This document shows positions 1-64,000 of a stretch of 64,000 bases of DNA, one piece after another (position 1 is the first letter of the stretch; every line of letters starts with the position of its first letter). Made by a program: the position numbers and the translations under genes. A model generated the notes under the pieces. That model worked only from the letters and a program-made list of their open reading frames with translations, did no database searches and was not told the DNA's origin. Origin of the DNA: Gammaproteobacteria bacterium (GTDB lineage: Bacteria; Pseudomonadota; Gammaproteobacteria; SZUA-140); contig JAVEZY010000001.1 in NCBI GenBank assembly GCA_034002745.1, forward strand, positions 79,428-143,427, in the 5' to 3' direction.

Positions 1-63
1 CAGGGGCCAGAGCACTCCCAGGAGTACGATCGCGATGCCGAGCCCGATGAGAAACTTCTGCAT
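1..63 (-). CDS. Partial CDS, N-terminus only (gene runs off the window start); small hydrophobic protein MQKFLIGLGIAIVLLGVLWPL...
   Basis: ATG (revcomp of cat at 61-63) opens a frame with hydrophobic residues that continues to position 1 without a stop. No obvious SD. Confidence 0.3.
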   Translation of the reverse strand, partial: MQKFLIGLGIAIVLLGVLWPL

Positions 64-89
64 GGGAGCGCAGCGCAGGAGGGAAAGGC

Positions 90-746
90 TCAGTCGAGCT
101 TGCGTACCCCATCGGCGGCGCCCAGCAGCAGGACGTCGGCCGGGCGGAGGGCGAACAGGCCATTGGTGACCACGCCCGCGATGTTGTTGATCCGCTGTTC
201 CAGCGCTGCCGGCTCGATGATCTGGAGATTGTGGACATCCAGGATCAGGTTGCCGTTGTCGGTGACGAAGCCCTCGCGCAGCACCGGCGTGCCGCCGAGC
301 TTCACCATCTGGCGGGCGACGTAGCTGCGCGCCATCGGAATCACCTCGATTGGCAGCGGGAAGGCGCCGAGGACATCGACCAGCTTGGAGTCGTCGGCGA
401 TGCACACGAATCGGTGAGCTGCCGCGGCGACGATCTTCTCGCGAGTGAGCGCTCCGCCGCCGCCCTTTACCAGGTGCAGGTGTCTGTTGCTCTCGTCGGC
501 ACCGTCCACATACAGCGGGATGTCGCCGACCGAGTTGAGGTCGTACACCGGAATTCCATGCTGCTTGAGGCGCGCCGCCGATGCTTCGGAACTGGCAACC
601 GTGCCGTCGATGCGGTTCTTGATGCGCGCCAGCGCGTCGATGAAATGATTGGCGGTGGAGCCGGTGCCGATGCCGACCACCGATCCCGACTCGACGTACT
701 CCAGCGCCGCCTCGGCTGCAGCCTTCTTCTGTTCGTCTCTGCTCAT
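90..746 (-). CDS. rpiA: Ribose-5-phosphate isomerase A
   Basis: The ORF 90..806 translation matches RpiA from the internal Met ([39 protein letters not shown]...). The ATG at 744-746 is preceded by AGGGA. Divergent from ilvA, as in many gammaproteobacteria. Confidence 0.9.
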
Positions 747-842
747 GGGTGTTTCCCTGAAACCTGATGTCGACCCGATAATACCGGGCCTCCGGGGCCT
801 TGTCATTGGCGCTATGCAAGGCGCGCTCCAAATTGATAACGT

Positions 843-2369
843 ATGCGGATGACTAACGATTATCTTCGCAGAATTCTACGCGCCCGCGTCTATGATGTGG
901 CCAGGGAAACGCCGCTCGATGCCATGAAGCGGCTCTCCGGGCGACTCGGGAATACCGTACTGCTCAAGCGGGAGGACCTGCAGCCGGTCTTTTCATTCAA
1001 GATCCGCGGCGCCTACAACAAGATCTTCGCTCTGTCGCCGGAAGAGCGCCGCAAGGGCGTGATCGCGGCTTCGGCCGGCAACCATGCGCAAGGAGTGGCG
1101 CTGTCGGCGGCGAAGCTGGGCATCAAGGCTCTGATCGTGATGCCCGCCACGACCCCGGCCATCAAGGTGGCCGCGGTGCGCGCGCTCGGTGCGGGAATCA
1201 TCCTCCAGGGTGACACCTACGATGAAGCTTGCGCGCATGCCCTCGACGTCGCCGGGCGGCGCGATCTGACTTTCATTCATCCCTATGATGATGCGGATGT
1301 CATTGCCGGCCAGGGCACGGTCGCCATGGAGATCCTCAGGCGCGACGCGGATCTGGTGCACGCCATCTTCGTGCCGGTCGGAGGCGGTGGTCTCATCGCC
1401 GGCGTTGCCGCCTATACCAAGGCGCTCTATCCGGACATCAAGGTGATCGGGGTGGAGCCGGATGATGCGCCGACCCTGCACCGGGCGCTGGCGACGAAGC
1501 GGCGCGCCATGCTCGATCAGGTCGGCATTTTCGCCGATGGCGTAGCCGTGCGGCAGGTCGGCAAGGAGCCCTTTCGCATCGCCCGAAAATGCGTGGACGA
1601 GGTGCTGCTGGTGTCCACGGATGAAATCTGTGCCGCCATAAAGGACATCTTCGATGATACCCGCTCGATCGCCGAGCCGGCGGGGGCGCTGGCTGTCGCT
1701 GGTCTAAAGAAGTACGTGGAGCGCGAGGGCATCAGCGATCGCTGTTTGATCGCCATCGACAGTGGCGCCAACATCAACTTCGACCGGCTCCGCCATGTTT
1801 CGGAGCGGGCGGAACTGGGCGAGCAGCGCGAAGCGCTTCTGGCCGTGACCATCGACGAGCGTCCGGGCAGTTTTCTCAGTTTCTGCCGGATCATCGGCAA
1901 GCGCAGCATCACCGAGTTCAACTACCGGTACGCGGATCCGGAGCGGGCGCATGTCTTCGCCGGTGTGGAGTTGCGGCGCGGAGCGGAGGAGAAGGAGGAA
2001 CTGATCGGTGCGCTGCGCAAGCAGGGTTACCCGGTCCTCGACCTCAGCGACAACGAGATGGCCAAGCTGCATGTGCGCCACATGGTGGGTGGTCGCGCCA
2101 GCGATGTGTCGGGAGAGACGCTCTACCGTTTCGAGTTTCCGGAGCGGCCGGGAGCGCTGCTCGGTTTCCTGGGCGGCATAGGCCGACGCTGGAACATCAG
2201 TCTGTTCCATTATCGAAATCACGGCTCCGCCTATGGGCGCGTGCTGGTGGGGATCCAACTCGGCGCCGACGAAAAGGCGACGCTGCAATCCTTCCTCGAT
2301 AGTCTGGGATATGAGTATTGGGAGGAAAGCGGGAACCCGGCCTATGAGCTGTTCCTCGGCCAGGGCTGA
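843..2369 (+). CDS. ilvA: Biosynthetic threonine dehydratase (threonine ammonia-lyase) with C-terminal regulatory domains
   Basis: 508 aa with the PLP motif [11 protein letters not shown], conserved IlvA blocks, and tandem C-terminal ACT-like regulatory repeats. Confidence 0.95.
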
Positions 2370-2395
2370 GGCGGAATCAAAGCTCCAGAAACGCG

Positions 2396-2422
2396 AAAAG
2401 GCCCGCTTTTGGCGGACCTTTT
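2396..2422. terminator. Bidirectional rho-independent terminator between convergent ilvA and the H1-like gene
   Basis: Hairpin AAAAGGCCCGC-TTTTG-GCGGACCTTTT is flanked by a T-run on the + strand and, equivalently, on the - strand. A second hairpin lies at 2438-2460 (GCGGATTCG..CGAAATCCGC). Confidence 0.5.
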
Positions 2423-2479
2423 CGCTGCCCGGTTGAGGCGGATTCGGGATCGAAATCCGCTCTCAAGTCCGGTTACTGC

Positions 2480-2839
2480 TTAGCGCTTCTTCTTGGCAGC
2501 GGCACGCTTCTTGGTGGTGGCCGCCTTCTTCGTCGTAGCCTTCTTCTTCGCAACCGCCTTCTTCTTCGGGGCGGCCTTCTTCTTCGCTACTGCCTTCTTC
2601 TTCGTTACTGCCTTCTTCTTCGTTACTGCTCTCTTCTTCGTTACTGCTTTCTTCTTCGGAGCGGCCTTCTTCTTCGTCACCGCTTTCTTCTTCGGAGCGG
2701 CCTTCTTCTTCGTCACCGCTTTCTTCTTGGTTGCTGCCTTCTTCTTGGTGGTTGCCTTCTTCTTCGGAGCAGCCTTCTTGGTCGTCGCCTTCTTGGTTAC
2801 CACTTTCTTCTTGGTCGCCGTTTTCTTCTTAGTGGCCAT
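2480..2839 (-). CDS. Lysine/alanine-rich histone H1-like nucleoid-associated protein (AlgP/BpH1/Hc1-like), built from (T/P)KKKA(V/A) hexapeptide repeats
   Basis: ORF 2480..2890; the real start is probably the ATG at 2837-2839 (MATKKKTATKKKVVTKK...), preceded by GGAGGA. 119 aa, almost entirely K/A/T/P/V. Confidence 0.8.
   Translation of the reverse strand: MATKKKTATKKKVVTKKATTKKAAPKKKATTKKKAATKKKAVTKKKAAPKKKAVTKKKAAPKKKAVTKKRAVTKKKAVTKKKAVAKKKAAPKKKAVAKKKATTKKAATTKKRAAAKKKR
2486..2833. repeat. About 19 tandem copies of an 18-bp unit (gccttcttcttcgNNNNN on the + strand) that encodes the KKKA(A/V)(T/P) repeats
   Basis: The periodicity is directly visible in the sequence at 2500-2830. It lies entirely inside the coding region of the H1-like gene. 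Confidence 0.75.
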
Positions 2840-2863
2840 TTGTTGTCCTCCAAGTGTTGAAAA

Positions 2864-2905
2864 GCAAATGTAGTATAAACATCTTTGCACGTAAAGCTAG
2901 TATCC
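2864..2905 (-). promoter_or_regulatory. Putative sigma70 promoter for the H1-like gene
   Basis: On the minus strand a TATACT -10-like hexamer (revcomp of agtata at 2871-2876) lies about 30 nt upstream of the ATG, with a TTGCAT/TTTACG -35-like sequence further upstream. Spacing is imperfect. Confidence 0.25.
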
Positions 2906-3092
2906 ATGCAAATTTCCTGTCGACTGTGTATCGACGGGCAAAAAGGAATCTTGAGAAGCACGACACATTTTTTTTCGCGCATGGCGATCGCGATGTCGGG
3001 CCGGCGAAGGATGACGTGGTGTGGCGGGCGAATGCGTCGTGAATGGAAGTGCTGCAGATGCTATGAATAAAGGTGTTTTTGCACGCCGATTT

Positions 3093-3560
3093 CTACGTGC
3101 GACGGCTGGCGAGAGAGAGAATGAAACGCCATTCTTCGGCTTCGATCGGTGTCACGGAGAGACGGTTGCCGCGGCGCAGGATGATCAGTCCTTCCAGCTC
3201 CGGATGGCTGCGCAGTTCGTTCAGGCCGATGGGCGGATCGATGCGCTGCTGGTATTCCACGTCGACCATGAACCATCGCGGATCGTCCGCGGATGCGCGG
3301 GGGTCATGGTAGGGGCTGGCGGGATCGAGTGCCGATGGATCCGGATAGGCTTCGCGAACGATGCGCATGGTGCCGACGATGCCGGGTTGGGCGCAGCTCG
3401 AGTGATAGAAGAAGGCAAGATCTCCCGAGCGCATTGCGCGAAGATGATTCCGTGCCTGGTAGTTGCGTACCCCGTCCCAATGTTCGCGGCGATCGGGCCG
3501 GTTCATCAGGTCATCGATCGAGAAGGTCGAAGGTTCCGACTTGAGCAGCCAGTAGTTCAT
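3093..3560 (-). CDS. EVE (PUA-like) domain protein
   Basis: Internal Met MNYWLLKSEPSTFSIDDL... is the typical EVE/DUF55 N-terminus. The ATG at 3558-3560 is preceded by AGGAAGGA, and there is a 4-nt ATGA overlap with ygfA. Confidence 0.8.
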   Translation of the reverse strand: MNYWLLKSEPSTFSIDDLMNRPDRREHWDGVRNYQARNHLRAMRSGDLAFFYHSSCAQPGIVGTMRIVREAYPDPSALDPASPYHDPRASADDPRWFMVDVEYQQRIDPPIGLNELRSHPELEGLIILRRGNRLSVTPIEAEEWRFILSLASRRT

Positions 3561-4168
3561 TTCAGTGTCCTTCCTGTTCCGAACCGGTGCAGCCGCCGGT
3601 CGGTGATGCACAGATCCAGGGGAATGTCCCAGGGCGCGGCGTCGAGGGCCGCGACGCGTTGGAACTCATGGGCTACTCCACACAGTAGCGGTCGGCGCCA
3701 GGGACGCCGCCGGTTCAGAAAGGCGAGTGAGCGGTCGTAGTATCCCGCGCCCATGCCGAGCCGGTTGCCCTCGCCGTCGAATGCGACCAGCGGCACCAGT
3801 AGCAGGTCGAGCATCGAGGCCGACAAACCGCTGCCGATTCCGGCTGCCGGCTCGGGGATGCCATAGCGGTTGAAGCAGAGGCGGTCACCTGGTCGCCAGC
3901 GCAGGAATCGCAGACGGCCGGTCGGAAGAGCGTCGAGTACCGGCAGATAGCATTCCCGTCCCATGGCGTGGACGCGATGCAGCAGAGGAAGCACGTCGAT
4001 CTCGCCGTCGGCGGGAACATAGAAGGCGATCCGGCGCCGTCTGGCCAGGATGCCGCTGCCGAGGACGAAGCGCTGCAGAGCGCGGGCGGCGCGGTGCTGC
4101 GCCATCGGATCGATCGCGCGCCGCCGGGCGCGAATTTCCCGTCGCAATGCGCTGCGCGAGTGCTTCAT
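3557..4168 (-). CDS. ygfA: 5-formyltetrahydrofolate cyclo-ligase
   Basis: 203 aa with a 5-FCL fold signature (GMGAGYYDR, LPLLHRV). It sits directly downstream of the 6S RNA region, as in the E. coli ssrS-ygfA operon. Confidence 0.85.
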   Translation of the reverse strand: MKHSRSALRREIRARRRAIDPMAQHRAARALQRFVLGSGILARRRRIAFYVPADGEIDVLPLLHRVHAMGRECYLPVLDALPTGRLRFLRWRPGDRLCFNRYGIPEPAAGIGSGLSASMLDLLLVPLVAFDGEGNRLGMGAGYYDRSLAFLNRRRPWRRPLLCGVAHEFQRVAALDAAPWDIPLDLCITDRRLHRFGTGRTLK

Positions 4169-4192
4169 GGAAGGAAGGGGGGGGGCGAAACG

Positions 4193-4384
4193 AAGGGGGT
4201 ACCCTCCGCGTGCGCCGTCGGGGATCTTCGCCCTTGAACCAAAGGTTCAGGTGGGGACAATGGTGGCATCGAAGGCTTTCCGCCGTGTGCGGACTTGCGC
4301 AAAAATGCCAGCTCTCTGTCCCCTGGGCGGATGAATAGGCTCAAGAGTTGTTCAGATCCACTAACCTGCGCCGCAGGGGATACC
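4193..4384 (-). ncRNA. ssrS: 6S RNA (SsrS)
   Basis: Located between zapA and ygfA on the same strand, the conserved position. The minus-strand segment ...CACCUGAACCUUUGGUUCAAGGGCGAAGAUCCCCGACGGCGCACGCGGAGGGUACCC resembles the E. coli 6S 3' region (CACCUUGAACCAAGGGUUCAAGGG...GCGGCGGCA), and the 5' region has CUUGAGCC like E. coli CUGAGCC. The ends are approximate. Confidence 0.55.
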
Positions 4385-4411
4385 CTTGATCAAATGATCG
4401 ACCGGTTCGCC

Positions 4412-4735
4412 CTAAAAATCAATTTTTACGTTGCGGTTTTCGTCGATGAGGCTTTGCATGCGGGATTGCAGCGCGCCGAGTCGCGGCAGTACCGTCGTTC
4501 CGACTCTATCCTCGCGCGCCTGCTGCCTGAGCAGTTCGTTGGCTACGTTGAGGCCGGCCATGACCGCGATGCGATCCAGGCCGATCACCTTGCCGGTGTC
4601 CCGCACTTCCCGCATGCGTTCATTGAGGTAGCGGGCGGCCGCCAGCAGGGACTCGCGTTCCTCGGGCGGGCAGGCCACACGGAATTCCTTGTCGAGAATG
4701 CGGATCGTGACCGGCTCGACGTCGCGCTCCGTCAC
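4412..4735 (-). CDS. zapA: Cell division protein ZapA
   Basis: 107 aa (MTERDVEPVTIRILDKEFRVACPPEERESLL...) upstream of ssrS-ygfA, as in E. coli and Pseudomonas. Confidence 0.85.
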   Translation of the reverse strand: MTERDVEPVTIRILDKEFRVACPPEERESLLAAARYLNERMREVRDTGKVIGLDRIAVMAGLNVANELLRQQAREDRVGTTVLPRLGALQSRMQSLIDENRNVKIDF

Positions 4736-4965
4736 AGCTCGGTCTCCAGCACTTTGAGCCGCGAGATCATGGTTTCGATCCGGCGGCGGGTGTGTTCACC
4801 GCTTTCCACCAGGCGTTGCTGGTTCGCTTCGGTACCGGCGAGCCTGATCCGCAGGCTCCGGTTCTCGTCACGCAGGCTCTCGCAGATGTTGATGAGCTCT
4901 TCGATCCGGTCGGCCAGCTGCTCCAGATCGACCATTTCGACTGCGTTTATTCGCTTTGACGTCAT
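4732..4965 (-). CDS. Coiled-coil cell-division protein, ZapB-like (TIGR02449-type)
   Basis: ORF 4732..5268; the real start is probably the ATG at 4963-4965 (MTSKRINAVEMVDLEQLADRIEELINICESLRDENRSLR..., 77 aa, coiled coil). It overlaps the zapA start by 4 nt. Confidence 0.6.
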   Translation of the reverse strand: MTSKRINAVEMVDLEQLADRIEELINICESLRDENRSLRIRLAGTEANQQRLVESGEHTRRRIETMISRLKVLETEL

Positions 4966-5117
4966 GCCGCCACTATAGTGGCGCGCCGATTTTCGGTCAA
5001 CGCCCGCTGCTCCGAGCCACCCGAAGACGCTGTTGCGTGATGGGACGTCGCCGGCTCCGTTCTTTTTCTTTATCATTCGAGCATAGAGCCGCCCCCGCTG
5101 GCATCGGATGGAGAAAG

Positions 5118-5720
5118 ATGAAGAATTTGTTACAGATGGACAGGGCCTTCGAGCGGCTCGGCGCGGCCGAGAATGCTCCGGAGAATCACGGCATCCTGTG
5201 CGGCCTGCTGTGCGCGCGGGGCGGGGTGGCCCATTCCGAGTGGCTGACGATCGCTGCCGCAGCAGCACAATCGGACGCGGAGGGCGACGCGGCCGCCATG
5301 GAAGGATCGGGGGCCCAGGCGTTGTCCGCAGCCGAGGCCGCCGCGCTAAAGGCGCTGTATGACGATACGGTCGCGCGCCTGCGATCGGGCGAAGGGCTGT
5401 TCAGTCCATTGTTGCCTGACGATGATCAGCCGCTGATGGCGCGTTCCGTCGCCATGGCGGACTGGTGCGGCGGATTCCTTTATGGTCTGGCGGCCGGCGG
5501 TATCGACGACCTGTCGGCCCTGCCCGCCGATGTTCAGGAAATCGCCGATGATCTCACCGAGATATCGCACGCAGGCATCGACGACGAAGGCAGCGAAGAA
5601 GACGAAGTCGCGTATGCCGAGTTGGTGGAGTATCTGCGCGCTGGCGTTACCCTGGTATACGAGATCCTCGAGGCCGAGCGTGGCTCTGCCGCGGACGCGG
5701 GCGACAGGACGATTCATTGA
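5118..5720 (+). CDS. ygfB: UPF0149 family protein YgfB
   Basis: Internal start MKNLLQMDRAFERLGAAENAPENHGILCGLLCA... (ATG at 5118, preceded by GGAGAAAG). Divergent from zapA and upstream of pepP, as in E. coli. Confidence 0.8.
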   Translation: MKNLLQMDRAFERLGAAENAPENHGILCGLLCARGGVAHSEWLTIAAAAAQSDAEGDAAAMEGSGAQALSAAEAAALKALYDDTVARLRSGEGLFSPLLPDDDQPLMARSVAMADWCGGFLYGLAAGGIDDLSALPADVQEIADDLTEISHAGIDDEGSEEDEVAYAELVEYLRAGVTLVYEILEAERGSAADAGDRTIH

Positions 5721-5731
5721 GCGCCGCGGCG

Positions 5732-7072
5732 ATGGCTAAGACTAAGATCAGTGACGGCCAGCGGGCTTACAGGAGGCGCCGCCAGCGCCTGATGCGTTCC
5801 ATGGGCCGAGGCGGCGTGGCTGTGTTGCCCACCGCCCCGGTGCGCGTCCGCAATCGTGACACCGAGTACCCGTTCCGCCACGACTCCGATTTCTGCTATC
5901 TGACCGGCTTCCGCGAGCCGGAGGCCGTCATGGTGCTGGCGCCCGGCCGCCCGGAAGGCGAGTACATTCTCTTCTGCCGCGAGCGCGATCCGGACATGGA
6001 GCTGTGGAACGGGCGGCGGGCCGGAACGGAGGGCGCGCGCCAGCATTACGGAGCTGATCAGGCCCTGCCGATCAGCGATCTGGACCGGATGCTTCCGGAC
6101 CTGCTTGCCAACCGGGAGCAGCTTTACTATACGCTCGGCAAGGAGGCGGGCTTCGACGCTCGGCTGACCGAGGCGCTGCAGACGGTGCGGCGTCGCGTCC
6201 GCACCGGCGTGCGGGCGCCCGCCGCGATCGTGTCGCTCGAGCATCTGGTGCATGAGATGCGGCTGTTCAAGGATGTGGACGAGCGGGCACTCATGCGCAA
6301 GGCGGCACAGATCTCTGCCGCAGCCCACCGGCGCGCGATGGCAATCTGCCGGCCGGGTATGCCGGAGCATCGCCTCGAAGCCGAGCTGATCCATGAATTC
6401 GTCGCCCAGGGCGCGCGTCATCCGGCATATGCATCCATCGTGGGCGGTGGAGCGAACGCCTGCATCCTCCACTACACGGAGAATTCGGATCCGCTGCGCG
6501 ATGGCGATCTCGTCCTGATAGACGCCGGCGCCGAGTACGAAGGTTACGCCGCGGACATCACCCGGACCTTTCCGGTGAACGGCCGCTTCAGCGAAGCGCA
6601 GCGCCAACTCTATGCGCTCGTCCTTGCCGCGCAACGCGCGGCGATTGCCAAGGCGGTGCCCGGCAATCGCTGGAACGAGCCACATGATGCGGCGGTTCGG
6701 GTGCTGACCCGCGGGCTGGTGCGCCTCGGTCTGCTCAAGGGCGATGTGCGTGAACTGATCCGCAAGGGAGCGTATCGCAAGTTCTACATGCATCGCACCG
6801 GCCATTGGCTGGGTATGGACGTGCATGACGTCGGTGAATACCGGATCGGAGACCGCTGGCGGCCGCTGGAGCCGGGCATGGTGCTTACCGTCGAGCCCGG
6901 TCTCTACGTGCGCGGCGGGACCCGCGGGATCGCCAAGCGCTGGTGGGACATTGGCATCCGCATCGAGGACGACGTGCTGATAACGCGCTCCGGCAACGAA
7001 GTGCTGACCGCCGGCGTTCCCAAGGAGATGGACGAAATCGAGGCGCTGATGGCCGCTGGCAAGAGCGGATGA
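5732..7072 (+). CDS. pepP: Xaa-Pro aminopeptidase
   Basis: M24B family. N-terminal AMP_N region, metal ligands HGxxHxLGxxVHD (HRTGHWLGMDVHD) and LEPGMVLTVEPG. The ORF track starts at TTG 5717; ATG 5732 (MAKTKISDGQ...) is preferred. Confidence 0.9.
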   Translation: MAKTKISDGQRAYRRRRQRLMRSMGRGGVAVLPTAPVRVRNRDTEYPFRHDSDFCYLTGFREPEAVMVLAPGRPEGEYILFCRERDPDMELWNGRRAGTEGARQHYGADQALPISDLDRMLPDLLANREQLYYTLGKEAGFDARLTEALQTVRRRVRTGVRAPAAIVSLEHLVHEMRLFKDVDERALMRKAAQISAAAHRRAMAICRPGMPEHRLEAELIHEFVAQGARHPAYASIVGGGANACILHYTENSDPLRDGDLVLIDAGAEYEGYAADITRTFPVNGRFSEAQRQLYALVLAAQRAAIAKAVPGNRWNEPHDAAVRVLTRGLVRLGLLKGDVRELIRKGAYRKFYMHRTGHWLGMDVHDVGEYRIGDRWRPLEPGMVLTVEPGLYVRGGTRGIAKRWWDIGIRIEDDVLITRSGNEVLTAGVPKEMDEIEALMAAGKSG

Positions 7073-8292
7073 ACGCGACCGTCTATGACGTCGCGGTGGT
7101 GGGCGGCGGACTGGTGGGCGCCAGTCTGGCCTGTGCGCTCGCCGGGCGGGCACTGCGGGTGGCGGTCATCGAATCGGTTCCGTTCGACGCGGATTCGCAG
7201 CCAAGCTATGACGACCGCAGCGTGGCGCTTGCCCGTGGCACGCGCAACATCTTCGAGAGCATTGGCCTGTGGTCCGACATCGGCCCGGACGCTGGCCCGA
7301 TCCGTGAGATCCACGTTTCCGACCGCGGTCACTTCGGTGCGGCGCGGATGCGCGCCGCCGACTACGGTCACGATGCCTTGGGCTATGTGGTCGAGAACCG
7401 GGTGCTGGGGCGGGTCTTCAGTGCGGCGCTCGGGCGCGCCCAAAACATCGACCTGTTCTGTCCGGCGCGCCTGGATCGTCTCGATGGCGACGCATCCGCT
7501 GCCCGGCTGGATATCACGCATGAGGGTGACAGACAGACGCTCACGGCCCGGCTCGTGGTCGGAGCCGACGGCGGTGATTCGCAGGTGCGCCGGCTTGCGG
7601 GTATCGGTGCGAAGCGGGTGGACTACGGACAGACCGCGGTGATCGCCAACATCACTCCGCAGATCGCGCATGGAAACCGCGCCTGGGAGCGCTTCACCGA
7701 AAGCGGGCCGCTCGCGATGCTGCCGATGGCGGATGAACGCTGCTCTCTGGTATGGACTGCGCGCAATGAAGATGTCGACCGATTGCTCGCCCTCAGCGAC
7801 GCCGAATTCCTGCGTGCGCTGCAGGACCGTTTCGGCAATCGCCTCGGCAGACTGGTGCGCGCCGGGGCGCGTCATGCCTATCCGCTGGCCATGATGCGCG
7901 CCGAGCGTTGCACCGGGACGCGCCTGGCGCTGGCCGGCAACGCCGCGCATACGGTGCATCCCGTCGCCGGCCAGGGGTTCAATCTCGGGATGCGCGATGT
8001 GGCGGTACTCGCCGAGCTGATCGGCGATGCCTGCGCCCGGGGCGGCGACCCGGGAGCCGCCGATGTGCTGCGCGGATACGAGCAGTGGCGCGCGGGGGAC
8101 CATCGTCGTGTCATCGGATTCACCGACACGCTGGCCCGGGTCTTTGCCAGCGAGTTTCCTCCGCTGGTGATCGCGCGAAATATGGGTCTTGTTGCCTTTG
8201 ATCTCATTCCACCGCTCAAGAAGGCGCTGATGCGCTACAGCATGGGCTTCGCCGGACGCCTGCCGCGCCCGGCGCGCGATCTGCCGGTATGA
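7069..8292 (+). CDS. ubiH: FAD-dependent 2-octaprenyl-6-methoxyphenol hydroxylase
   Basis: Start MNATVYDVAVVGGGLVGASLA (GxGxxG) with an ATGA overlap with the pepP stop. UbiH/Coq6 family, in the pepP-ubiH-ubiI synteny. Confidence 0.85.
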   Translation: MNATVYDVAVVGGGLVGASLACALAGRALRVAVIESVPFDADSQPSYDDRSVALARGTRNIFESIGLWSDIGPDAGPIREIHVSDRGHFGAARMRAADYGHDALGYVVENRVLGRVFSAALGRAQNIDLFCPARLDRLDGDASAARLDITHEGDRQTLTARLVVGADGGDSQVRRLAGIGAKRVDYGQTAVIANITPQIAHGNRAWERFTESGPLAMLPMADERCSLVWTARNEDVDRLLALSDAEFLRALQDRFGNRLGRLVRAGARHAYPLAMMRAERCTGTRLALAGNAAHTVHPVAGQGFNLGMRDVAVLAELIGDACARGGDPGAADVLRGYEQWRAGDHRRVIGFTDTLARVFASEFPPLVIARNMGLVAFDLIPPLKKALMRYSMGFAGRLPRPARDLPV

Positions 8293-9506
8293 GCATCGAA
8301 CGCTGCGATATCGCCATCGTCGGCGCCGGCATGATCGGCGCGACGTTCGCTGCCCTGCTCGCCCGCTCCGGACTGGATGTCGTGGTGATCGAGGCGGGAC
8401 GCATCGACATCGCTCCCTGCGCGAGAGGCGAAGGCCGCGTCTCGGCGCTCAATGCGGCGGCGGAGCGCATTCTCGGCGCCGCGGGTGTGTGGCAGACCAT
8501 CCGCAGCGACGGCGCATGTCCCTATCGCGAGATGCATGTCTGGGACGCCGTCGGCGGCGGACAGATCGACTTCGACTGCGCCGATATCGGCGAACCCCGG
8601 CTGGGCTACATCGTGGAAAATCGTTCCGTGGTGGATGCTCTGCTCACCAGCCTGAGGGATGCTGCCCGGGTGCGCTTTCGCGCCCCGGCGCGGGTGTCGG
8701 CGTTGCGCGATGCCGGGGACGCGGTGATCCTGGAGCTGGATGATGGCGGTCAGCTGGCGGCACGGCTGGTGGTCGGCGCTGATGGCGCGGGCTCGCAGGT
8801 GCGTCGATTCGCCGGCCTGGAGGTACGCCAGCATGACTATGGACAGCTCGCCATCGTCGCCGCCGTGAGCACGGAGCTGCCGCACCGCGATGCGGCATGG
8901 CAGCGCTTCCTGCCCACGGGTCCGCTCGCCTTTCTGCCGCTCGCCGATGCCCGCTGCTCGATCGTCTGGTCGACGCGGACCGCGCATGCCGAAGCATTGC
9001 TCGCCGCAGATGAGCAATCCTTCCGGGAGGAACTGGGCACGGCGTTCGGGCAGAAAATGGGCGCGGTCACGGCCTGCGGACCGCGTGCCGCCTTTCCGCT
9101 GCGTCGCCAGCACGCCGTGCGCTATGTGGCGCCGCGCATCGCGCTGATCGGCGATGCCGCGCACGTAGTGCATCCGCTTGCCGGCCAGGGCGCCAATCTC
9201 GGTTTCCTCGACGCGGCCGCGCTTGCCGAAGTCGTCCTCCAGGCGGCCGGTGAGGCCCGGGACTTCGGCTCCTCGCGCGTGCTGCGCCGCTATGAACGCT
9301 GGCGCAAGGGCGATAATCTCGCCACCATGTGGGCGATGGAAGGATTCGAGCGTCTGTTCTCCTCACCGATGCCGGCGCTGCGCCGCGCGCGCAGCATTGG
9401 CCTCGATCTCACCAATACGGCATTGCCGGTCAAGAACATCATCGTGCGTCGCGCCATGGGCCTGTGCGGTGATCTGCCCGCGCTGGCACGCGGTCCCGCG
9501 CTGTAG
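8289..9506 (+). CDS. ubiI: FAD-dependent 2-octaprenylphenol hydroxylase (UbiI/VisC-like)
   Basis: MSIERCDIAIVGAGMIGATFAA..., a second UbiH-family paralog immediately downstream with an ATGA overlap. It could equally be UbiF-type. Confidence 0.8.
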   Translation: MSIERCDIAIVGAGMIGATFAALLARSGLDVVVIEAGRIDIAPCARGEGRVSALNAAAERILGAAGVWQTIRSDGACPYREMHVWDAVGGGQIDFDCADIGEPRLGYIVENRSVVDALLTSLRDAARVRFRAPARVSALRDAGDAVILELDDGGQLAARLVVGADGAGSQVRRFAGLEVRQHDYGQLAIVAAVSTELPHRDAAWQRFLPTGPLAFLPLADARCSIVWSTRTAHAEALLAADEQSFREELGTAFGQKMGAVTACGPRAAFPLRRQHAVRYVAPRIALIGDAAHVVHPLAGQGANLGFLDAAALAEVVLQAAGEARDFGSSRVLRRYERWRKGDNLATMWAMEGFERLFSSPMPALRRARSIGLDLTNTALPVKNIIVRRAMGLCGDLPALARGPAL

Positions 9507-9528
9507 TTTTCAGAGAGAGTGCCCATCC

Positions 9529-10728
9529 ATGATGTCCCTGCGTTCTGTCGTCATGCTTGCCATGTTCATCGCACTGCTCGTCGAGGCGATGGCGCCGGGG
9601 TCGATCTCCGGAACCGTCTCGGGATCCGTCGCCGAATCACTGGTGCCATCCTCCGCCGTGCTCGAGGCGGTGCTCTGCATCCTCATGTTCGGCGCGGCGG
9701 TTCAGCTGCGTCCGCGAGGCCCGTGGCGAACGGTCGTGTTGAGCGGCAATCTGACGTTGCTGACGACAGTGCTGGCGGTGGCGGTGGTGGCCGCGGGGAT
9801 GCGCTGGGTTTGCGCACGCCTCGGCGTCGAATTGCCCCTGGCCTACGCCTTCGCATTCGCCGCGCTGATCACGCCGACCGAGCCGCTGGCAATGCTGCGC
9901 GCGGCGACATTGGGGGGGTCGATCTCGGCGGGTCGGCGGGTGATGGCGGAACCCCTGCTTGCGGGCATGATCGGACTGGTGATCTATGAAGTAGCGCTGG
10001 CGCGGGCCGACGGCGTCCGCGGCGCGATTTCGGCGCTGGCGCTGGAGCAGGCGGGTGGCGCCCTGTTGCTCGGTGTCTGTCTGGGGCTGGCGATGATGTG
10101 GCTGCTGCGTCTGCGTGCGCATGCGCTGTTCGCCGCGGTCGCGGTGGTGGGCGTGATTCTCGCCTGCTGGTATGCCGGACAGTCGCTGCCATTGAACGGC
10201 CCGTTCGCCGCCGCCTGTGCCGGTCTGCTGATCGCGTTCCAGCGCGATGAGATCTTCGGCGACGCCGCGCAGCGCGAGCGCTTCGAAGCCTGGTCGGCAT
10301 GGCTCGCGAATCTGCTGGCCGCGCTGCTGCCGATCGCGCTCGGCATCGCTCTGTTGAATATGGAAGAGGTCTCGAGCCGTCACATTGCAGCGGCTGCTTT
10401 CCTGTTGCCACTGCTGGTGCTGGTGCCCCGGGCTCTGGCCGCGGCGGCGGTATGGCTGGTCGGCTTGCGAGTGCGGATCCCGGATGAGTTGCCGAAGGTC
10501 GCGGCCTGGTCGGGACTGCGTGGAGGCTTCGCCGCGGCGCTGGTCTTGATGCTCCCGGAAGGCGCGGATGCGGCGATGATCGCCGTCACGACGTTCGCCG
10601 TGCTGGTGTTTTCGCTGCTGCTGCAGTGGCCCGCATTCGGTCTGTATCTGGTTTCGAAGCGCCCATTGGATCCGGCGCGCGGCGAGGAGGGGGGCGAGGA
10701 CGCCAACCGGAAGCAGACGCCGGTGTGA
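9529..10728 (+). CDS. Cation:proton antiporter (Na+/H+ exchanger, NhaP/CPA1-like), polytopic membrane protein
   Basis: About 400 aa with 10-12 predicted TM helices and a WSGLRGG-type motif. The 516-aa track ORF is a 5' extension that overlaps ubiI, so the first ATG after the ubiI stop (MMSLRSV) was chosen. Confidence 0.55.
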   Translation: MMSLRSVVMLAMFIALLVEAMAPGSISGTVSGSVAESLVPSSAVLEAVLCILMFGAAVQLRPRGPWRTVVLSGNLTLLTTVLAVAVVAAGMRWVCARLGVELPLAYAFAFAALITPTEPLAMLRAATLGGSISAGRRVMAEPLLAGMIGLVIYEVALARADGVRGAISALALEQAGGALLLGVCLGLAMMWLLRLRAHALFAAVAVVGVILACWYAGQSLPLNGPFAAACAGLLIAFQRDEIFGDAAQRERFEAWSAWLANLLAALLPIALGIALLNMEEVSSRHIAAAAFLLPLLVLVPRALAAAAVWLVGLRVRIPDELPKVAAWSGLRGGFAAALVLMLPEGADAAMIAVTTFAVLVFSLLLQWPAFGLYLVSKRPLDPARGEEGGEDANRKQTPV

Positions 10729-10786
10729 TGGTGCGGCTCGCTGAGGATTCTGCCGTCTGACGGCTCGCAGGGTCTGAAACCCTGGA

Positions 10787-11461
<675 letters not shown>

Positions 11462-12493
11462 TCAGCAGGCATCTTCCTGCCGCTGTTCGCGCGACAGCAG
11501 CGCCTTCACCGCCTCGAGCGGAGGCTTGCCGCCATGGACGACCGCGTTCACCTCGCGCGAGATGGGCATGTCGACACCCAGGGTTTCGGCGAGGGTGGTG
11601 ACTTCGCGCGCGGTCTGTACGCCCTCGACCACCTGCCCGATCGACGCCAGCGCCGCGTCCACGGTGCTCCCGCTGCCGAGTGCCAGGCCGAACCTGCGGT
11701 TGCGGGACTGATCGTCGGTACAGGTCAGCACCAGGTCTCCGAGACCCGCCAGGCCGGAAAAGGTTTCGCGTCGGCCACCGAGCGCAACGCCCAGGCGGAT
11801 GATTTCAGCGAGGCCGCGCGTTACCAGGGCGGCACGGGTGTTGGCGCCGAATCCCAGCCCGTCCGCGATGCCGGCGGCGATGGCCAGCACGTTCTTCACC
11901 GCGCCGCCGACGCTGACGCCGACGATATCCTCGCTGGTATAGACCCGAAAGCGATCATTGCCGAGACGCGTGGCCAGCGAGGCGGCGAACGGCGCATCGT
12001 CGGCCGCCACCGTCACCGCAGTCGGCAGGCCGCGGGCTACTTCCATGGCGAAGGTGGGGCCGGAGATGACCGCATGCGCCGAGGCGGCTGGAAGTTCCTC
12101 TCTCGCTACCTGGTGAAGGAGTCGTCCGCTGCCGGGGTCGAACCCCTTGGTCGCCCAGGCGAGCCTGACCCGTCCCGGTGCGTGGGCGGCGACGGTGCGC
12201 AGGGTTTCGCGAAAGCCCACGCTCGGCACCGCGATCAACAGATCGCGAGTGGCCGCGAGGGCGCGATCCAGTCGTTCTTCGGGTTCGAGCGCCGGCGGCA
12301 GTTCTATGCCAGGCAGGAAGGCGGCGTTGGCGCGCGTGGCAGCCATGTCCCGCAGATGCGCGGGATCACGCGACCAGAGCAGGGTGCGTATCCCGTTGCC
12401 GGCCAGCAGGACCGCGAGGGCGGTCCCCCAGGAGCCGGCGCCGACAACGAGTACCGGAGTGTCTCGTTTGGAAGCCATCGATTCCAGTGCCAT
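11462..12493 (-). CDS. gpsA: NAD(P)H-dependent glycerol-3-phosphate dehydrogenase
   Basis: VLVVGAGSWGTALAVLLAGNG Rossmann motif and GpsA conserved blocks. In the gpsA-secB synteny. The start may be the second Met (MASKRD). Confidence 0.9.
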   Translation of the reverse strand: MALESMASKRDTPVLVVGAGSWGTALAVLLAGNGIRTLLWSRDPAHLRDMAATRANAAFLPGIELPPALEPEERLDRALAATRDLLIAVPSVGFRETLRTVAAHAPGRVRLAWATKGFDPGSGRLLHQVAREELPAASAHAVISGPTFAMEVARGLPTAVTVAADDAPFAASLATRLGNDRFRVYTSEDIVGVSVGGAVKNVLAIAAGIADGLGFGANTRAALVTRGLAEIIRLGVALGGRRETFSGLAGLGDLVLTCTDDQSRNRRFGLALGSGSTVDAALASIGQVVEGVQTAREVTTLAETLGVDMPISREVNAVVHGGKPPLEAVKALLSREQRQEDAC

Positions 12494-12523
12494 GCCGGGT
12501 TCCGAGCCGGCGATGTCCGCAAA

Positions 12524-13021
12524 TCAGGCGTCGGCGGACTGCCGCTGTTCCGCCTTCTGACTCTGCTGGTGCTGGAGATACAGCGCGTCGAAATTGACCG
12601 GAGCGAGCATCAGGGGCGGGAAACCGCCCTTGGCCACCAGGCTGGCGACCGTTTCGCGCAGGAACGGATACAGAACGCCCGGGCAATAGATGCCGAGCAG
12701 CTGGCGCAGTTCCTCGCCTTCGAAGCCCGAGGTCTGGAATTCGCCTGCCTGCTGCACTTCCACCAGATAAGCGACGCGCTCGCCGAGCTTTGCCGTGATG
12801 GTGATGGTGACCGTCACCTCGTAGAACTCGCCCCCCATCGCGCGCGCCTGATTCTGCAGGCTCATGTTCACGTCGGGGGTCCACTTCTCCTCGTTGAAGA
12901 TCTGCGGCGCGTTCGGGCTTTCAAACGAGATATCGCGGGTGTAGAGGCGGCGGATGGCGAAGGACTTCTGATTGCCGGCCGCCTGGCCGTTGTCGGTGCT
13001 GGTATTTTCTTCTGCGGCCAT
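12524..13021 (-). CDS. secB: Protein-export chaperone SecB
   Basis: Internal start MAAEENTSTDNGQ... (ATG 13019-13021); FAIRRLYTRDISFESPNAP... is classic SecB. Confidence 0.9.
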   Translation of the reverse strand: MAAEENTSTDNGQAAGNQKSFAIRRLYTRDISFESPNAPQIFNEEKWTPDVNMSLQNQARAMGGEFYEVTVTITITAKLGERVAYLVEVQQAGEFQTSGFEGEELRQLLGIYCPGVLYPFLRETVASLVAKGGFPPLMLAPVNFDALYLQHQQSQKAEQRQSADA

Positions 13022-13103
13022 GCCGATCTTCCTCTTGGTGAAAGGGCGGGGCGACACGCCGCCCACGACAACACGTTACGATAGCACGGAGTACCCCTGC
13101 GCA

Positions 13104-13544
13104 CTATGTACCTTTGGTTGCTCCGCGTTCCAGCGGCAGTCCGGCGCTCCGCCAGGCCATGAGGCCGCCGCTCAGCTTGTGGACCGACTCGAACCCGGCG
13201 CTGCGCAGGCGGGCGCAGGCATGCGCCGCCTGTCGTCCGCTTTCGCAGCACACCAGAAGCTTGCGTTCGCGGTGGCGCTGCAGTTCATCCATGCGGCCAT
13301 CCAGCAGCGCAAACGGGATGTTGATGGATCCGACGACATGACCCTTGGCGAATTCCTCGTCGCTGCGTATGTCGAGGGCCAGCGCGTTTTCATGGTTGAT
13401 CAGTTCCACCGCCTGGGACGGACCAACTTCCCTGAAACCGAGCAACCGGCCCTTGCCGAGATTCACGAACAGCAGGCCAACGATTACAATGAGCGCCAGG
13501 AACAGATACCAGTTGTCGAGGATGAAGGTTCCGAAGTTTTCCAT
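13104..13544 (-). CDS. Membrane-anchored rhodanese-domain protein (YibN-like)
   Basis: N-terminal TM helix plus a rhodanese fold with active-site CESGRQ. It occupies the yibN position (secB side, divergent from gpmI). grxC is absent. Confidence 0.8.
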   Translation of the reverse strand: MENFGTFILDNWYLFLALIVIVGLLFVNLGKGRLLGFREVGPSQAVELINHENALALDIRSDEEFAKGHVVGSINIPFALLDGRMDELQRHRERKLLVCCESGRQAAHACARLRSAGFESVHKLSGGLMAWRSAGLPLERGATKGT

Positions 13545-13671
13545 GGTGTGGTTTCTGCGCTGCGCCGGATGGCGGTGAAAAACGCATAAGCTTATTCGAT
13601 ATCCCGGCTTCGTACCACCGGCCCGCGCAGACGGCCGGTGTACAAGGCCTTAAACTTCGTCTAGATTCAAT

Positions 13672-15228
13672 ATGGTGGACAACAATAATCGACCGCGACC
13701 GCTGGCCCTGATCATCCTGGATGGCTGGGGATACAGCGAAGATCCGAGCGCCAATGCCATTCTCGCCGCGCGCAAGCCGAATTGGGATCGCATCTGGAAG
13801 GATTATCCCCGCACCCTCATTCAGGGTTCCGGCAACTATGTCGGATTGCCCGCGGACCAGATGGGCAACTCGGAAGTCGGGCACCTCAACATGGGTGCCG
13901 GCAGGGTGGTCTATCAGGAGATCACCCGTATCGACCGGGCGATAGAGCGCGGTGATTTCGATGCGAATCCGGTACTGAACGAGGCGCTGGAGCGGGTCGC
14001 CGCATCCGGTCGCTCGGTGCACGTGCTCGGGCTGCTGTCGGAGGGGGGGGTTCACAGCCACCAGGAGCATATTCACGCCATGCTCCGCCTCGCCGCGCGG
14101 CGGGTAGATCCGCGGCGCGTTCATCTGCATGCCTTTCTCGATGGTCGTGATACGCCCCCTCGCAGCGCGAGCGCGAACATCGTCGCCGCCACGAAGCTCG
14201 CAAACGAACTGGGGGGCGGTCACCTGGCCTCCCTGGTCGGACGCTATTTCGCCATGGATCGCGACAACCGCTGGGAAAGGACTCGTCTTGCCTACGAACT
14301 GCTGGCCGAGGGTCGGGCGGAGCACGTCGCCTCCGATCCATTGCAGGCGCTCGAGCAGGCGTATGCGCGGGGCGAAAGCGACGAGTTCGTCAGGCCGATC
14401 GCCATCGCCCGCGACGGGGTGCCGGTGCGCATCGGCGAAGGCGATCTGGTGGTGTTCATGAACTTCCGCGCCGACCGGGCCCGCCAGATCACGCGCGCCT
14501 TCGTCGATGAGTCCTTCGCAGGCTTCGAGCGTACGGCGCCGCGACTGCAGGGATTCGTCACCCTTACCGAGTACAGCAAGGAATTCTCCGGTCCGGTCGC
14601 GTTTCCTCAGGGGCGCATAGATAAAGTGCTGGGCGAGTGGCTGGAGGAGCTCGGCATGACCCAGCTGCGCATTGCCGAGACCGAGAAGTACGCCCATGTC
14701 ACCTTCTTCTTCGACGGCGGAGCGGATCGGGTATTCGAAGGCGAGGAGCGCATCCTGGTGCCATCGCCCCGGGTGGCGACCTACGATCTGCAGCCCGAGA
14801 TGAATGCACCCGAGGTTACCGATCGCCTCGTCGAGGCGATCGCCGCCGAGCGCTTCGATGTGATCGTGTGCAACTTCGCCAATGCCGACATGGTCGGGCA
14901 TACCGGAAATTTCGAGGCGGCGGTGCGGGCGATCGAGACGCTGGACGCCTGTGTCGGGCGTATCTACGAGGCGCTGCGCAAGGTCGGCGGCGAGATGATC
15001 GTCACCGCCGACCATGGCAATGCCGAGCGCATGGCGGACGAAGCCACCGGGCAGAGCCATACCGCCCATACCTCCAACCCGGTTCCGTTCGTATATGTTG
15101 GCCGTCCGGCACGCATCCTGCGTCAGGGAGCGCTGTCGGATATCGCTCCTACGATGCTGTATCTCATGGGTGTCGATAAGCCGGCGGAAATGGACGGCCA
15201 GCCGCTGGTGGAGCTCGTCGACGATTGA
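13672..15228 (+). CDS. gpmI: 2,3-bisphosphoglycerate-independent phosphoglycerate mutase
   Basis: 518 aa; [25 protein letters not shown] and MVGHTG motifs of iPGM. Confidence 0.95.
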
Positions 15229-15259
15229 AAAGCGGGCGACCGCGCGTCAGTGGAAGAGC

Positions 15260-16492
15260 ATGAGCTCACGTCGTCCATTTCCGTTGCCGCCGCTCCCGCG
15301 CTCAGGGAGCAGATGTCTGTGCCACCTGCTCCTCGGTGTCCTGTTCGGATCGTCATTGGCGTGGCTGCCAGCGCAGGCCGCCGACGAGGCGCGGGAACGT
15401 CAGCGTCTCGAGGATCTGCGCCGCGAGATCGGGAAGCTGAGCGATACGCTGTCGGGCGATCGTGATCGGCAGGCGAAGTTGCGCGAAGAGCTGCGCAAGA
15501 GCGAGACGGAGATCGGCAGACTCAGCCGGACGGTGCGCGAACTGGAGGAGCGGCGGCGCGTCGGGGCGGCGGAGCTGGCGCGACTCGAGGAAGAGCGCAA
15601 GCGCGCCGACGCCGAGCTTGCCGGCCAGCGCCAGGCGCTCGAGCGGCAGCTCGTGGCCGCTTACGCCATGGGGCACGAGAGTCACCTGAAGATCATCTTC
15701 AATCAGCAGGATCCCTCCCGCCTGGGGCGGACACTCCAGTATTACGAGTATTTCAACCAGGCCCGCATCGAGCGCATGGAGTCCTTCCGTGTCGCGGCGG
15801 AGGGCATCGCCGCCTTGCGCGCGGGAATCCTCGAGGAGCAGGAGAAGCTCGAAGCGCTGCGCGCGGAGCGCGCGCAGCAGCTGGCCGCCCTGGGCGAGCA
15901 GCGCGAGACGAGACAGCGGACGCTCGCCCGGCTGGAGCACGATATCACCTCGCGCGAGCGGCGACTCGAGGCACTGCGCGAGGATGAGCGTTCGCTTACC
16001 GCGCTGGTCGATCGCTTGCGGGAGACGATCCGCGACCTGCCGCCCGGTTTCGATCTTCCCGGAAATGCCTCGTTCGCCAGTCTCAAAGGCAAGCTGCCGT
16101 GGCCGGTGCAGGGAAAGATCGCGGCGCGCTTCGGTACCAGCCGTGAAGTGGAGCGCATGAACTGGCGCGGCACGCTCATCGATGCCGAGGAGGGCGCCGA
16201 GGTGCGTTCGATCCACAGCGGGCGCGTGGTGTTCGCAGACTGGATGCGTGGCTTCGGCCTGCTCGTCATCGTTGATCACGGGGGCGGCTACATGAGCCTT
16301 TACGGCCACAACCAGAGCCTGTACAAGGCCGTGGGTGACAGGGTGCGCGCCGGCGAAGTGATCGCCACGGTCGGCAGCAGCGGTGGCCAGGCCAGGTCCG
16401 GCCTTTATTTCGAAATCCGCCACAAGGGCGTCCCCGACAATCCGGCGGTCTGGTGCCGCGCCGCGCCAAACTCCGGATCCTCCAAAGGTTGA
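15260..16492 (+). CDS. envC: Murein hydrolase activator EnvC-like (coiled-coil plus M23 peptidase domain)
   Basis: Internal start MSSRRPFPLPPL... after the gpmI stop. It has a signal-like N-terminus, a long coiled coil, and a C-terminal LytM/M23 domain (GxxIDAEEGAEVRSIHSGRVVFADWMRGFGLLVIVDHGGGYMSLYGHN). In the gpmI-envC synteny. Confidence 0.8.
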   Translation: MSSRRPFPLPPLPRSGSRCLCHLLLGVLFGSSLAWLPAQAADEARERQRLEDLRREIGKLSDTLSGDRDRQAKLREELRKSETEIGRLSRTVRELEERRRVGAAELARLEEERKRADAELAGQRQALERQLVAAYAMGHESHLKIIFNQQDPSRLGRTLQYYEYFNQARIERMESFRVAAEGIAALRAGILEEQEKLEALRAERAQQLAALGEQRETRQRTLARLEHDITSRERRLEALREDERSLTALVDRLRETIRDLPPGFDLPGNASFASLKGKLPWPVQGKIAARFGTSREVERMNWRGTLIDAEEGAEVRSIHSGRVVFADWMRGFGLLVIVDHGGGYMSLYGHNQSLYKAVGDRVRAGEVIATVGSSGGQARSGLYFEIRHKGVPDNPAVWCRAAPNSGSSKG

Positions 16493-16585
16493 AGGGGTTT
16501 CTGATAAACTGACGCAAATCCCGGTCCGGAACTTCCATCCTGATCCAATTGCGGGCGTGGCCGATACACGCCCAGAGGCATAGAA

Positions 16586-17911
16586 ATGAAACCTACGAGA
16601 AAGAGTATTCTGGTGTTGATGCTGGGCCTGGTCCTGGGCGTGTCGCTCAGCATCGGCCAGGGCGTCTTCGCCGAGCGGGAGACCGTCCGTACGCCGCTGC
16701 CGCTGGAGGAGTTGCGCACGTTCACCGACGTCTTCGCCAGCATCAAGAACAACTACGTCGAATCGGTCGACGACAAGGATCTGATCGATAACGCCATCCG
16801 AGGCATGCTGTCCGGTCTGGATCCGCATTCCTCGTTCCTTGATACCGATGCGTATTCCGAATTACAGGTCGGCACCACCGGTGAATTCGGTGGCCTCGGC
16901 ATCGAGGTTGGCATGGAAGACGGCTTCGTCAAGGTCATCGCGCCGATCGACGATACGCCGGCCCAGCGGGCGGGCGTGGAGGCGGGCGATCTCATCGTGC
17001 GACTCGACGATACGCCGGTGAAGGGGCTGACTCTCAAGGAAGCCGTGGACATCATGCGCGGCAAGCCGGGCACCGACATCACGCTCACCATCGTGCGCGA
17101 AGGCTTGAGCGCGCCGCTCAAGACCACCATCACCCGCGCGGTGATCAAGGTGAAGAGCGTGCGCAGCGAGCTGCTCGAGAAAGGTTTCGGTTACCTGCGC
17201 ATCACCCAGTTCCAGTCCGGTACCGGCGACAATCTGCTGCAGGCCATCGCCGGCCTGCGCGAGCAGAATGGCGGAGCGTTGCAGGGCGTGGTGCTCGATC
17301 TGCGCAACAACCCCGGCGGCGTGCTCAACGCCGCAGTCGATGTTTCCGACGCCTTCCTCAAGAAGGGTCTGATCGTCTACACCGAGGGTCGCACCGACGG
17401 TTCCAGGATCGAGTTCAGCGCTACGCCGGGCGATGTGCTCGACGGCGCACCCATGGTGGTGCTGGTCAACGTGGGTTCGGCCTCGGCGAGCGAGATCGTC
17501 GCCGGTGCGCTGCAGGACCACAAGCGTGCCATCATCATGGGCAATCGCAGCTTCGGCAAGGGTTCGGTGCAGACCATCCTGCCGATGAACAATGGCACCG
17601 CGCTCAAGCTGACTACCGCGCGCTACTATACGCCGTCCGGCCGCTCGATCCAGGCCGAAGGCATTACGCCGGACATCGCACTGGAGAACATGCGTCTGGC
17701 GGCGGCCGAGGACAGCGGCATCAGCGCCGTCAAGGAGAGTGATCTGTCCCGCCATCTCGGCAATGGGCGCGCGGAAGAAGACGCCAAGCCGCAGACTACG
17801 GAAAGCACGTCCGACAGGCCGAAGACCGCAAAAAGTGCGGCCGATGACTATCAGCTCTATGAGGCTTTGAATCTCCTCAAGGGGCTGTACATCATGCAGC
17901 AGCGTTCCTGA
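16586..17911 (+). CDS. ctpA: Carboxy-terminal processing protease (S41 family, PDZ-containing)
   Basis: Signal peptide, PDZ domain, and S41 catalytic blocks (GGLGIEV, LDLRNNPGG, GSASASEIVAGALQDHKRA, FGKGSVQ). Confidence 0.9.
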   Translation: MKPTRKSILVLMLGLVLGVSLSIGQGVFAERETVRTPLPLEELRTFTDVFASIKNNYVESVDDKDLIDNAIRGMLSGLDPHSSFLDTDAYSELQVGTTGEFGGLGIEVGMEDGFVKVIAPIDDTPAQRAGVEAGDLIVRLDDTPVKGLTLKEAVDIMRGKPGTDITLTIVREGLSAPLKTTITRAVIKVKSVRSELLEKGFGYLRITQFQSGTGDNLLQAIAGLREQNGGALQGVVLDLRNNPGGVLNAAVDVSDAFLKKGLIVYTEGRTDGSRIEFSATPGDVLDGAPMVVLVNVGSASASEIVAGALQDHKRAIIMGNRSFGKGSVQTILPMNNGTALKLTTARYYTPSGRSIQAEGITPDIALENMRLAAAEDSGISAVKESDLSRHLGNGRAEEDAKPQTTESTSDRPKTAKSAADDYQLYEALNLLKGLYIMQQRS

Positions 17912-17914
17912 TCC

Positions 17915-18763
17915 GTGCAGGCGGGCGTGCAGCCGCTCCCCGCCGGGTGCCCGGGCGGATGCACGGCTTCGTCCTTCCTTCGGCGGGCGGCGCTGGTGAT
18001 CCTCGCCGCCCTCCTGTTGCACGTCCCCCTGTCGAATGGCGATGAGCACCCGCTCATCGCCATCATCGTTGATGATCTCGGTCACCGCCCCGCCCTCGAT
18101 CGGCGGGTGATAGATCTTCCCGGCGACATCACCTGCGCCTTCCTTCCCGGTGCGCCCCACGCCTCCCGGCTCGCCGGACTGGCGGACGCGTTTGGCAAGG
18201 AAGTGATGCTGCACATGCCCATGGAGGCGCTGGCCGGCGCGGCGAACGGCGACGAGGCCCTCAACCTGGACATGAGCCGCGAAGCCTTCATCGAGATGCT
18301 GCGGGCAGGCTTGAAGACCCTGCCGCAGGCGCGCGGCGTGAACAATCATATGGGCAGCCTTCTCACCCAGTCGCCGCTGCGGATGCAGTGGCTGATGGAA
18401 GAGCTGCGCGAACGCCGCGGTCTCTACTTCGTGGACAGCTATACCAGCGTGCGCAGCGTCGCCTGGCAGGTCGCCGCGGCCAACCGTCTGCCAAACGCGC
18501 GGCGCGATGTGTTCCTGGATGCGAGCCGTGATCCGGAGGCGATCGCCTTCCAGTTCCGCCGCCTGCTGCGCCTGGCCCGGGAGCGTGGCCATGCGGTCGC
18601 CATCGCCCACCCCTATCCGGAAACGGTAGAATTTCTCGAGCGGCGACTGCCTGAATTGGATGCGGAAGGCGTCACGCTCGTACCCGTGTCGCGTCTGATC
18701 CGCAGCCGTGACACGCGGGAAGCAGGGGCCGTGATCGCCGGCGAGACAGGGATGAAATTCTGA
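17915..18763 (+). CDS. yibQ: Divergent polysaccharide deacetylase family protein YibQ
   Basis: The YibQ-like sequence (IAIIVDDLG...NNHMGS) follows envC/ctpA, as in E. coli and Pseudomonas. Confidence 0.8.
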   Translation: MQAGVQPLPAGCPGGCTASSFLRRAALVILAALLLHVPLSNGDEHPLIAIIVDDLGHRPALDRRVIDLPGDITCAFLPGAPHASRLAGLADAFGKEVMLHMPMEALAGAANGDEALNLDMSREAFIEMLRAGLKTLPQARGVNNHMGSLLTQSPLRMQWLMEELRERRGLYFVDSYTSVRSVAWQVAAANRLPNARRDVFLDASRDPEAIAFQFRRLLRLARERGHAVAIAHPYPETVEFLERRLPELDAEGVTLVPVSRLIRSRDTREAGAVIAGETGMKF

Positions 18764-18806
18764 GCCGGTTCACGGACCAGCCGATCAGGCACAGAGGAGG
18801 CGCGCA

Positions 18807-19421
18807 ATGGCGAGGATACTGGTACCGCTAGCCCAGGGCTGCGAGGAATTGGAGGCCGTGACGGTGATCGATCTGCTGCGCCGCGCCGGCCAGGATGTGG
18901 ATTCGGCCGGGCTCGAGGAAGGAACGGTGACGGCAAGCCGCGGTACGCGGCTGCTCCCGGACATCACGCTCGACGAGGCGCTCGAGCGCGACTACGACAT
19001 GGTCGTGCTGCCCGGCGGCCAGCCGGGCGCCGACAACCTCGCGGAGGATCCGCGTATCCGCACGCTGCTCGACCGGGTCATCGACCAGGGCGGGCACGCG
19101 GCTGCGATCTGCGCTGCGCCGCTGGTGCTGGCAAGGGCTGGTCTGCTGCGCGGTCGTCGCGTCACCGCCTTCCCCGGCGTACTGGAGAACGAGTCCGTTG
19201 CCGGTATCGAATACACCGGCGAGGATGTGGTCGTCGATGGCCCGATAGTGACCTCGCGCGGACCCGGCACGGCGATGGATTTTGCGCTCGCGCTGATCGA
19301 GCGGCTGGCCGGATCGGGGCTGCGCAAGCAGGTGGAGGATGGTCTGCAGCGGCCACCCGCTCACTGCTCAGCGCACGAAGCGGCCGCGTACAAGGGCGAA
19401 CGAGCCGACTATCAGGGCTAG
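18807..19421 (+). CDS. DJ-1/PfpI family protein (YajL/ThiJ-like)
   Basis: [28 protein letters not shown]... with the nucleophile elbow AICAAP. Its 3' end overlaps the convergent ubiB by 54 nt. Confidence 0.8.
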
Positions 19422-21023
19422 CCAGGCGAGCGGCGGCGCACCGGCGACCCGCGCGGCCTCGGCGGGGGCGCTGGTCCAGAGCAGGGCGCTGCAAATCAGC
19501 AGCGCCCCGCCGGCAATCGCCCAGATCGTGCCGCGATGGTTGCGGCGCAGGCTCTCCTCGACTTCGACGAGTTGCTGCGAATGCCACTCCAGTCGCAGAC
19601 GTTCCTCGCGCACCATCTTCAGCGTGTCATAAACCAGATCCGGCAGTTCGGGCAGTTGCATCGCCCAGCGCGGCGCGCGTTCGCGCAGCGAACCGATGAT
19701 GCCCTGCAGGCCGCGATGTTCCTGCATCCAGCGCTCGAGGAAAGGCTTTGCCGTCTTCCACAGGTCGAGATCGGGGTAGAGCTGGCGGCCCAGACCTTCG
19801 ATATTGAGCAGTGTCTTCTGCAGCAGGACCAGCTGCGGCTGCACGTGCGCATCGAAGCGCCGCGCAGTCTGGAACAGATTGAGCAACAGGCGGCCGAAGG
19901 AGATGTCCTTGAGGGGGCGCTCGAAGATCGGTTCGCACACCGCGCGGATCGCCGATTCGAATTCATCGACGCGGGTATGCTTCGGCACCCATTCCGACTG
20001 CACGTGCAGTTCGGCGACGCGGCGGTAGTCGCGATTGAAGAAGGCGAGGAAGTTCTCGGCGAGATAGCGCTGGTCTTCCGTGCTCAGCGTGCCCATGATG
20101 CCGAAGTCCACGGCGATGTACTGACCCTCGGGGCTGACGAAGATGTTGCCCGGGTGCATGTCCGCGTGGAAGAAGTTGTGCCGGAACACCTGGGTGAAGA
20201 AGATCTCCACGCCGCGTTCGGACAGTCGGCGAAAGTCTATTCCCTGGGCGCGCAGGGCATCGATGTCGCCGATCGGTGTGCCGTGGATGCGTTCCATCAC
20301 CATCACGTTCTGCCGGGTCCAGGGCCAGTGGACTTCCGGCACATAGAGTATCGGCGAGTCGAGGAAATTGCGGCGCAGCTGCGATGCATTCGACGCCTCG
20401 CGGACGAGATCGAGTTCGTCCATGATCGTCTTTTCGTACTCCGCCACCACTTCCCGCGGCCGCAGGCGCGGACCTTCCGACCAGTAGCGCTCCACATAGC
20501 CGGCGATGATTTTCATCAGCTCGACGTCGCGCCGGATCAGGCGGGAGATGCCGGGGCGCACCACCTTGACGATGACTTCGCTGCCGTCGAGCAGGGTGGC
20601 GGCGTGAACCTGGGCGATCGACGCGGAAGCGAAGGGTTCGGTGTCGAAGGTGCGGAAAATCTCGTTCAGCGGTTTTCCGTACGCATCCTCCACGATGGTC
20701 CGCGCCACGCTGCCCGGAAAGGGCGGCACATTGTCCTGCAGCTGCGCCAGTTCTTCGGCGATGTCGTCCGGAAGCAGGTCGCGGCGGGTCGACAGGATCT
20801 GGCCGAACTTGACGAAGATCGGGCCGAGATCCTCCAGCGTACGCCGGATGCGCGGCGCGCGGGGTTCACGCTGGCGCCGGAACCAGTTCCAGGGCAGCAG
20901 ATGAACCACGAAGCGCACCGGCCTGAACAACGGCAGATCCAGAATGATCTCGTCCAGACCGTGGCGAATCAGGACCAGATTGATGTGCAACAGGCGCAGG
21001 ATCTGGCCCGGTCTTCCGATCAT
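19368..21023 (-). CDS. ubiB: Ubiquinone biosynthesis regulatory protein kinase UbiB (ABC1/ADCK family)
   Basis: 551 aa, colinear with E. coli UbiB ([35 protein letters not shown]-terminal TM helices). Confidence 0.9.
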
Positions 21024-21658
21024 TTTGCGCTGTCCTCGCGTAGCCTCGCTTGCAGGCGGGCGATCCTGTGCTGCAGTCGATCGGTATCGTTGCGCAGGAT
21101 GTCGACTTCATCGAGGAAGGAGGCGGTGTCATGGCGATCGGCGAGCAGCCGGCTCTCCTCGCGCAGATACTCGCCGAGACCATGGCGCAGCGAGTCCGCG
21201 CCGTCCCCGGCCCAGCGGCGCAGATCCCGTGCGAGATTGCCGAGCTGGTGGGCTAGCACATCGCCGGTCAGGCGTGAGATCTGCTCCTCGAGGTCGATGT
21301 CGAGTTGTCCGAACAGTGCGCGCAGGGCGGTGCCCGCCTGCAGATCGCCCGCGATGTGCATGTCGCCGCGCTGCAGCGCAGCCTGCGCATCGTCGCCGAA
21401 GCCGTGGCGGAGCATCCCCAGCGTCGATCCGCTGATGACGGTGTCCGGAGCTCGCCCCGCGTCGCTGCGCAGGCGGAGCTCGTCGCCATCCACGTCGACA
21501 TAGAAGCGCAGCGACGGCGCCCGCGTGCTGATTTCCACCAGCTTGCCCCGCAGGGGAGCCAGGCGCTTCGCTGCGTCCTCGTCCAGCGACAGCAGGGTGT
21601 TGAGCGAGCGTTCGAGCAGCTTCAGGCCAGTATCCTGCAGGAGCGTTCCGACTTCCAT
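21020..21658 (-). CDS. ubiJ: Ubiquinone biosynthesis accessory factor UbiJ (SCP2 domain)
   Basis: Internal start [23 protein letters not shown]... (ATG 21656-21658). It lies between ubiE and ubiB and overlaps ubiB by 4 nt. Confidence 0.75.
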
Positions 21659-21669
21659 GGGGTTGCGAA

Positions 21670-22428
21670 TCAAGCCTTGTAGCCGCGATGGACAGCTACC
21701 ACTCCCGCCGACAGATTGATGTGATCGCAATGGGCATAACCCGCGTCCTCCATCAGCGTCTGCAGCGCGGCCTGGTCGGGATGCATGCGGATCGATTCGG
21801 CGAGATAGCGGTAGCTGCTTTCATCACCCGTGACCACGCGCCCGAGAAGCGGTAGTACGCGGAAGGAATAGATGTCATAGAGTGCCGCCACCGGGCGCGG
21901 GCGGGGGTGCGAAAACTCCAGCACCAGCAGTTTTCCGCCCGGTTTGAGCACGCGCAGGATGGATGCGAGAGCCGCAGCCTTGTCGGTCACATTGCGCAGG
22001 CCAAAGGCCATGGTGACGACATCGAAACTGTCATTGGCGAAGGGCAGGCGTTCGGCATCGGCCTGAACGCAGGCAACGGTGCCGGCGATGCCGCGATCGA
22101 TCAGCCGGTCCCTGCCGATCTCGAGCATGGCGGCATTGATATCGGCGGCGACGACGCGTCCCGAGGCGCCCGCCCGGCGCGCGAGCGCCGCGGTGAGGTC
22201 GCCGGTGCCGGCCGCGAGATCGAGCACGCGCTGTCCCGGGGCGACCGCGGCCAGTTCGATGGCGATGCGTTTCCAGATCCGATGCACGCCGAGCGACATC
22301 AGATCGTTCATCAGATCGTAGCGGTTCGCGACCGAATCGAACACATCGCGTACGCGGCGCGCCTTCTCCTGTACCGGAACCTGCTCGAATCCGAAATGGG
22401 TCGATTGCGGGCGCTGCGGATCTTCCAT
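21670..22428 (-). CDS. ubiE: Demethylmenaquinone / 2-methoxy-6-polyprenyl-1,4-benzoquinol methyltransferase
   Basis: [35 protein letters not shown] and [13 protein letters not shown] motif. Confidence 0.9.
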
Positions 22429-22436
22429 GGGACGCC

Positions 22437-22808
22437 TCAGGATTCTTGTCCGGCGCGCTCATGGTCGGCACGCCGCAGTTTTTCGAGGTACAGCTCGCGG
22501 TATTCGTCCTGCCGCGCGCCGAGGCGATACAGCAGATCCCAGGTATAGAGGCCGGTGCTGTGGCCGTCATCGAACACCAGCTTGACGGCATAGTTGCCTA
22601 TCGGCTCGATGGCGACGATGTTCACGTTTTCCTTGCCGATCTGCAGCACTTCCTGGCCGGGCCCATGTCCACGCACCTCGGCCGACGGCGACCACACGCG
22701 CAGCAGTTCGCATGGAATGCTGAAGCGCGCGCCGTCATCGAACGCCACTTCCAGCACGCGCGAGCGCTGATGGAGCCGGATTTCCGTCGGAATGGCCTGA
22801 GCGCTCAT
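22437..22808 (-). CDS. DUF971 domain protein (gamma-butyrobetaine hydroxylase-like N-terminal domain)
   Basis: Internal start [12 protein letters not shown]...; the conserved DUF971 pattern (VAFDDG...[16 protein letters not shown]...[21 protein letters not shown]). Confidence 0.65.
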
Positions 22809-22809
22809 G

Positions 22810-24135
22810 TCACAGTATGTAACGGCTGAGATCTTCATTTTCGACCAGGGCATCGAGATAGCGATCGACATAGACCGCGTCGATGGTGATCGTCTGGCCG
22901 CCGCGGTCGGATGCCTCGAAGGACAGCGTCTCCATGACCCGCTCCATCACTGTATGCAATCGCCGCGCGCCGATATTCTCGGTGCGTTCGTTGACCTGCC
23001 AGGCGATCTCGGCGAGGCGCGCGATCCCGTCGTCGGTGAAGTCGATGGTGAGGTTCTCGGTCGCCATCAGGGCCCTGTACTGCTCGGTGAGCGAGGCATC
23101 CGGCTCGGTGAGGATGCGGACGAAATCTTCGGCGGTGAGCGCGTTGAGCTCCACGCGGATGGGCAGGCGGCCCTGCAGTTCCGGAATGAGATCCGAAGGC
23201 TTGCTGAGGTGAAACGCGCCCGAGGCGATGAACAGGATGTGATCGGTGCGGATGGTGCCGAGCTTGGTGCTGACCGTGGAGCCTTCGACCAGCGGCAACA
23301 GGTCGCGCTGTACGCCTTCCCGCGAAATATCCGGACCATGCCCGGCATCGGAGCGGCGCGCGATCTTGTCGATCTCGTCGATGAATACGATCCCGTTCTG
23401 CTCCGCGTTCTCAAGCGCACGGGTCTTGATCTCGTCCTCGTTGACCAGGCGGGCGGCCTCTTCGTCGGTGAGCAGACGGAAGGCTTCGCGGATCGGCAGG
23501 CGCCGCCGCTTGGTCTGCTGGCCGCCGAAGTTGCGGAACAGGTTCTGGAGCTGGCTGCTCATCTCCTCCATGCCGGGCGGCGCCATGATCTCCACTCCGG
23601 CGGGCGCCACGCTCACCTCGATCTCGATCTCGGTATCGTCGAGCTGGCCTTCACGCAGTTTCTTGCGGAACTTCTGTCGCGTCGCGCTGGCATCGTCGCC
23701 GCGCGCCTCGCCGCCCCGAGGCGGCGGCAGGAGGATGTCGAGGATGCGATCCTCGGCCAGATCCTCGGCGCGCCGCCGCACCCGCGCGGTTTCCTGCTCG
23801 CGCGTCATCTTGAGGGACATATCGGCCAGATCGCGGACGATCGACTCAACATCGCGGCCGACATATCCGACCTCGGTGAACTTGCTGGCCTCCACCTTGA
23901 CGAAGGGCGCGTTCACCAGCCGGGCGATGCGGCGGGCGATCTCGGTCTTGCCCACGCCGGTGGGCCCGATCATGAGGATGTTCTTGGGGGTGATCTCGTT
24001 GCGCATGTCACCGGATACCTGCATCCGGCGCCAGCGGTTGCGCAGCGCGATGGCGACCGCGCGCTTGGCGGCCTGCTGCCCGACGATGTGCTTGTCGAGC
24101 TCCTGGACGATCTCTCTGGGCGTCATCTCGGACAT
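22810..24135 (-). CDS. hslU: ATP-dependent protease ATPase subunit HslU
   Basis: [37 protein letters not shown]... is near-identical in pattern to E. coli HslU, with the Walker A motif [13 protein letters not shown]. Confidence 0.95.
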
Positions 24136-24692
24136 CAGACCTCCACCGTCCCGTCAGCCGGAAGCTCTTCGATCGCCAGCGTGTGATTGGTGTAGATGCA
24201 GATGTCGGCGGCGATTGCCAGGCCGCGTTCCACGATCGCGCGCGGCGGCAGATCCGTATTCTCGATCAGCGCCCTGGCGGCGGCGATCGCGAAGGCGCCG
24301 CCGGAGCCGATCGCCATCACCGGGTGCTCGGGTTCGATGACGTCACCGTTGCCGGAAATGATCAGCGAGGCGTTGAGATCCGCGACCACCAGCAGGGCTT
24401 CGAGGCGGCGGAGCATGCGGTCGGTGCGCCAGTCCTTGGCGAGTTCGACGGCGGAGCGGACGAGGTTGCCGGAATGCTTCTCCAGCTTGCCCTCGAAGCG
24501 CTCGAAGAGCGTAAATGCGTCTGCCGTGCCGCCGGCGAAACCTGCCAGTACCTTGCCGTCGTAGAGACGGCGCACCTTGCGCGCGTTGGCCTTCATGACC
24601 GTGTTGCCGAGCGAGACCTGCCCGTCGCCACCGATGGCGACCCGGCCATTGCGTCTCACCGACAGGATGGTGGTTCCCCGGAACTGCTCCAA
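24135..24692 (-). CDS. hslV: ATP-dependent protease subunit HslV, with a probable TTG start and a 6-residue N-terminal propeptide (MEQFRG) before the catalytic TT
   Basis: The conserved HslV sequence begins at [36 protein letters not shown]. There is no ATG or GTG between the xerC stop and Thr; a TTG (revcomp of caa at 24690-24692) lies 8 nt after GGAG. The stop overlaps the hslU ATG by 1 nt. Confidence 0.85.
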
Positions 24693-24756
24693 GTCCTTCT
24701 CTCCGCCTGGATTACCGAACCGATGATTGTACCATCGTCCCTGGCGGACGAGGCGA

Positions 24757-25656
24757 TCAGCCGCGCGGGCGGCGGCGGGCGCGGGGATGAGCCTGGTCGT
24801 AGACCTGGGCCAGATGCTGGAAGTCGAGGTGTGTGTAGATCTGGGTGGTCGACAGATCCGCATGCCCCAGCAGTTCCTGTACCGCGCGCAGGTCGCCCGA
24901 GGATTCCAGCAGGTGCGTCGCGAACGCATGGCGCAGCATGTGAGGGTGGACGTGGGTGTCGATTCCCTGTCGTCTTCCCCAGGCGGCGATCCGCGCCTGG
25001 ACGCTGCGCGCCGACAGCCGTTTTCCGTTCTTCGCCAGGAACAGCGCGCGCTCGCCGGGAGATCGCCGGCCTTCGGCGGTCTGCAGATAGCGCTGCACGG
25101 CGGAACGCGCCGCGGTGCCCACCGGTACGATGCGTGCCCGCGCGCCCTTGCCGGTAACCCGCACCACGCCCTCCTGCAGGTCGACATCCTCGAGGTCGAG
25201 CGACAGCACCTCGGCGAGCCGCAGCCCCGAGGAGTAGATCAGCTCCATCAGCGCCAGGTCGCGCGCGGCGAGAGGATCGGTGGTGTCCGTATCGAGCAGG
25301 CGCGCGGTCTGATCGACGTCGAGTGTCTCGGGCAATCGTCGGCGCACCTGCGGCGACCGCACGCCCAGCGTGGGATTGCGGTCGATGTGTCCGGCATCCA
25401 TGAGCCAGGCGAAGAAGGCGCGCAGGGAGGAAAGCAGGCGCTGCAGGCTGCGCGGGCCGAGCCCCCGGCGATGTTCTGCGGCGATGAAGTCGCGGATCTG
25501 AGGTGCGCCGGGCGCGCTGCACAGGGTGAGGCCGCGCCCGGCGCACCAGGCGCGGAAGCTCTCCAGGTCGCGCAGATACGCCTGACGGGTGCGCGGCGAT
25601 ACGCCGCGCGCATCGAGGTGGGCAGCGAACCGTTCCAGTCCGGCGCCCAGGTCCAT
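24757..25656 (-). CDS. xerC: Tyrosine recombinase XerC
   Basis: 299 aa with the catalytic R..HxxR..Y motifs ([27 protein letters not shown]). In the dapF-yigA-xerC synteny. Confidence 0.9.
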
Positions 25657-25790
25657 CAGAGCCCGTCGCCCCGAAGGACGGGGTTCATTCTGCCGCCCGG
25701 CTTCGTTGATTCATCGCGCTTCTTTCCTTCCGCCTCGCTGGACGAACAATGAATCCGGCGACGAGATGACCCAGGCAGCATGAACAGGCC

Positions 25791-26516
25791 TTAGGCGATC
25801 TGGGGCGCCGTTTCGTGCAGAAATGGCGCTATCCGATGCGCGATCAGTTCCGCCAGATGGTCGAGATAGGCGGTCCCCATTTCGGCGTTGAAGCGATCGG
25901 CGCTATGACTGCCGATGGCCAGGCCACCCAGGCTGCGGCCGCCGGTGATCAGCGGCAGCAGGGCCACCGAACCCACGCTGGCGGCGCTCGCTCCAAACAG
26001 CTCTCCAAGCTGATCGTCGCGCAGGCGGCCACAGACCGGGGATCCGCCTTTCAGCAGGCGCGCCAGTTCGGCGCCCGCCTCGGTGCTCGCAATGCGCTTC
26101 TGCAGGAAGGCGCCGTTCGGCTGCCATTCGGGCAGATCGGCGCCGGTGAGGTAGAGGCAGGCGGCATCGGCGTGGAAATCCGCGCGCAGGCTGTCTTCCA
26201 GGGTGGCGAGCAGTTCATTCAGCGCTTCGGCATCGAGCAGTCGCAGGGTCAGCCGCTGCAGGCGTCCGAGCAGCCGCTCGTTGTCCCGTGCCACTTCGAC
26301 CAGATCCTGCAGCTGGCGGCGGTAGTTGCGGTTCTGCTCGCGCAGCAGCACGATCTGGCGCTCCACCAGCGAAACCGCGCCGTTCGCGGCATGCGGCACG
26401 CTGAGCATGCGCAGCAGCTCGTCGCGACCATGAAAGAAATCGGTGTGGCTGCGCAGGTACTCTTCCACCATTTCGGGGCTCAGCGCAGTCGCGGGTTCCG
26501 TGCTCGTCGTCGTCAT
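25791..26516 (-). CDS. DUF484 family protein (YigA-like)
   Basis: Lies between dapF and xerC, as yigA does in E. coli. GAF-like DUF484 sequence. Confidence 0.75.
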   Translation of the reverse strand: MTTTSTEPATALSPEMVEEYLRSHTDFFHGRDELLRMLSVPHAANGAVSLVERQIVLLREQNRNYRRQLQDLVEVARDNERLLGRLQRLTLRLLDAEALNELLATLEDSLRADFHADAACLYLTGADLPEWQPNGAFLQKRIASTEAGAELARLLKGGSPVCGRLRDDQLGELFGASAASVGSVALLPLITGGRSLGGLAIGSHSADRFNAEMGTAYLDHLAELIAHRIAPFLHETAPQIA

Positions 26517-27355
26517 GGAATAAAGGTTCCTTCAAATACATGAGTGGCCGGTCCGGTCATGCGGACCGTGTGACCTGGCCCGGGCCATTCGACCAGCAGA
26601 CGGCCTCCCGGCAGTTCGACCAGAACACGCTCGTCGAGCAGGCCGGCCCGGCGGCCGGCGGCGACGGCCGCGCAGGCGCCGCTGCCGCAGGCCAGGGTTT
26701 CGCCCGCGCCGCGTTCGTAGACACGGAGGCGGGCGTTGAGCCTGTCCTGAATCTCCAGGAAGCCGACGTTCACGCCGCGAGGAAAGGCCGGATGGCTCCC
26801 GACCGCGCGACCGAGCGTTGCCACCGGGGCCTGCTCGACATCGTCCACCGGAATGACGGCGTGGGGATTGCCCATCGACACCAGGTGCATCCGCACCCGT
26901 TCTCCATCCACATCGAGTTCATGGATCGGACCGGCGCCCGAGGCGGCATAGGGCAGCGCTGCGGGATCGAAATCCGGTTCGCCCATTTGCACCGCGACGA
27001 GATTGCCATCCGTGACCGCGGCATGCAGCAGGCCGGTACCGGTCTCGAGCGCCAGTTCCGTCTTGTCGGTGAGACCGTGCATGCGTACGAACTGGACGAA
27101 GCAGCGGGCGCCATTGCCGCACTGCTCGGCCTCGCTGCCGTCGGCGTTGAAGATCCGGTAACGGAAATCGGCATCGGTGCGCGCGGCCGGCTCCACCAGC
27201 AGCAGCTGATCGAAGCCGATACCGGTATGCCGGTCGGCGAGTCGCCGCACCAGTGCCGGGGTCGGCAGGAAGGCCTGCCGGACCGCATCGATCACGACGA
27301 AGTCGTTGCCCAGCCCATGCATCTTGCTGAAGCGAATGGCGCCGTCTGCCGTCAC
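26513..27355 (-). CDS. dapF: Diaminopimelate epimerase
   Basis: FSKMHGLGNDFVVIDAV and the catalytic Cys motifs (CGNGARC, ACGSGACA). The track ORF starts at TTG 27391. No ATG precedes the conserved FSKMHG, so a GTG at 27353-27355 (MTADGAIRFSKMHG, preceded by GGGGAGAGG) is proposed. The start is uncertain. Confidence 0.85.
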   Translation of the reverse strand: MTADGAIRFSKMHGLGNDFVVIDAVRQAFLPTPALVRRLADRHTGIGFDQLLLVEPAARTDADFRYRIFNADGSEAEQCGNGARCFVQFVRMHGLTDKTELALETGTGLLHAAVTDGNLVAVQMGEPDFDPAALPYAASGAGPIHELDVDGERVRMHLVSMGNPHAVIPVDDVEQAPVATLGRAVGSHPAFPRGVNVGFLEIQDRLNARLRVYERGAGETLACGSGACAAVAAGRRAGLLDERVLVELPGGRLLVEWPGPGHTVRMTGPATHVFEGTFIP

Positions 27356-27520
27356 GATCCTCTCCCCCGCGCTTTTCCCGGAGTATAGCAAGGCGGCGGT
27401 CGGCGGTCAGTCATTGCAGATGGTTGGCCGGGGAGGGGGCGTTCCCGCATGTCGCCGGATCAGGGCGCATCGAATCGCGGAAACCACGATGGCGGAAGCA
27501 CTACCGTTCCGTTCGGATTC

Positions 27521-28459
27521 TCACCCCTGGGTCCGGTTGCGCTCGTCCGGCGTCTCCGGCTCCAGCTTCCGCCGCGCGGCGGCGATCTGGGCCCTGCGTT
27601 CCTCGCTCACGCCCGGATAGCTCAGGTCCAGTTGCGACATCGTGTCGACGATGATGCGCGATACGATCAGCCGGGAGTTGCGCTTGTCGTCGGCGGGGAT
27701 GACGAACCAGGGGGAATCCGCACTGGTGGTGGCCTGGATGCACTCCTCATAGGCAATCATGTAGTCATCCCAGGCTTCGCGTTGCATCATGTCCGCCGGA
27801 GAGAATTTCCAGTGCTTGTCTGGATCCTCGATGCGCGCGAGGAAGCGTTTGCGCTGTTCCTCGCGCGACAGATGAAGGAAGAACTTGATGATGCGCGTGC
27901 CATTGCGATGCAGGTGTGCCTCGGAGGCCGCGATCGAGCGGTAGCGGCCCTGCCACAGATCCTCGGTGCTCAGTGCCGAGGGCGGCAGCTTCTGGGCATG
28001 AAGGATCTCCGGTCGCACGCGCACGATCAATACTTCCTCGTAGTAGGAGCGGTTGAAGATGCCGATGCGCCCGCGCTCCGGCAGTGCGCGATGCGTGCGC
28101 CACAGAAAGTCGTGGTCGAGTTCCTCGGCGCTGGGATGCTTGAAGCTGTGCACCTGGCAACCCTGCGGATTGACGCCAGACATCACATGGCGGATGGCGC
28201 CATCCTTGCCCGCCGCGTCCATGGCCTGGAAGATCAGCAGCAGCGCATAGCGGTCGTGGGCATAGAGCAGTTGCTGCAGCCGGCTGAGCTCGCGCGTGCC
28301 GTCGGCGAGCAGCTTCTCGTAGTCCTTCTTCGATTCGTAGAGCGGTGCGATGCTCGTCGGCCGCTGCCCGAGTCGCAGTGGCTCAGTTGGTTCGACGCGG
28401 AACGCGTTCGTATCGACATCGACCAGCGCGCTTGTGGATGGGTGTTTCCTTTCGCTCAT
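27521..28459 (-). CDS. ppk2: Polyphosphate kinase 2 family protein (polyphosphate:nucleotide phosphotransferase)
   Basis: 312 aa with the PPK2 Walker A-like motif [10 protein letters not shown] and lid motifs. Single-domain class. Confidence 0.85.
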
Positions 28460-28537
28460 GAAAGCCTCCTCGCAAGGCAGGGCGGGTGATCCGCCCGGGA
28501 TGCCTGGCCTGCAGCTCGGAAAAACGCAGCGATGGTA

Positions 28538-29101
28538 TCAATCCCTGTATGTGATCCGCACCGGCATGCGGCCCAGCCGCTGGTGAAAGCGACGCTCGCC
28601 GAGCAGGGGCCACCAGTCATAGAGGAACATTTCCAGTGGTCGCCACATGGCGACCCAGCCACCGATCATCAGGCTTTCGCGGAACACCGTGGCCAGGGTG
28701 CCTTCGCCCAGCAGTCGCATCACGGAGGCCGAACCGACCAGGGCCGCGACCAGGAAAGTGATGCCGATTGCCAGGCTGATCCAGCCGCGGCGCAGCAGCA
28801 TGCGCAACTTGAGTCGCGCCAGCTCCGCCTGGCGGAAGAAGTGCGCGTGGATGGCATCGCCGACGATGCGCTCTTCCTCCGGCGGTGCGGCCGACTGGTC
28901 GACATGCAGTACCAGCGTCAGCGGGATTCTCGCGGGCAGCTCTCTCGCGCTGCCGACAATGTATTCTTCGGCGGTAGGATGCAGGTCCTTGCTGTGGAAC
29001 GGCGATGGATCCATGGCATCGAAAAGCTTGCGCAGCTCCTGGATGCGCACTTCGATGATGCCGCGCTTCTTCGGGCCTCCATCATCGATACTGGTTTCCA
29101 T
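28538..29101 (-). CDS. Hypothetical membrane protein (soluble N-terminal half plus two C-terminal TM helices)
   Basis: 187-aa ORF with a good GAGG RBS upstream of the ATG and GC3-rich codons. No family recognised. C-terminal WISLAIGITFLVAALVGSASV and MIGGWVAMWRPLEMFLYDWWPLL are hydrophobic. Confidence 0.5.
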   Translation of the reverse strand: METSIDDGGPKKRGIIEVRIQELRKLFDAMDPSPFHSKDLHPTAEEYIVGSARELPARIPLTLVLHVDQSAAPPEEERIVGDAIHAHFFRQAELARLKLRMLLRRGWISLAIGITFLVAALVGSASVMRLLGEGTLATVFRESLMIGGWVAMWRPLEMFLYDWWPLLGERRFHQRLGRMPVRITYRD

Positions 29102-29137
29102 CGCCTTTACCTCGCGTCATGCACCGATATGGAGCGG

Positions 29138-29275
29138 TCAGCCCGCAGTGAGACTTCCGAAAACGATCCCGAAGAGCGCGGTCAGTATGAGACCGATGAA
29201 GCTGAGGATGATCACAGCGGGAATGCAGGCGATGGCGAGCTCGATCAGGAAAAGCACCATGGTCTCGAACGTCAT
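29138..29275 (-). CDS. Putative small membrane protein (45 aa), not in the ORF track
   Basis: Hand translation gives MTFETMVLFLIELAIACIPAVIILSFIGLILTALFGIVFGSLTAG*, with GC3-rich codon usage and hydrophobic residues. It ends 36 nt upstream of the 187-aa membrane protein on the same strand. There is no clear SD. Confidence 0.3.
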   Translation of the reverse strand: MTFETMVLFLIELAIACIPAVIILSFIGLILTALFGIVFGSLTAG

Positions 29276-29325
29276 GTCGAAAAATCAACGACGACGACTT
29301 CCTGGTGCCGCTCCATTGCGCCTTC

Positions 29326-30801
29326 CTATTCCTCGCCGAAAATCCCCAGTCCCTCCCAGATCTCGTCCACTCTGCGTTTGACGGTCTCATCCATCTCGAT
29401 CGGCGTTCCCCATTCGCGGCTGGTCTCGCCCTGCCACTTGTTGGTGGCGTCGAAGCCGACCTTGGAGCCCAGGCCCGAGACCGGCGAGGCGAAGTCGAGA
29501 TAGTCGATCGGCGTGTTGTCGATGAAGACCATGTCGCGGCGCGGGTCCATGCGCGTGGTCATGGCCCAGACCACGCTCTTCCAGTCGCGCACGTCGACAT
29601 CGTCGTCGACCACGATGACGAACTTCGTATACATGAACTGGCGCAGGAAGGACCAGATCCCGAGCATCACGCGCTTGGCGTGGCCGGGATACTGCTTGCG
29701 GATGCTGACGCAGGCGAGGCGATAGGAGCAGCCTTCGGGCGGCAGGTAGAAGTCGACGATCTCGGGGAACTGCTTCTGCAGGATCGGTACGAAGACTTCA
29801 TTGAGCGCAACGCCGAGCACCGCGGGCTCGTCCGGCGGGCGACCGGTATAGGTGCTGTGGTAGATTGGATCGTCGCGATGAGTGACGCGGTCGATGGTGA
29901 AGACCGGGAAGCGATCCACTTCGTTGTAATAGCCGGTATGGTCGCCGAAGGGACCTTCATCGGCCATGTCGCCGGGCGCGATGTGGCCTTCGAGCACGAT
30001 CTCGGCGCTCGCCGGGACAGTGAGATCGCTGCCGATGCACTTCGTCACTTCGGTCTTGCCGCCGCGCAGCAGGCCGGCGAAGGCGTACTCCGACAGCGCG
30101 TCCGGCACCGGCGTCACCGCGCCGAGAATGGTGGCCGGGTCGGCGCCGAGCGCGACGGCGACGGGGAACGGCTTACCCGGATGTGTCCGTTGCCAGTCGC
30201 GGAAATCAAGCGCTCCGCCGCGGTGCGCGAGCCAGCGCATGATGACGCGGTTGCGGCCGATCACCTGCTGCCGATAGATGCCGAGGTTCTGTCGCGGCTT
30301 GTGCGGTCCGCGCGTCACCACCAGCGCCCAGGTGATGAGCGGTCCGGCGTCGCCGGGCCAGCAGGTCTGGATCGGCAGGCGCGAGAGGTCGACATCGTCG
30401 CCTTCGATCACGTTGCGCTGGCAGGGTGCGCGATCCACCGTCCTCGGGTTCATGTTCAGCACCTGCTTCAGCACCGGCCACTTGTCCCAGGCATCACGCA
30501 GGCCGGCGGGTGGCTCCGGCTCCTTCAGATAGGCGAGCAGCTTGCCTGTCTCGCGCAGCGCGTCGACAGAGTCGGCCCCCATGCCGAGCGCGACACGTTC
30601 GGGTGTGCCGAAGAGATTGGCGAGTACCGGGATGTCGTGGCCTTTCGGCTTTTCGAACAGCAGCGCCGGTCCGCCGCGACGCAGGGTGCGATCGCAGATC
30701 TCGGTCATTTCGAGCCGCGGATCGATCTCGGTGCCGATGCGTCGCAGTTCGCCGCGTGCCTCGAGGGCGGCAATGAAATCGCGCAGGTCGCGGTACTTCA
30801 T
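29326..30801 (-). CDS. ubiD: 4-hydroxy-3-polyprenylbenzoate decarboxylase
   Basis: Internal start [22 protein letters not shown]... (ATG 30799-30801, preceded by GGAGG). UbiD family, 491 aa. The track ORF has a spurious 114-aa N-terminal extension that overlaps xthA. Confidence 0.9.
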
Positions 30802-30835
30802 CGGAGCCTCCGTTCGCTGCCCGGTATGCGCCGCT

Positions 30836-31603
30836 TCACAGGTCGAACTCGGCGACGATCGGAGCGTGATCGGATGGACGCTCGACGCGGCGTGCCTCCA
30901 GGTCGATGGTGCAACCACGGCAGCGTTCGTACAGCGCCGGACTGGCCAGCACATGGTCGATGCGCAGCCCGAGGTTGCGGCGGAAGGCGTTGACGCGATA
31001 GTCCCACCAGGTAAACACCTGCTCTGTCGGATGCTGTTCGCGGAATACGTCGCACAGGCCGGTATCGAGCAGATGTGCGAACGCGGCGCGTTCCGGCTCG
31101 CTGAACAGCACCTTGCCCTCCCAGGCCGCGGGATCGTGGACATCGATGGGGGCGGGCGCGATGTTGAAATCGCCGATGAGGACCAGCCGCGGATAACGCG
31201 CGCGCTGATCCACTACGTATTCGGTCAGGCGTTCCAGCCAGCGCAGCTTGTAGGCGTACTTGTCGGACGTTACCGATTGTCCATTGGGCACGTACAGGTC
31301 GAGCACGCGCAGATCGCCACAGGTGACGCCGATGATGCGGCGCTGTTCGTCCTCGAGACCGGGAATGTCGCGCACCGTGTCGCAGGCCGGTTCACGGCTC
31401 AGCACGGCGACGCCGTTGTAGGTTTTCTGCCCCGCGAATTCGGCGTGGTAGCCGGCGGCGCGAAACTCCTCGACCGGAAACTGCTCGTCCTGCAGCTTGG
31501 TTTCCTGCAGGCCGAGGACGTCGGGAGAATGAGCCTGCAGCCAGTCGAGCACCTGCGGAAGGCGTACGCGCAGGGAATTGACGTTCCAGCTGGCAATCTT
31601 CAT
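30836..31603 (-). CDS. xthA: Exodeoxyribonuclease III
   Basis: Internal start [15 protein letters not shown]...; the EEP-fold catalytic residues ([22 protein letters not shown]). Confidence 0.9.
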
Positions 31604-31823
31604 GCGGATGCGTGGATGGAGTTGCGAGGCATGCGGGACGTGATCCTTCGGGTTCGCGGCGCGCATCTGCGTGGCGCCCGGAATTCTCGGGCAGAACGCG
31701 CGCCATTTCTGTTCGCCCGCCGACCCGACCGGGTTATATTACCTGCGCGTACGCGAAAATACATTACTGGCTGCCGGCTCTTCCATCAGAGGCGCGGCAT
31801 GGTCACGACGAAGGACGGAAATC

Positions 31824-33641
31824 ATGGCACCAGAACAGGCGCCGGAGACGGCGCGGACCTTCATCGAACCGATCAGCGTCGACAATCTGAGCGCGCTGTT
31901 GCGCGAAAGGGTGCGACGCACGCCGAAGACGCCCGCCTATCGCTGGTTCGATCGCGACACCTCGCGCTGGCGTGATATCGACTGGCGCGGGGTCGCGGCG
32001 CGCGTCGCGCGCTGGCAGGCGGCGATGCTGGGCGAGGGGGTGCGCGCCGGGGATCGGGTGGCGCTGATGGCGGGCAACGGCCTCGACTGGGTCTGCTTCG
32101 ATCAGGCCGCCATGGGGCTCGGGTTGGTGGTCGTTCCGCTCTACTTCAATGATCGCGGCGAGAACGTCGGCTGGATCCTGCGGCGTACCGGTGCCCGCCT
32201 GCTCTTCGTCGACGATCCCGCGCAGTGGCTGCGCGTCTCCCCCCAGCTTCGCGACGTGTCCTTGCGCATCGTACTCGGGGAAGGCGATGGTCTCGACTTC
32301 GAGGCCGATGAGCGTCTGGCCTTGCTGCGGGACTGGCTGCCGGCCGATGGCGGCGAGCTGCGCACGTCGAGCGCCAGCCGCAGCGCCCTGGCTACGATCG
32401 TCTATACCTCCGGCACCGCGGGACGTCCGAAGGGCGTTCTGCTGACCCACGGCAGTATCCTGTGGAACGCATGGGCTTCACACCGCTGCAGCGAGGTGCA
32501 TGCCGACGATGTGTTCCTCTCCTTTCTGCCGCTCTCGCACATGCTCGAACGGACCGTGGGCTGCTATCTGCCGACGATGGCTGGCGCGACGGTGGCATTC
32601 GCGCGCTCGGTCGCGAATCTGGCCGAGGACCTCGTGCAGATCCGCCCGACCGTGCTGATTTCGGTGCCCCGCATCTACGAGCGCATCCATGCCCGAATCG
32701 ATGAGGGAATGAAGCAGCGCTCCCCGTTGGGGCGCCGGCTCTTTCATGCCGCGGTCGCTACCGGCTGGGCGCGTTTCGAGCATGCGCAGGGGCGAGGCCA
32801 TTGGTCGCCGCGCCTTCTCGCCTGGCCGCTGCTGCGCCGTCTGGTGGCCAATCGCGTCACGGAGCGCCTCGGCGGCCGCTTGCGCATCGCCGTGTGCGGA
32901 GGTGCTCCACTGCAGATGCACGTTGCGCGCCGCTTCATCGCCCTCGGGGTGCCGCTGGTGCAGGGCTACGGCATGACCGAGCTCGGCCCGGTGGTCAGCG
33001 GCAACAGCCTGGAAGACAACGATCCGGCGAGCGTGGGCCGGCCGCTGCGCGATGTCGAGCTGCGCATTGGTCCCGCCAATGAGCTGCTGGTGCGAAGCCC
33101 CGGCCTGATGCAGGGTTACCTGGACGATGATGAAGCGACCGCAGCCGCCATCGACGCGGACGGGTGGATGCATACCGGCGACTGCGGTCGTATCGAGGAC
33201 GGGCGCATTTACATCACCGGACGCATCAAGGACATCATCGTGCTTTCGAACGGCGAGAAGGTGTCGCCGGTCGACATGGAAAGCGCGATTGCCATGCATC
33301 CGCTGTTCGAGCAGGCGATGGTGGTCGGTGAAGGACGGCCTTTCCTCGCCGCTTTGCTGGTGCTCGACCCGACGCAGTGGGAGGCCTTCGTCGCCGCACG
33401 CGGGCTGCGCGGCGATGCCAATGAGCTGCTGACGGATCCTCGGGCGCATGATGAGGTCTGCCGACAGGTCGGTGATCTGCTCGCCAGTTTCCCCGGGTAC
33501 GCGCAGGTGCGGCGCGTCGCTCTCACGCTGGAGCCATGGACGGTCGATAATGGTCTGCTCACGCCGACGATGAAGCTGCGCCGCACGGAGGTGATGGAGC
33601 GTATGAGCGCGGCCCTCGCGCACATGTATGCGGGACACTGA
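31824..33641 (+). CDS. AMP-dependent synthetase/ligase (long-chain acyl-CoA synthetase family)
   Basis: Internal start MAPEQAPETARTF... AMP-binding motif IVYTSGTAGRPKGV, YGMTELG, and GWMHTGDCGRIEDGRIYITGRIKD. 605 aa. Confidence 0.85.
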   Translation: MAPEQAPETARTFIEPISVDNLSALLRERVRRTPKTPAYRWFDRDTSRWRDIDWRGVAARVARWQAAMLGEGVRAGDRVALMAGNGLDWVCFDQAAMGLGLVVVPLYFNDRGENVGWILRRTGARLLFVDDPAQWLRVSPQLRDVSLRIVLGEGDGLDFEADERLALLRDWLPADGGELRTSSASRSALATIVYTSGTAGRPKGVLLTHGSILWNAWASHRCSEVHADDVFLSFLPLSHMLERTVGCYLPTMAGATVAFARSVANLAEDLVQIRPTVLISVPRIYERIHARIDEGMKQRSPLGRRLFHAAVATGWARFEHAQGRGHWSPRLLAWPLLRRLVANRVTERLGGRLRIAVCGGAPLQMHVARRFIALGVPLVQGYGMTELGPVVSGNSLEDNDPASVGRPLRDVELRIGPANELLVRSPGLMQGYLDDDEATAAAIDADGWMHTGDCGRIEDGRIYITGRIKDIIVLSNGEKVSPVDMESAIAMHPLFEQAMVVGEGRPFLAALLVLDPTQWEAFVAARGLRGDANELLTDPRAHDEVCRQVGDLLASFPGYAQVRRVALTLEPWTVDNGLLTPTMKLRRTEVMERMSAALAHMYAGH

Positions 33642-33651
33642 GGAGAAGGAC

Positions 33652-34053
33652 ATGAATGAGAGCACCATGGCACCGCCACCGGGCGCGCCCGCGATCCGGG
33701 TGCTGGCCATGCCGGCCGACACCAACCCGGCGGGGGACATCTTCGGCGGCTGGATCATGTCCCAGGTCGATATCGCCGGCAGCATCGCAGCCTATCGGCG
33801 CGCATCCGGGCGGGTGGTCACGGTGGCGGTGAATTCCTTTCAGTTTCATCATCCCGTCTTCGTCGGGGATCTGGTGAGCTGTTATGCCGAAGTCGTGCGG
33901 GTCGGTCGCACCTCGCTTACCGTCGAGGTGCAGGTCTTCGCCGAGCGCAATCGCGGCGGAGGCGAGCGCATCAGAGTCACCGAAGCAACCTTGACCTATG
34001 TGGCCATCGGCGCCGATCGGCGTCCGCGCCCGGTGGACAGTCCCGGCTCCTGA
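33652..34053 (+). CDS. Acyl-CoA thioesterase (hotdog fold, YciA-like)
   Basis: ATG 33652 after AGGAGAAGGA; ...PADTNPAGDIFGGWIMSQVDIAGSIAA... is the hotdog thioesterase signature. Confidence 0.8.
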   Translation: MNESTMAPPPGAPAIRVLAMPADTNPAGDIFGGWIMSQVDIAGSIAAYRRASGRVVTVAVNSFQFHHPVFVGDLVSCYAEVVRVGRTSLTVEVQVFAERNRGGGERIRVTEATLTYVAIGADRRPRPVDSPGS

Positions 34054-34056
34054 CCT

Positions 34057-34290
34057 TCAGGCGTGATCGACGATGTCGTGAATACCGCGCGCCCGCGCGC
34101 AGCTGGCGCAGCAGTAGATTTCGTTGCCCGCTTCCACGCCGTGTCCGACGATACGGCAGCCGCAATGGCCGCATTTCGGCGCCAGCCGGTGGATGGCGCA
34201 TTCGAAGCTGTCGAACACGTGCCTTTCTCCCGCCGCCAGCACTTCGAACGCCAGGTGATAGTCGTTACCGCACACCTCGCACTTGGCCAT
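34057..34290 (-). CDS. Small Cys/His-rich putative metal-binding protein with two YHS/TRASH-like zinc-ribbon half-sites
   Basis: 77 aa with 9 Cys and 7 His: [15 protein letters not shown]...[10 protein letters not shown]...[10 protein letters not shown]...[11 protein letters not shown]. Strong RBS AAGGAGG. Directly downstream of the HlyD-permease-ATPase operon on the same strand. No signal peptide. Confidence 0.6.
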
Positions 34291-34383
34291 GTCGCACCTC
34301 CTTGTTCTCGTGAGTCCACGTTACCCCAAGCCCGCGTCGCGCGGAAAGCGGGCGGATGGACAGGCGCATTTCGCGGCCGTTGC

Positions 34384-35118
34384 TCAGTTGTCCGCTGCGG
34401 CGTGCCTTTCGTCCCGCACGATGCGTCCATCGACGAGTTCGATGACCCGGTCGCAGCGGGCCGACAGGCGTGGATCGTGGGTGACGACGAGAACGGCGCA
34501 ACCGAACGTGCGGTTGAAACGACGCAACAACTCGAAGACGCCGTCCGCCGTCACCGTATCCAGGTTGCCGGTCGGTTCGTCCGCGAGCAGGAGGGCGGGA
34601 CGTGCCGCCAGCGCACGCGCAATGGCGACCCGCTGCTGCTGACCGCCGGACAACTGATCGGGGTAGCGATCGATCTGGGCAGCAAGCCCGACATCGGTGA
34701 GCAACTGCCGTGCCCAGGCGCTCGCTTCGGGGTTGGGGCGTCCGCGGCGCAGCATGTGCGGCATGAGCACGTTCTCCAGCGCGGTGAATGCCGGAATCAG
34801 ATGATGGAACTGAAACACGAAGCCGATGGTTGTGGCGCGACGGGCGGTCAGTTCGGCGTCGCTCATTTCCGCCGTTGGTTCGCCGAGGAGCTGAATGCGG
34901 CCCCGGGTCGGCCGATCCAGCAGTCCGATGAGATTGAGCAGGGTGCTCTTGCCCGAGCCGGAAGGCCCGACCAGCGCCGCGAAATCTCCGCGCGTGAGCG
35001 CGAGATCGATACCATGCAGCACTTCGGCTTCGGTCGGCAGCCCGAGGTTGTAGGACTTGCCGATGCCCTCCAGCCGGAGAACTTCGTCGGCCGAGTTGAA
35101 ATCGCCCGCTTCAGCCAT
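34384..35118 (-). CDS. ABC transporter ATP-binding protein (MacB/LolD/FtsE-like)
   Basis: Walker [10 protein letters not shown], signature [15 protein letters not shown], Walker [14 protein letters not shown]-loop VVTHD. Confidence 0.85.
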
Positions 35119-36310
35119 TCCTGATCGCCGTGACCGGATCGAGCCGCGCGGCGCGCCGGGCGGGCTGGCTGGCGGCGAGCGCGCCGACGGTGGTCGCCAG
35201 AACCATGGTGGCGGCGATCAGGCCGGGAGTGACGGATACCTCGAACAGGCCCGGACCGAAAGTGTCGAAACTGGCGATCAGTAAAACACCACAGATGCTG
35301 CCGGTGATGGCGCCGATCATGCCGAGCAATGCGCCCTGGAGGACGAAAACCAGCAGCATCTGCCGCTGTCCCGCGCCCATTGCGCGCAGAATGCCGATCT
35401 GCCGCGTTCGCTGCACCACGCTGACCGAAAGCACGCTGGCAATGCCGAAGGCAACGGAGACCGCGACGAAAAAGCTGATCATGCGGGTCGATAGCCGCTG
35501 GGCGGCCAGCGCGTTCATGAGCTGCGCATTCGTTTCCATCCAGCTCTCGCTCTTCAATCCGGTGAGGCCGCCGATCCGTGCCGCGATGGCGTCGGCGTCG
35601 AAGATGTCGGCCACGGTCAGGTCGATTGTGGTCACGCCGCCGGGCAGGTCGATCAAAGTCTGCACCTGCTTCAGATCCATGTAGACATAGCGTTCGTCGA
35701 GTTCACGCACGCCGAGTTCGAAAATACCGCTGATGTCGACGGTCGCCGTGCGCCCGTTGCCCGCGTCGATGCGAAGGCGATCGCCGGGCCGCAGTCCGAG
35801 TTCGGTGGCGAGGCGGTGACCGATCACGACCTTGTCCGCGGCTGGCTGGAAGCGGCCGGCGACCATGTCACGATCCACGGGAATCACGCGCAGGTAGCGC
35901 TCCGGATCCATGCCGATCAGGGCAACCGAGCGGCGGGCATTGCCGCGCTGGGCGAATGCCGGGCCCGAAACCAGCGGTGATACGGCGTCGAGCATCGGGT
36001 CGGTATCGAGCAGGTCACGCATGTGCTGCCAGTTGTTGATCGAGCGCAGGCGCTGCGGTCGTGGATCTTCCAGCGTGAGGCGGGTGATATCGCCGGCTGG
36101 CGCGATGTGGTTCACCTCGTCGGGAGCGTGAAGTGTGATGTGAGCCTGGGTTCCCAGTGTGCGCGCGATGATGTTGGCCTGCAGGCCAGAGATAAGCGCG
36201 GTGACGAAGACGATGACGGCAACGCCGATGGTGATGCCGAACAGGATGAGGATGGTTTGTCCGCGGCCATCGCGGAGAAATCGAACGGCGATCATCCATG
36301 CCGTCCACAT
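35111..36310 (-). CDS. ABC transporter permease, FtsX/MacB-type (N-terminal TM, large periplasmic domain, three C-terminal TM helices)
   Basis: 399 aa with the FtsX-like permease architecture. It overlaps the ATPase gene by 8 nt. Confidence 0.85.
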
Positions 36311-36314
36311 GATC

Positions 36315-37526
36315 TCAGTTCACTCCCGCCGGAATCTCGCGTCGGGTGGAGGAATCCGCTGGCGTGCCGGCCCTTTCGCGCAGGCGGATCCGGGTTCCTT
36401 CGGCAACCGTCCCGACGATCACCCTGTCGCCAGCAGACAGGCCCGACAGTACCTCGCTGGTACCGCCTGCGCGCAGGCCCAGCTCGATTTCGCGCGCCTG
36501 GGCCCGGCCTTCGTGCGCCACCAGCACCCGCGCCCGTCCATTCGCGACCCCCTGCAGCGCATCATCCGGAATCGCCAGGGCGGCATTTCGCCGCGCGGTC
36601 TCGATGGTCACCGTGACTGTCATGTCCTGACGCAACCAGGCCGGAGGCTCGGGAACACGCAGACGCAGCTCGACGGTGCCGCGATCGGCATCGATCAGCG
36701 GCGCGACGAAGTACAGCGTCGCGGGAAATGCCAGCTCAGGAAAGGCGTCGGTAATGCATCGCGCCTGCTGGCCCGGCGCCAGATAGGCGAGGTTGCGTTC
36801 GTCGGCATTTACCGAGATCTCGATTTTGCCATCAAGTGCGATCTCGAAAAGGACCTGCCCCGGCTGCACCAGATCGCCCGGCTCCACCGCCCGGCTCAGG
36901 ATGGTACCGGAGACGCCGGCGCGAATGATGGTGCGTGAGAGCGCGACCCGCGCCTCTTCGATGCGGGCGCGCAGCAGCGCTTCCTCCGGTCCGTTTTCCC
37001 GCAGGGCTTCGGCTGTCAGCCGCGCGCGCTCCGCCGCGGCGCGTTCCACGGATTCGGCACGTTCGGCAAGCTCGAATGCTTCCGCGGAGATCAGTCCGCG
37101 ATCGAGAAGTTCGCGCCGGCGTTGTGCTTCGCGCTCCGCCTGTGCCAGGCGTATTTCGGTCTCGCGGACGGCGACCCGGGATTGTGGCCGATCGGATTCC
37201 GTCAGGCGGGTGAGCGCCGCCTCGGCTTCCCGCAGGCGGGCACGCTGCTCATCGTCCCGCAACACGAGCAGCACGTCCTGTGGCGCGACACGGTCTCCTT
37301 CGTGGACGTGCCGCTCGCGCACCACGCCGCTGATCTCGCTGCCGATACGGGCGCGTGACGGTGTGATCACCCGTCCGGTGGCAACCACGTGCTGGGCCAG
37401 GGGGCGCGTTTCGAGCTGATAGTAAGGCATCGCCACGCCGCGAATCCTGAGCAGCACGACGGTGGCCACGATGAGGAGCAGCACCACGGACAGAAGGATC
37501 AAATGGCGGCTCTGATGCTGCGGCAA
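36315..37526 (-). CDS. HlyD/MacA-family periplasmic adaptor (membrane fusion protein)
   Basis: N-terminal TM anchor, a long coiled-coil hairpin (RLREAEAALTRL...), and beta-barrel/lipoyl motifs. It is the first gene of the three-component efflux operon. Confidence 0.8.
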   Translation of the reverse strand: MPQHQSRHLILLSVVLLLIVATVVLLRIRGVAMPYYQLETRPLAQHVVATGRVITPSRARIGSEISGVVRERHVHEGDRVAPQDVLLVLRDDEQRARLREAEAALTRLTESDRPQSRVAVRETEIRLAQAEREAQRRRELLDRGLISAEAFELAERAESVERAAAERARLTAEALRENGPEEALLRARIEEARVALSRTIIRAGVSGTILSRAVEPGDLVQPGQVLFEIALDGKIEISVNADERNLAYLAPGQQARCITDAFPELAFPATLYFVAPLIDADRGTVELRLRVPEPPAWLRQDMTVTVTIETARRNAALAIPDDALQGVANGRARVLVAHEGRAQAREIELGLRAGGTSEVLSGLSAGDRVIVGTVAEGTRIRLRERAGTPADSSTRREIPAGVN

Positions 37527-37582
37527 GCTCGGTTCTCCGGACGAAACTGACTTTCAGGTCGATGCCGCAGCGCGGCGCCCGG

Positions 37583-37921
37583 TCACTGCGGATCCGGCGC
37601 GGCGATGAGGTGAATGATATTAGAAGGGTTCGCTACCCAGAAGCCCTTGAAGCCCGCTGGCAGCGGTTCGATGCCGTCGCGGCGCAGGCAGCCCTGCTGG
37701 CGCAGATACTCCGCCGCGGCGTCGATATCCTCGGCGATCACTTTCAGCCACAGCTCGGCCTGGCTCAGCGTCGCCACCCGGTCGATCCACAGTACCTTGT
37801 CGCCGAATTCGAAGGCTGTCGTTTCGGCACCGCCAGGCGCGGTGTCGGCGAGATGGCGAAAGCCGGGCGTGTCCCGGTAAAAGGCAGCGGTACGTTCGTA
37901 TTCGTGATCGGGAGTCTTCAT
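37583..37921 (-). CDS. VOC/glyoxalase-bleomycin resistance family protein
   Basis: Internal start MKTPDHEYERTAAFYRDTPGF...; small beta-alpha-beta-beta-beta module fold signature. Weak assignment. Confidence 0.55.
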   Translation of the reverse strand: MKTPDHEYERTAAFYRDTPGFRHLADTAPGGAETTAFEFGDKVLWIDRVATLSQAELWLKVIAEDIDAAAEYLRQQGCLRRDGIEPLPAGFKGFWVANPSNIIHLIAAPDPQ

Positions 37922-38012
37922 GGCGATGTTGCGGCCCGCGCGGAATACCGGCTTCATGAGATTTCCTCGATCTGTGGGGGGGCAAGCGGCGATAATCGGC
38001 CGCCGCGCCGGC

Positions 38013-38627
38013 CTACGGCGTGCCTTCGAAGAAGTCGACGATGCCGGTTTCCAGCGAGTATTCAGCGCCGACCACCAGCAGTTTCTTTTGCTGGATCAGG
38101 CGCTCGAGTAGCTCCGATCCATGGCGAAGCTGATTGGCCGCGACGCGGATGTTGGTGCGTACGGCCTTGCGCATGAGGGCGGCGGGCTGCTTTGCCAGAT
38201 CCGTATGCAGCAGGCCTTCCACCGCCGGCCTGATACGATCCACGATGGAGCGCAGGTTGCGGGACTGATCCGATGGCCGCTGGAGCTCATCGATGGTGGC
38301 CTGGACCGCGCCGCAACTGGAGTGCCCGAGGACGACCACCAGCGGGGTCGCATAGCGGGCGGCAGCGAACTCCACGCTGCCGATTTGCGAAGGCGCGACG
38401 ATGTTACCGGCGACGCGGATCACGAAAAGATCCCCGAGTCCCTGGTCGAAGACGATCTCGGCAGGCACACGAGAGTCCGAGCAGCCCAGGATGATGGCGA
38501 ACGGCTCCTGTCCCGCAGTCAGCTCGTGCCGCCGCCCCTGATGGATGGGTATGTCGTCGCGCACGCCGGCGGCGAAGCGGCGGTTACCTTCGCGCAGTCT
38601 CTCGAGCGCATCCGGTGCGGAAATCAT
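38013..38627 (-). CDS. Beta-class carbonic anhydrase
   Basis: Zn ligands in CSDSR...HSSCGAV and the conserved dyad. 204 aa. Confidence 0.85.
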   Translation of the reverse strand: MISAPDALERLREGNRRFAAGVRDDIPIHQGRRHELTAGQEPFAIILGCSDSRVPAEIVFDQGLGDLFVIRVAGNIVAPSQIGSVEFAAARYATPLVVVLGHSSCGAVQATIDELQRPSDQSRNLRSIVDRIRPAVEGLLHTDLAKQPAALMRKAVRTNIRVAANQLRHGSELLERLIQQKKLLVVGAEYSLETGIVDFFEGTP

Positions 38628-38661
38628 GTGGTAGCTGGCTGGTGATTGCGGGTGTGCGCGT

Positions 38662-39072
38662 TCAGCGATGCAGTTCGCCTTCGGATTCGGGCTGATAGAT
38701 CACATCGAGTATCCGCAACTGCAGTTTGCGGCCGCCTGGCACCTGCCAGGAGATCGACTGGCCGACCGACAGGCCAAGCAGCGCACTGCCGACCGGCGCC
38801 AGAACCGACACGGTGCCGGCCTGTCCGCTCGCTTCGGGGTAGACCAGGGTCAACTCGAACTCCGAGCCACTTGCATCGTCGACGAAACGCACTCGCGAAT
38901 TCATGGTGACGACCCCTGCGGGCATGTCGGCGGGTTCCATGATCGTTGCGCGATCGATCTCGCGCCGCAAAGCATCGATTCCGGGCATGTGGCGGAACTG
39001 GCCTGCGTCCATGATTCGTTCGAGTCGATCCAGGTCCAGACTGGATACGACGATAGGGGTTTGTTCTGTCAT
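38662..39072 (-). CDS. rnk: GreA/GreB-family regulator lacking the N-terminal coiled coil (nucleoside diphosphate kinase regulator Rnk-like)
   Basis: Internal start MTEQTPIVVSSLDLDRLERI...; colinear with E. coli Rnk (VVTMNSRV...LVYP...APVGAALLGL..G). Confidence 0.75.
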   Translation of the reverse strand: MTEQTPIVVSSLDLDRLERIMDAGQFRHMPGIDALRREIDRATIMEPADMPAGVVTMNSRVRFVDDASGSEFELTLVYPEASGQAGTVSVLAPVGSALLGLSVGQSISWQVPGGRKLQLRILDVIYQPESEGELHR

Positions 39073-39190
39073 TCTGTCCTCGAAGCTACGTATATCCGCG
39101 TACGAACCGACGACCGTGCTTACTGACGCATCATCGCTCGTTTCCCCAAAAAAGCAAAGATAGCCGGCGGATGCCACATGGCCGGCGGAT

Positions 39191-39565
39191 TCAGCGATGG
39201 TCGAGCAGTTCCGTGTCTTCGTCCGAGTAGGGCGGTGCGCAGCAACACAAGAGCCGCAGTTCGTCTTCTCCGTCGTTCAGGAGCGCGTGCGGTTTCCCGG
39301 GGGCGATGCACACCGTATCGCCGGAGGTGACCCTGAAGCTCCGGTCGCCAAGCTCCATGATCCCGCTTCCCGAGAGGAAATGATAGATCTCTTCGCTGCG
39401 TTCGTGCCGGTGCGGCAGGGTGCGGTTTCCGGGTGGGACAATGGCCTCGGCCAGGCTCTGGTGATGGTTGCCGTGCTCCCGGGGGTGCATCAGCTCACGC
39501 ACGAGCGAGCCGTCGAGTGTTACGAACGGGTGGCAGTCATCCCGGGACTTTTTCGGTTCGCTCAT
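39191..39565 (-). CDS. Cupin domain protein
   Basis: The conserved cupin motifs G(x)5HxH...E and G...P.G..H (PHRHERSEEIYHFLSGSG...PGKPHAL). Confidence 0.65.
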   Translation of the reverse strand: MSEPKKSRDDCHPFVTLDGSLVRELMHPREHGNHHQSLAEAIVPPGNRTLPHRHERSEEIYHFLSGSGIMELGDRSFRVTSGDTVCIAPGKPHALLNDGEDELRLLCCCAPPYSDEDTELLDHR

Positions 39566-39583
39566 GGCGGCGGAGCATCCTCA

Positions 39584-39811
39584 GGATGTCCCGCCGCGAC
39601 GAATCGATGCCATCGCGCCGTCCAGTGCCAGCAGTTCATGGCCATCCTTCTCCAGGCTGGATGATGCCTGTTTCGCGGCGTCTTCGGACTGGAAGACGAA
39701 GTCGACGACCTCGCCGACGGCACGCCCGCGCAATTCATGCCTTGCCTTGATGTAATGCAGCGGGCAGCCGTAGGTGCTCAGGTCTACAGGGCGGCTCCTG
39801 CCCTTTTTTTT
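39584..39811 (-). CDS. TusA-family (SirA/YedF/YeeD) sulfur-carrier domain ORF with no start codon of its own; it lies in the -1 frame immediately after the sulfite reductase stop
   Basis: Hand translation of the minus strand gives (stop)KKKGRSRPVDLSTYGCPLHYIKARHELRGRAVGEVVDFVFQSEDAAKQASSSLEKDGHELLALDGAMASIRRGGTS*. This aligns position-for-position with E. coli TusA (LDALGLRCPEPV...GE.L...D.A...DIPGF....EHELVA...YLIRKGG), including the catalytic Cys. There is no ATG, GTG or TTG between the upstream in-frame TGA and the Cys motif. Confidence 0.5.
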
Positions 39812-41877
39812 TCAGCCTGCGCACCGCCATTGATGCTCTGCAGCGAGGCGCTGAGGTCGAGCTGGCGATCGATGTCCTGGCAGGCGGCGCCAGCGGCGAC
39901 GGTCCAGGCATCGAGTTCGGCCATGAGCTCACGGTAGGTCGGCTCGTCGAAATCCGAATCGATCCGATCCAGCGTGCCGGCCAGCTTCACCAGCTGGTCG
40001 CCGAGCGACTGGTTGCCGTTCAGTGTCGCGGCGAGCTTGCCACCGATCTCGCGCAGATCCTCGACCGGAGGCTGTCCTGCCAGGAACAGCAGGGACTGTC
40101 CCACCAGACGGCCGATGGCGCGCGAGCATTCGACGGATTCCTCGTATTTGCGCTGCATCAGGAAGCCGTTGCGATAGTTGCGCTCGTTGGCGGCTTCGGC
40201 GAAGTTGGCCGCGACGGTCTCCTGCGCGGCGCCGGCGCACTCGCCGCCTCCGAACTGGAACACGCGGAAGGCCTCTTCCTGGCCGTGGTCGTTCAGCACC
40301 GAAGTCAGCTCATCGAGTGACACGGTGGCGATGTCCGCGAGCAGCTCGCCGAAGTACTCCGGCGCCTGCCGGTGGGCCCAGGCGAAGAAGGTTTCATTGT
40401 CGCTCCGGCTCTCGGCGTAGGCGGCCTGCAAGCGTTCGATCGCACGCGGTGCGCGTGCGGCCGGCACGGAGGGACCCTTGATGGCGATGTCGCCGCCGTT
40501 GCGGCCATCGCCGCCGATGTAGAACTGGTAATGCGGCACGAGCTTGCCGTGCAGCCGCTTGCCCTCGCCGTAGATTCCGATGTCTCCGGTTTCCGGCTGC
40601 GCGCAGCCGTTGTGACAGCCGCTGGCGCGGATCCGCAGATCCATGCTGCCGCCGCCGACCCGGGTGCCGATGACCTTGGAGGAAGTGATGCCCAGACGGC
40701 ACGTCGAGGTGCCGGGGCAGGAGACCACGTCATCGCCGGCCTGCGGTTCGCCGAGGCCGAGATCCGCCAGGCCTTCACGCACCGCGGCGACACGCTCCTC
40801 CGGCACGCCTACGAACATCAGGTTCTGGTCCTGGGTGCTGCGCAGATCGCTGAGGTGCTCGCGATACATCAGCGCCGCGATGCCGCGCATCTGTACGGCC
40901 GTCATGTCGCCGATGGGGATGCTGATCGGAAATACGTGAAGGCCGGGCTGCTTCTGCGCCAGCACGCGGCGCGGCGCGCCGGGATTGGTATGCACCGGCG
41001 ACGGCGTGCCGTCCCGCCATTCGCCGCGCGGGTGCGCGTGGCCGCGCAGTGCGGTGCGGGTACGCTCCAGTTCCTCGCGGTATTTTTCGACGAAACCGTC
41101 TTCTCCGAAACGATCGACCAGGAACTTGATGCGGGACTTGGCGCGACGCTTGCGATCGGAATAGCGATTGTGCAGCGAAATCACCGCTTCCACGCAGGGC
41201 ACCAGTTCCTCTTCGGTGATGAACTCCTCGATGATGATCGCCTTGCGCGGCTTGTGGCCGAGGCCGCCACCGGCGAGCAGCTTGAAGCCGTAACGGTCGT
41301 CCTTCTTCACCGCGATCACGGCGAGGTCATGAATCATGCCCTGCGCGCAATCCGACTCGCAGGCGGAAAAGCTGATCTTGAACTTGCGCGGCAGATGCTG
41401 CGTCAGCGGATGGCGCAGCAGATAGCGCATCACATGGTCCTGATGCAGTCGGATGTCGACCCGTTCACTGGGACACGCGCCCGCGAGCGGGCAGCAGCTG
41501 ACGTTGCGCACCGTGTTGTTGCACGCTTCGCGGGTGGTCAACCCGGCGCGGGCCAGTTCCCTGAGCGCCGTTGGCACCTGCGCAAGCGGCACGTAGTGCA
41601 TCTGGATGTCCTGCCGGGTCGTGATGTGTGCGTGTTCCGCCTCGGCGTGCTTGTCCAGTACTTCGGCGATGGCTTCGAGCTGGGCCGGGGTGAGATGGCC
41701 GCCGGGAATCTTGACGCGCAACATGTGTACGCCTTCCTGGCGCTGGCCATAGATGCCCTGCTGCAGCCGGATCGACTGAAAGCGCTCCGCATCGATTTCG
41801 TTGCGCAGAAACGCATTGACGCTTTCTTCGAAGCGCTCGAGTTCCTCGTGATCGACCAGTGACCGGACTTCGCTCAT
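39784..41877 (-). CDS. Ferredoxin-type sulfite/nitrite reductase hemoprotein (siroheme-[4Fe-4S], NirA/Sir/CysI family) with a C-terminal extension of about 140 aa
   Basis: 697 aa with duplicated NIR_SIR halves and the Cys cluster motifs CPGTSTC...SGCHNGC. Divergent from cysB. The C-terminal 130-140 aa (EAFRVFQFGGGECAGAAQETVAANFAEAAN...) is not part of the canonical enzyme. Confidence 0.9.
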   Translation of the reverse strand: MSEVRSLVDHEELERFEESVNAFLRNEIDAERFQSIRLQQGIYGQRQEGVHMLRVKIPGGHLTPAQLEAIAEVLDKHAEAEHAHITTRQDIQMHYVPLAQVPTALRELARAGLTTREACNNTVRNVSCCPLAGACPSERVDIRLHQDHVMRYLLRHPLTQHLPRKFKISFSACESDCAQGMIHDLAVIAVKKDDRYGFKLLAGGGLGHKPRKAIIIEEFITEEELVPCVEAVISLHNRYSDRKRRAKSRIKFLVDRFGEDGFVEKYREELERTRTALRGHAHPRGEWRDGTPSPVHTNPGAPRRVLAQKQPGLHVFPISIPIGDMTAVQMRGIAALMYREHLSDLRSTQDQNLMFVGVPEERVAAVREGLADLGLGEPQAGDDVVSCPGTSTCRLGITSSKVIGTRVGGGSMDLRIRASGCHNGCAQPETGDIGIYGEGKRLHGKLVPHYQFYIGGDGRNGGDIAIKGPSVPAARAPRAIERLQAAYAESRSDNETFFAWAHRQAPEYFGELLADIATVSLDELTSVLNDHGQEEAFRVFQFGGGECAGAAQETVAANFAEAANERNYRNGFLMQRKYEESVECSRAIGRLVGQSLLFLAGQPPVEDLREIGGKLAATLNGNQSLGDQLVKLAGTLDRIDSDFDEPTYRELMAELDAWTVAAGAACQDIDRQLDLSASLQSINGGAQAEKKRAGAAL
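39804..39812. repeat. T9 homopolymer (A9 on the coding strand) spanning the last sense codons of the sulfite reductase gene and the frame boundary to the TusA-like ORF
   Basis: Directly seen: cccTTTTTTTTTcag. In mRNA sense this reads GCU GAA AAA AAA AGG..., an A_AAA_AAA slippery heptamer followed by the rare AGG codon. Confidence 0.9.
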
Positions 41878-42014
41878 CGCATGTTCTCCTGCATTGCAGA
41901 CGCGCGCGGCCGGTACATGACCGGCCGCTGCGGATCTCGATGATATCAGTGTTCCTATATTCGAAAAAATAATGATATGTTATATGCAAATAACTGAAGT
42001 GTATATGGTGCGAT
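41878..42014. promoter_or_regulatory. Divergent promoter / probable CysB-binding region between the sulfite reductase gene and cysB
   Basis: 137-nt intergenic region, conspicuously AT-rich (ttcctatattcgaaaaaataatgatatgttatatgcaaataactgaagtgtatatgg) in an otherwise GC-rich genome. Confidence 0.4.
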
Positions 42015-42935
42015 ATGAACTTCCAGCAGCTGAGGTATGTCCGGGAGATCGCTCGATGCGGTCTCAATATATCGGCCGCTGCCCAGGCGCTGAACACCGC
42101 CCAGCCCGGCATCAGCAACCAGATCCGCGCGCTCGAGAAGGAACTCGGCATCCAGATCTTCGAGCGCAACGGCAAGCGCCTGGTCGGCATCACTCAACCG
42201 GGGCGCGCCGTGCTGGCCATGGCCGAACGGGTGCTGCGCGAACTGGAGCACATCAGGCAGGTTGGTTTCGAGTTCACCGACCAGGCGAGCGGCAGTCTTT
42301 CCATTGCCACCACTCATACCCAGGCCCGCTATGCCCTGCCTCCCGTGATCAAGGCCTTTGCCGCCAGATACCCCAATGTCCGTCTGCATCTGCACCAGGG
42401 TGATCCGATGCAGATCGCGCAGCTTGCCGCATCGGGCGTTGCCGATATCGCCATCGCTACCGAGGGCATCGATCTGTCCGAGGATCTGGTGGTGATGTCA
42501 TGCTACGACTGGAACCACTGCGTCATCGCGCCGCCTGGCCTGCCCATCCTGCGCGATCAGCCGCTCACGCTGGAAAAGATCGCCGAATATCCCATCGTCA
42601 CCTACGACTTCTCCTTCGCTGGCCGGGTCAAGATCAACGACGCCTTCGAGCGCGCCGGACTGCGTCCGAATGTCGTTTTCTCCGCGATCGACTCCGACGT
42701 CATCAAGACTTACGTCGAGATCGGCATTGGCATCGGCCTGATGGCCAGCATGGCCTACAATCCCGAGCGTGACACCAACCTGCGCATGCTCGACGCCAGC
42801 CACCTCTTCGAACCCTGCACCACCCGCCTGGGCTTGCGCCGCGGCGCCCAGCTGCGTGGCTACATGTACGCCTTCATCGAAATGTTCGCGCCGCATCTCG
42901 ATCGGCAGACGGTGGATAGGGCGATGGCGGGGTAG
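42015..42935 (+). CDS. cysB: LysR-family transcriptional activator CysB
   Basis: MNFQQLRYVREIARCGLNISAAAQALNTAQPGISNQIRALEKELGIQIFER... is near-identical in pattern to E. coli CysB. It sits next to topA, as in E. coli. Confidence 0.9.
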   Translation: MNFQQLRYVREIARCGLNISAAAQALNTAQPGISNQIRALEKELGIQIFERNGKRLVGITQPGRAVLAMAERVLRELEHIRQVGFEFTDQASGSLSIATTHTQARYALPPVIKAFAARYPNVRLHLHQGDPMQIAQLAASGVADIAIATEGIDLSEDLVVMSCYDWNHCVIAPPGLPILRDQPLTLEKIAEYPIVTYDFSFAGRVKINDAFERAGLRPNVVFSAIDSDVIKTYVEIGIGIGLMASMAYNPERDTNLRMLDASHLFEPCTTRLGLRRGAQLRGYMYAFIEMFAPHLDRQTVDRAMAG

Positions 42936-43004
42936 AGGAAAGCGCAAAGATAAAAGAAAAAAGTCGCGGCCGCCGCGTTCCCCTTTTATCTTTGCTCTTT
43001 CCTC
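42935..43004. terminator. Long inverted repeat / stem-loop between convergent cysB and topA (bidirectional terminator candidate)
   Basis: GAGGAAAGCGCAAAGATAAAAG ... (26-nt loop containing GCGGCCGCCGC) ... CTTTTATCTTTGCTCTTTCCTC. The arms are 22 nt with one mismatch. Confidence 0.6.
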
Positions 43005-43013
43005 TTCATTCCT

Positions 43014-45332
43014 TCACCCGTGCGCCGGCTGCTTGCCTTCATCGGCGCTTGCCGGCTCGTGCGGCTCCGTATGTCCACATTCCTTCTGCGGGCAGACCAG
43101 TTCGGTGGCGCGGCGGGTGGTCTTGATGGTCATGATCGGCCATTGGCATTCGGGGCATGGCGTGGCGACCGGTTCGTTCCACACCGCATAGTCGCAGTCA
43201 GGATACGTGGAACAGGAGTAGAAGACCTTTCCGCGTCGTGAGCGGCGTTGCAGCATGGTTCCCTTGTTGCAACGCGGACAGGCAATGCCGGTGTCCGCCG
43301 GTTTTACCAGCGGCTCGATGAATTTGCATTTGGGATAGTTGCTGCAGCCGATGAAGCGTCCATATGGGCCGCTGCGCACCAGCAGGGCGCCGCCACAACT
43401 CGGGCAGGCGCGTCCCTCGACCTGCTCGTTCGTCTGCTGTTCGTCCTCGTCGCTGTTGCCGAGGTTGCGCGTGTAATCGCATTCCGGAAAGCCCGTGCAG
43501 CCGATGAAACGGCCACGGCGCCCCAGTCGGATCGACAGCGGCTTGCCGCACTTCGGGCAGTCCTCGTCCAGCGCTTCCTGGGTGACGTCCTTGCGCTGCA
43601 CCGACTTGTCCTTCTCCTCGACGAGTTGGTGGAACGGTTCCCAGAACGAACGCATCAGCGGGACCCAGTCCTGCTCGCCGCGGGATACTTCATCGAGGCC
43701 GTCTTCCAGGCGCGCGGTGAACTCATAGTCGACGTAGCGCGAGAAATGCTCGGTCAGGAAACGGTTGACGATGCGGCCCACGTCGGTCGGTTTGAAACGC
43801 TTCTTGTCGAGCGTGACGTATTCGCGCTGCTGCAGCGTGGCAATGATGGAGGCGTACGTCGACGGACGGCCGATTCCATGTTCTTCCAGTGCCTTGATCA
43901 GGCTTGCTTCGGTGTAGCGCGGCGGTGGTTCGGTGAAGTGCTGGTCCGCCTGGATGCCCTCCAGCGCAATGGTTTCGCCTTCGCTCAGTTCCGGAAGCAG
44001 GCTCTGCTGCTCGTCGGTATCCTTGCTGTCGTCGACGTCCTCGCGATACACGGCCATGAAGCCCGGATCGACGATGGTCGAACCGGTGGCGCGGAAGGTA
44101 TCGCCCTTGCCGCCTTCGAGATCCACGCCGACCGTGTCGATGGTCGCATGGACCATCTGGCAGGCGACGGTGCGCTGCCAGATCAGACGATAGAGCTTGT
44201 ATTGGTCGCTGTTGAGCTGTTCCTTGACCGATTCGGGGTCGGTGAACACCGAGGTGGGGCGGATGGCTTCGTGCGCTTCCTGGGCGTTCTTGGATTTCGT
44301 CTTGTACGTCTGCGGCTGTTTGGGCACCTTGTCAGCGCCATAGCGCTCGCCGATCAGGCGGCGGATCTCCTCGAGTGCTTCCTGGGCCAGATTGACCGAG
44401 TCGGTTCGCATGTAGCTGATGAGTCCGGTCGCGCCCTGTCCGGTATCCACGCCTTCATAGAGCTGCTGCGCAGTGCGCATCGTGCGCTGCGCGGTGAACC
44501 CGAGCTTGCGCGCCGCTTCCTGCTGCAGCGTGGAGGTGATGAAGGGCGCGGCGGGATTGCGCTTGCGCTGCTTCTTCTCGACCGAGACGACGGTGAGTTT
44601 GCCATCCGCGCCTGCCAGCAACGCTTTCTCGGTTGCCCGCGCCTGTGCTTCGTCGGTAATGCTGAACTGCGAAATCTTCTTGCCATCATGGGTGGCAAGC
44701 CGGGCGCGGAAACGCTCGTCGCTCTTGGCGGCCAGTGCTTCGATCGTCCAGTACTCGCGTGACTCGAACGCCTCGATTTCCAGTTCGCGCTCCACGATCA
44801 TGCGCAGCGCGGGACTCTGCACGCGGCCGGCCGAAAGGCCGCGACGGATCTTCTTCCACAACAGTGGCGACAGGTTGAAGCCGACCAGGTAGTCGAGCGC
44901 GCGCCTGGCCTGCTGTGCATTGACGAGGTTCATGGCGACCTCGCGTGGGTGCTTCAGCGCTTCCTGTACCGCCTGCTTGGTGATCTCGTGAAAGACGATG
45001 CGCTGAACCGGCTTGTCCTTGAGCAGCTTCTTGCCGGCCAGGATCTCGTACAGGTGCCAGGAAATGGCCTCGCCTTCGCGATCCGGGTCAGTGGCGAGGT
45101 AGATGGCATCGGCGCTGCGCACGGCCTTGCAGATCTGCTCGACGTGCTTCTGATTCTTCTCGATCGTCTGGTACTTCATGGCGAAGTCCTGGGCGGGATC
45201 GACGGCGCCTTCCTTGGGCAGCAGGTCGCGGACGTGGCCGTACGAGGCGAGGACATGGAAGTCCTTGCCGAGGTACTTGCCCAGCGTCTTGGCCTTGGCC
45301 GGCGATTCGACGATGACCAGGTTCTTGCTCAT
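43014..45332 (-). CDS. topA: DNA topoisomerase I with C-terminal zinc-ribbon repeats
   Basis: MSKNLVIVESPAKAKTLGKYLG..., the Toprim plus topoisomerase IA core, and multiple C4 zinc ribbons at the C-terminus. Confidence 0.95.
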   Translation of the reverse strand: MSKNLVIVESPAKAKTLGKYLGKDFHVLASYGHVRDLLPKEGAVDPAQDFAMKYQTIEKNQKHVEQICKAVRSADAIYLATDPDREGEAISWHLYEILAGKKLLKDKPVQRIVFHEITKQAVQEALKHPREVAMNLVNAQQARRALDYLVGFNLSPLLWKKIRRGLSAGRVQSPALRMIVERELEIEAFESREYWTIEALAAKSDERFRARLATHDGKKISQFSITDEAQARATEKALLAGADGKLTVVSVEKKQRKRNPAAPFITSTLQQEAARKLGFTAQRTMRTAQQLYEGVDTGQGATGLISYMRTDSVNLAQEALEEIRRLIGERYGADKVPKQPQTYKTKSKNAQEAHEAIRPTSVFTDPESVKEQLNSDQYKLYRLIWQRTVACQMVHATIDTVGVDLEGGKGDTFRATGSTIVDPGFMAVYREDVDDSKDTDEQQSLLPELSEGETIALEGIQADQHFTEPPPRYTEASLIKALEEHGIGRPSTYASIIATLQQREYVTLDKKRFKPTDVGRIVNRFLTEHFSRYVDYEFTARLEDGLDEVSRGEQDWVPLMRSFWEPFHQLVEEKDKSVQRKDVTQEALDEDCPKCGKPLSIRLGRRGRFIGCTGFPECDYTRNLGNSDEDEQQTNEQVEGRACPSCGGALLVRSGPYGRFIGCSNYPKCKFIEPLVKPADTGIACPRCNKGTMLQRRSRRGKVFYSCSTYPDCDYAVWNEPVATPCPECQWPIMTIKTTRRATELVCPQKECGHTEPHEPASADEGKQPAHG

Positions 45333-45616
45333 GTAGGAGATCGTTAGGGTTCGTATGTTGTGCGGTCGGGAGGCGATGAGCCCCTCAATCTGTCAGGGAT
45401 TTCCCGGAGCCGCGAAGCGGGGCTATCTTGAATTCAATTCCCCGGCTTGTCAAAGCTGTTTCGGTCGCATTCCGCAAAGCTGGAGGCCGAAGATTGGGCT
45501 TGCTGCATCCCTTGTGAAGCTTGGACGCCGTCGGCCGCAGGATAGTTCATCGAAGGGCGGAGACGGCCGTGCAGCCGACTGAACCGGCTGTCGACCCCCC
45601 ATTGCTGGGAGCGGCG

Positions 45617-46084
45617 CTAGTGCACCCGGCCAGCGAGGTTGTCGAAGATGAGTGCCTCGAGCCAATCCTGCAGATGTTCCTCGCCAGGCTGATTTGCCAG
45701 CACGATCATGATGATCAGCTTGAAACGGTCGAGATCGAGCTCCTCCAGGTCGAGGGCGAGCGCGCGCTCGATGATCTTTTCGCGCGCCGTGGCATCGACC
45801 AGACCACCGCGCTCGAGAGCGAGCAGGTAGCCGCGACAATCACGGTTCAGTCTGAGGCATTCTTCGCGGGAAAACACGCGAAATGATCCACCCGTGGCGC
45901 TGTTCGCATCTTCGCTGCCATTGCGTTGACGCATCAGGTCCTCGAGCCATACGAAAGCCTTGTGGATGTCGGCCTGCTGGAAGCCGGCATCCTCCAGCAT
46001 CGATTTCAGCAATGCCTCGTCGCGCGGAGCATCGCGTCCTTCGTCAACGTAATGTTCGAAAAGATAAAGCAGTACGTCTAGCAT
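45617..46084 (-). CDS. smg: Smg protein (DUF494)
   Basis: Internal start MLDVLLYLFEHYVDEG... matches the E. coli Smg N-terminus MFDVLMYLFETYI. It overlaps the dprA 3' end by about 41 nt. Confidence 0.8.
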   Translation of the reverse strand: MLDVLLYLFEHYVDEGRDAPRDEALLKSMLEDAGFQQADIHKAFVWLEDLMRQRNGSEDANSATGGSFRVFSREECLRLNRDCRGYLLALERGGLVDATAREKIIERALALDLEELDLDRFKLIIMIVLANQPGEEHLQDWLEALIFDNLAGRVH

Positions 46085-47198
46085 CTCGGGTCCGGTTCTG
46101 CGGTCTGCGGCGCAGGAAGGTGCCGCCTGGGCCAACGGTGATTCTGGTCTCCAGCTCCAAGTCTAGCAGAATGCGGTGCAAGTGTTCGGCGCGCAGGCCG
46201 CTCCGTTCGATTAATGTGTCCAGTGTGACTCCGGCGTCGTAATCCATGAGTTTGAGTATTACCGCGGCTTGCGGATCGGCCGGCGCCTGTTCCTCTGGGG
46301 TGTCTTCCTGCGGCGCAGTGGCAAACGCCGCCAGGGGCGCAAGTTCTTCCACAATATCCGCCGTGGATTCAACCAGCTTGGCGCCCTGACGAAGCAGTTC
46401 GTGGCAGCCGCGCGCAAGCGGATTGTGGATCGAGCCGGGAATCGCAAAGACCTCGCGTCCCTGGTCGAGCGCCGCGCGCGCGGTGATCAGCGAACCGCTG
46501 CCCGGCGCCGCCTCTACCACCAGGGTGCCGAGACTCAAGCCGCTGATGATGCGGTTGCGGCGCGGAAAGGAAGACGGGAGGGGTGGGCTGCCGGGCGGGA
46601 ATTCCGACACCAGGGCGCCGTGTTCGAGGATGTCGCCAGCCAGTTCGCGGTGGCGTGCCGGATAGACGATGTCGAGCCCGGTACCGGCCACCGCGATGGT
46701 GCATCCCTTCCCGGCGAGAGCGCCGAGATGGGCCGCGCCATCGATGCCGATCGCCATGCCGCTGGTGATTGTCAGTCCCGCCGATGCCAGCGCCAGCGCG
46801 AATTCATAGGCGTTGTCGCGGCCACCCGGGCTGGGATTGCGGCTTCCCACGATCGCGAGTTGCATGCTGGTGAGCGCGGCCGCCTTACCCCGCACGTAGA
46901 GCAGGATTGGCGCATCGCGGATCTCGCGCAACAGTAGAGGATAAGCGGCGGCGGTCAGCGGCAGGGCATGATGTTCGGATTTCTCCAGCCAGCGCAGGTC
47001 CATTTCCACCTGACGCCAGTCGGGAGCAAGCAAAGCCTTGCGCAGGTCCGGCTTGAGCCGCCCGTCGAGATCGGGATCATGCGGAGCGGCAGCGAAGAGA
47101 CTCCGCGCGTCGCCGTAGCGGTTCAGCAAGTCGCGGCAGGCGACCGGGCCGAGACCCGGTACGCGCTGCAGCGCCAGCCAGTATGCGATGTCATCCAT
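46044..47198 (-). CDS. dprA: DNA processing protein DprA (Smf)
   Basis: Rossmann-like DprA domain (AIVGSRNPSPGG...GIDGAAH...) with a C-terminal winged-helix domain. In the smg-dprA / def-fmt synteny. Confidence 0.85.
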   Translation of the reverse strand: MDDIAYWLALQRVPGLGPVACRDLLNRYGDARSLFAAAPHDPDLDGRLKPDLRKALLAPDWRQVEMDLRWLEKSEHHALPLTAAAYPLLLREIRDAPILLYVRGKAAALTSMQLAIVGSRNPSPGGRDNAYEFALALASAGLTITSGMAIGIDGAAHLGALAGKGCTIAVAGTGLDIVYPARHRELAGDILEHGALVSEFPPGSPPLPSSFPRRNRIISGLSLGTLVVEAAPGSGSLITARAALDQGREVFAIPGSIHNPLARGCHELLRQGAKLVESTADIVEELAPLAAFATAPQEDTPEEQAPADPQAAVILKLMDYDAGVTLDTLIERSGLRAEHLHRILLDLELETRITVGPGGTFLRRRPQNRTRDARRTALSFRTLR

Positions 47199-47215
47199 GA
47201 CATGCTCGCGGGTTC

Positions 47216-48274
47216 CTAGGGAGTGGTGACGGTATCGAGCACGCGCAGGTCGCGTGCGGCCTCCATTACCAGGGCGTAGCTGATGCGGTCGAAGACGCGG
47301 ATCAGCATCACGGTGCCGGCCCGCTCGTTGGGCAGTCGGACCGAGCGATCGAAGCGTCGCGAGGTGAAGTTGTCGCGCACGAGTTCGCCGGTCTGGTGAA
47401 CGGCAAGGACATGTCCGGGTTCCAGGCCCTCGCTCGCGCCGCGGCTCACGGCGATCACCTGATATTGCCCGATGCGGGCGAGGCCATCGAGCACCGACAG
47501 GATGCGGCCCTCGACGTTCTCCTTCGGGGCGCGGGGCAGGAAGTACTGGCCGATCTCTTCCTCGGCCACCGGCAGCAGGCGATCGCCCGCCAGAACCTCG
47601 CGCTCGGACTGATCGATGATCAGGGTCGCCGGATCTCCGGCACGGATCACAGTCGCGTAACCCACATGAATCGCCTCGTATCCCAGAACGTCCCCGCGCC
47701 GCTCGGGATTCCGGTAGACCTCGCCGCGACGGACGATGTCATAGCGGGTGATTTCGGGATCGGAGATGCCGCGGGCATAGATCTTGTTGCCGGTGCCGCT
47801 GATCAGGCGATCCTCGCTGCTGGCGACGACATAGGGGCTGTCGTCGAGTTCGCGCTCCGTGACGACGCGCGGATACTTGAGGAACTGACCGATGGCATCC
47901 ATCGGGATGGTCGGGATGGCGCTGTCGATGACCGTCGTGCGTGCGGTCGGGGACAGTTTTACCGTGCGCAAGTCATTGCCGCCCGGGCGCTCCAGGCGCA
48001 GTACCGGTTTGCCGTCCACGAACTCCAGGCGTATGATGTCGCCGGGATATATAAGGTGGGGATTGGAGATTTCCGGATTGATGTGCCAGATTTGCGGCCA
48101 CATCCAGGGATCTTCGAGGAAGCGCGCCGAGATATCCCACAGCGTGTCGCCGCGGATGACGACGTACCGGTCCGGATGATCGGCGACGAGTTTCACCGTA
48201 TCGGCGTGGGCGAATGCGCCCGATATCAACAGCAGCAGTGGTAACAGTTTCGAGAACAAGGGTTTTTTCGACAT
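47216..48274 (-). CDS. LysM peptidoglycan-binding domain protein (secreted)
   Basis: Internal start MSKKPLFSKLLPLLLLISGAFA (signal peptide); LysM motif YVVIRGDTLWDISARF...PGDIIRL. Confidence 0.75.
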   Translation of the reverse strand: MSKKPLFSKLLPLLLLISGAFAHADTVKLVADHPDRYVVIRGDTLWDISARFLEDPWMWPQIWHINPEISNPHLIYPGDIIRLEFVDGKPVLRLERPGGNDLRTVKLSPTARTTVIDSAIPTIPMDAIGQFLKYPRVVTERELDDSPYVVASSEDRLISGTGNKIYARGISDPEITRYDIVRRGEVYRNPERRGDVLGYEAIHVGYATVIRAGDPATLIIDQSEREVLAGDRLLPVAEEEIGQYFLPRAPKENVEGRILSVLDGLARIGQYQVIAVSRGASEGLEPGHVLAVHQTGELVRDNFTSRRFDRSVRLPNERAGTVMLIRVFDRISYALVMEAARDLRVLDTVTTP

Positions 48275-48392
48275 CGGAGTTGCCTTAGAATCCCTGGGAT
48301 TGGTCGCCATGGCGGTGGTTTTCTTCCGGATACCCGCTTGTTATCGGCAACCGCGGACAGATATTTAAGGTACTCGTTCCGGAAATCCACTG

Positions 48393-48896
48393 ATGGCGCT
48401 GCTGAATATCCTCCATTATCCCGATCCCCGACTGCGCAACCGCGCGGAGCCTGTCGAGCGTGTGGACGACGAGATCCGCAGGCTGGCGGACGATATGCTC
48501 GAAACCATGTATGACGCCCCTGGCATCGGTCTCGCCGCGATCCAGGTGGGCGTGTCCAAGCGATTGATCGTATTGGACATTACCGAGGACCGTCAAGATC
48601 CTCTCTGTCTGATAAACCCGGTTGTCCTGGAGAGTTCCGGCACTGAGAAGCTGGACGAGGGTTGCCTGTCCGTTCCCGGCGTCTTCGAGCCGGTCGAGCG
48701 CGCCGCCCGCATCCGTTACCGGGCGCTGAACCGGGATGGGGAGGAGATCGAGGAAGAGGCCGAAGGGTTGCTCGCGGTCTGTATCCAGCACGAAATCGAT
48801 CACCTCGACGGCAAGCTTTTCGTCGACTACCTTACCGAGCTCAAGCGCCAGCGCATCAGAAAAAAGCTCGAGAAGCAGCGGCTGCGCAGCATGTGA
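48393..48896 (+). CDS. def: Peptide deformylase
   Basis: Motifs [26 protein letters not shown]. Confidence 0.95.
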
Positions 48897-48898
48897 CG

Positions 48899-49822
48899 AT
48901 GCGCATCGTCTTTGCCGGCACGCCGGAGTTCGCTGCCGTTTCGCTGCGGACTCTGCTGGATGCCGGTCATCAGGTGATTGCAGTCTATACGCAGCCCGAT
49001 CGGCCGGCCGGCCGTGGCCGGCGCCTGCAAGCCAGTCCGGTGAAGGCGCTGGCTCTGGACCGCGGCATCGACGTCCGCCAGCCGGCCGGGCTGCGGGATC
49101 CCCAAGTCCATCACGAACTGCGTGAGCTGGCGCCCGACCTGATGGTGGTGGTGGCCTACGGGCTGCTGCTGCCCCCTGAAGTCCTCGCCATTCCGCGGCT
49201 GGGCTGCATCAATGTCCACGCCTCCCTGCTGCCGCGCTGGCGCGGCGCCGCTCCCATTCAGCGGGCGATCCTCGCCGGGGACACCGAAACCGGCATCACC
49301 ATCATCCGCATGGACGCCGGCCTCGATACCGGTGACATGCTGCATCGCGTTCCCTGTCCGATCCTGCCTCAGGACACCGGCGGTTCGCTGCATGATCGCC
49401 TGGCTCGGCTCGGCGGCGAGGCGCTGAATGCGGTCGTGGATCGGCTCTCCGCCGGCGTCGACGTCGAAGGCGTGGCGCAGGACGGGACGCTGGCGACTTA
49501 TGCCGCCAAACTCGATAAATCCGAGGCGCGACTCGAATGGGACATGCCGGCCTCTTTGCTCGAGCGCAAGGTTCGTGCCTTCGATCCCTGGCCTGTCGCG
49601 CACGGCGAGGTGCCGGATTTCGGCAATCTTCGCATCTGGCGTGCGACGATATTGGCTGACGGAGGCAAGCCGCCCGGGACGCTCGTGGCAGCCGGCCGCG
49701 AGGGCATCGATGTCGCAACCGGCGATGGCGTGCTGCGACTGCTGGAAGTGCAGCGTCCGGGCGGTCGCCGCCTGGCCGCAGCCGAGTTTCTCAACGCGGT
49801 GCGCAGCCGCGGCGACGTCTGA
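48899..49822 (+). CDS. fmt: Methionyl-tRNA formyltransferase
   Basis: [16 protein letters not shown]...; the ATG at 48899 follows the def stop. SLLP motif present. Confidence 0.95.
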
Positions 49823-49823
49823 C

Positions 49824-51146
49824 ATGAGTTCGGTGACGGATGCGCGCCACGCCGCAGTCCGGATTCTGCTCGAAGTGTATGGCTCCGGGCACTCGCTCAC
49901 CCAGGCCTGCGCCGCGACATTGTCGCAGCTTCGGGAACCGCGCGATCGCGCCCTGGCCCAGGATCTTGCGTATGGCGTATTACGCTGGGGGCCGCGCCTG
50001 GAAGCGCTGGCCGCGCAGCTGTTGCAGCGGCCCTTGGGGCGGCGCGACCTCGATGTGCATTGCCTCGTTCTGATTGGCCTGTATCAACTCGATTGCACGC
50101 GCATCCCGCCGCATGCGGCGGTTGCCGCAACGGTGGCGGTCACAGCCGTGCTCGGGAAATCCTGGGCGCGTGGTTTGATCAACGCGGTGTTGCGCCGTTT
50201 TCAGCGTGAGGCTCCCGAATTGCTCGCGCGGGTGGATGCGCGGCCGGCGACCGCCCTTGCCCACCCCGAGTGGCTGTTCGAACGCCTGCGCGCCGACTGG
50301 CCGCGGGACGCTGAAGCGATCGCGGCTGCCGCCAACGAGCGGCCGCCGATGACCCTGCGCGTCAATCGCCGGCGCATCAGTCGTGAGGAATATCTGCATT
50401 GCCTGAATGAGGCAGGGCTTGCGGCGGAAGCGCAGGCGCATTGTCCGGCGGGCATCGTGCTCGAGCATCCACAGGATGTCGGGCGCTTGCCGGGCTTCGT
50501 CGATGGACTCGTATCGGTGCAGGATGGCGCGGCGCAGCTCGCGGCTCCGTTGCTGGAGCTTCGGCCGGCGCAACGGGTGCTCGATCTGTGTGCCGCACCC
50601 GGCGGCAAGACGGCACACATCCTGGAGAGTGAGCCCGATCTCGCGCATCTGGTCGCGGTGGACATCGATGCCGCGCGCCTGCGGCGCGTGCGTGAGGGAC
50701 TGGACCGTCTCGGCTTGCACGCCGAACTGGTATGTGGCGACGGAGCGCGGCCCGAGGATTGGTGGGACGGAGTTCCCTTCGACCGCATTCTGCTCGATGC
50801 CCCATGTTCTGGAACGGGGGTTATCCGCAGGCATCCGGACATAAAGCGCCTGCGACGGCCCGAGGACATCACCACTCTCGTCGCGCGTCAGCGCGAGCTT
50901 CTGGATGCCGCCTGGACGATGCTGAAGCCGGGCGGGATGCTCTTGTATGTCACTTGCTCTATCATGCAGCAGGAAAACGACGTTCAGCTGGGAGAGTTCC
51001 TTGCCCGGCACGGCGATGCCAGAGTGCGCGAAATCGACGCGAGCTGGGGAAGGGCGCTCGGCTATGGCCGACAGATTCTTCCCGGCGCCGATGGCATGGA
51101 CGGTTTCTTCTACGGGCGCGTGGACAAGCTTCCGACCGGCGAATAG
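49824..51146 (+). CDS. rsmB: 16S rRNA (cytosine967-C5)-methyltransferase
   Basis: Start MSSVTDARHAAVRILLEV... (NusB-like N-terminus) plus a Fmu/Sun catalytic domain (DLCAAPGGKT, PCSGTG). Confidence 0.9.
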   Translation: MSSVTDARHAAVRILLEVYGSGHSLTQACAATLSQLREPRDRALAQDLAYGVLRWGPRLEALAAQLLQRPLGRRDLDVHCLVLIGLYQLDCTRIPPHAAVAATVAVTAVLGKSWARGLINAVLRRFQREAPELLARVDARPATALAHPEWLFERLRADWPRDAEAIAAAANERPPMTLRVNRRRISREEYLHCLNEAGLAAEAQAHCPAGIVLEHPQDVGRLPGFVDGLVSVQDGAAQLAAPLLELRPAQRVLDLCAAPGGKTAHILESEPDLAHLVAVDIDAARLRRVREGLDRLGLHAELVCGDGARPEDWWDGVPFDRILLDAPCSGTGVIRRHPDIKRLRRPEDITTLVARQRELLDAAWTMLKPGGMLLYVTCSIMQQENDVQLGEFLARHGDARVREIDASWGRALGYGRQILPGADGMDGFFYGRVDKLPTGE

Positions 51147-51151
51147 CAGTC

Positions 51152-51733
51152 ATGATGATGCGTTGTGCAAAGCGACTCAGTCTGATCGCGCTGTTCATGT
51201 CGGCGATCGCCATGGGCGCGCAGGAACCGGTTGCGCCGCTGCCGGAGGATGCCGGCTTCCGCGTCGAGCGGGTGTCGGTCGTGCTGCGCGACGAAGTGTA
51301 CTACCTCAACGCCGGCATCCGCCTCGTTCCGAGCGCCCCGGTGATCGAGGCTCTTCAGCGCGGCGTACCAATGCCGGTGATCATGGAGGTTGAGATCCTG
51401 CGCGAACGCTCGTATCTATGGGACGAGACGATTACCACGCTCGAGCAGCGCTATGAAGTGGATCATCACGAGCTCACCCGGCAGTACACTGTCCGCAATC
51501 TCAATATCGATACGCAATCCGCATTCCCGACGCGCGAAGGGGCGCTGGACGCGCTCGGCCGGATCGTAGATCTGCCGCTGATAGACGCCAACCTGCTCGA
51601 TCCCGCCGAGAGCTACATCGGTCGTCTGCGTGTCAGCATCGATACCGATGCGTTGCCCGTTCCGCTACGTCTTCTGGCGCTGGTTTCCTCGGAGTGGCGC
51701 CTGAGCAGTGACTGGCACGAGTGGCGCTTTTGA
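51152..51733 (+). CDS. DUF4390 domain protein
   Basis: MMMRCAKRLSLIALFMSAIAMG (signal peptide). It occupies the conserved slot between rsmB and the NtrY-type kinase. The start coordinate was derived from ORF frame arithmetic. Confidence 0.7.
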   Translation: MMMRCAKRLSLIALFMSAIAMGAQEPVAPLPEDAGFRVERVSVVLRDEVYYLNAGIRLVPSAPVIEALQRGVPMPVIMEVEILRERSYLWDETITTLEQRYEVDHHELTRQYTVRNLNIDTQSAFPTREGALDALGRIVDLPLIDANLLDPAESYIGRLRVSIDTDALPVPLRLLALVSSEWRLSSDWHEWRF

Positions 51734-53940
51734 ATCCGGGGCGACTGACACAGGGTGTTCTGCCCATTGTCGCATTGTCCGTGCTGCTGCTCGCGTCGCT
51801 TTATCTCATGGGAGTGGCGACGCGCAACTCGGAAGAATTCGGGCGTCTCTACCTCGCTCTCCTGGCGGTGAATCTCGTTGGCCTGATCACCCTGGTGGTG
51901 CTGATCGGGGTCAATCTGGCTCGTCTGGTGAGGCAGTATCGGACCCGGGTCGTCGGTTCCCGGCTCACCGCCCGCCTGGTGGGCATGTTCGTCGTGCTCG
52001 CTCTGCTGCCGGGCGCGGTCGTCTACTATTTCTCACAGGAGTTCATTGCGCGCGGAGTCGATAGCTGGTTCGATGTGCGGTTCGAACGTGCTTTCGATGA
52101 CGCGCTCGAGCTCAGCCGCATTTCTCTCGATGAGCGCAAGCGTGAGTATCTGCGTCGAACCGGTCAGATCGCGGGCGCGCTCGCGGACATGGGGGCGGAC
52201 CGCCTGACGAGCGGGCTGAATGAGCTGCGCCTTGTCAACGACGCCCAGGAGCTGACTCTGGTGGGTGGAGGCGGGCACATTCTCGCCTTCAGCAGCGCCA
52301 ATCCGCTGGAAATCGTCCCCGATATGCCCTCCGAAAGCGTGATGCGCCAGGTGCGTCAGGGAGGAAGTTATATCGGCCTCGATGCCGCCGCTCCCTTCGA
52401 TCTGCGCTTTCGTGTGCTTGTGACGCTCCCGGCTTCCGGCCGCGTGGAGGAAATCCGTCTGCTGCAGGCGCTTTATCCGGTATCCGGCCACATGAGTGCG
52501 CTTGCCGAAAGCGTGGAAGAGGCTTCGAGCCGTTACCGACAGCTCGATTACCTGCGTGGACCGCTCAAGAGCAGTTTTCTGCTCACGCTTTCGCTGGTGC
52601 TGTTGCTCAGCCTGTTGCTGTCGGTATGGACTGCGTTCTTCTTCGCGCGTCGCCTGGTCGCGCCCATCCGGGTCCTCGCCATCGGTACGCGGGCGGTGGC
52701 TTCAGGTGACTATGACCGGCAACTGCCACAGCACTCCAGTGATGAAATGGGATTCCTGGTGCAATCGTTCAACGACATGACACGGCGGCTGTCGAGCGCA
52801 CGAGATGAGGCGCGCCAGAGTCAGCGTCAGGCAGAGGACGAACGGGCCTATCTGCGGGCTGTGCTGGGCCGGCTTTCGTCCGGCGTGCTGACGCTCGACC
52901 GCAGGCGCATCGTGCGTACCGCGAACCAGGCGGCGGCGCAGATCCTCGGCGCCGATCTTCGCCCCTACATCTCGCGTCCGCTGGTCACCATCGGTTCCGA
53001 TCATGGTCATCTGATGCCGTTCATCGATGCGATACGGCCGCATCTCGGTACCGACACCGATTGGCGCAAGGAGATTTCGATTGACGGTCCGTTCGGCCGC
53101 CGCGTCCTGATGTGCGGAGGCGCGACCCTGTCCGGCAATGAGCGTCAGGGCAGCGGCACGGTGCTGGTGTTCGAAGACGTCACCGCGCTGATCCAGGCTC
53201 AGCGCGATGCGGCCTGGGGCGAAGTGGCGCGCCGCCTGGCACACGAAATCAAAAATCCGCTGACGCCGATCCGGCTGTCAGCGGAGCGGCTGCGACACAA
53301 GTACCTGCGCGAAATGGATCCCGCCGATGCGGAAGTGCTCGATCGCTCCACTCACACCATCGTGCAGCAGGTCCAGGTCATGGAGGAGATGGTCAAGGCC
53401 TTCTCCGATTACGCGCGTACGCCGCAGTTGCGCCTGCAGCGGCTCGATCTGCGCCGACTGGTCGAGGAAGTGCTTGATCTGTATCGTGGAGAGGCGACGG
53501 CGGCAAGGTTCTCGACCGATTTCGGTCCCGGACTGCCGCCGGTTCGGGTGGACGCGGGCCGCATGCGCCAGCTGTTGCACAATGTGATCAAGAACGCGCT
53601 CGAGGCCGCGGCCCCAGGGCAGCGCTGTGAAATTGCAATTTCGGCTCGGGTGCTCTCGCCCGAAAGCGGACGCATGGAGCTACGCATCGAGGACAATGGC
53701 CCCGGCTTTCCTTCCGCCATGAGCGGGCAGTTTTTCGAGCCCTACATAACCACCAAGCACAAGGGCACCGGATTGGGATTGGCGGTGGTGAAGAAGATCG
53801 TCGAAGAGCATGGCGGCAGTGTCTGGGCGGAGAATGCGCCCGCGGGCGGCGCCGTGATAGTGATAACGCTGCCGCTCGACGATGCCGCGCGCGAGCCCGG
53901 CGCCGGGGAAGAGCGTGGCGAAGGACAGGTGCGATCATGA
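51721..53940 (+). CDS. ntrY: NtrY-type sensor histidine kinase (TM, HAMP, PAS, HisKA, HATPase)
   Basis: 739 aa with N-terminal TM helices, H-box AHEIKNPLTPI, and G-boxes in the HATPase domain. GTG start that overlaps the DUF4390 gene end by 13 nt. Confidence 0.8.
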   Translation: MALLNPGRLTQGVLPIVALSVLLLASLYLMGVATRNSEEFGRLYLALLAVNLVGLITLVVLIGVNLARLVRQYRTRVVGSRLTARLVGMFVVLALLPGAVVYYFSQEFIARGVDSWFDVRFERAFDDALELSRISLDERKREYLRRTGQIAGALADMGADRLTSGLNELRLVNDAQELTLVGGGGHILAFSSANPLEIVPDMPSESVMRQVRQGGSYIGLDAAAPFDLRFRVLVTLPASGRVEEIRLLQALYPVSGHMSALAESVEEASSRYRQLDYLRGPLKSSFLLTLSLVLLLSLLLSVWTAFFFARRLVAPIRVLAIGTRAVASGDYDRQLPQHSSDEMGFLVQSFNDMTRRLSSARDEARQSQRQAEDERAYLRAVLGRLSSGVLTLDRRRIVRTANQAAAQILGADLRPYISRPLVTIGSDHGHLMPFIDAIRPHLGTDTDWRKEISIDGPFGRRVLMCGGATLSGNERQGSGTVLVFEDVTALIQAQRDAAWGEVARRLAHEIKNPLTPIRLSAERLRHKYLREMDPADAEVLDRSTHTIVQQVQVMEEMVKAFSDYARTPQLRLQRLDLRRLVEEVLDLYRGEATAARFSTDFGPGLPPVRVDAGRMRQLLHNVIKNALEAAAPGQRCEIAISARVLSPESGRMELRIEDNGPGFPSAMSGQFFEPYITTKHKGTGLGLAVVKKIVEEHGGSVWAENAPAGGAVIVITLPLDDAAREPGAGEERGEGQVRS

Positions 53941-55286
53941 GTGCCCACATACTGGTCATCGATGACGAGCGCGACATCGGCGAGACGGTCCGCGACATTC
54001 TCGTCGATGAAGGTTACGAGGTCAGCCTGGCCGAAACCGCCGAGGAGGCGCGCAGGGCGCGTCGCGCACGACGTCCGGATCTGGTCCTCATGGATGTATG
54101 GCTGCCGGATACCGATGGGGTGACTCTGCTTCGTGAATGGAAGCAGCAGATCGGCTTCACGGCTCCGGTGATCATGATTTCCGGCCATGCCACGGTGGAG
54201 ACCGCGGTCGAGGCAACGCGTCTCGGCGCCTATGATTTCATCGAGAAGCCGCTGTCGCTGTCGAAGCTCCTACTCACGGTGCAGCGCGCGCTGGAAGCCG
54301 ACAGGCTGCATCGGGAGAACATCGATCTTCGTCGCCAGACGCAGACCTTGCCCGAACCCGTCGGTGGCAGTCTCATCATGCGGGCGCTGCGCGATCAGGC
54401 GCAGCGCATCGCCCGTCACCACGCCTGGGTGCTCATCAGCGGCGAGGCGGGGGCGGGAAAGGAACTGCTTGCACGCTACCTGCATGCCAGCGGCCCGCGC
54501 AGCAACGGTCCCTTCGTCGAGGTCGGTGTGGCTACGCTGGCCAGCGAGAATGCGGCGGTGGCGCTGTTCGGCTCCGAGCAGGGCAGCGATGTGCGCTATG
54601 GTTATCTGGAGCAGGCCAATGGCGGCACGCTGTTTCTGGGTGAAGTGGCCGACATGGATCCCGCGGTGCAGACCAAGCTGCTCGGTGCGCTGGAGAGCAA
54701 GTCTTTCGTGCGCGTCGGCGGCAGGGAGCCCGTACAGTTCGATGCGCGGGTGGTGGCGGCCACCCATCACGATCTGCAGGAGCACCTTGCCGCAGGCCGC
54801 TTCCGCGAGGATCTCTATTACCAGTTGAACGTGGTGCCGCTGCGGGTGGCGCCGCTGCGGGACCATGCGGAAGACGTCCCGGAGCTGCTCGAGCACTATG
54901 TCGAACTGTTCGTCCACCAGGACAACCTGCCGCGGCGGCGATTCACCGATGGCGCCCTGCGGCGCCTGTGCATGCATGACTGGCCCGGAAATGTGCGCGA
55001 GCTGAAGAATCTGGTGCAGCGCCTGCTGATACTCGGAACCGGAGAGGAAATCGATGCGTCTGAGGTCGAGGACGCGCTCGCCGGGCGTGCGCGACAGACG
55101 GCATTGCCGATCAGCTTCGACGCGCCCCTGCGCGCGGCGCGGATGGAATTCGAGCGCGCCTACTTCGAGTATCAACTCGAAGCTCTCGGCGGGAACGTGG
55201 CGGAAGTCGCTCAGCGCGCGGGCATCGAACGCACTCATCTATATCGTAAACTGCGCATGCTGGGCATCAAGCCCCGCAACGATTAG
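53937..55286 (+). CDS. ntrX: NtrX-type response regulator (REC, AAA+, Fis-like HTH)
   Basis: ATGA overlap with ntrY. REC domain (DDERDIG...D..LPD), Walker A GEAGAGKE. The GAFTGA sigma54-contact loop is absent (ALFGSEQGSDVRYG), as is typical of NtrX. Confidence 0.85.
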   Translation: MSAHILVIDDERDIGETVRDILVDEGYEVSLAETAEEARRARRARRPDLVLMDVWLPDTDGVTLLREWKQQIGFTAPVIMISGHATVETAVEATRLGAYDFIEKPLSLSKLLLTVQRALEADRLHRENIDLRRQTQTLPEPVGGSLIMRALRDQAQRIARHHAWVLISGEAGAGKELLARYLHASGPRSNGPFVEVGVATLASENAAVALFGSEQGSDVRYGYLEQANGGTLFLGEVADMDPAVQTKLLGALESKSFVRVGGREPVQFDARVVAATHHDLQEHLAAGRFREDLYYQLNVVPLRVAPLRDHAEDVPELLEHYVELFVHQDNLPRRRFTDGALRRLCMHDWPGNVRELKNLVQRLLILGTGEEIDASEVEDALAGRARQTALPISFDAPLRAARMEFERAYFEYQLEALGGNVAEVAQRAGIERTHLYRKLRMLGIKPRND

Positions 55287-55304
55287 TCAACGAAGTCGAG
55301 GCCA

Positions 55305-56678
55305 ATGAAGATCATCGTGCTTGGTGCTGGACAGGTCGGGGCTTCGGTGGCGGAGACGCTGTCGAACGAAGCCAACGATATTACCGTTGTCGACAGCGAT
55401 CCGCGCCGGCTGCACGATCTGCAGGAGCGTCACGATCTGCGTACGGTGATGGGCGAGGCGGCGCATCCCGGGGTGCTTCGCCGAGCTGGCGCGGAAGACG
55501 CCGATATGATCATCGCCGTGACCAACAGCGACGAAACCAATATGATCGCCTGCCAGGTGGCTTACTCGCTGTTCCATACGCCAACCAAGATCGCGCGGGT
55601 GCGGGCGCGCGATTATCTGGATGCGCCGGATCTGTTCAGTCAGGAGGCGTTGCCGATCGATGTGGTGATCAGTCCGGAAAAACTGGTCATCGATCAGCTG
55701 CAAAGACTGATCGAGTATCCCGGCGCGCTGCAGGTTCTCGATTTCGCCGGAGGGCGGGCGCAGCTGGTGGCGACAGAGGCCTACTATGGCGGTCCTCTGG
55801 TCGGGCATCAGCTTCGTGATCTGGCAACCCGCATTCCGGGCGACAGGGCCCGGGTGGCCGCCATCTTCCGTCGCGGCGCTCCCATCATTCCCCAGGGCGA
55901 TACGGTGATCGAGGTCGATGACGAGGTCTTCTTCATCGCCGCGACGCGCGACATTCGCGTGGTGATGGGCGAGATGAGGCGTCTCGACCGCGAGGTGCGC
56001 CGCATCATGCTGGTCGGCGGGGGAAATATCGGGCTTGGTCTGGCGGCGGCCCTCGAACAGCGTTATCACGTCAAGGTGATCGAGCACGATCCTGCGAGGG
56101 TGCAGCGCATTTCACAGGAGCTCGGTCGCAGTCTCGTGTTGCTCGGCGACGCCGCCGACGAGGATCTGCTGGTCGAGGAGAACATCGAGAACACCGATGT
56201 GTTCTGCGCCGTGACCAATGACGATGAGGCGAACATCCTGTCCGGAATGCTGGCCAAGCGCCTCGGCGCCCGCAAGGTGATCTCGCTGATCAATCGCGGA
56301 GCCTATGTCGATCTGGTGCAAAGCGGCGACATAGACATTGCCATTTCTCCCTACCACGCCACCATCGGTACCCTGCTGGCGCATATTCGGCGCGGCGACG
56401 TGGTGATGGTGCACTCTCTGCGTCGCGGCGCCGCAGAAGCGATCGAGGCGGTGGCGCATGGGGACCGCAAGACATCGCGTGTAGTGGATCGCGCGGTGGG
56501 CGAGATCCGGCTGCCACCGCAGACGACCATCGGCGCCATCGTGCGCGGCGACGACGTCATCATGGCCCATCACGACACCGTCATCGAGGCCGAGGATCAC
56601 GTCATCCTGTTCGTGGTCGACAAGAAGCGCATTGCCGAGGTGGAACGTCTGTTCCAGGTCGGCGTGACCTTCTTCTGA
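55305..56678 (+). CDS. trkA: Trk system potassium uptake protein TrkA
   Basis: [19 protein letters not shown]...; tandem RCK N/C domains, 457 aa. Confidence 0.9.
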
Positions 56679-56711
56679 CACGGCGGCGAATCCGCCACGG
56701 CGGGAGCGGGT

Positions 56712-58151
56712 ATGCAGCTGCGCGCCATACAGTACATTGTCTTCCTGGGGCTGACTCTGTTCAGCCTGTCCATGATGCCGCCGGCGGTGATCGCGCTGGC
56801 GCAGGGCGAGGACACGGGCTTCGTGTTCCTCGCGTGCGGCCTTGTGCTGGCGGCGATCGGCGTCGGTGGATGGCTGCCGGTTCGCAATCGCCCCGTCGAA
56901 CTGCGCTTGCGCGACGGCTTTCTGGTGGTGGTGGCATTGTGGGGCGCGATCGGGCTTGCCGGCATGGTGCCATTCCTGTTCACGCCAGGCCTGGCGCCGA
57001 TGGATGCGCTTTTCGAATCGGTTTCGGGGCTCACTACCACCGGCGCCACCGTAATTCCCGGGCTCGATGAGCTGCCACGCTCTACGCTTTTCTATCGACA
57101 GCAACTGCAGTGGATCGGCGGCATGGGCGTCATCGTGCTTGCCGCGGCGATCATGCCCATGCTGGGCATCGGCGGCATGCAGCTTTATCGCGCCTGGACC
57201 CCGGGTCCCATGAAGTACAACAAACTGTCCGCGCGTCTGGCGCAGAGTGCCCGCGGGTTGTGGTATGTGTATCTCGGATTCACCGTGGCCTGTGCGCTGG
57301 GCTACTGGCTGGCCGGAATGACTCTTTTCGATGCCGTGGCTCACGCGATGTCCACCGTGTCCCTGGGCGGATTCTCGACTCATGATGCGAACTTCGCCTG
57401 GTTCGGGAGTCCCGCGATCGAGGCCGTGGCGGTCGCTTTCATGCTGCTTGCAGGGGTCAATTTCGCTCTCCATTTTCTCGTCTGGCGGGGCGGTACGCTG
57501 CGCCCCTATCGGGAGAGCGCGGAGCTGAAGGCTTACCTGCTGTTCCTGGCCTTCGTCGCCTCTCTGACCGTGCTGTCCCTCGCCATGACGGCCTTCGAAT
57601 TCACCTATGCGGCACGGCATGGAATTTTTGCGGCGGTATCGATGATGGTAACGGCGGGATTCACCTCCACTGATCATCACCTCTGGCCGCTGTTCGTGCC
57701 CCTGCTGCTGCTGATGGCTAGCTTTGTCGGCGGCTGCGCCGGTTCGCCCGCGGGTGGTTTGAAGGTGTTCCGGGTGCTGCTGTTGATGAAGCAGGTGGGA
57801 CGCGAGGTCCGCCGGCTGGTGCATCCCAATGCCGCCTTTTTCATCCGGATAGGCAATCAGGATGCGAACGCCGAGGTGATCGACGCAGTGTGGGGTTATT
57901 TTTCGCTGTATATGTTCAGCTTCGTCGCCATGACCGTGGTCTTGAACATGTCGGGCATGGATATGGTCACGGCGTTCTCGGCGGTCGCTGCCTGTATCAA
58001 CAATCTCGGCCCGGGACTGGGCGAGGTAGCGCACGATTATGCCGAGCTCGATGGCGGCGCCAAGGCGATATTGTGTGCGGCGATGTTGATCGGGCGCCTG
58101 GAGATCTTTACTCTGCTTCTGTTGCTGACACCCGGATTCTGGAGAAAGTGA
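56712..58151 (+). CDS. trkH: Trk system potassium uptake protein TrkH
   Basis: 479 aa polytopic membrane protein of the TrkH/KtrB family, with MPM repeats and GxGG selectivity-filter-like motifs (e.g. SLGGFS). Confidence 0.9.
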   Translation: MQLRAIQYIVFLGLTLFSLSMMPPAVIALAQGEDTGFVFLACGLVLAAIGVGGWLPVRNRPVELRLRDGFLVVVALWGAIGLAGMVPFLFTPGLAPMDALFESVSGLTTTGATVIPGLDELPRSTLFYRQQLQWIGGMGVIVLAAAIMPMLGIGGMQLYRAWTPGPMKYNKLSARLAQSARGLWYVYLGFTVACALGYWLAGMTLFDAVAHAMSTVSLGGFSTHDANFAWFGSPAIEAVAVAFMLLAGVNFALHFLVWRGGTLRPYRESAELKAYLLFLAFVASLTVLSLAMTAFEFTYAARHGIFAAVSMMVTAGFTSTDHHLWPLFVPLLLLMASFVGGCAGSPAGGLKVFRVLLLMKQVGREVRRLVHPNAAFFIRIGNQDANAEVIDAVWGYFSLYMFSFVAMTVVLNMSGMDMVTAFSAVAACINNLGPGLGEVAHDYAELDGGAKAILCAAMLIGRLEIFTLLLLLTPGFWRK

Positions 58152-58738
58152 TGGAAGACGCCAGGGAAAAGTGGGATGCGATCTATCGCGACAAGACCCA
58201 GCTGCCTGCGCCTGCGACGCGGGTGCTTGCAGAGAACCTGCACCTGCTGCCCGAGGGTGGCGATGCGCTCGAGCTGGCCTGCGGCCTGGCGGGAAATGCC
58301 ACCCTGCTCGCGCAGCGCGGATTCAGCGCGCACGCCTGGGATATCTCCCCGGTGGTCACCGCGCGTCTGACGGAGTTCGCGCGCGCGAACGGTCTCCCGC
58401 TGCAAGCGCAGGCGCGGGACCTGGTTGCGTCACCTCCGCAGCCGAACAGCTGGGATGTGATCGTGGTCGCTCACTTTCTGGATCGCGGTCTGTTCCCGTT
58501 CATTACGGCGGCACTGCGACCCGGCGGTCTGCTCTTCTATCAGACGTTCACCCGCAGCAGTGTGACCGGCACCGGACCGAAGAACCTCGACTTCCGGCTG
58601 GCTTCCAATGAACTGCTTTCACTGTGCGCGGGATTGGAGGTGCTGGTATATCGCGAAGAGGGATTGGCCGGTGACATCCGACAGGGGCTGCGCGATGAGG
58701 CGCTGATCGTTGCGCGGCGCAGCGAGCGCGATCAGTAG
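58151..58738 (+). CDS. Class I SAM-dependent methyltransferase (small, TehB/TPMT-like)
   Basis: Start MEDAREKWDAIYRDK... overlapping the trkH stop (TGATG); motif I LELACGLAGN. Confidence 0.7.
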   Translation: MEDAREKWDAIYRDKTQLPAPATRVLAENLHLLPEGGDALELACGLAGNATLLAQRGFSAHAWDISPVVTARLTEFARANGLPLQAQARDLVASPPQPNSWDVIVVAHFLDRGLFPFITAALRPGGLLFYQTFTRSSVTGTGPKNLDFRLASNELLSLCAGLEVLVYREEGLAGDIRQGLRDEALIVARRSERDQ

Positions 58739-59613
58739 CGGGGCGACATGCCATCAGGGCGGGTTCGAAACCGCTTGTAGTTCCACTGGTACTGTTCGGG
58801 GGCGCGGCGTACGCAGGCTTCGACGCCGGCATTCATCGCCGTGCATACGCTGACCGTGTCATCGCGCCTGAAGTCGCTGGTCATGGGCGAGAAGTGGATG
58901 CGGAATCCCGCGCCGCGAGGCAGACGCTCGGAGTGAACGAAGAACACCGGAACCTCGTATTTCTCCAGTAGCCGCGGCAGCAGCGTCATGGTGTAGGCAT
59001 CGACCCCGAAGAACGGCGCAAACACGCCGCTTCCCGCCTGCGGCTCCTGGTCGGGCAGAAGTCCGATGAATTCCCCTCTGCCGAGTGCGCGATATAGGTG
59101 GCGGATGCCACCCGCGCTGGTCGGCACCAGGCGGGCGCCGAAGCGCTCACGCGAACCGCGCATGTACTCTTCCAGGCCCTTCATGCGCGGCGGACGGTAG
59201 AGGCTGGTGAGCGGATAGAGGGTGGAGCAGTAGAGGCCGACGAGCTCCCAGTTGCCGAGATGCGGCGTCATCAGGATGGCTCCTCGGCCGTCACGCAGGG
59301 CGGCGTCGACCGGCTCGCGTCCGTCCACGGCTTTCACCAGGCTGAGTACGCGATCCGGCGGCCAGTGCCAGAGTGCGCCGGTCTCGGCCACGGTGCGGCC
59401 GGTCCCGCGCAGCGAGCGCGAAGCCAGGCGGCGCTGCTCCGAAGGGCTCAGTTCGGGAAAGCACAATTCCACATTGCGATGGGTAATGGTGCGGATGCGT
59501 CCCGGAACGACCGCCAGTAGACCGCCCAGCGCGGCGCCAAGCGCGTGTGCGCCACGCAGTGGCAGCGCGGCGCAAAGCCGCATGAACAGCCTGATGATCG
59601 TTTCGCGCTTCAA
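58732..59613 (-). CDS. Lysophospholipid/lipid A acyltransferase (LpxL/LpxM/HtrB family)
   Basis: 293 aa with the HX4D-type acyltransferase region (TPHLGNWE) and an N-terminal TM helix. Confidence 0.75.
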   Translation of the reverse strand: MKRETIIRLFMRLCAALPLRGAHALGAALGGLLAVVPGRIRTITHRNVELCFPELSPSEQRRLASRSLRGTGRTVAETGALWHWPPDRVLSLVKAVDGREPVDAALRDGRGAILMTPHLGNWELVGLYCSTLYPLTSLYRPPRMKGLEEYMRGSRERFGARLVPTSAGGIRHLYRALGRGEFIGLLPDQEPQAGSGVFAPFFGVDAYTMTLLPRLLEKYEVPVFFVHSERLPRGAGFRIHFSPMTSDFRRDDTVSVCTAMNAGVEACVRRAPEQYQWNYKRFRTRPDGMSPRY

Positions 59614-59698
59614 AACCGCGTCCTGGCCTGTGGGGCGTTCCGTTTTGGGGGTATCATATCAGGTTTGATTCAATCGCCAGTCGGCTCGAGGTGGGGCA

Positions 59699-62272
59699 GT
59701 GGAACGGGAAAACTTCATCGATCGTCTGCGCCGTCGCGTACTGCTGTGCGATGGCGGAACCGGCACGCTCATCCAGGCGGAAAATTGGGATGTCGAAAAG
59801 GATTTCCTGGGCCTGGAAAATTGCTCGGAGATTCTCTGCAGCACGCGCCCCGATTTCGTGCGCAAGGTACATCGTGCCTACTTCGAGGCCGGGGCCGATT
59901 GCGTCGAGACCAATACCTTCGGCGCCAACAAGATCGTGTTCGCCGAGTTCGATCTGGTCGAGCGTACCTACGAACTGAACCATCTGGCCGCGACGCAGGC
60001 CCGTGAAGTCGCGCAAGAGTTCAGTACGCCCGATTGGCCGCGGTATGTGCTTGGTTCGATGGGGCCAGGGACGCGCCTGCCGAGCCTGGGGCATACGGAC
60101 TTCGATACGCTCGAGGATTCCTACTACGAACAGGCTCGCGGTCTGATCGATGGCGGCGTGGATGCGCTGCTGCTCGAAACCAATCAGGACCTGCTCACCA
60201 TGAAGGCGGCCATCTGCGCCGCCCGCCGCGCCTTCGAGACCCAGGGGCGCTGTGTGCCGATCATCGCGCAGGTCACCATCGAGACTACCGGCACCATGCT
60301 GGTCGGTTCCGACATCGGCTGCGCGGTTACCACTCTCGCGGCAATGGATGTCGATGTCATTGGGTTGAATTGCGCTACAGGCCCCGCCGAAATGACCGAG
60401 CATGTGGGATATCTGGGCGAGAACTGGCCGCGCCTGATATCGGTGATGCCGAATGCCGGCCTGCCCATGCTGGTCGACGGACGGACTGAATATCCGTTGG
60501 GTCCGGATGAGCTCGCGGACTGGCAGCAGCGTTTCATCGAGGAGGATGGCGTCAATCTGATCGGCGGCTGCTGTGGCACCACGCCGGCGCACATCGCCCG
60601 CCTGCGGGAAATGTTGGACAGCCGCCCCGATCCGGCTCCACGCGCGCGGCAAGTCGAGCTGGTTGCGGCGCTCAGCTCGCTCTACACCAGCGTTCCCTTG
60701 CGTCAGGAGAACGCGGTGTTCGCGATCGGTGAGCGTTCGAACGCCAATGGTTCGAAAAAGTTCCGCGAACTGCTGGCGATGGAGGACTGGGATGGCCTGG
60801 TCGGCGTCGGTCGCGAGCAGGTGAAGGAAGGCTCGCATGCCCTCGATGTCTGTGTCGCATATGTGGGGCGACCGGAGGCTTCCGACATGACAGAGGTGGT
60901 GAGCAGGTATCGGGGGCAAATCTCGGTGCCGCTGGTCATCGATTCCACTGAAACGCCTGTGCTCGAGACTGCGCTCAAGCTGATCGGTGGCAAGTGCATG
61001 ATCAACTCAATCAACTTCGAGGACGGCGAGGAAAAGGCCGAGCACGTGCTTGGCTATGCCAAGCGCTATGGCGCCGCATTGGTGGCGCTCACCATCGATG
61101 AGGAGGGCATGGCGAAGAGCGTCGAGCGCAAGCTCGAGATCGCGCATCGCCTGTATCGCTTCGCGGTGGAGAAGCATGGGCTGCCGCCGTCCGATCTCGT
61201 CTTCGACCCGCTGACGTTCACCATCTGCACCGGCGTCAACGAGGATCGCGAGCACGGCATCAACACGCTGAATGCGATCGAGGCGATTGCCCGAGAGCTG
61301 CCCGAGTGCCAGATCATGCTCGGTCTGTCGAACATCTCCTTCGGCTTGTCGCCGGCAGCGCGCCACGTGCTGAATTCTGTGTTCCTGCATCACGCGCAGG
61401 CGCGTGGCATGACGGCCGCGATCATCCATGTGTCGAAGATCCTGCCGCTGCACCGCATCCCCGAAGAGCAACGCATTGCCGCCGAGGATCTGATCTTCAA
61501 CAATCATCGCGAGGGCCGCGATCCCCTGCTTTACTTCGTCGAGCTGTTTCGCGACGTAAAGATGGAAAGTGCGGCCCGGGTTCGGCCGGAAACGATCGAG
61601 GAGGTGCTCAAGCAGCGCATCGTCGATGGCGATCGCCAGGGGCTGGACGAGGATCTGCGCAAGGCGCTCGAAAAGTATTCTCCGCTCGAGGTCATCAATA
61701 CCTTCCTGCTCGATGGCATGAAGGTCGTGGGCGAGCTGTTCGGATCGGGTCAGATGCAGCTTCCGTTCGTGCTGCAGTCCGCCGAAACCATGAAGGCGGC
61801 GGTCGCTTTCCTCGAGCCTTATATGGAGAAGACGAGCGGCTCGGAGAAGGGCACGCTGGTGCTGGCCACGGTGAAGGGCGACGTGCACGACATCGGCAAG
61901 AATCTGGTCGATATCATCCTCACCAACAACGGCTACAAGGTGGTGAACCTCGGCATCAAGCAGCCGATCGGCAACATCATCGATGCCGCGCGCGAACATC
62001 AGGCGGATGCCGTCGGCATGTCGGGCCTGCTGGTGAAGTCGACGGTGATCATGAAGGAGAACCTCGAGGAGATGCAGCGTCAGGGCATCGATCTGCCGGT
62101 GCTGCTCGGCGGCGCCGCGCTCACGCGCCGTTATGTGGAGAGTGACTGCCGGGCCGTCTACGCGCGCGCCGATCACGTACACTATGCGAAGGATGCCTTC
62201 AGCGGACTGCGCCTGATGGATGGGATCATCGGCAGCAGGAATCAGGCGCGCGAGGAGGCGGGCAAGGGCTGA
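59699..62272 (+). CDS. metH: Cobalamin-dependent methionine synthase lacking the C-terminal AdoMet-binding reactivation domain
   Basis: GTG start after GAGGTGG. Hcy-binding domain (LLCDGGTGT, GGCCGTTP), pterin-binding domain, B12 cap, and the B12-binding DxHxxG (GDVHDIGKN). It stops at 857 aa, where full-length MetH (about 1227 aa) continues into the activation domain. Confidence 0.9.
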   Translation: MERENFIDRLRRRVLLCDGGTGTLIQAENWDVEKDFLGLENCSEILCSTRPDFVRKVHRAYFEAGADCVETNTFGANKIVFAEFDLVERTYELNHLAATQAREVAQEFSTPDWPRYVLGSMGPGTRLPSLGHTDFDTLEDSYYEQARGLIDGGVDALLLETNQDLLTMKAAICAARRAFETQGRCVPIIAQVTIETTGTMLVGSDIGCAVTTLAAMDVDVIGLNCATGPAEMTEHVGYLGENWPRLISVMPNAGLPMLVDGRTEYPLGPDELADWQQRFIEEDGVNLIGGCCGTTPAHIARLREMLDSRPDPAPRARQVELVAALSSLYTSVPLRQENAVFAIGERSNANGSKKFRELLAMEDWDGLVGVGREQVKEGSHALDVCVAYVGRPEASDMTEVVSRYRGQISVPLVIDSTETPVLETALKLIGGKCMINSINFEDGEEKAEHVLGYAKRYGAALVALTIDEEGMAKSVERKLEIAHRLYRFAVEKHGLPPSDLVFDPLTFTICTGVNEDREHGINTLNAIEAIARELPECQIMLGLSNISFGLSPAARHVLNSVFLHHAQARGMTAAIIHVSKILPLHRIPEEQRIAAEDLIFNNHREGRDPLLYFVELFRDVKMESAARVRPETIEEVLKQRIVDGDRQGLDEDLRKALEKYSPLEVINTFLLDGMKVVGELFGSGQMQLPFVLQSAETMKAAVAFLEPYMEKTSGSEKGTLVLATVKGDVHDIGKNLVDIILTNNGYKVVNLGIKQPIGNIIDAAREHQADAVGMSGLLVKSTVIMKENLEEMQRQGIDLPVLLGGAALTRRYVESDCRAVYARADHVHYAKDAFSGLRLMDGIIGSRNQAREEAGKG

Positions 62273-62293
62273 GGTCAAGACGAGGACTGTTCA

Positions 62294-63244
62294 ATGATGG
62301 GTCTCTTTCCGGCCATCAAGCCCTTCGTGATCCATACGCTGGCAGTCGATGCGCCGCACGTCCTTCATGTGGAGGAGTGCGGCAATCCCGACGGGCTGCC
62401 GGTGGTGTTCATCCATGGCGGCCCGGGAGGGGGATGTGAAGCCTACCATCGCCGCTTCTTCGATCCGGATATCTACCGCGCAGTACTGTTTGATCAACGT
62501 GGCTGCGGTCGCTCGGTACCGCATGCCGAAGTCGCGGCCAATGACACCTTGGCGCTGGTCGCCGACATGGAGCGTATCCGCGAGCATCTCGGCATAGAGC
62601 GCTGGCTGCTGTTTGGCGGATCCTGGGGGTCGACCCTCGCGCTCGCCTACGCCGAAGCCCATCCCGAGCGCGTGCTCGGGATGGTGCTGCGCGGCATTTT
62701 CCTGTGCCGACCGCATGAGATCCGCTGGTTCTACCAGGAAGGCGCGAGCCGGCTGTTTCCCGACTACTGGGTCGAGTTCCTGCGCCCGATACCCGAGACC
62801 GAGCGCGGTGATCTCCTGCAAGCCTATCATCGGCGGCTCTTCGGCGACGACGAAGTCGCGCGCATGGCCGCGGCCAAGGCCTGGTCGCGCTGGGAGGCCA
62901 GGACCTCCACGCTGTTGCCGCGCAAGGAGATCGTCGATCATTTTTCGAATCCCTATACCGCGCTCGCTCTTGCTCGTATCGAGTGCCACTACTTCGCCAA
63001 TGATTCCTTTCTGGAGCCGAATCAACTGTTGCGGGATGCCCATCGCATTGCATCCATTCCGGGATTCATCGTGCATGGCCGCTACGATGTCGTGTGTCCG
63101 GTGGAAAACGCCTGGGAGCTGCACGAAGCCTGGCCCGGCTCGCAGCTGCGCATCGTTCCCGACGCCGGCCATTCGGCCGCCGAGCCGGGCATAACCGACG
63201 CTCTTCTGCGCGCGCTCGCCGCGATGGCGGAGCGCATCGCGTGA
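62294..63244 (+). CDS. pip: Proline iminopeptidase (alpha/beta hydrolase)
   Basis: VVFIHGGPGGG, the nucleophile elbow GGSWGSTLALAYA, 316 aa. Confidence 0.85.
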   Translation: MMGLFPAIKPFVIHTLAVDAPHVLHVEECGNPDGLPVVFIHGGPGGGCEAYHRRFFDPDIYRAVLFDQRGCGRSVPHAEVAANDTLALVADMERIREHLGIERWLLFGGSWGSTLALAYAEAHPERVLGMVLRGIFLCRPHEIRWFYQEGASRLFPDYWVEFLRPIPETERGDLLQAYHRRLFGDDEVARMAAAKAWSRWEARTSTLLPRKEIVDHFSNPYTALALARIECHYFANDSFLEPNQLLRDAHRIASIPGFIVHGRYDVVCPVENAWELHEAWPGSQLRIVPDAGHSAAEPGITDALLRALAAMAERIA

Positions 63245-63714
63245 TCGGACTGCTGCAGCGGGTCAGCTCCGCCGCAGTGACCGTTGACGAGGAATGCATC
63301 GCGCGCATCGGCGCCGGCCTGCTGGTCTTCATCGCTGTCGAGCAGGGTGACGAGGAGGCGCAGGCCGAGCGCCTGGTCGAACGCCTGCTCGGCTACCGGG
63401 TGTTCGAGGATGCCGAAGGCCGCATGAACCGCAGCCTTCTCGACGTCGGCGGTGAACTGCTGCTGGTGTCGCAGTTCACGCTTGCCGCCGATACGCGCAA
63501 GGGCGCGCGCCCGAGCTTCACGCCAGCGGCCTCGCCGGAGGAAGGGCGGCGCTTGTTCGATCACTGCGTGAGCTGCGCCTCGCGCCGGCCGCTGCGCGTG
63601 GAGCAAGGACGCTTCGGGGCCGACATGCAGGTCAGTCTGGTGAACGACGGGCCCGTGACGCTGCTGCTGCGCGTGCCGCCCGCCGAAGCCGGACAGGGAT
63701 CGCTGGTCTGGTGA
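63241..63714 (+). CDS. dtd: D-aminoacyl-tRNA deacylase
   Basis: GTG start overlapping the pip stop ((M)[17 protein letters not shown]...), with the SQFTLAAD and [14 protein letters not shown] motifs, colinear with E. coli Dtd. Confidence 0.85.
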
Positions 63715-63745
63715 GACGGCGACGGGTGTTTCCACAGGAGAGGCG

Positions 63746-64000
63746 ATGGCACTGTACGTGATAGGGGATGTCCAGGGCTGCTACGAGGAGTTGCGGACGC
63801 TGCTCGATCGCATCGACTTCGATGCCGGCGCCGATCGGCTGTGGTTCGCCGGCGACCTCATCAATCGCGGTCCGCGTTCGCTGGAAGTGCTGCGCTTCGC
63901 GAAAGGACTGGGCGACTCCGCCGTTGTCGTGCTCGGTAACCATGAACTGCACCTGCTTGCGGTCGCCACCGGCGTGCGGCGGCCCGGCGCCAGCGATACG
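63746..64000 (+). CDS. apaH: Bis(5'-nucleosyl)-tetraphosphatase (symmetrical) ApaH, 5' partial (continues beyond the window)
   Basis: ATG 63746 after AGGAGAGG; [25 protein letters not shown]...[16 protein letters not shown]...[10 protein letters not shown] matches the E. coli ApaH N-terminus. Confidence 0.75.

Follow-up and report, generated by a model that had tools for sequence, protein, structure and literature searches.

Does a gene that is conventionally read as a sulfite reductase also encode a sulfur-carrier domain, within reach of a single slipped base? The question is raised by a run of nine adenines near the 3′ end of a reductase gene in the 64,000-nt stretch of gammaproteobacterial DNA analyzed here (the window). 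The initial annotation had described this run as linking the sulfite reductase gene to a start-less TusA-like ORF in the -1 frame, with cysB as a neighbor. The window sequence confirms the arrangement, and the neighboring gene indeed encodes a CysB-family regulator, scoring 480 bits against the NCBIfam cut-off of 402. The features concerned are the following:

39784..41877, minus strand: 0-frame ORF of the short isoform, 697 aa, siroheme sulfite/nitrite reductase
39804..39812, minus strand: A9 slippery run (T9 on the plus strand), the proposed slip site
39581..39811, minus strand: -1 frame segment, comprising the linker KKKGRSRP and then the TusA-like domain
39766..39764 and 39583..39581, minus strand: Cys codon and TGA stop of the TusA-like domain, which reads VDLSTYGCPLHY...IRRGGTS in the -1 frame
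42015..42935, plus strand: CysB-family LysR regulator (NCBIfam NF009327), divergently transcribed from the reductase gene

On the minus strand, the site reads ...GCT GAA AAA AAA AGG GCA GGA GCC GCC CTG TAG. In the 0 frame, the run is divided as G-AA AAA AAA A-GG, encoding E689 K690 K691 R692 and including the heptamer A_AAA_AAA, and the 697-aa ORF ends as ...AQAEKKRAGAAL at a TAG (39786..39784) 7 codons past the run. In the -1 frame, a TGA at 39814..39812 is followed by KKKGRSRPVDLSTYGCPLHY...IRRGGTS and the stop. As had been claimed, this frame offers no ATG, GTG or TTG from that TGA up to the Cys codon; 17 distinct related loci described below likewise have none in the stretch from the run to their catalytic Cys. 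Chance does not account for the run in a window with a GC content of 64.6%. It is the longest homopolymer in the 64 kb and the sole intragenic one of at least 7 bases (a T8 at 2968 is intergenic), and outside it the reductase gene writes 19 of its 21 Lys codons as AAG. An independent Logan assembly (L161; SRR31940687) carries the identical A9 and flanking sequence.

We consider it likely that this is a recoded sulfite reductase gene with two isoforms and that the slip is made mainly by RNA polymerase; with neither RNA nor protein data to draw on, we infer slippage itself from sequence. Standard decoding would yield the 697-aa reductase without a sulfur-carrier domain, and slipping by one base on the A9 would bring the TusA-like domain into frame to give a 765-aa SiR-TusA fusion, all from one shared promoter. 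The fusion junction would read ...AQAEKKKGRSRPVDLSTYGCP..., with (K)GRSRPVDLSTYGCPLHYIK as the junction peptide. By the main route, RNA polymerase would add an A to produce an A10 mRNA; -1 tandem tRNA-Lys slippage on A_AAA_AAA might supply a smaller or additional share of the same 765-aa protein. The occurrence, level (RNA versus ribosome) and efficiency of slippage remain inferences, and the mechanism is not decidable from these data.

The first of the two putative products has the features of a complete siroheme enzyme. Its ORF comprises a ferredoxin-type siroheme/[4Fe-4S] core (residues ~40-505) followed by a helical C-terminal domain (~549-683), and Pfam matches to NIR_SIR (E=3.5e-45) and NIR_SIR_ferr (E=4.4e-32) satisfy the pattern of two NIR_SIR_ferr plus NIR_SIR repeats. 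The [4Fe-4S]-siroheme ligands, C-x5-C...C-x3-C, are present as C387, C393, C421 and C425 (SCPGTSTC...GCHNGC) and are invariant. The closest PDB entries by sequence are plant nitrite reductases and, by fold, NirA of M. tuberculosis (1zj8; E=3e-25); the AF2 model has a pLDDT of 80.7. No NCBIfam equivalog fits the reductase, every score being far below its cut-off, and we therefore regard it as a separate subfamily. Since beta-proteobacterial homologues of ~690 aa naturally lack TusA, the short isoform should be a viable enzyme. The CysB-family neighbor recurs at L161, L162 and L165-L171, and this context places the reductase in sulfur assimilation; the preference for sulfite over nitrite as substrate rests on context only. 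Other neighbors of the relatives' reductase genes include TauE and PAPS reductase.

As to the second ORF, the Pfam search proposed for its 76-aa translation gave a mixed result: PF01206 is matched with E=1e-5, but the 25.7 bits lie just under the gathering score of 28.6. A precomputed PF01206 match is present on fused homologues, and a profile of the domain matches the TusA-like protein TM0983 (1jdq) with E=0.007. In the AF2 model, residues 698-760 adopt a β-α-β-α-β-β arrangement that meets the criterion for a TusA fold, superposing on E. coli TusA (3lvj_C; TM 0.73, rmsd 2.6 Å, 23% identity) and also on 1dcj. The motif is C-P-(L/V)-H-(Y/F), with an invariant Cys-Pro and a His in place of the second Pro of the TusA Cys-Pro-x-Pro. 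In the same model, the A9 falls within a linker between domains that is disordered (residues 683-694, pLDDT<50); with the run lying between folded domains in this way, both isoforms should fold. That the TusA Cys takes up or hands over sulfur at the siroheme site is a guess at its role, for which there is no biochemistry.

Homologues fall into a fused form of ~765 aa and a short form of ~695 aa, and all short forms terminate as (E/Q/D/V)KK plus 2-8 residues before the stop. The frameshift-class set comprises 19 short-class loci, 17 of them distinct and from independent assemblies, with 64-89% protein identity to the window. Their DNA was drawn from NCBI, JGI, ENA and Logan assemblies, mostly by genome scan and exact look-ups; a metagenome scan contributed few close relatives among the matches listed. 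The run is A9 in 15 of the 17 distinct loci, A10 in one and A8 in one, and occurs at three different codon phases; no locus has a second A run of 8 or longer. In all 17, TusA lies uninterrupted in the -1 frame over 72-87 codons with Cys-Pro-Leu-His kept; the observation that would have refuted the original claim, orthologues with a canonical tusA start of their own or an unconserved frame, was not made in any of them. At 8 invariant Lys columns in other parts of the gene, AAG is used 111 times and AAA 25 times (82% AAG), no column is all-AAA, and L167 uses AAA for none of its 22 Lys codons outside the run. Judged against this background, coding and codon usage do not account for the conservation of the A run. 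The dN/dS of the TusA part is ~0.07-0.44 (median 0.38) at a dS of ~0.5-1.8 between loci, for instance 0.066 at dS 0.53 for the window versus L001; that of the SiR part is 0.23. These estimates place the TusA reading frame of all 17 loci under purifying selection. Codon-position entropy over the 20-nt overlap, with its few sites, two spacing sub-groups and variable linker, did not resolve the selected frame.

More distant relatives encode SiR-TusA as an in-frame fusion of 761-775 aa. Such fusions, from Thiotrichaceae, Chromatiaceae and other gammaproteobacterial MAGs, are orthologous and 56-75% identical, and share the order of SiR core, helical domain, linker and TusA with a GCP(L/V)HY motif; unlike the window gene, they use a single frame, and most have no A run in the linker. 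Some do have an in-frame A9 at the equivalent spot. Just past the run, the -1 frame peptide shows homology to the linker that the fused relatives read in frame (KKNAESIDL in frameshifted L172 and KKKPERIDL in L002 versus EKNAETIDL in fused P0017 and KKKAERIDL in L006), its Glu varying synonymously between GAA and GAG. A hidden fusion had initially been listed as one possibility, a description that does not hold: the architecture is common and already labeled in databases, as in the entry name ‘sulfite reductase beta subunit-like hemoprotein/TusA-related sulfurtransferase’. Its formation by a slip, on the other hand, is supported by the combination of an out-of-frame run in 17 distinct loci, purifying selection on TusA and the existence of these in-frame relatives.

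An NJ tree places at least three separate frameshifted groups within a clade whose fused members L006, L008 and L081 have an in-frame A9 or A10. Nested among the frameshifted forms are fused ones without the run: L163 has an A7 (A9 minus 2), L164 reads GGAAAGAAAAAC, and L162 has no run. Read from the tree, the history would be unusually clear, leading from in-frame A9 ancestors through at least three shifts out of frame to reversions that discarded the run. The default isoform would then differ between lineages: relatives with an in-frame A9 would make the fusion and truncate it by slipping, and the window clade would make the reductase and gain the fusion by slipping.

We favor RNA polymerase as the slipping enzyme because the site lacks a conserved RNA structure or SD-like element. 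Predicted folds of the 60 nt downstream and 45 nt upstream of the run are no more stable than shuffled sequences (z-scores of ~-0.5 to +2), the upstream segment of L168 alone being an exception (z -2.07). RNAalifold yields a 4-pair structure of -1.5 kcal/mol without covariation, no GGAGG-like motif is common to the loci, and the AGGAG after the run in the window is not conserved in relatives. The same two isoforms could instead arise chiefly by -1 programmed ribosomal frameshifting on A_AAA_AAA, of the E. coli dnaX type, which we regard as unlikely, if a real possibility. An X_XXY_YYZ heptamer does stand in the 0 frame (GA A_AAA_AAA AGG in the window) and remains in frame in all three run phases (A_AAA_AAA, or A_AAA_AAG in L004), A-rich heptamers belong to the classical shift sites of bacteria (PMC3711429; PMC4066793), and the product would be identical to that of the A10 mRNA. 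Yet neither a downstream hairpin or pseudoknot nor an upstream SD-like stimulator is conserved, so that the dnaX-like configuration proposed in the initial annotation is not upheld. The rare AGG codon after the run, part of that proposal, is replaced by AGA, AGC, ACN, AAT or GCC in relatives. Moreover, 7 nt would suffice for tandem tRNA slippage, whereas the run is kept at 8-10 nt (and at A9-A11 in in-frame relatives), a length that fits polymerase slippage. AAGAAGAAA represents a broken-run version of the site, with the heptamer destroyed and Lys kept.

Homopolymers are slippery for DNA polymerase too (PMC3711429), and the A9 might be a contingency locus at which replication slippage heritably toggles between A9 (reductase only) and A10 (fusion), leaving A9 genomes with little or no fusion. 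Two database proteins point this way: P0126 (764 aa, on a 14.9-kb contig) and P0150 (774 aa) are exact +1A versions of the short forms P0124 and P0022, respectively, with which they share 90%-identity clusters. We nonetheless find this account very doubtful as the main explanation. Only ~3 of ~71 contigs in frameshift-clade clusters are fused and none of ~15 in in-frame-A9 clusters is truncated, the out-of-frame state has persisted to a dS of ~1, and a TusA that is rarely in frame would decay, in conflict with the purifying selection in all 17 loci. A core assimilatory enzyme whose ‘OFF’ state encodes a complete, functional reductase is also atypical of phase variation, and with fused contigs this rare the locus did not pass as phase-variable. 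A protein search with the 141-aa junction region for further A10-type fragments returned just two weak partial matches, which carry no information on this point. Heritable A10 variants may exist and DNA-level switching could contribute; whether P0126 and P0150 originate in DNA or RNA is unresolved, and given these rare variants a minor DNA-level component cannot be excluded.

Neither polymerase nor ribosome would need to slip if TusA (~70 aa) were translated separately, by re-initiation or from a non-canonical ATC or CTG start, with the A run incidental. The 0-frame stop overlaps the opening codons of TusA (..ATC GAT CTG A..), the record of L172 (GCA_016712635.1) has a called 75-aa gene starting with ATC, the sole annotated stand-alone TusA, and in the window AGGAG lies 13 nt ahead of a CTG. 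We hold this to be highly improbable. A canonical start codon is found in no locus, on which ground an independent TusA start was rejected, the window has GTA in place of ATC, and the SD-like AGGAG is not conserved. Separate translation would also leave unexplained the nucleotide-level conservation of the run, its loss exactly in lineages that turned in-frame, and the match between the linker of fused relatives and the -1 frame linker that precedes any such start. Still less credible is a homopolymer sequencing or assembly error in a fused gene, the mundane alternative raised at the outset, or a recent frameshift that left a TusA pseudogene. Homopolymers are error-prone and the fused architecture is commoner in the family. 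However, the frame relation and run are alike in 17 distinct loci from four assembly sources and in coherent clades, L161 independently reproduces the window sequence, and every TusA ORF is intact, its dN/dS falling well under 1 when dS is ~1; error and pseudogene are ruled out on these grounds.

Recoding at the A9 thus probably gives the enzyme alone plus an enzyme-TusA fusion, conserved across many uncultured gammaproteobacteria. For annotation, this would mean that ~40 database clusters of ~695-aa ‘nitrite/sulfite reductase’ with orphan TusA fragments behind them are in fact two-product genes. The TusA-like domain seems to be wanted, but apparently on just a fraction of the reductase molecules in the window clade, which points to a carrier or regulatory role and not to an obligatory catalytic one. 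Going further, slip frequency might be regulated and the two isoforms might cooperate, a sub-stoichiometric SiR-TusA working with TusA-less reductase and its tethered Cys acting in a DsrC-like manner; this is speculation that we think quite improbable. SiR-TusA would then assemble with, or act beside, the TusA-less reductase, in the manner of tau and gamma in the clamp loader. Sulfur status might set the isoform ratio, and so might the conditions of transcription, examples being NTP pools and Rnk, a Gre-family protein that binds the RNA polymerase secondary channel and is encoded two genes downstream. The TusA Cys, like DsrC with dissimilatory sulfite reductase, might capture a siroheme-bound sulfur intermediate or deliver a protein-bound thiosulfonate. 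If true, assimilatory sulfite reduction would be linked to persulfide trafficking.

The SiR-TusA case would belong to a known kind of recoding, like that of dnaX or mxiE, of which we found no published report. In a literature search, no paper paired ‘sulfite reductase’ with ‘transcriptional slippage’ and none brought together TusA, frameshift and sulfite reductase; the case is also absent from the main texts of Antonov 2013 and the Atkins 2016 review, the GeneTack supplementary cluster tables being outside this scope. To our knowledge, few non-mobile bacterial genes undergo conserved recoding, those known being dnaX, prfB, mxiE and a handful more, a list that a core sulfur-assimilation enzyme would join if our interpretation is true.

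The dnaX genes offer two comparisons. That of E. coli (A_AAA_AAG) likewise has a slippery heptamer of Lys codons and isoforms differing by C-terminal domains; its stimulators, an SD-like element upstream and a stem-loop downstream, are not conserved at the window site. Closer is the A9 of T. thermophilus dnaX, an experimentally established slippage site at which ~50% of the product is non-standard (PMC1088944). Shared with the window gene, as we interpret it, are a sense-strand A9 late in the gene and close to a domain boundary, two isoforms distinguished by a C-terminal domain, nearby stops in the other frames, and independence of RNA stimulators. The Thermus gene differs in that its long product is the 0-frame one, truncated by slippage, whereas the window gene needs slippage for the long product; exactly the Thermus configuration is found in the in-frame A9 relatives L006 and L008. 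Orthologues of dnaX elsewhere reach the same two products with another frame arrangement, as here, and two-ORF dnaX genes with an A10 have been described by Antonov 2013 (PMC3711429). The Thermus gene encodes a replicase subunit, the window gene a metabolic enzyme for which nothing has been shown experimentally here.

It is mxiE of Shigella flexneri that has the same topology as the window gene: the upstream ORF ends shortly past the run, the downstream ORF is start-less, and a base inserted at a T9 run during transcription is needed to fuse the two (PMC1088944). In both, one non-templated base would join the frames, and the longer product depends on slippage (PMC1088944). The short mxiE product is thought to be non-functional, slippage setting the level of activator; by contrast, the short product of the window gene is a complete enzyme, and probably both products are used. 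Finally, mxiE is one plasmid-borne virulence locus, whereas the arrangement described here extends over a broad clade of environmental gammaproteobacteria.

The reductase gene of the window and a TusA-like coding frame meet at a homopolymeric run, all on the minus strand:

41877..39784, minus strand: ORF for a ferredoxin-type siroheme sulfite/nitrite reductase, 697 aa (Pfam NIR_SIR E=3.5e-45, NIR_SIR_ferr E=4.4e-32)
39812..39804, minus strand: A9 run, read from the sequence
39583..39581, minus strand: stop codon of the TusA-like -1 frame ORF (Pfam TusA match)

The reductase, whose nearest solved structures are plant nitrite reductases and M. tuberculosis NirA, ends with ...GCT GAA AAA AAA AGG GCA GGA GCC GCC CTG TAG. 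In the -1 frame, a TGA overlaps the first A of the run and is followed by KKKGRSRPVDLSTYGCPLHYIKARHELRGRAVGEVVDFVFQSEDAAKQASSSLEKDGHELLALDGAMASIRRGGTS*, with no ATG, GTG or TTG before the Cys. This translation matches Pfam TusA (PF01206) at E=1e-5, but with 25.7 bits slightly under the gathering score of 28.6. The initial annotation, which had described an A9 junction to a start-less TusA-like frame, was accurate in every checkable detail. At a GC content of 64.6%, A9 is the longest homopolymer of the window and its sole intragenic one of at least 7 bases; the second-longest, a T8 run at 2968-2975 (+), is intergenic, ~45 nt upstream of a 239-aa ORF (3021..3740). Upstream of the reductase gene lies a divergently transcribed CysB-family regulator.

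A protein search with the hypothetical 765-aa fusion as the query returned relatives of two lengths. The fused class (761-775 aa, 56-75% identity to the window) carries the TusA domain (PF01206) in frame, while the short class (693-703 aa) is without it and takes in all closest relatives (64-100% identity). Beta-proteobacterial homologues (Nitrosomonas, Nitrosospira, Gallionella) have no TusA at all and end at ~690 aa; a TusA-less reductase is a viable enzyme. Every short protein terminates in (E/Q/D/V)KK, 2-8 further residues and a stop, as in AEKKRANLSI*, AEKKTLRASI* or EDKKKAQSSI*. The recurrent SI* ending is encoded by TCG ATC TGA; shifted to the -1 frame, the sequence gives aTC GAT CTG A (IDL), with which the TusA domain opens.

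For the short class, we obtained DNA of 19 loci, 17 of them distinct, among the matches listed (genome and metagenome scans, exact look-ups). In all of them, TusA occupies the -1 frame with respect to the reductase and a homopolymer marks the junction; 15 distinct loci have A9, the locus L007 has A10 and L167 has A8. The TusA reading frames run for 72-87 codons without a stop and retain Cys-Pro-Leu-His, and none of the 17 distinct loci offers a canonical start codon between run and Cys. Three codon phases of the run were seen (mostly GAA AAA AAA Axx, with GTA AAA AAA AAG in L004 and GAT AAA AAA AAA GCx in L082 and L083); in each, the fusion is recovered by adding one A or by a -1 slip of the ribosome. 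An independently initiated tusA in orthologues would have refuted the original proposal; what recurs instead is an out-of-frame TusA behind an A-run, without a start of its own. In L172 (GCA_016712635.1, JADJQS010000015.1), a separate 75-aa TusA gene is called at 3576-3803 from a non-canonical ATC start that overlaps the stop of the reductase, an example of how annotation can mask the frameshift.

Synonymous divergence between short-class loci is substantial (dS ~0.5-1.8). For the TusA part, dN/dS is nevertheless 0.066 at the lowest (between the window and L001) and ~0.44 at the highest; its median, 0.38, compares with 0.23 for the reductase part. Without translation, neither the open frame nor its conservation would have survived such dS in 17 lineages; we infer that the TusA segment is translated. 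The peptide that the -1 frame encodes directly behind the run (K-K/N-x-E-x-I/V-D-L) corresponds to the linker that fused relatives carry in frame (KKNAESIDL in L172 versus EKNAETIDL in the protein P0017; KKKPERIDL in L002 versus KKKAERIDL in L006), and its Glu is encoded by GAA in some loci and GAG in others, a synonymous change. As a codon-usage control, eight invariant Lys columns from the rest of the gene were compared across the 17 loci: 111 codons were AAG and 25 were AAA, and no column was all-AAA; outside the run, AAA accounts for none of the 22 Lys codons of L167 and 2 of 21 in the window. The run itself is thus under selection at the nucleotide level.

Of the mundane explanations, a sequencing error is rejected by L161, an independent Logan assembly (SRR31940687) which carries the window's sequence, A9 included, and by recurrence of the arrangement in 17 distinct loci; the open frames in these loci, with their dN/dS at the given dS, likewise rule out a pseudogene. 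As a complication, two proteins within 90%-identity clusters of short forms (P0126 and P0150; Logan assemblies) are exact versions with one A added. P0126 (764 aa; two Logan contigs, the longest of 14.9 kb) does not differ from P0124 (696 aa) over 690 residues and then continues KSRGRPVDLTTFGCP..., and P0150 (774 aa) equals the +1A product of L170/P0022 residue for residue. Both may stem from heritable A10 variants, from assemblies of RNA or from error. Such forms are rare (roughly 3 contigs versus ~68 with A9 in the inspected clusters), and the A9 state is stable in the long term; together, these points speak against phase variation of the classical kind as the principal mode, but changes in the DNA could still contribute. 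Among ~15 contigs in clusters with an in-frame A9, none was truncated. We consider it likely that the A-run mediates expression of a trans-frame SiR-TusA product. This recoding interpretation, already advanced in the initial annotation, gains comparative support from the 17 loci and from selection on TusA frame and run, and awaits experimental verification.

An mRNA carrying one extra A and a ribosome slipping by -1 on A_AAA_AAA would both yield the same 765-aa protein (...AQAEKKKGRSRPVDL...), and A8 or A11 mRNAs are predicted to reach a dead end at 713-714 aa. Efficient bacterial -1 frameshifting normally needs stimulators. The suggested dnaX-like configuration is not supported: the codon after the run, AGG in the window, is AGA, AGC, ACN, AAT or GCC in other loci, which share no SD-like motif. 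On neither side of the run (60 nt downstream, 45 nt upstream) did RNA stability exceed that of shuffled sequence, except upstream in L168 alone (z -2.07), and RNAalifold returned essentially no conserved structure (-1.5 kcal/mol, four pairs, no covariation). The run length is kept at 8-10 nt, about that of the RNA:DNA hybrid. In T. thermophilus dnaX, slippage on an A9 run has been demonstrated experimentally and about half of the product is non-standard; in Shigella mxiE, one inserted base fuses two ORFs (PMC1088944). Given the lack of stimulators, the run length and these precedents, we favor RNA polymerase slippage as the probable route within run-mediated expression; sequence alone cannot decide the matter, and -1 ribosomal frameshifting remains a live alternative or contributor.

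A Rnk/Gre-family gene ("nucleoside diphosphate kinase regulator," NF004396, E=6e-46) lies 1-2 genes downstream of the reductase (38662-39177, minus strand) and in the same position in L161 (5806-6216), L162 (3980-4390), L165 (4308-4718), L166 (4000-4413) and L167 (4271-4681). Gre-family proteins bind the secondary channel of RNA polymerase; a link to slippage is conceivable, but this may equally be plain synteny.

In a neighbor-joining tree of the reductase part only, the short class splits into no fewer than three groups (one with the ending EKKNLRA*, one with EDKKKAQSSI*, and a large one that includes the window) and does not go back to a single accident. All three sit within a clade whose fused members have the run in frame as KKK (A9 in L006 and L008, A10 in L081). 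Nested in the frameshifted groups are fused proteins whose frame was restored in the DNA, with simultaneous loss of the run:

L163 (P0017): A7, equal to A9 minus two bases
L164 (P0011): GGAAAGAAAAAC, one extra base, run broken
L162 (P0005): no run

From this distribution, we conclude that a long run is retained where access to TusA depends on it, and also in one fused lineage, where slippage would truncate the protein; elsewhere it is dispensable. More distant fused relatives are without a run, except L048 (NVRQ02000139.1, NORP163 MAG; fused, ~54% identity), which has an in-frame A11 (GTA AAA AAA AAA ATA, VKKKI) at the same domain junction, where a slippery linker may have arisen independently.

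AlphaFold2 modelling of the fusion (47-sequence alignment, mean pLDDT 80.7) predicts four parts:

Residues about 1-505: reductase core
Residues 549-683: helical domain without Pfam or PDB sequence match
Residues 683-694: disordered linker (pLDDT<50), the exact location of the A-run
Residues 698-760: beta-alpha-beta-alpha-beta-beta domain

The best Foldseek match of the core is M. tuberculosis NirA (1zj8, E=3e-25). The 698-760 domain matches E. coli TusA of the IscS-TusA complex (3lvj_C, TM 0.73, rmsd 2.6 Å) and YhhP (1dcj) and, more weakly and only locally, YeeD (8k1r); its profile matches TM0983 (1jdq, E=0.007). Cys-Pro is invariant, but the motif reads CP(L/V)H(Y/F) rather than CPxP, and we therefore regard the predicted C terminus as a divergent TusA-like domain of only presumed chemistry. 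An invariant loop, Q-(F/L)-GGGEC-(A/S)-GAAQE (residues 541-553, window about 40240-40275, minus strand), is modelled at low confidence; together with conserved Cys584 and Cys666 of the helical domain, its Cys547 could form a second sulfur-handling or redox site. In one sub-clade, a TauE/SafE-family (PF01925) membrane protein precedes the reductase (L163, 684-1472; L164, 654-1439; L172, 657-1442), and in L172 a PAPS reductase follows it (3839-4546). Gene context, i.e., CysB in the window and TauE and PAPS reductase in relatives, suggests a role in sulfite assimilation.

The SiR-TusA fusion itself is already labelled in databases; we found no publication describing a recoded sulfite reductase or TusA gene, the supplementary tables of recoding surveys lying outside our search. 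On comparative evidence, as yet unverified by experiment, SiR-TusA would be a further case of a known recoding type. The event would work as in Thermus dnaX, whose exact arrangement is seen in the in-frame-A9 relatives, while the window gene has the topology of Shigella mxiE. One-ORF and two-ORF versions of dnaX coexist (Antonov et al., PMC3711429), a coexistence that the SiR-TusA genes mirror.
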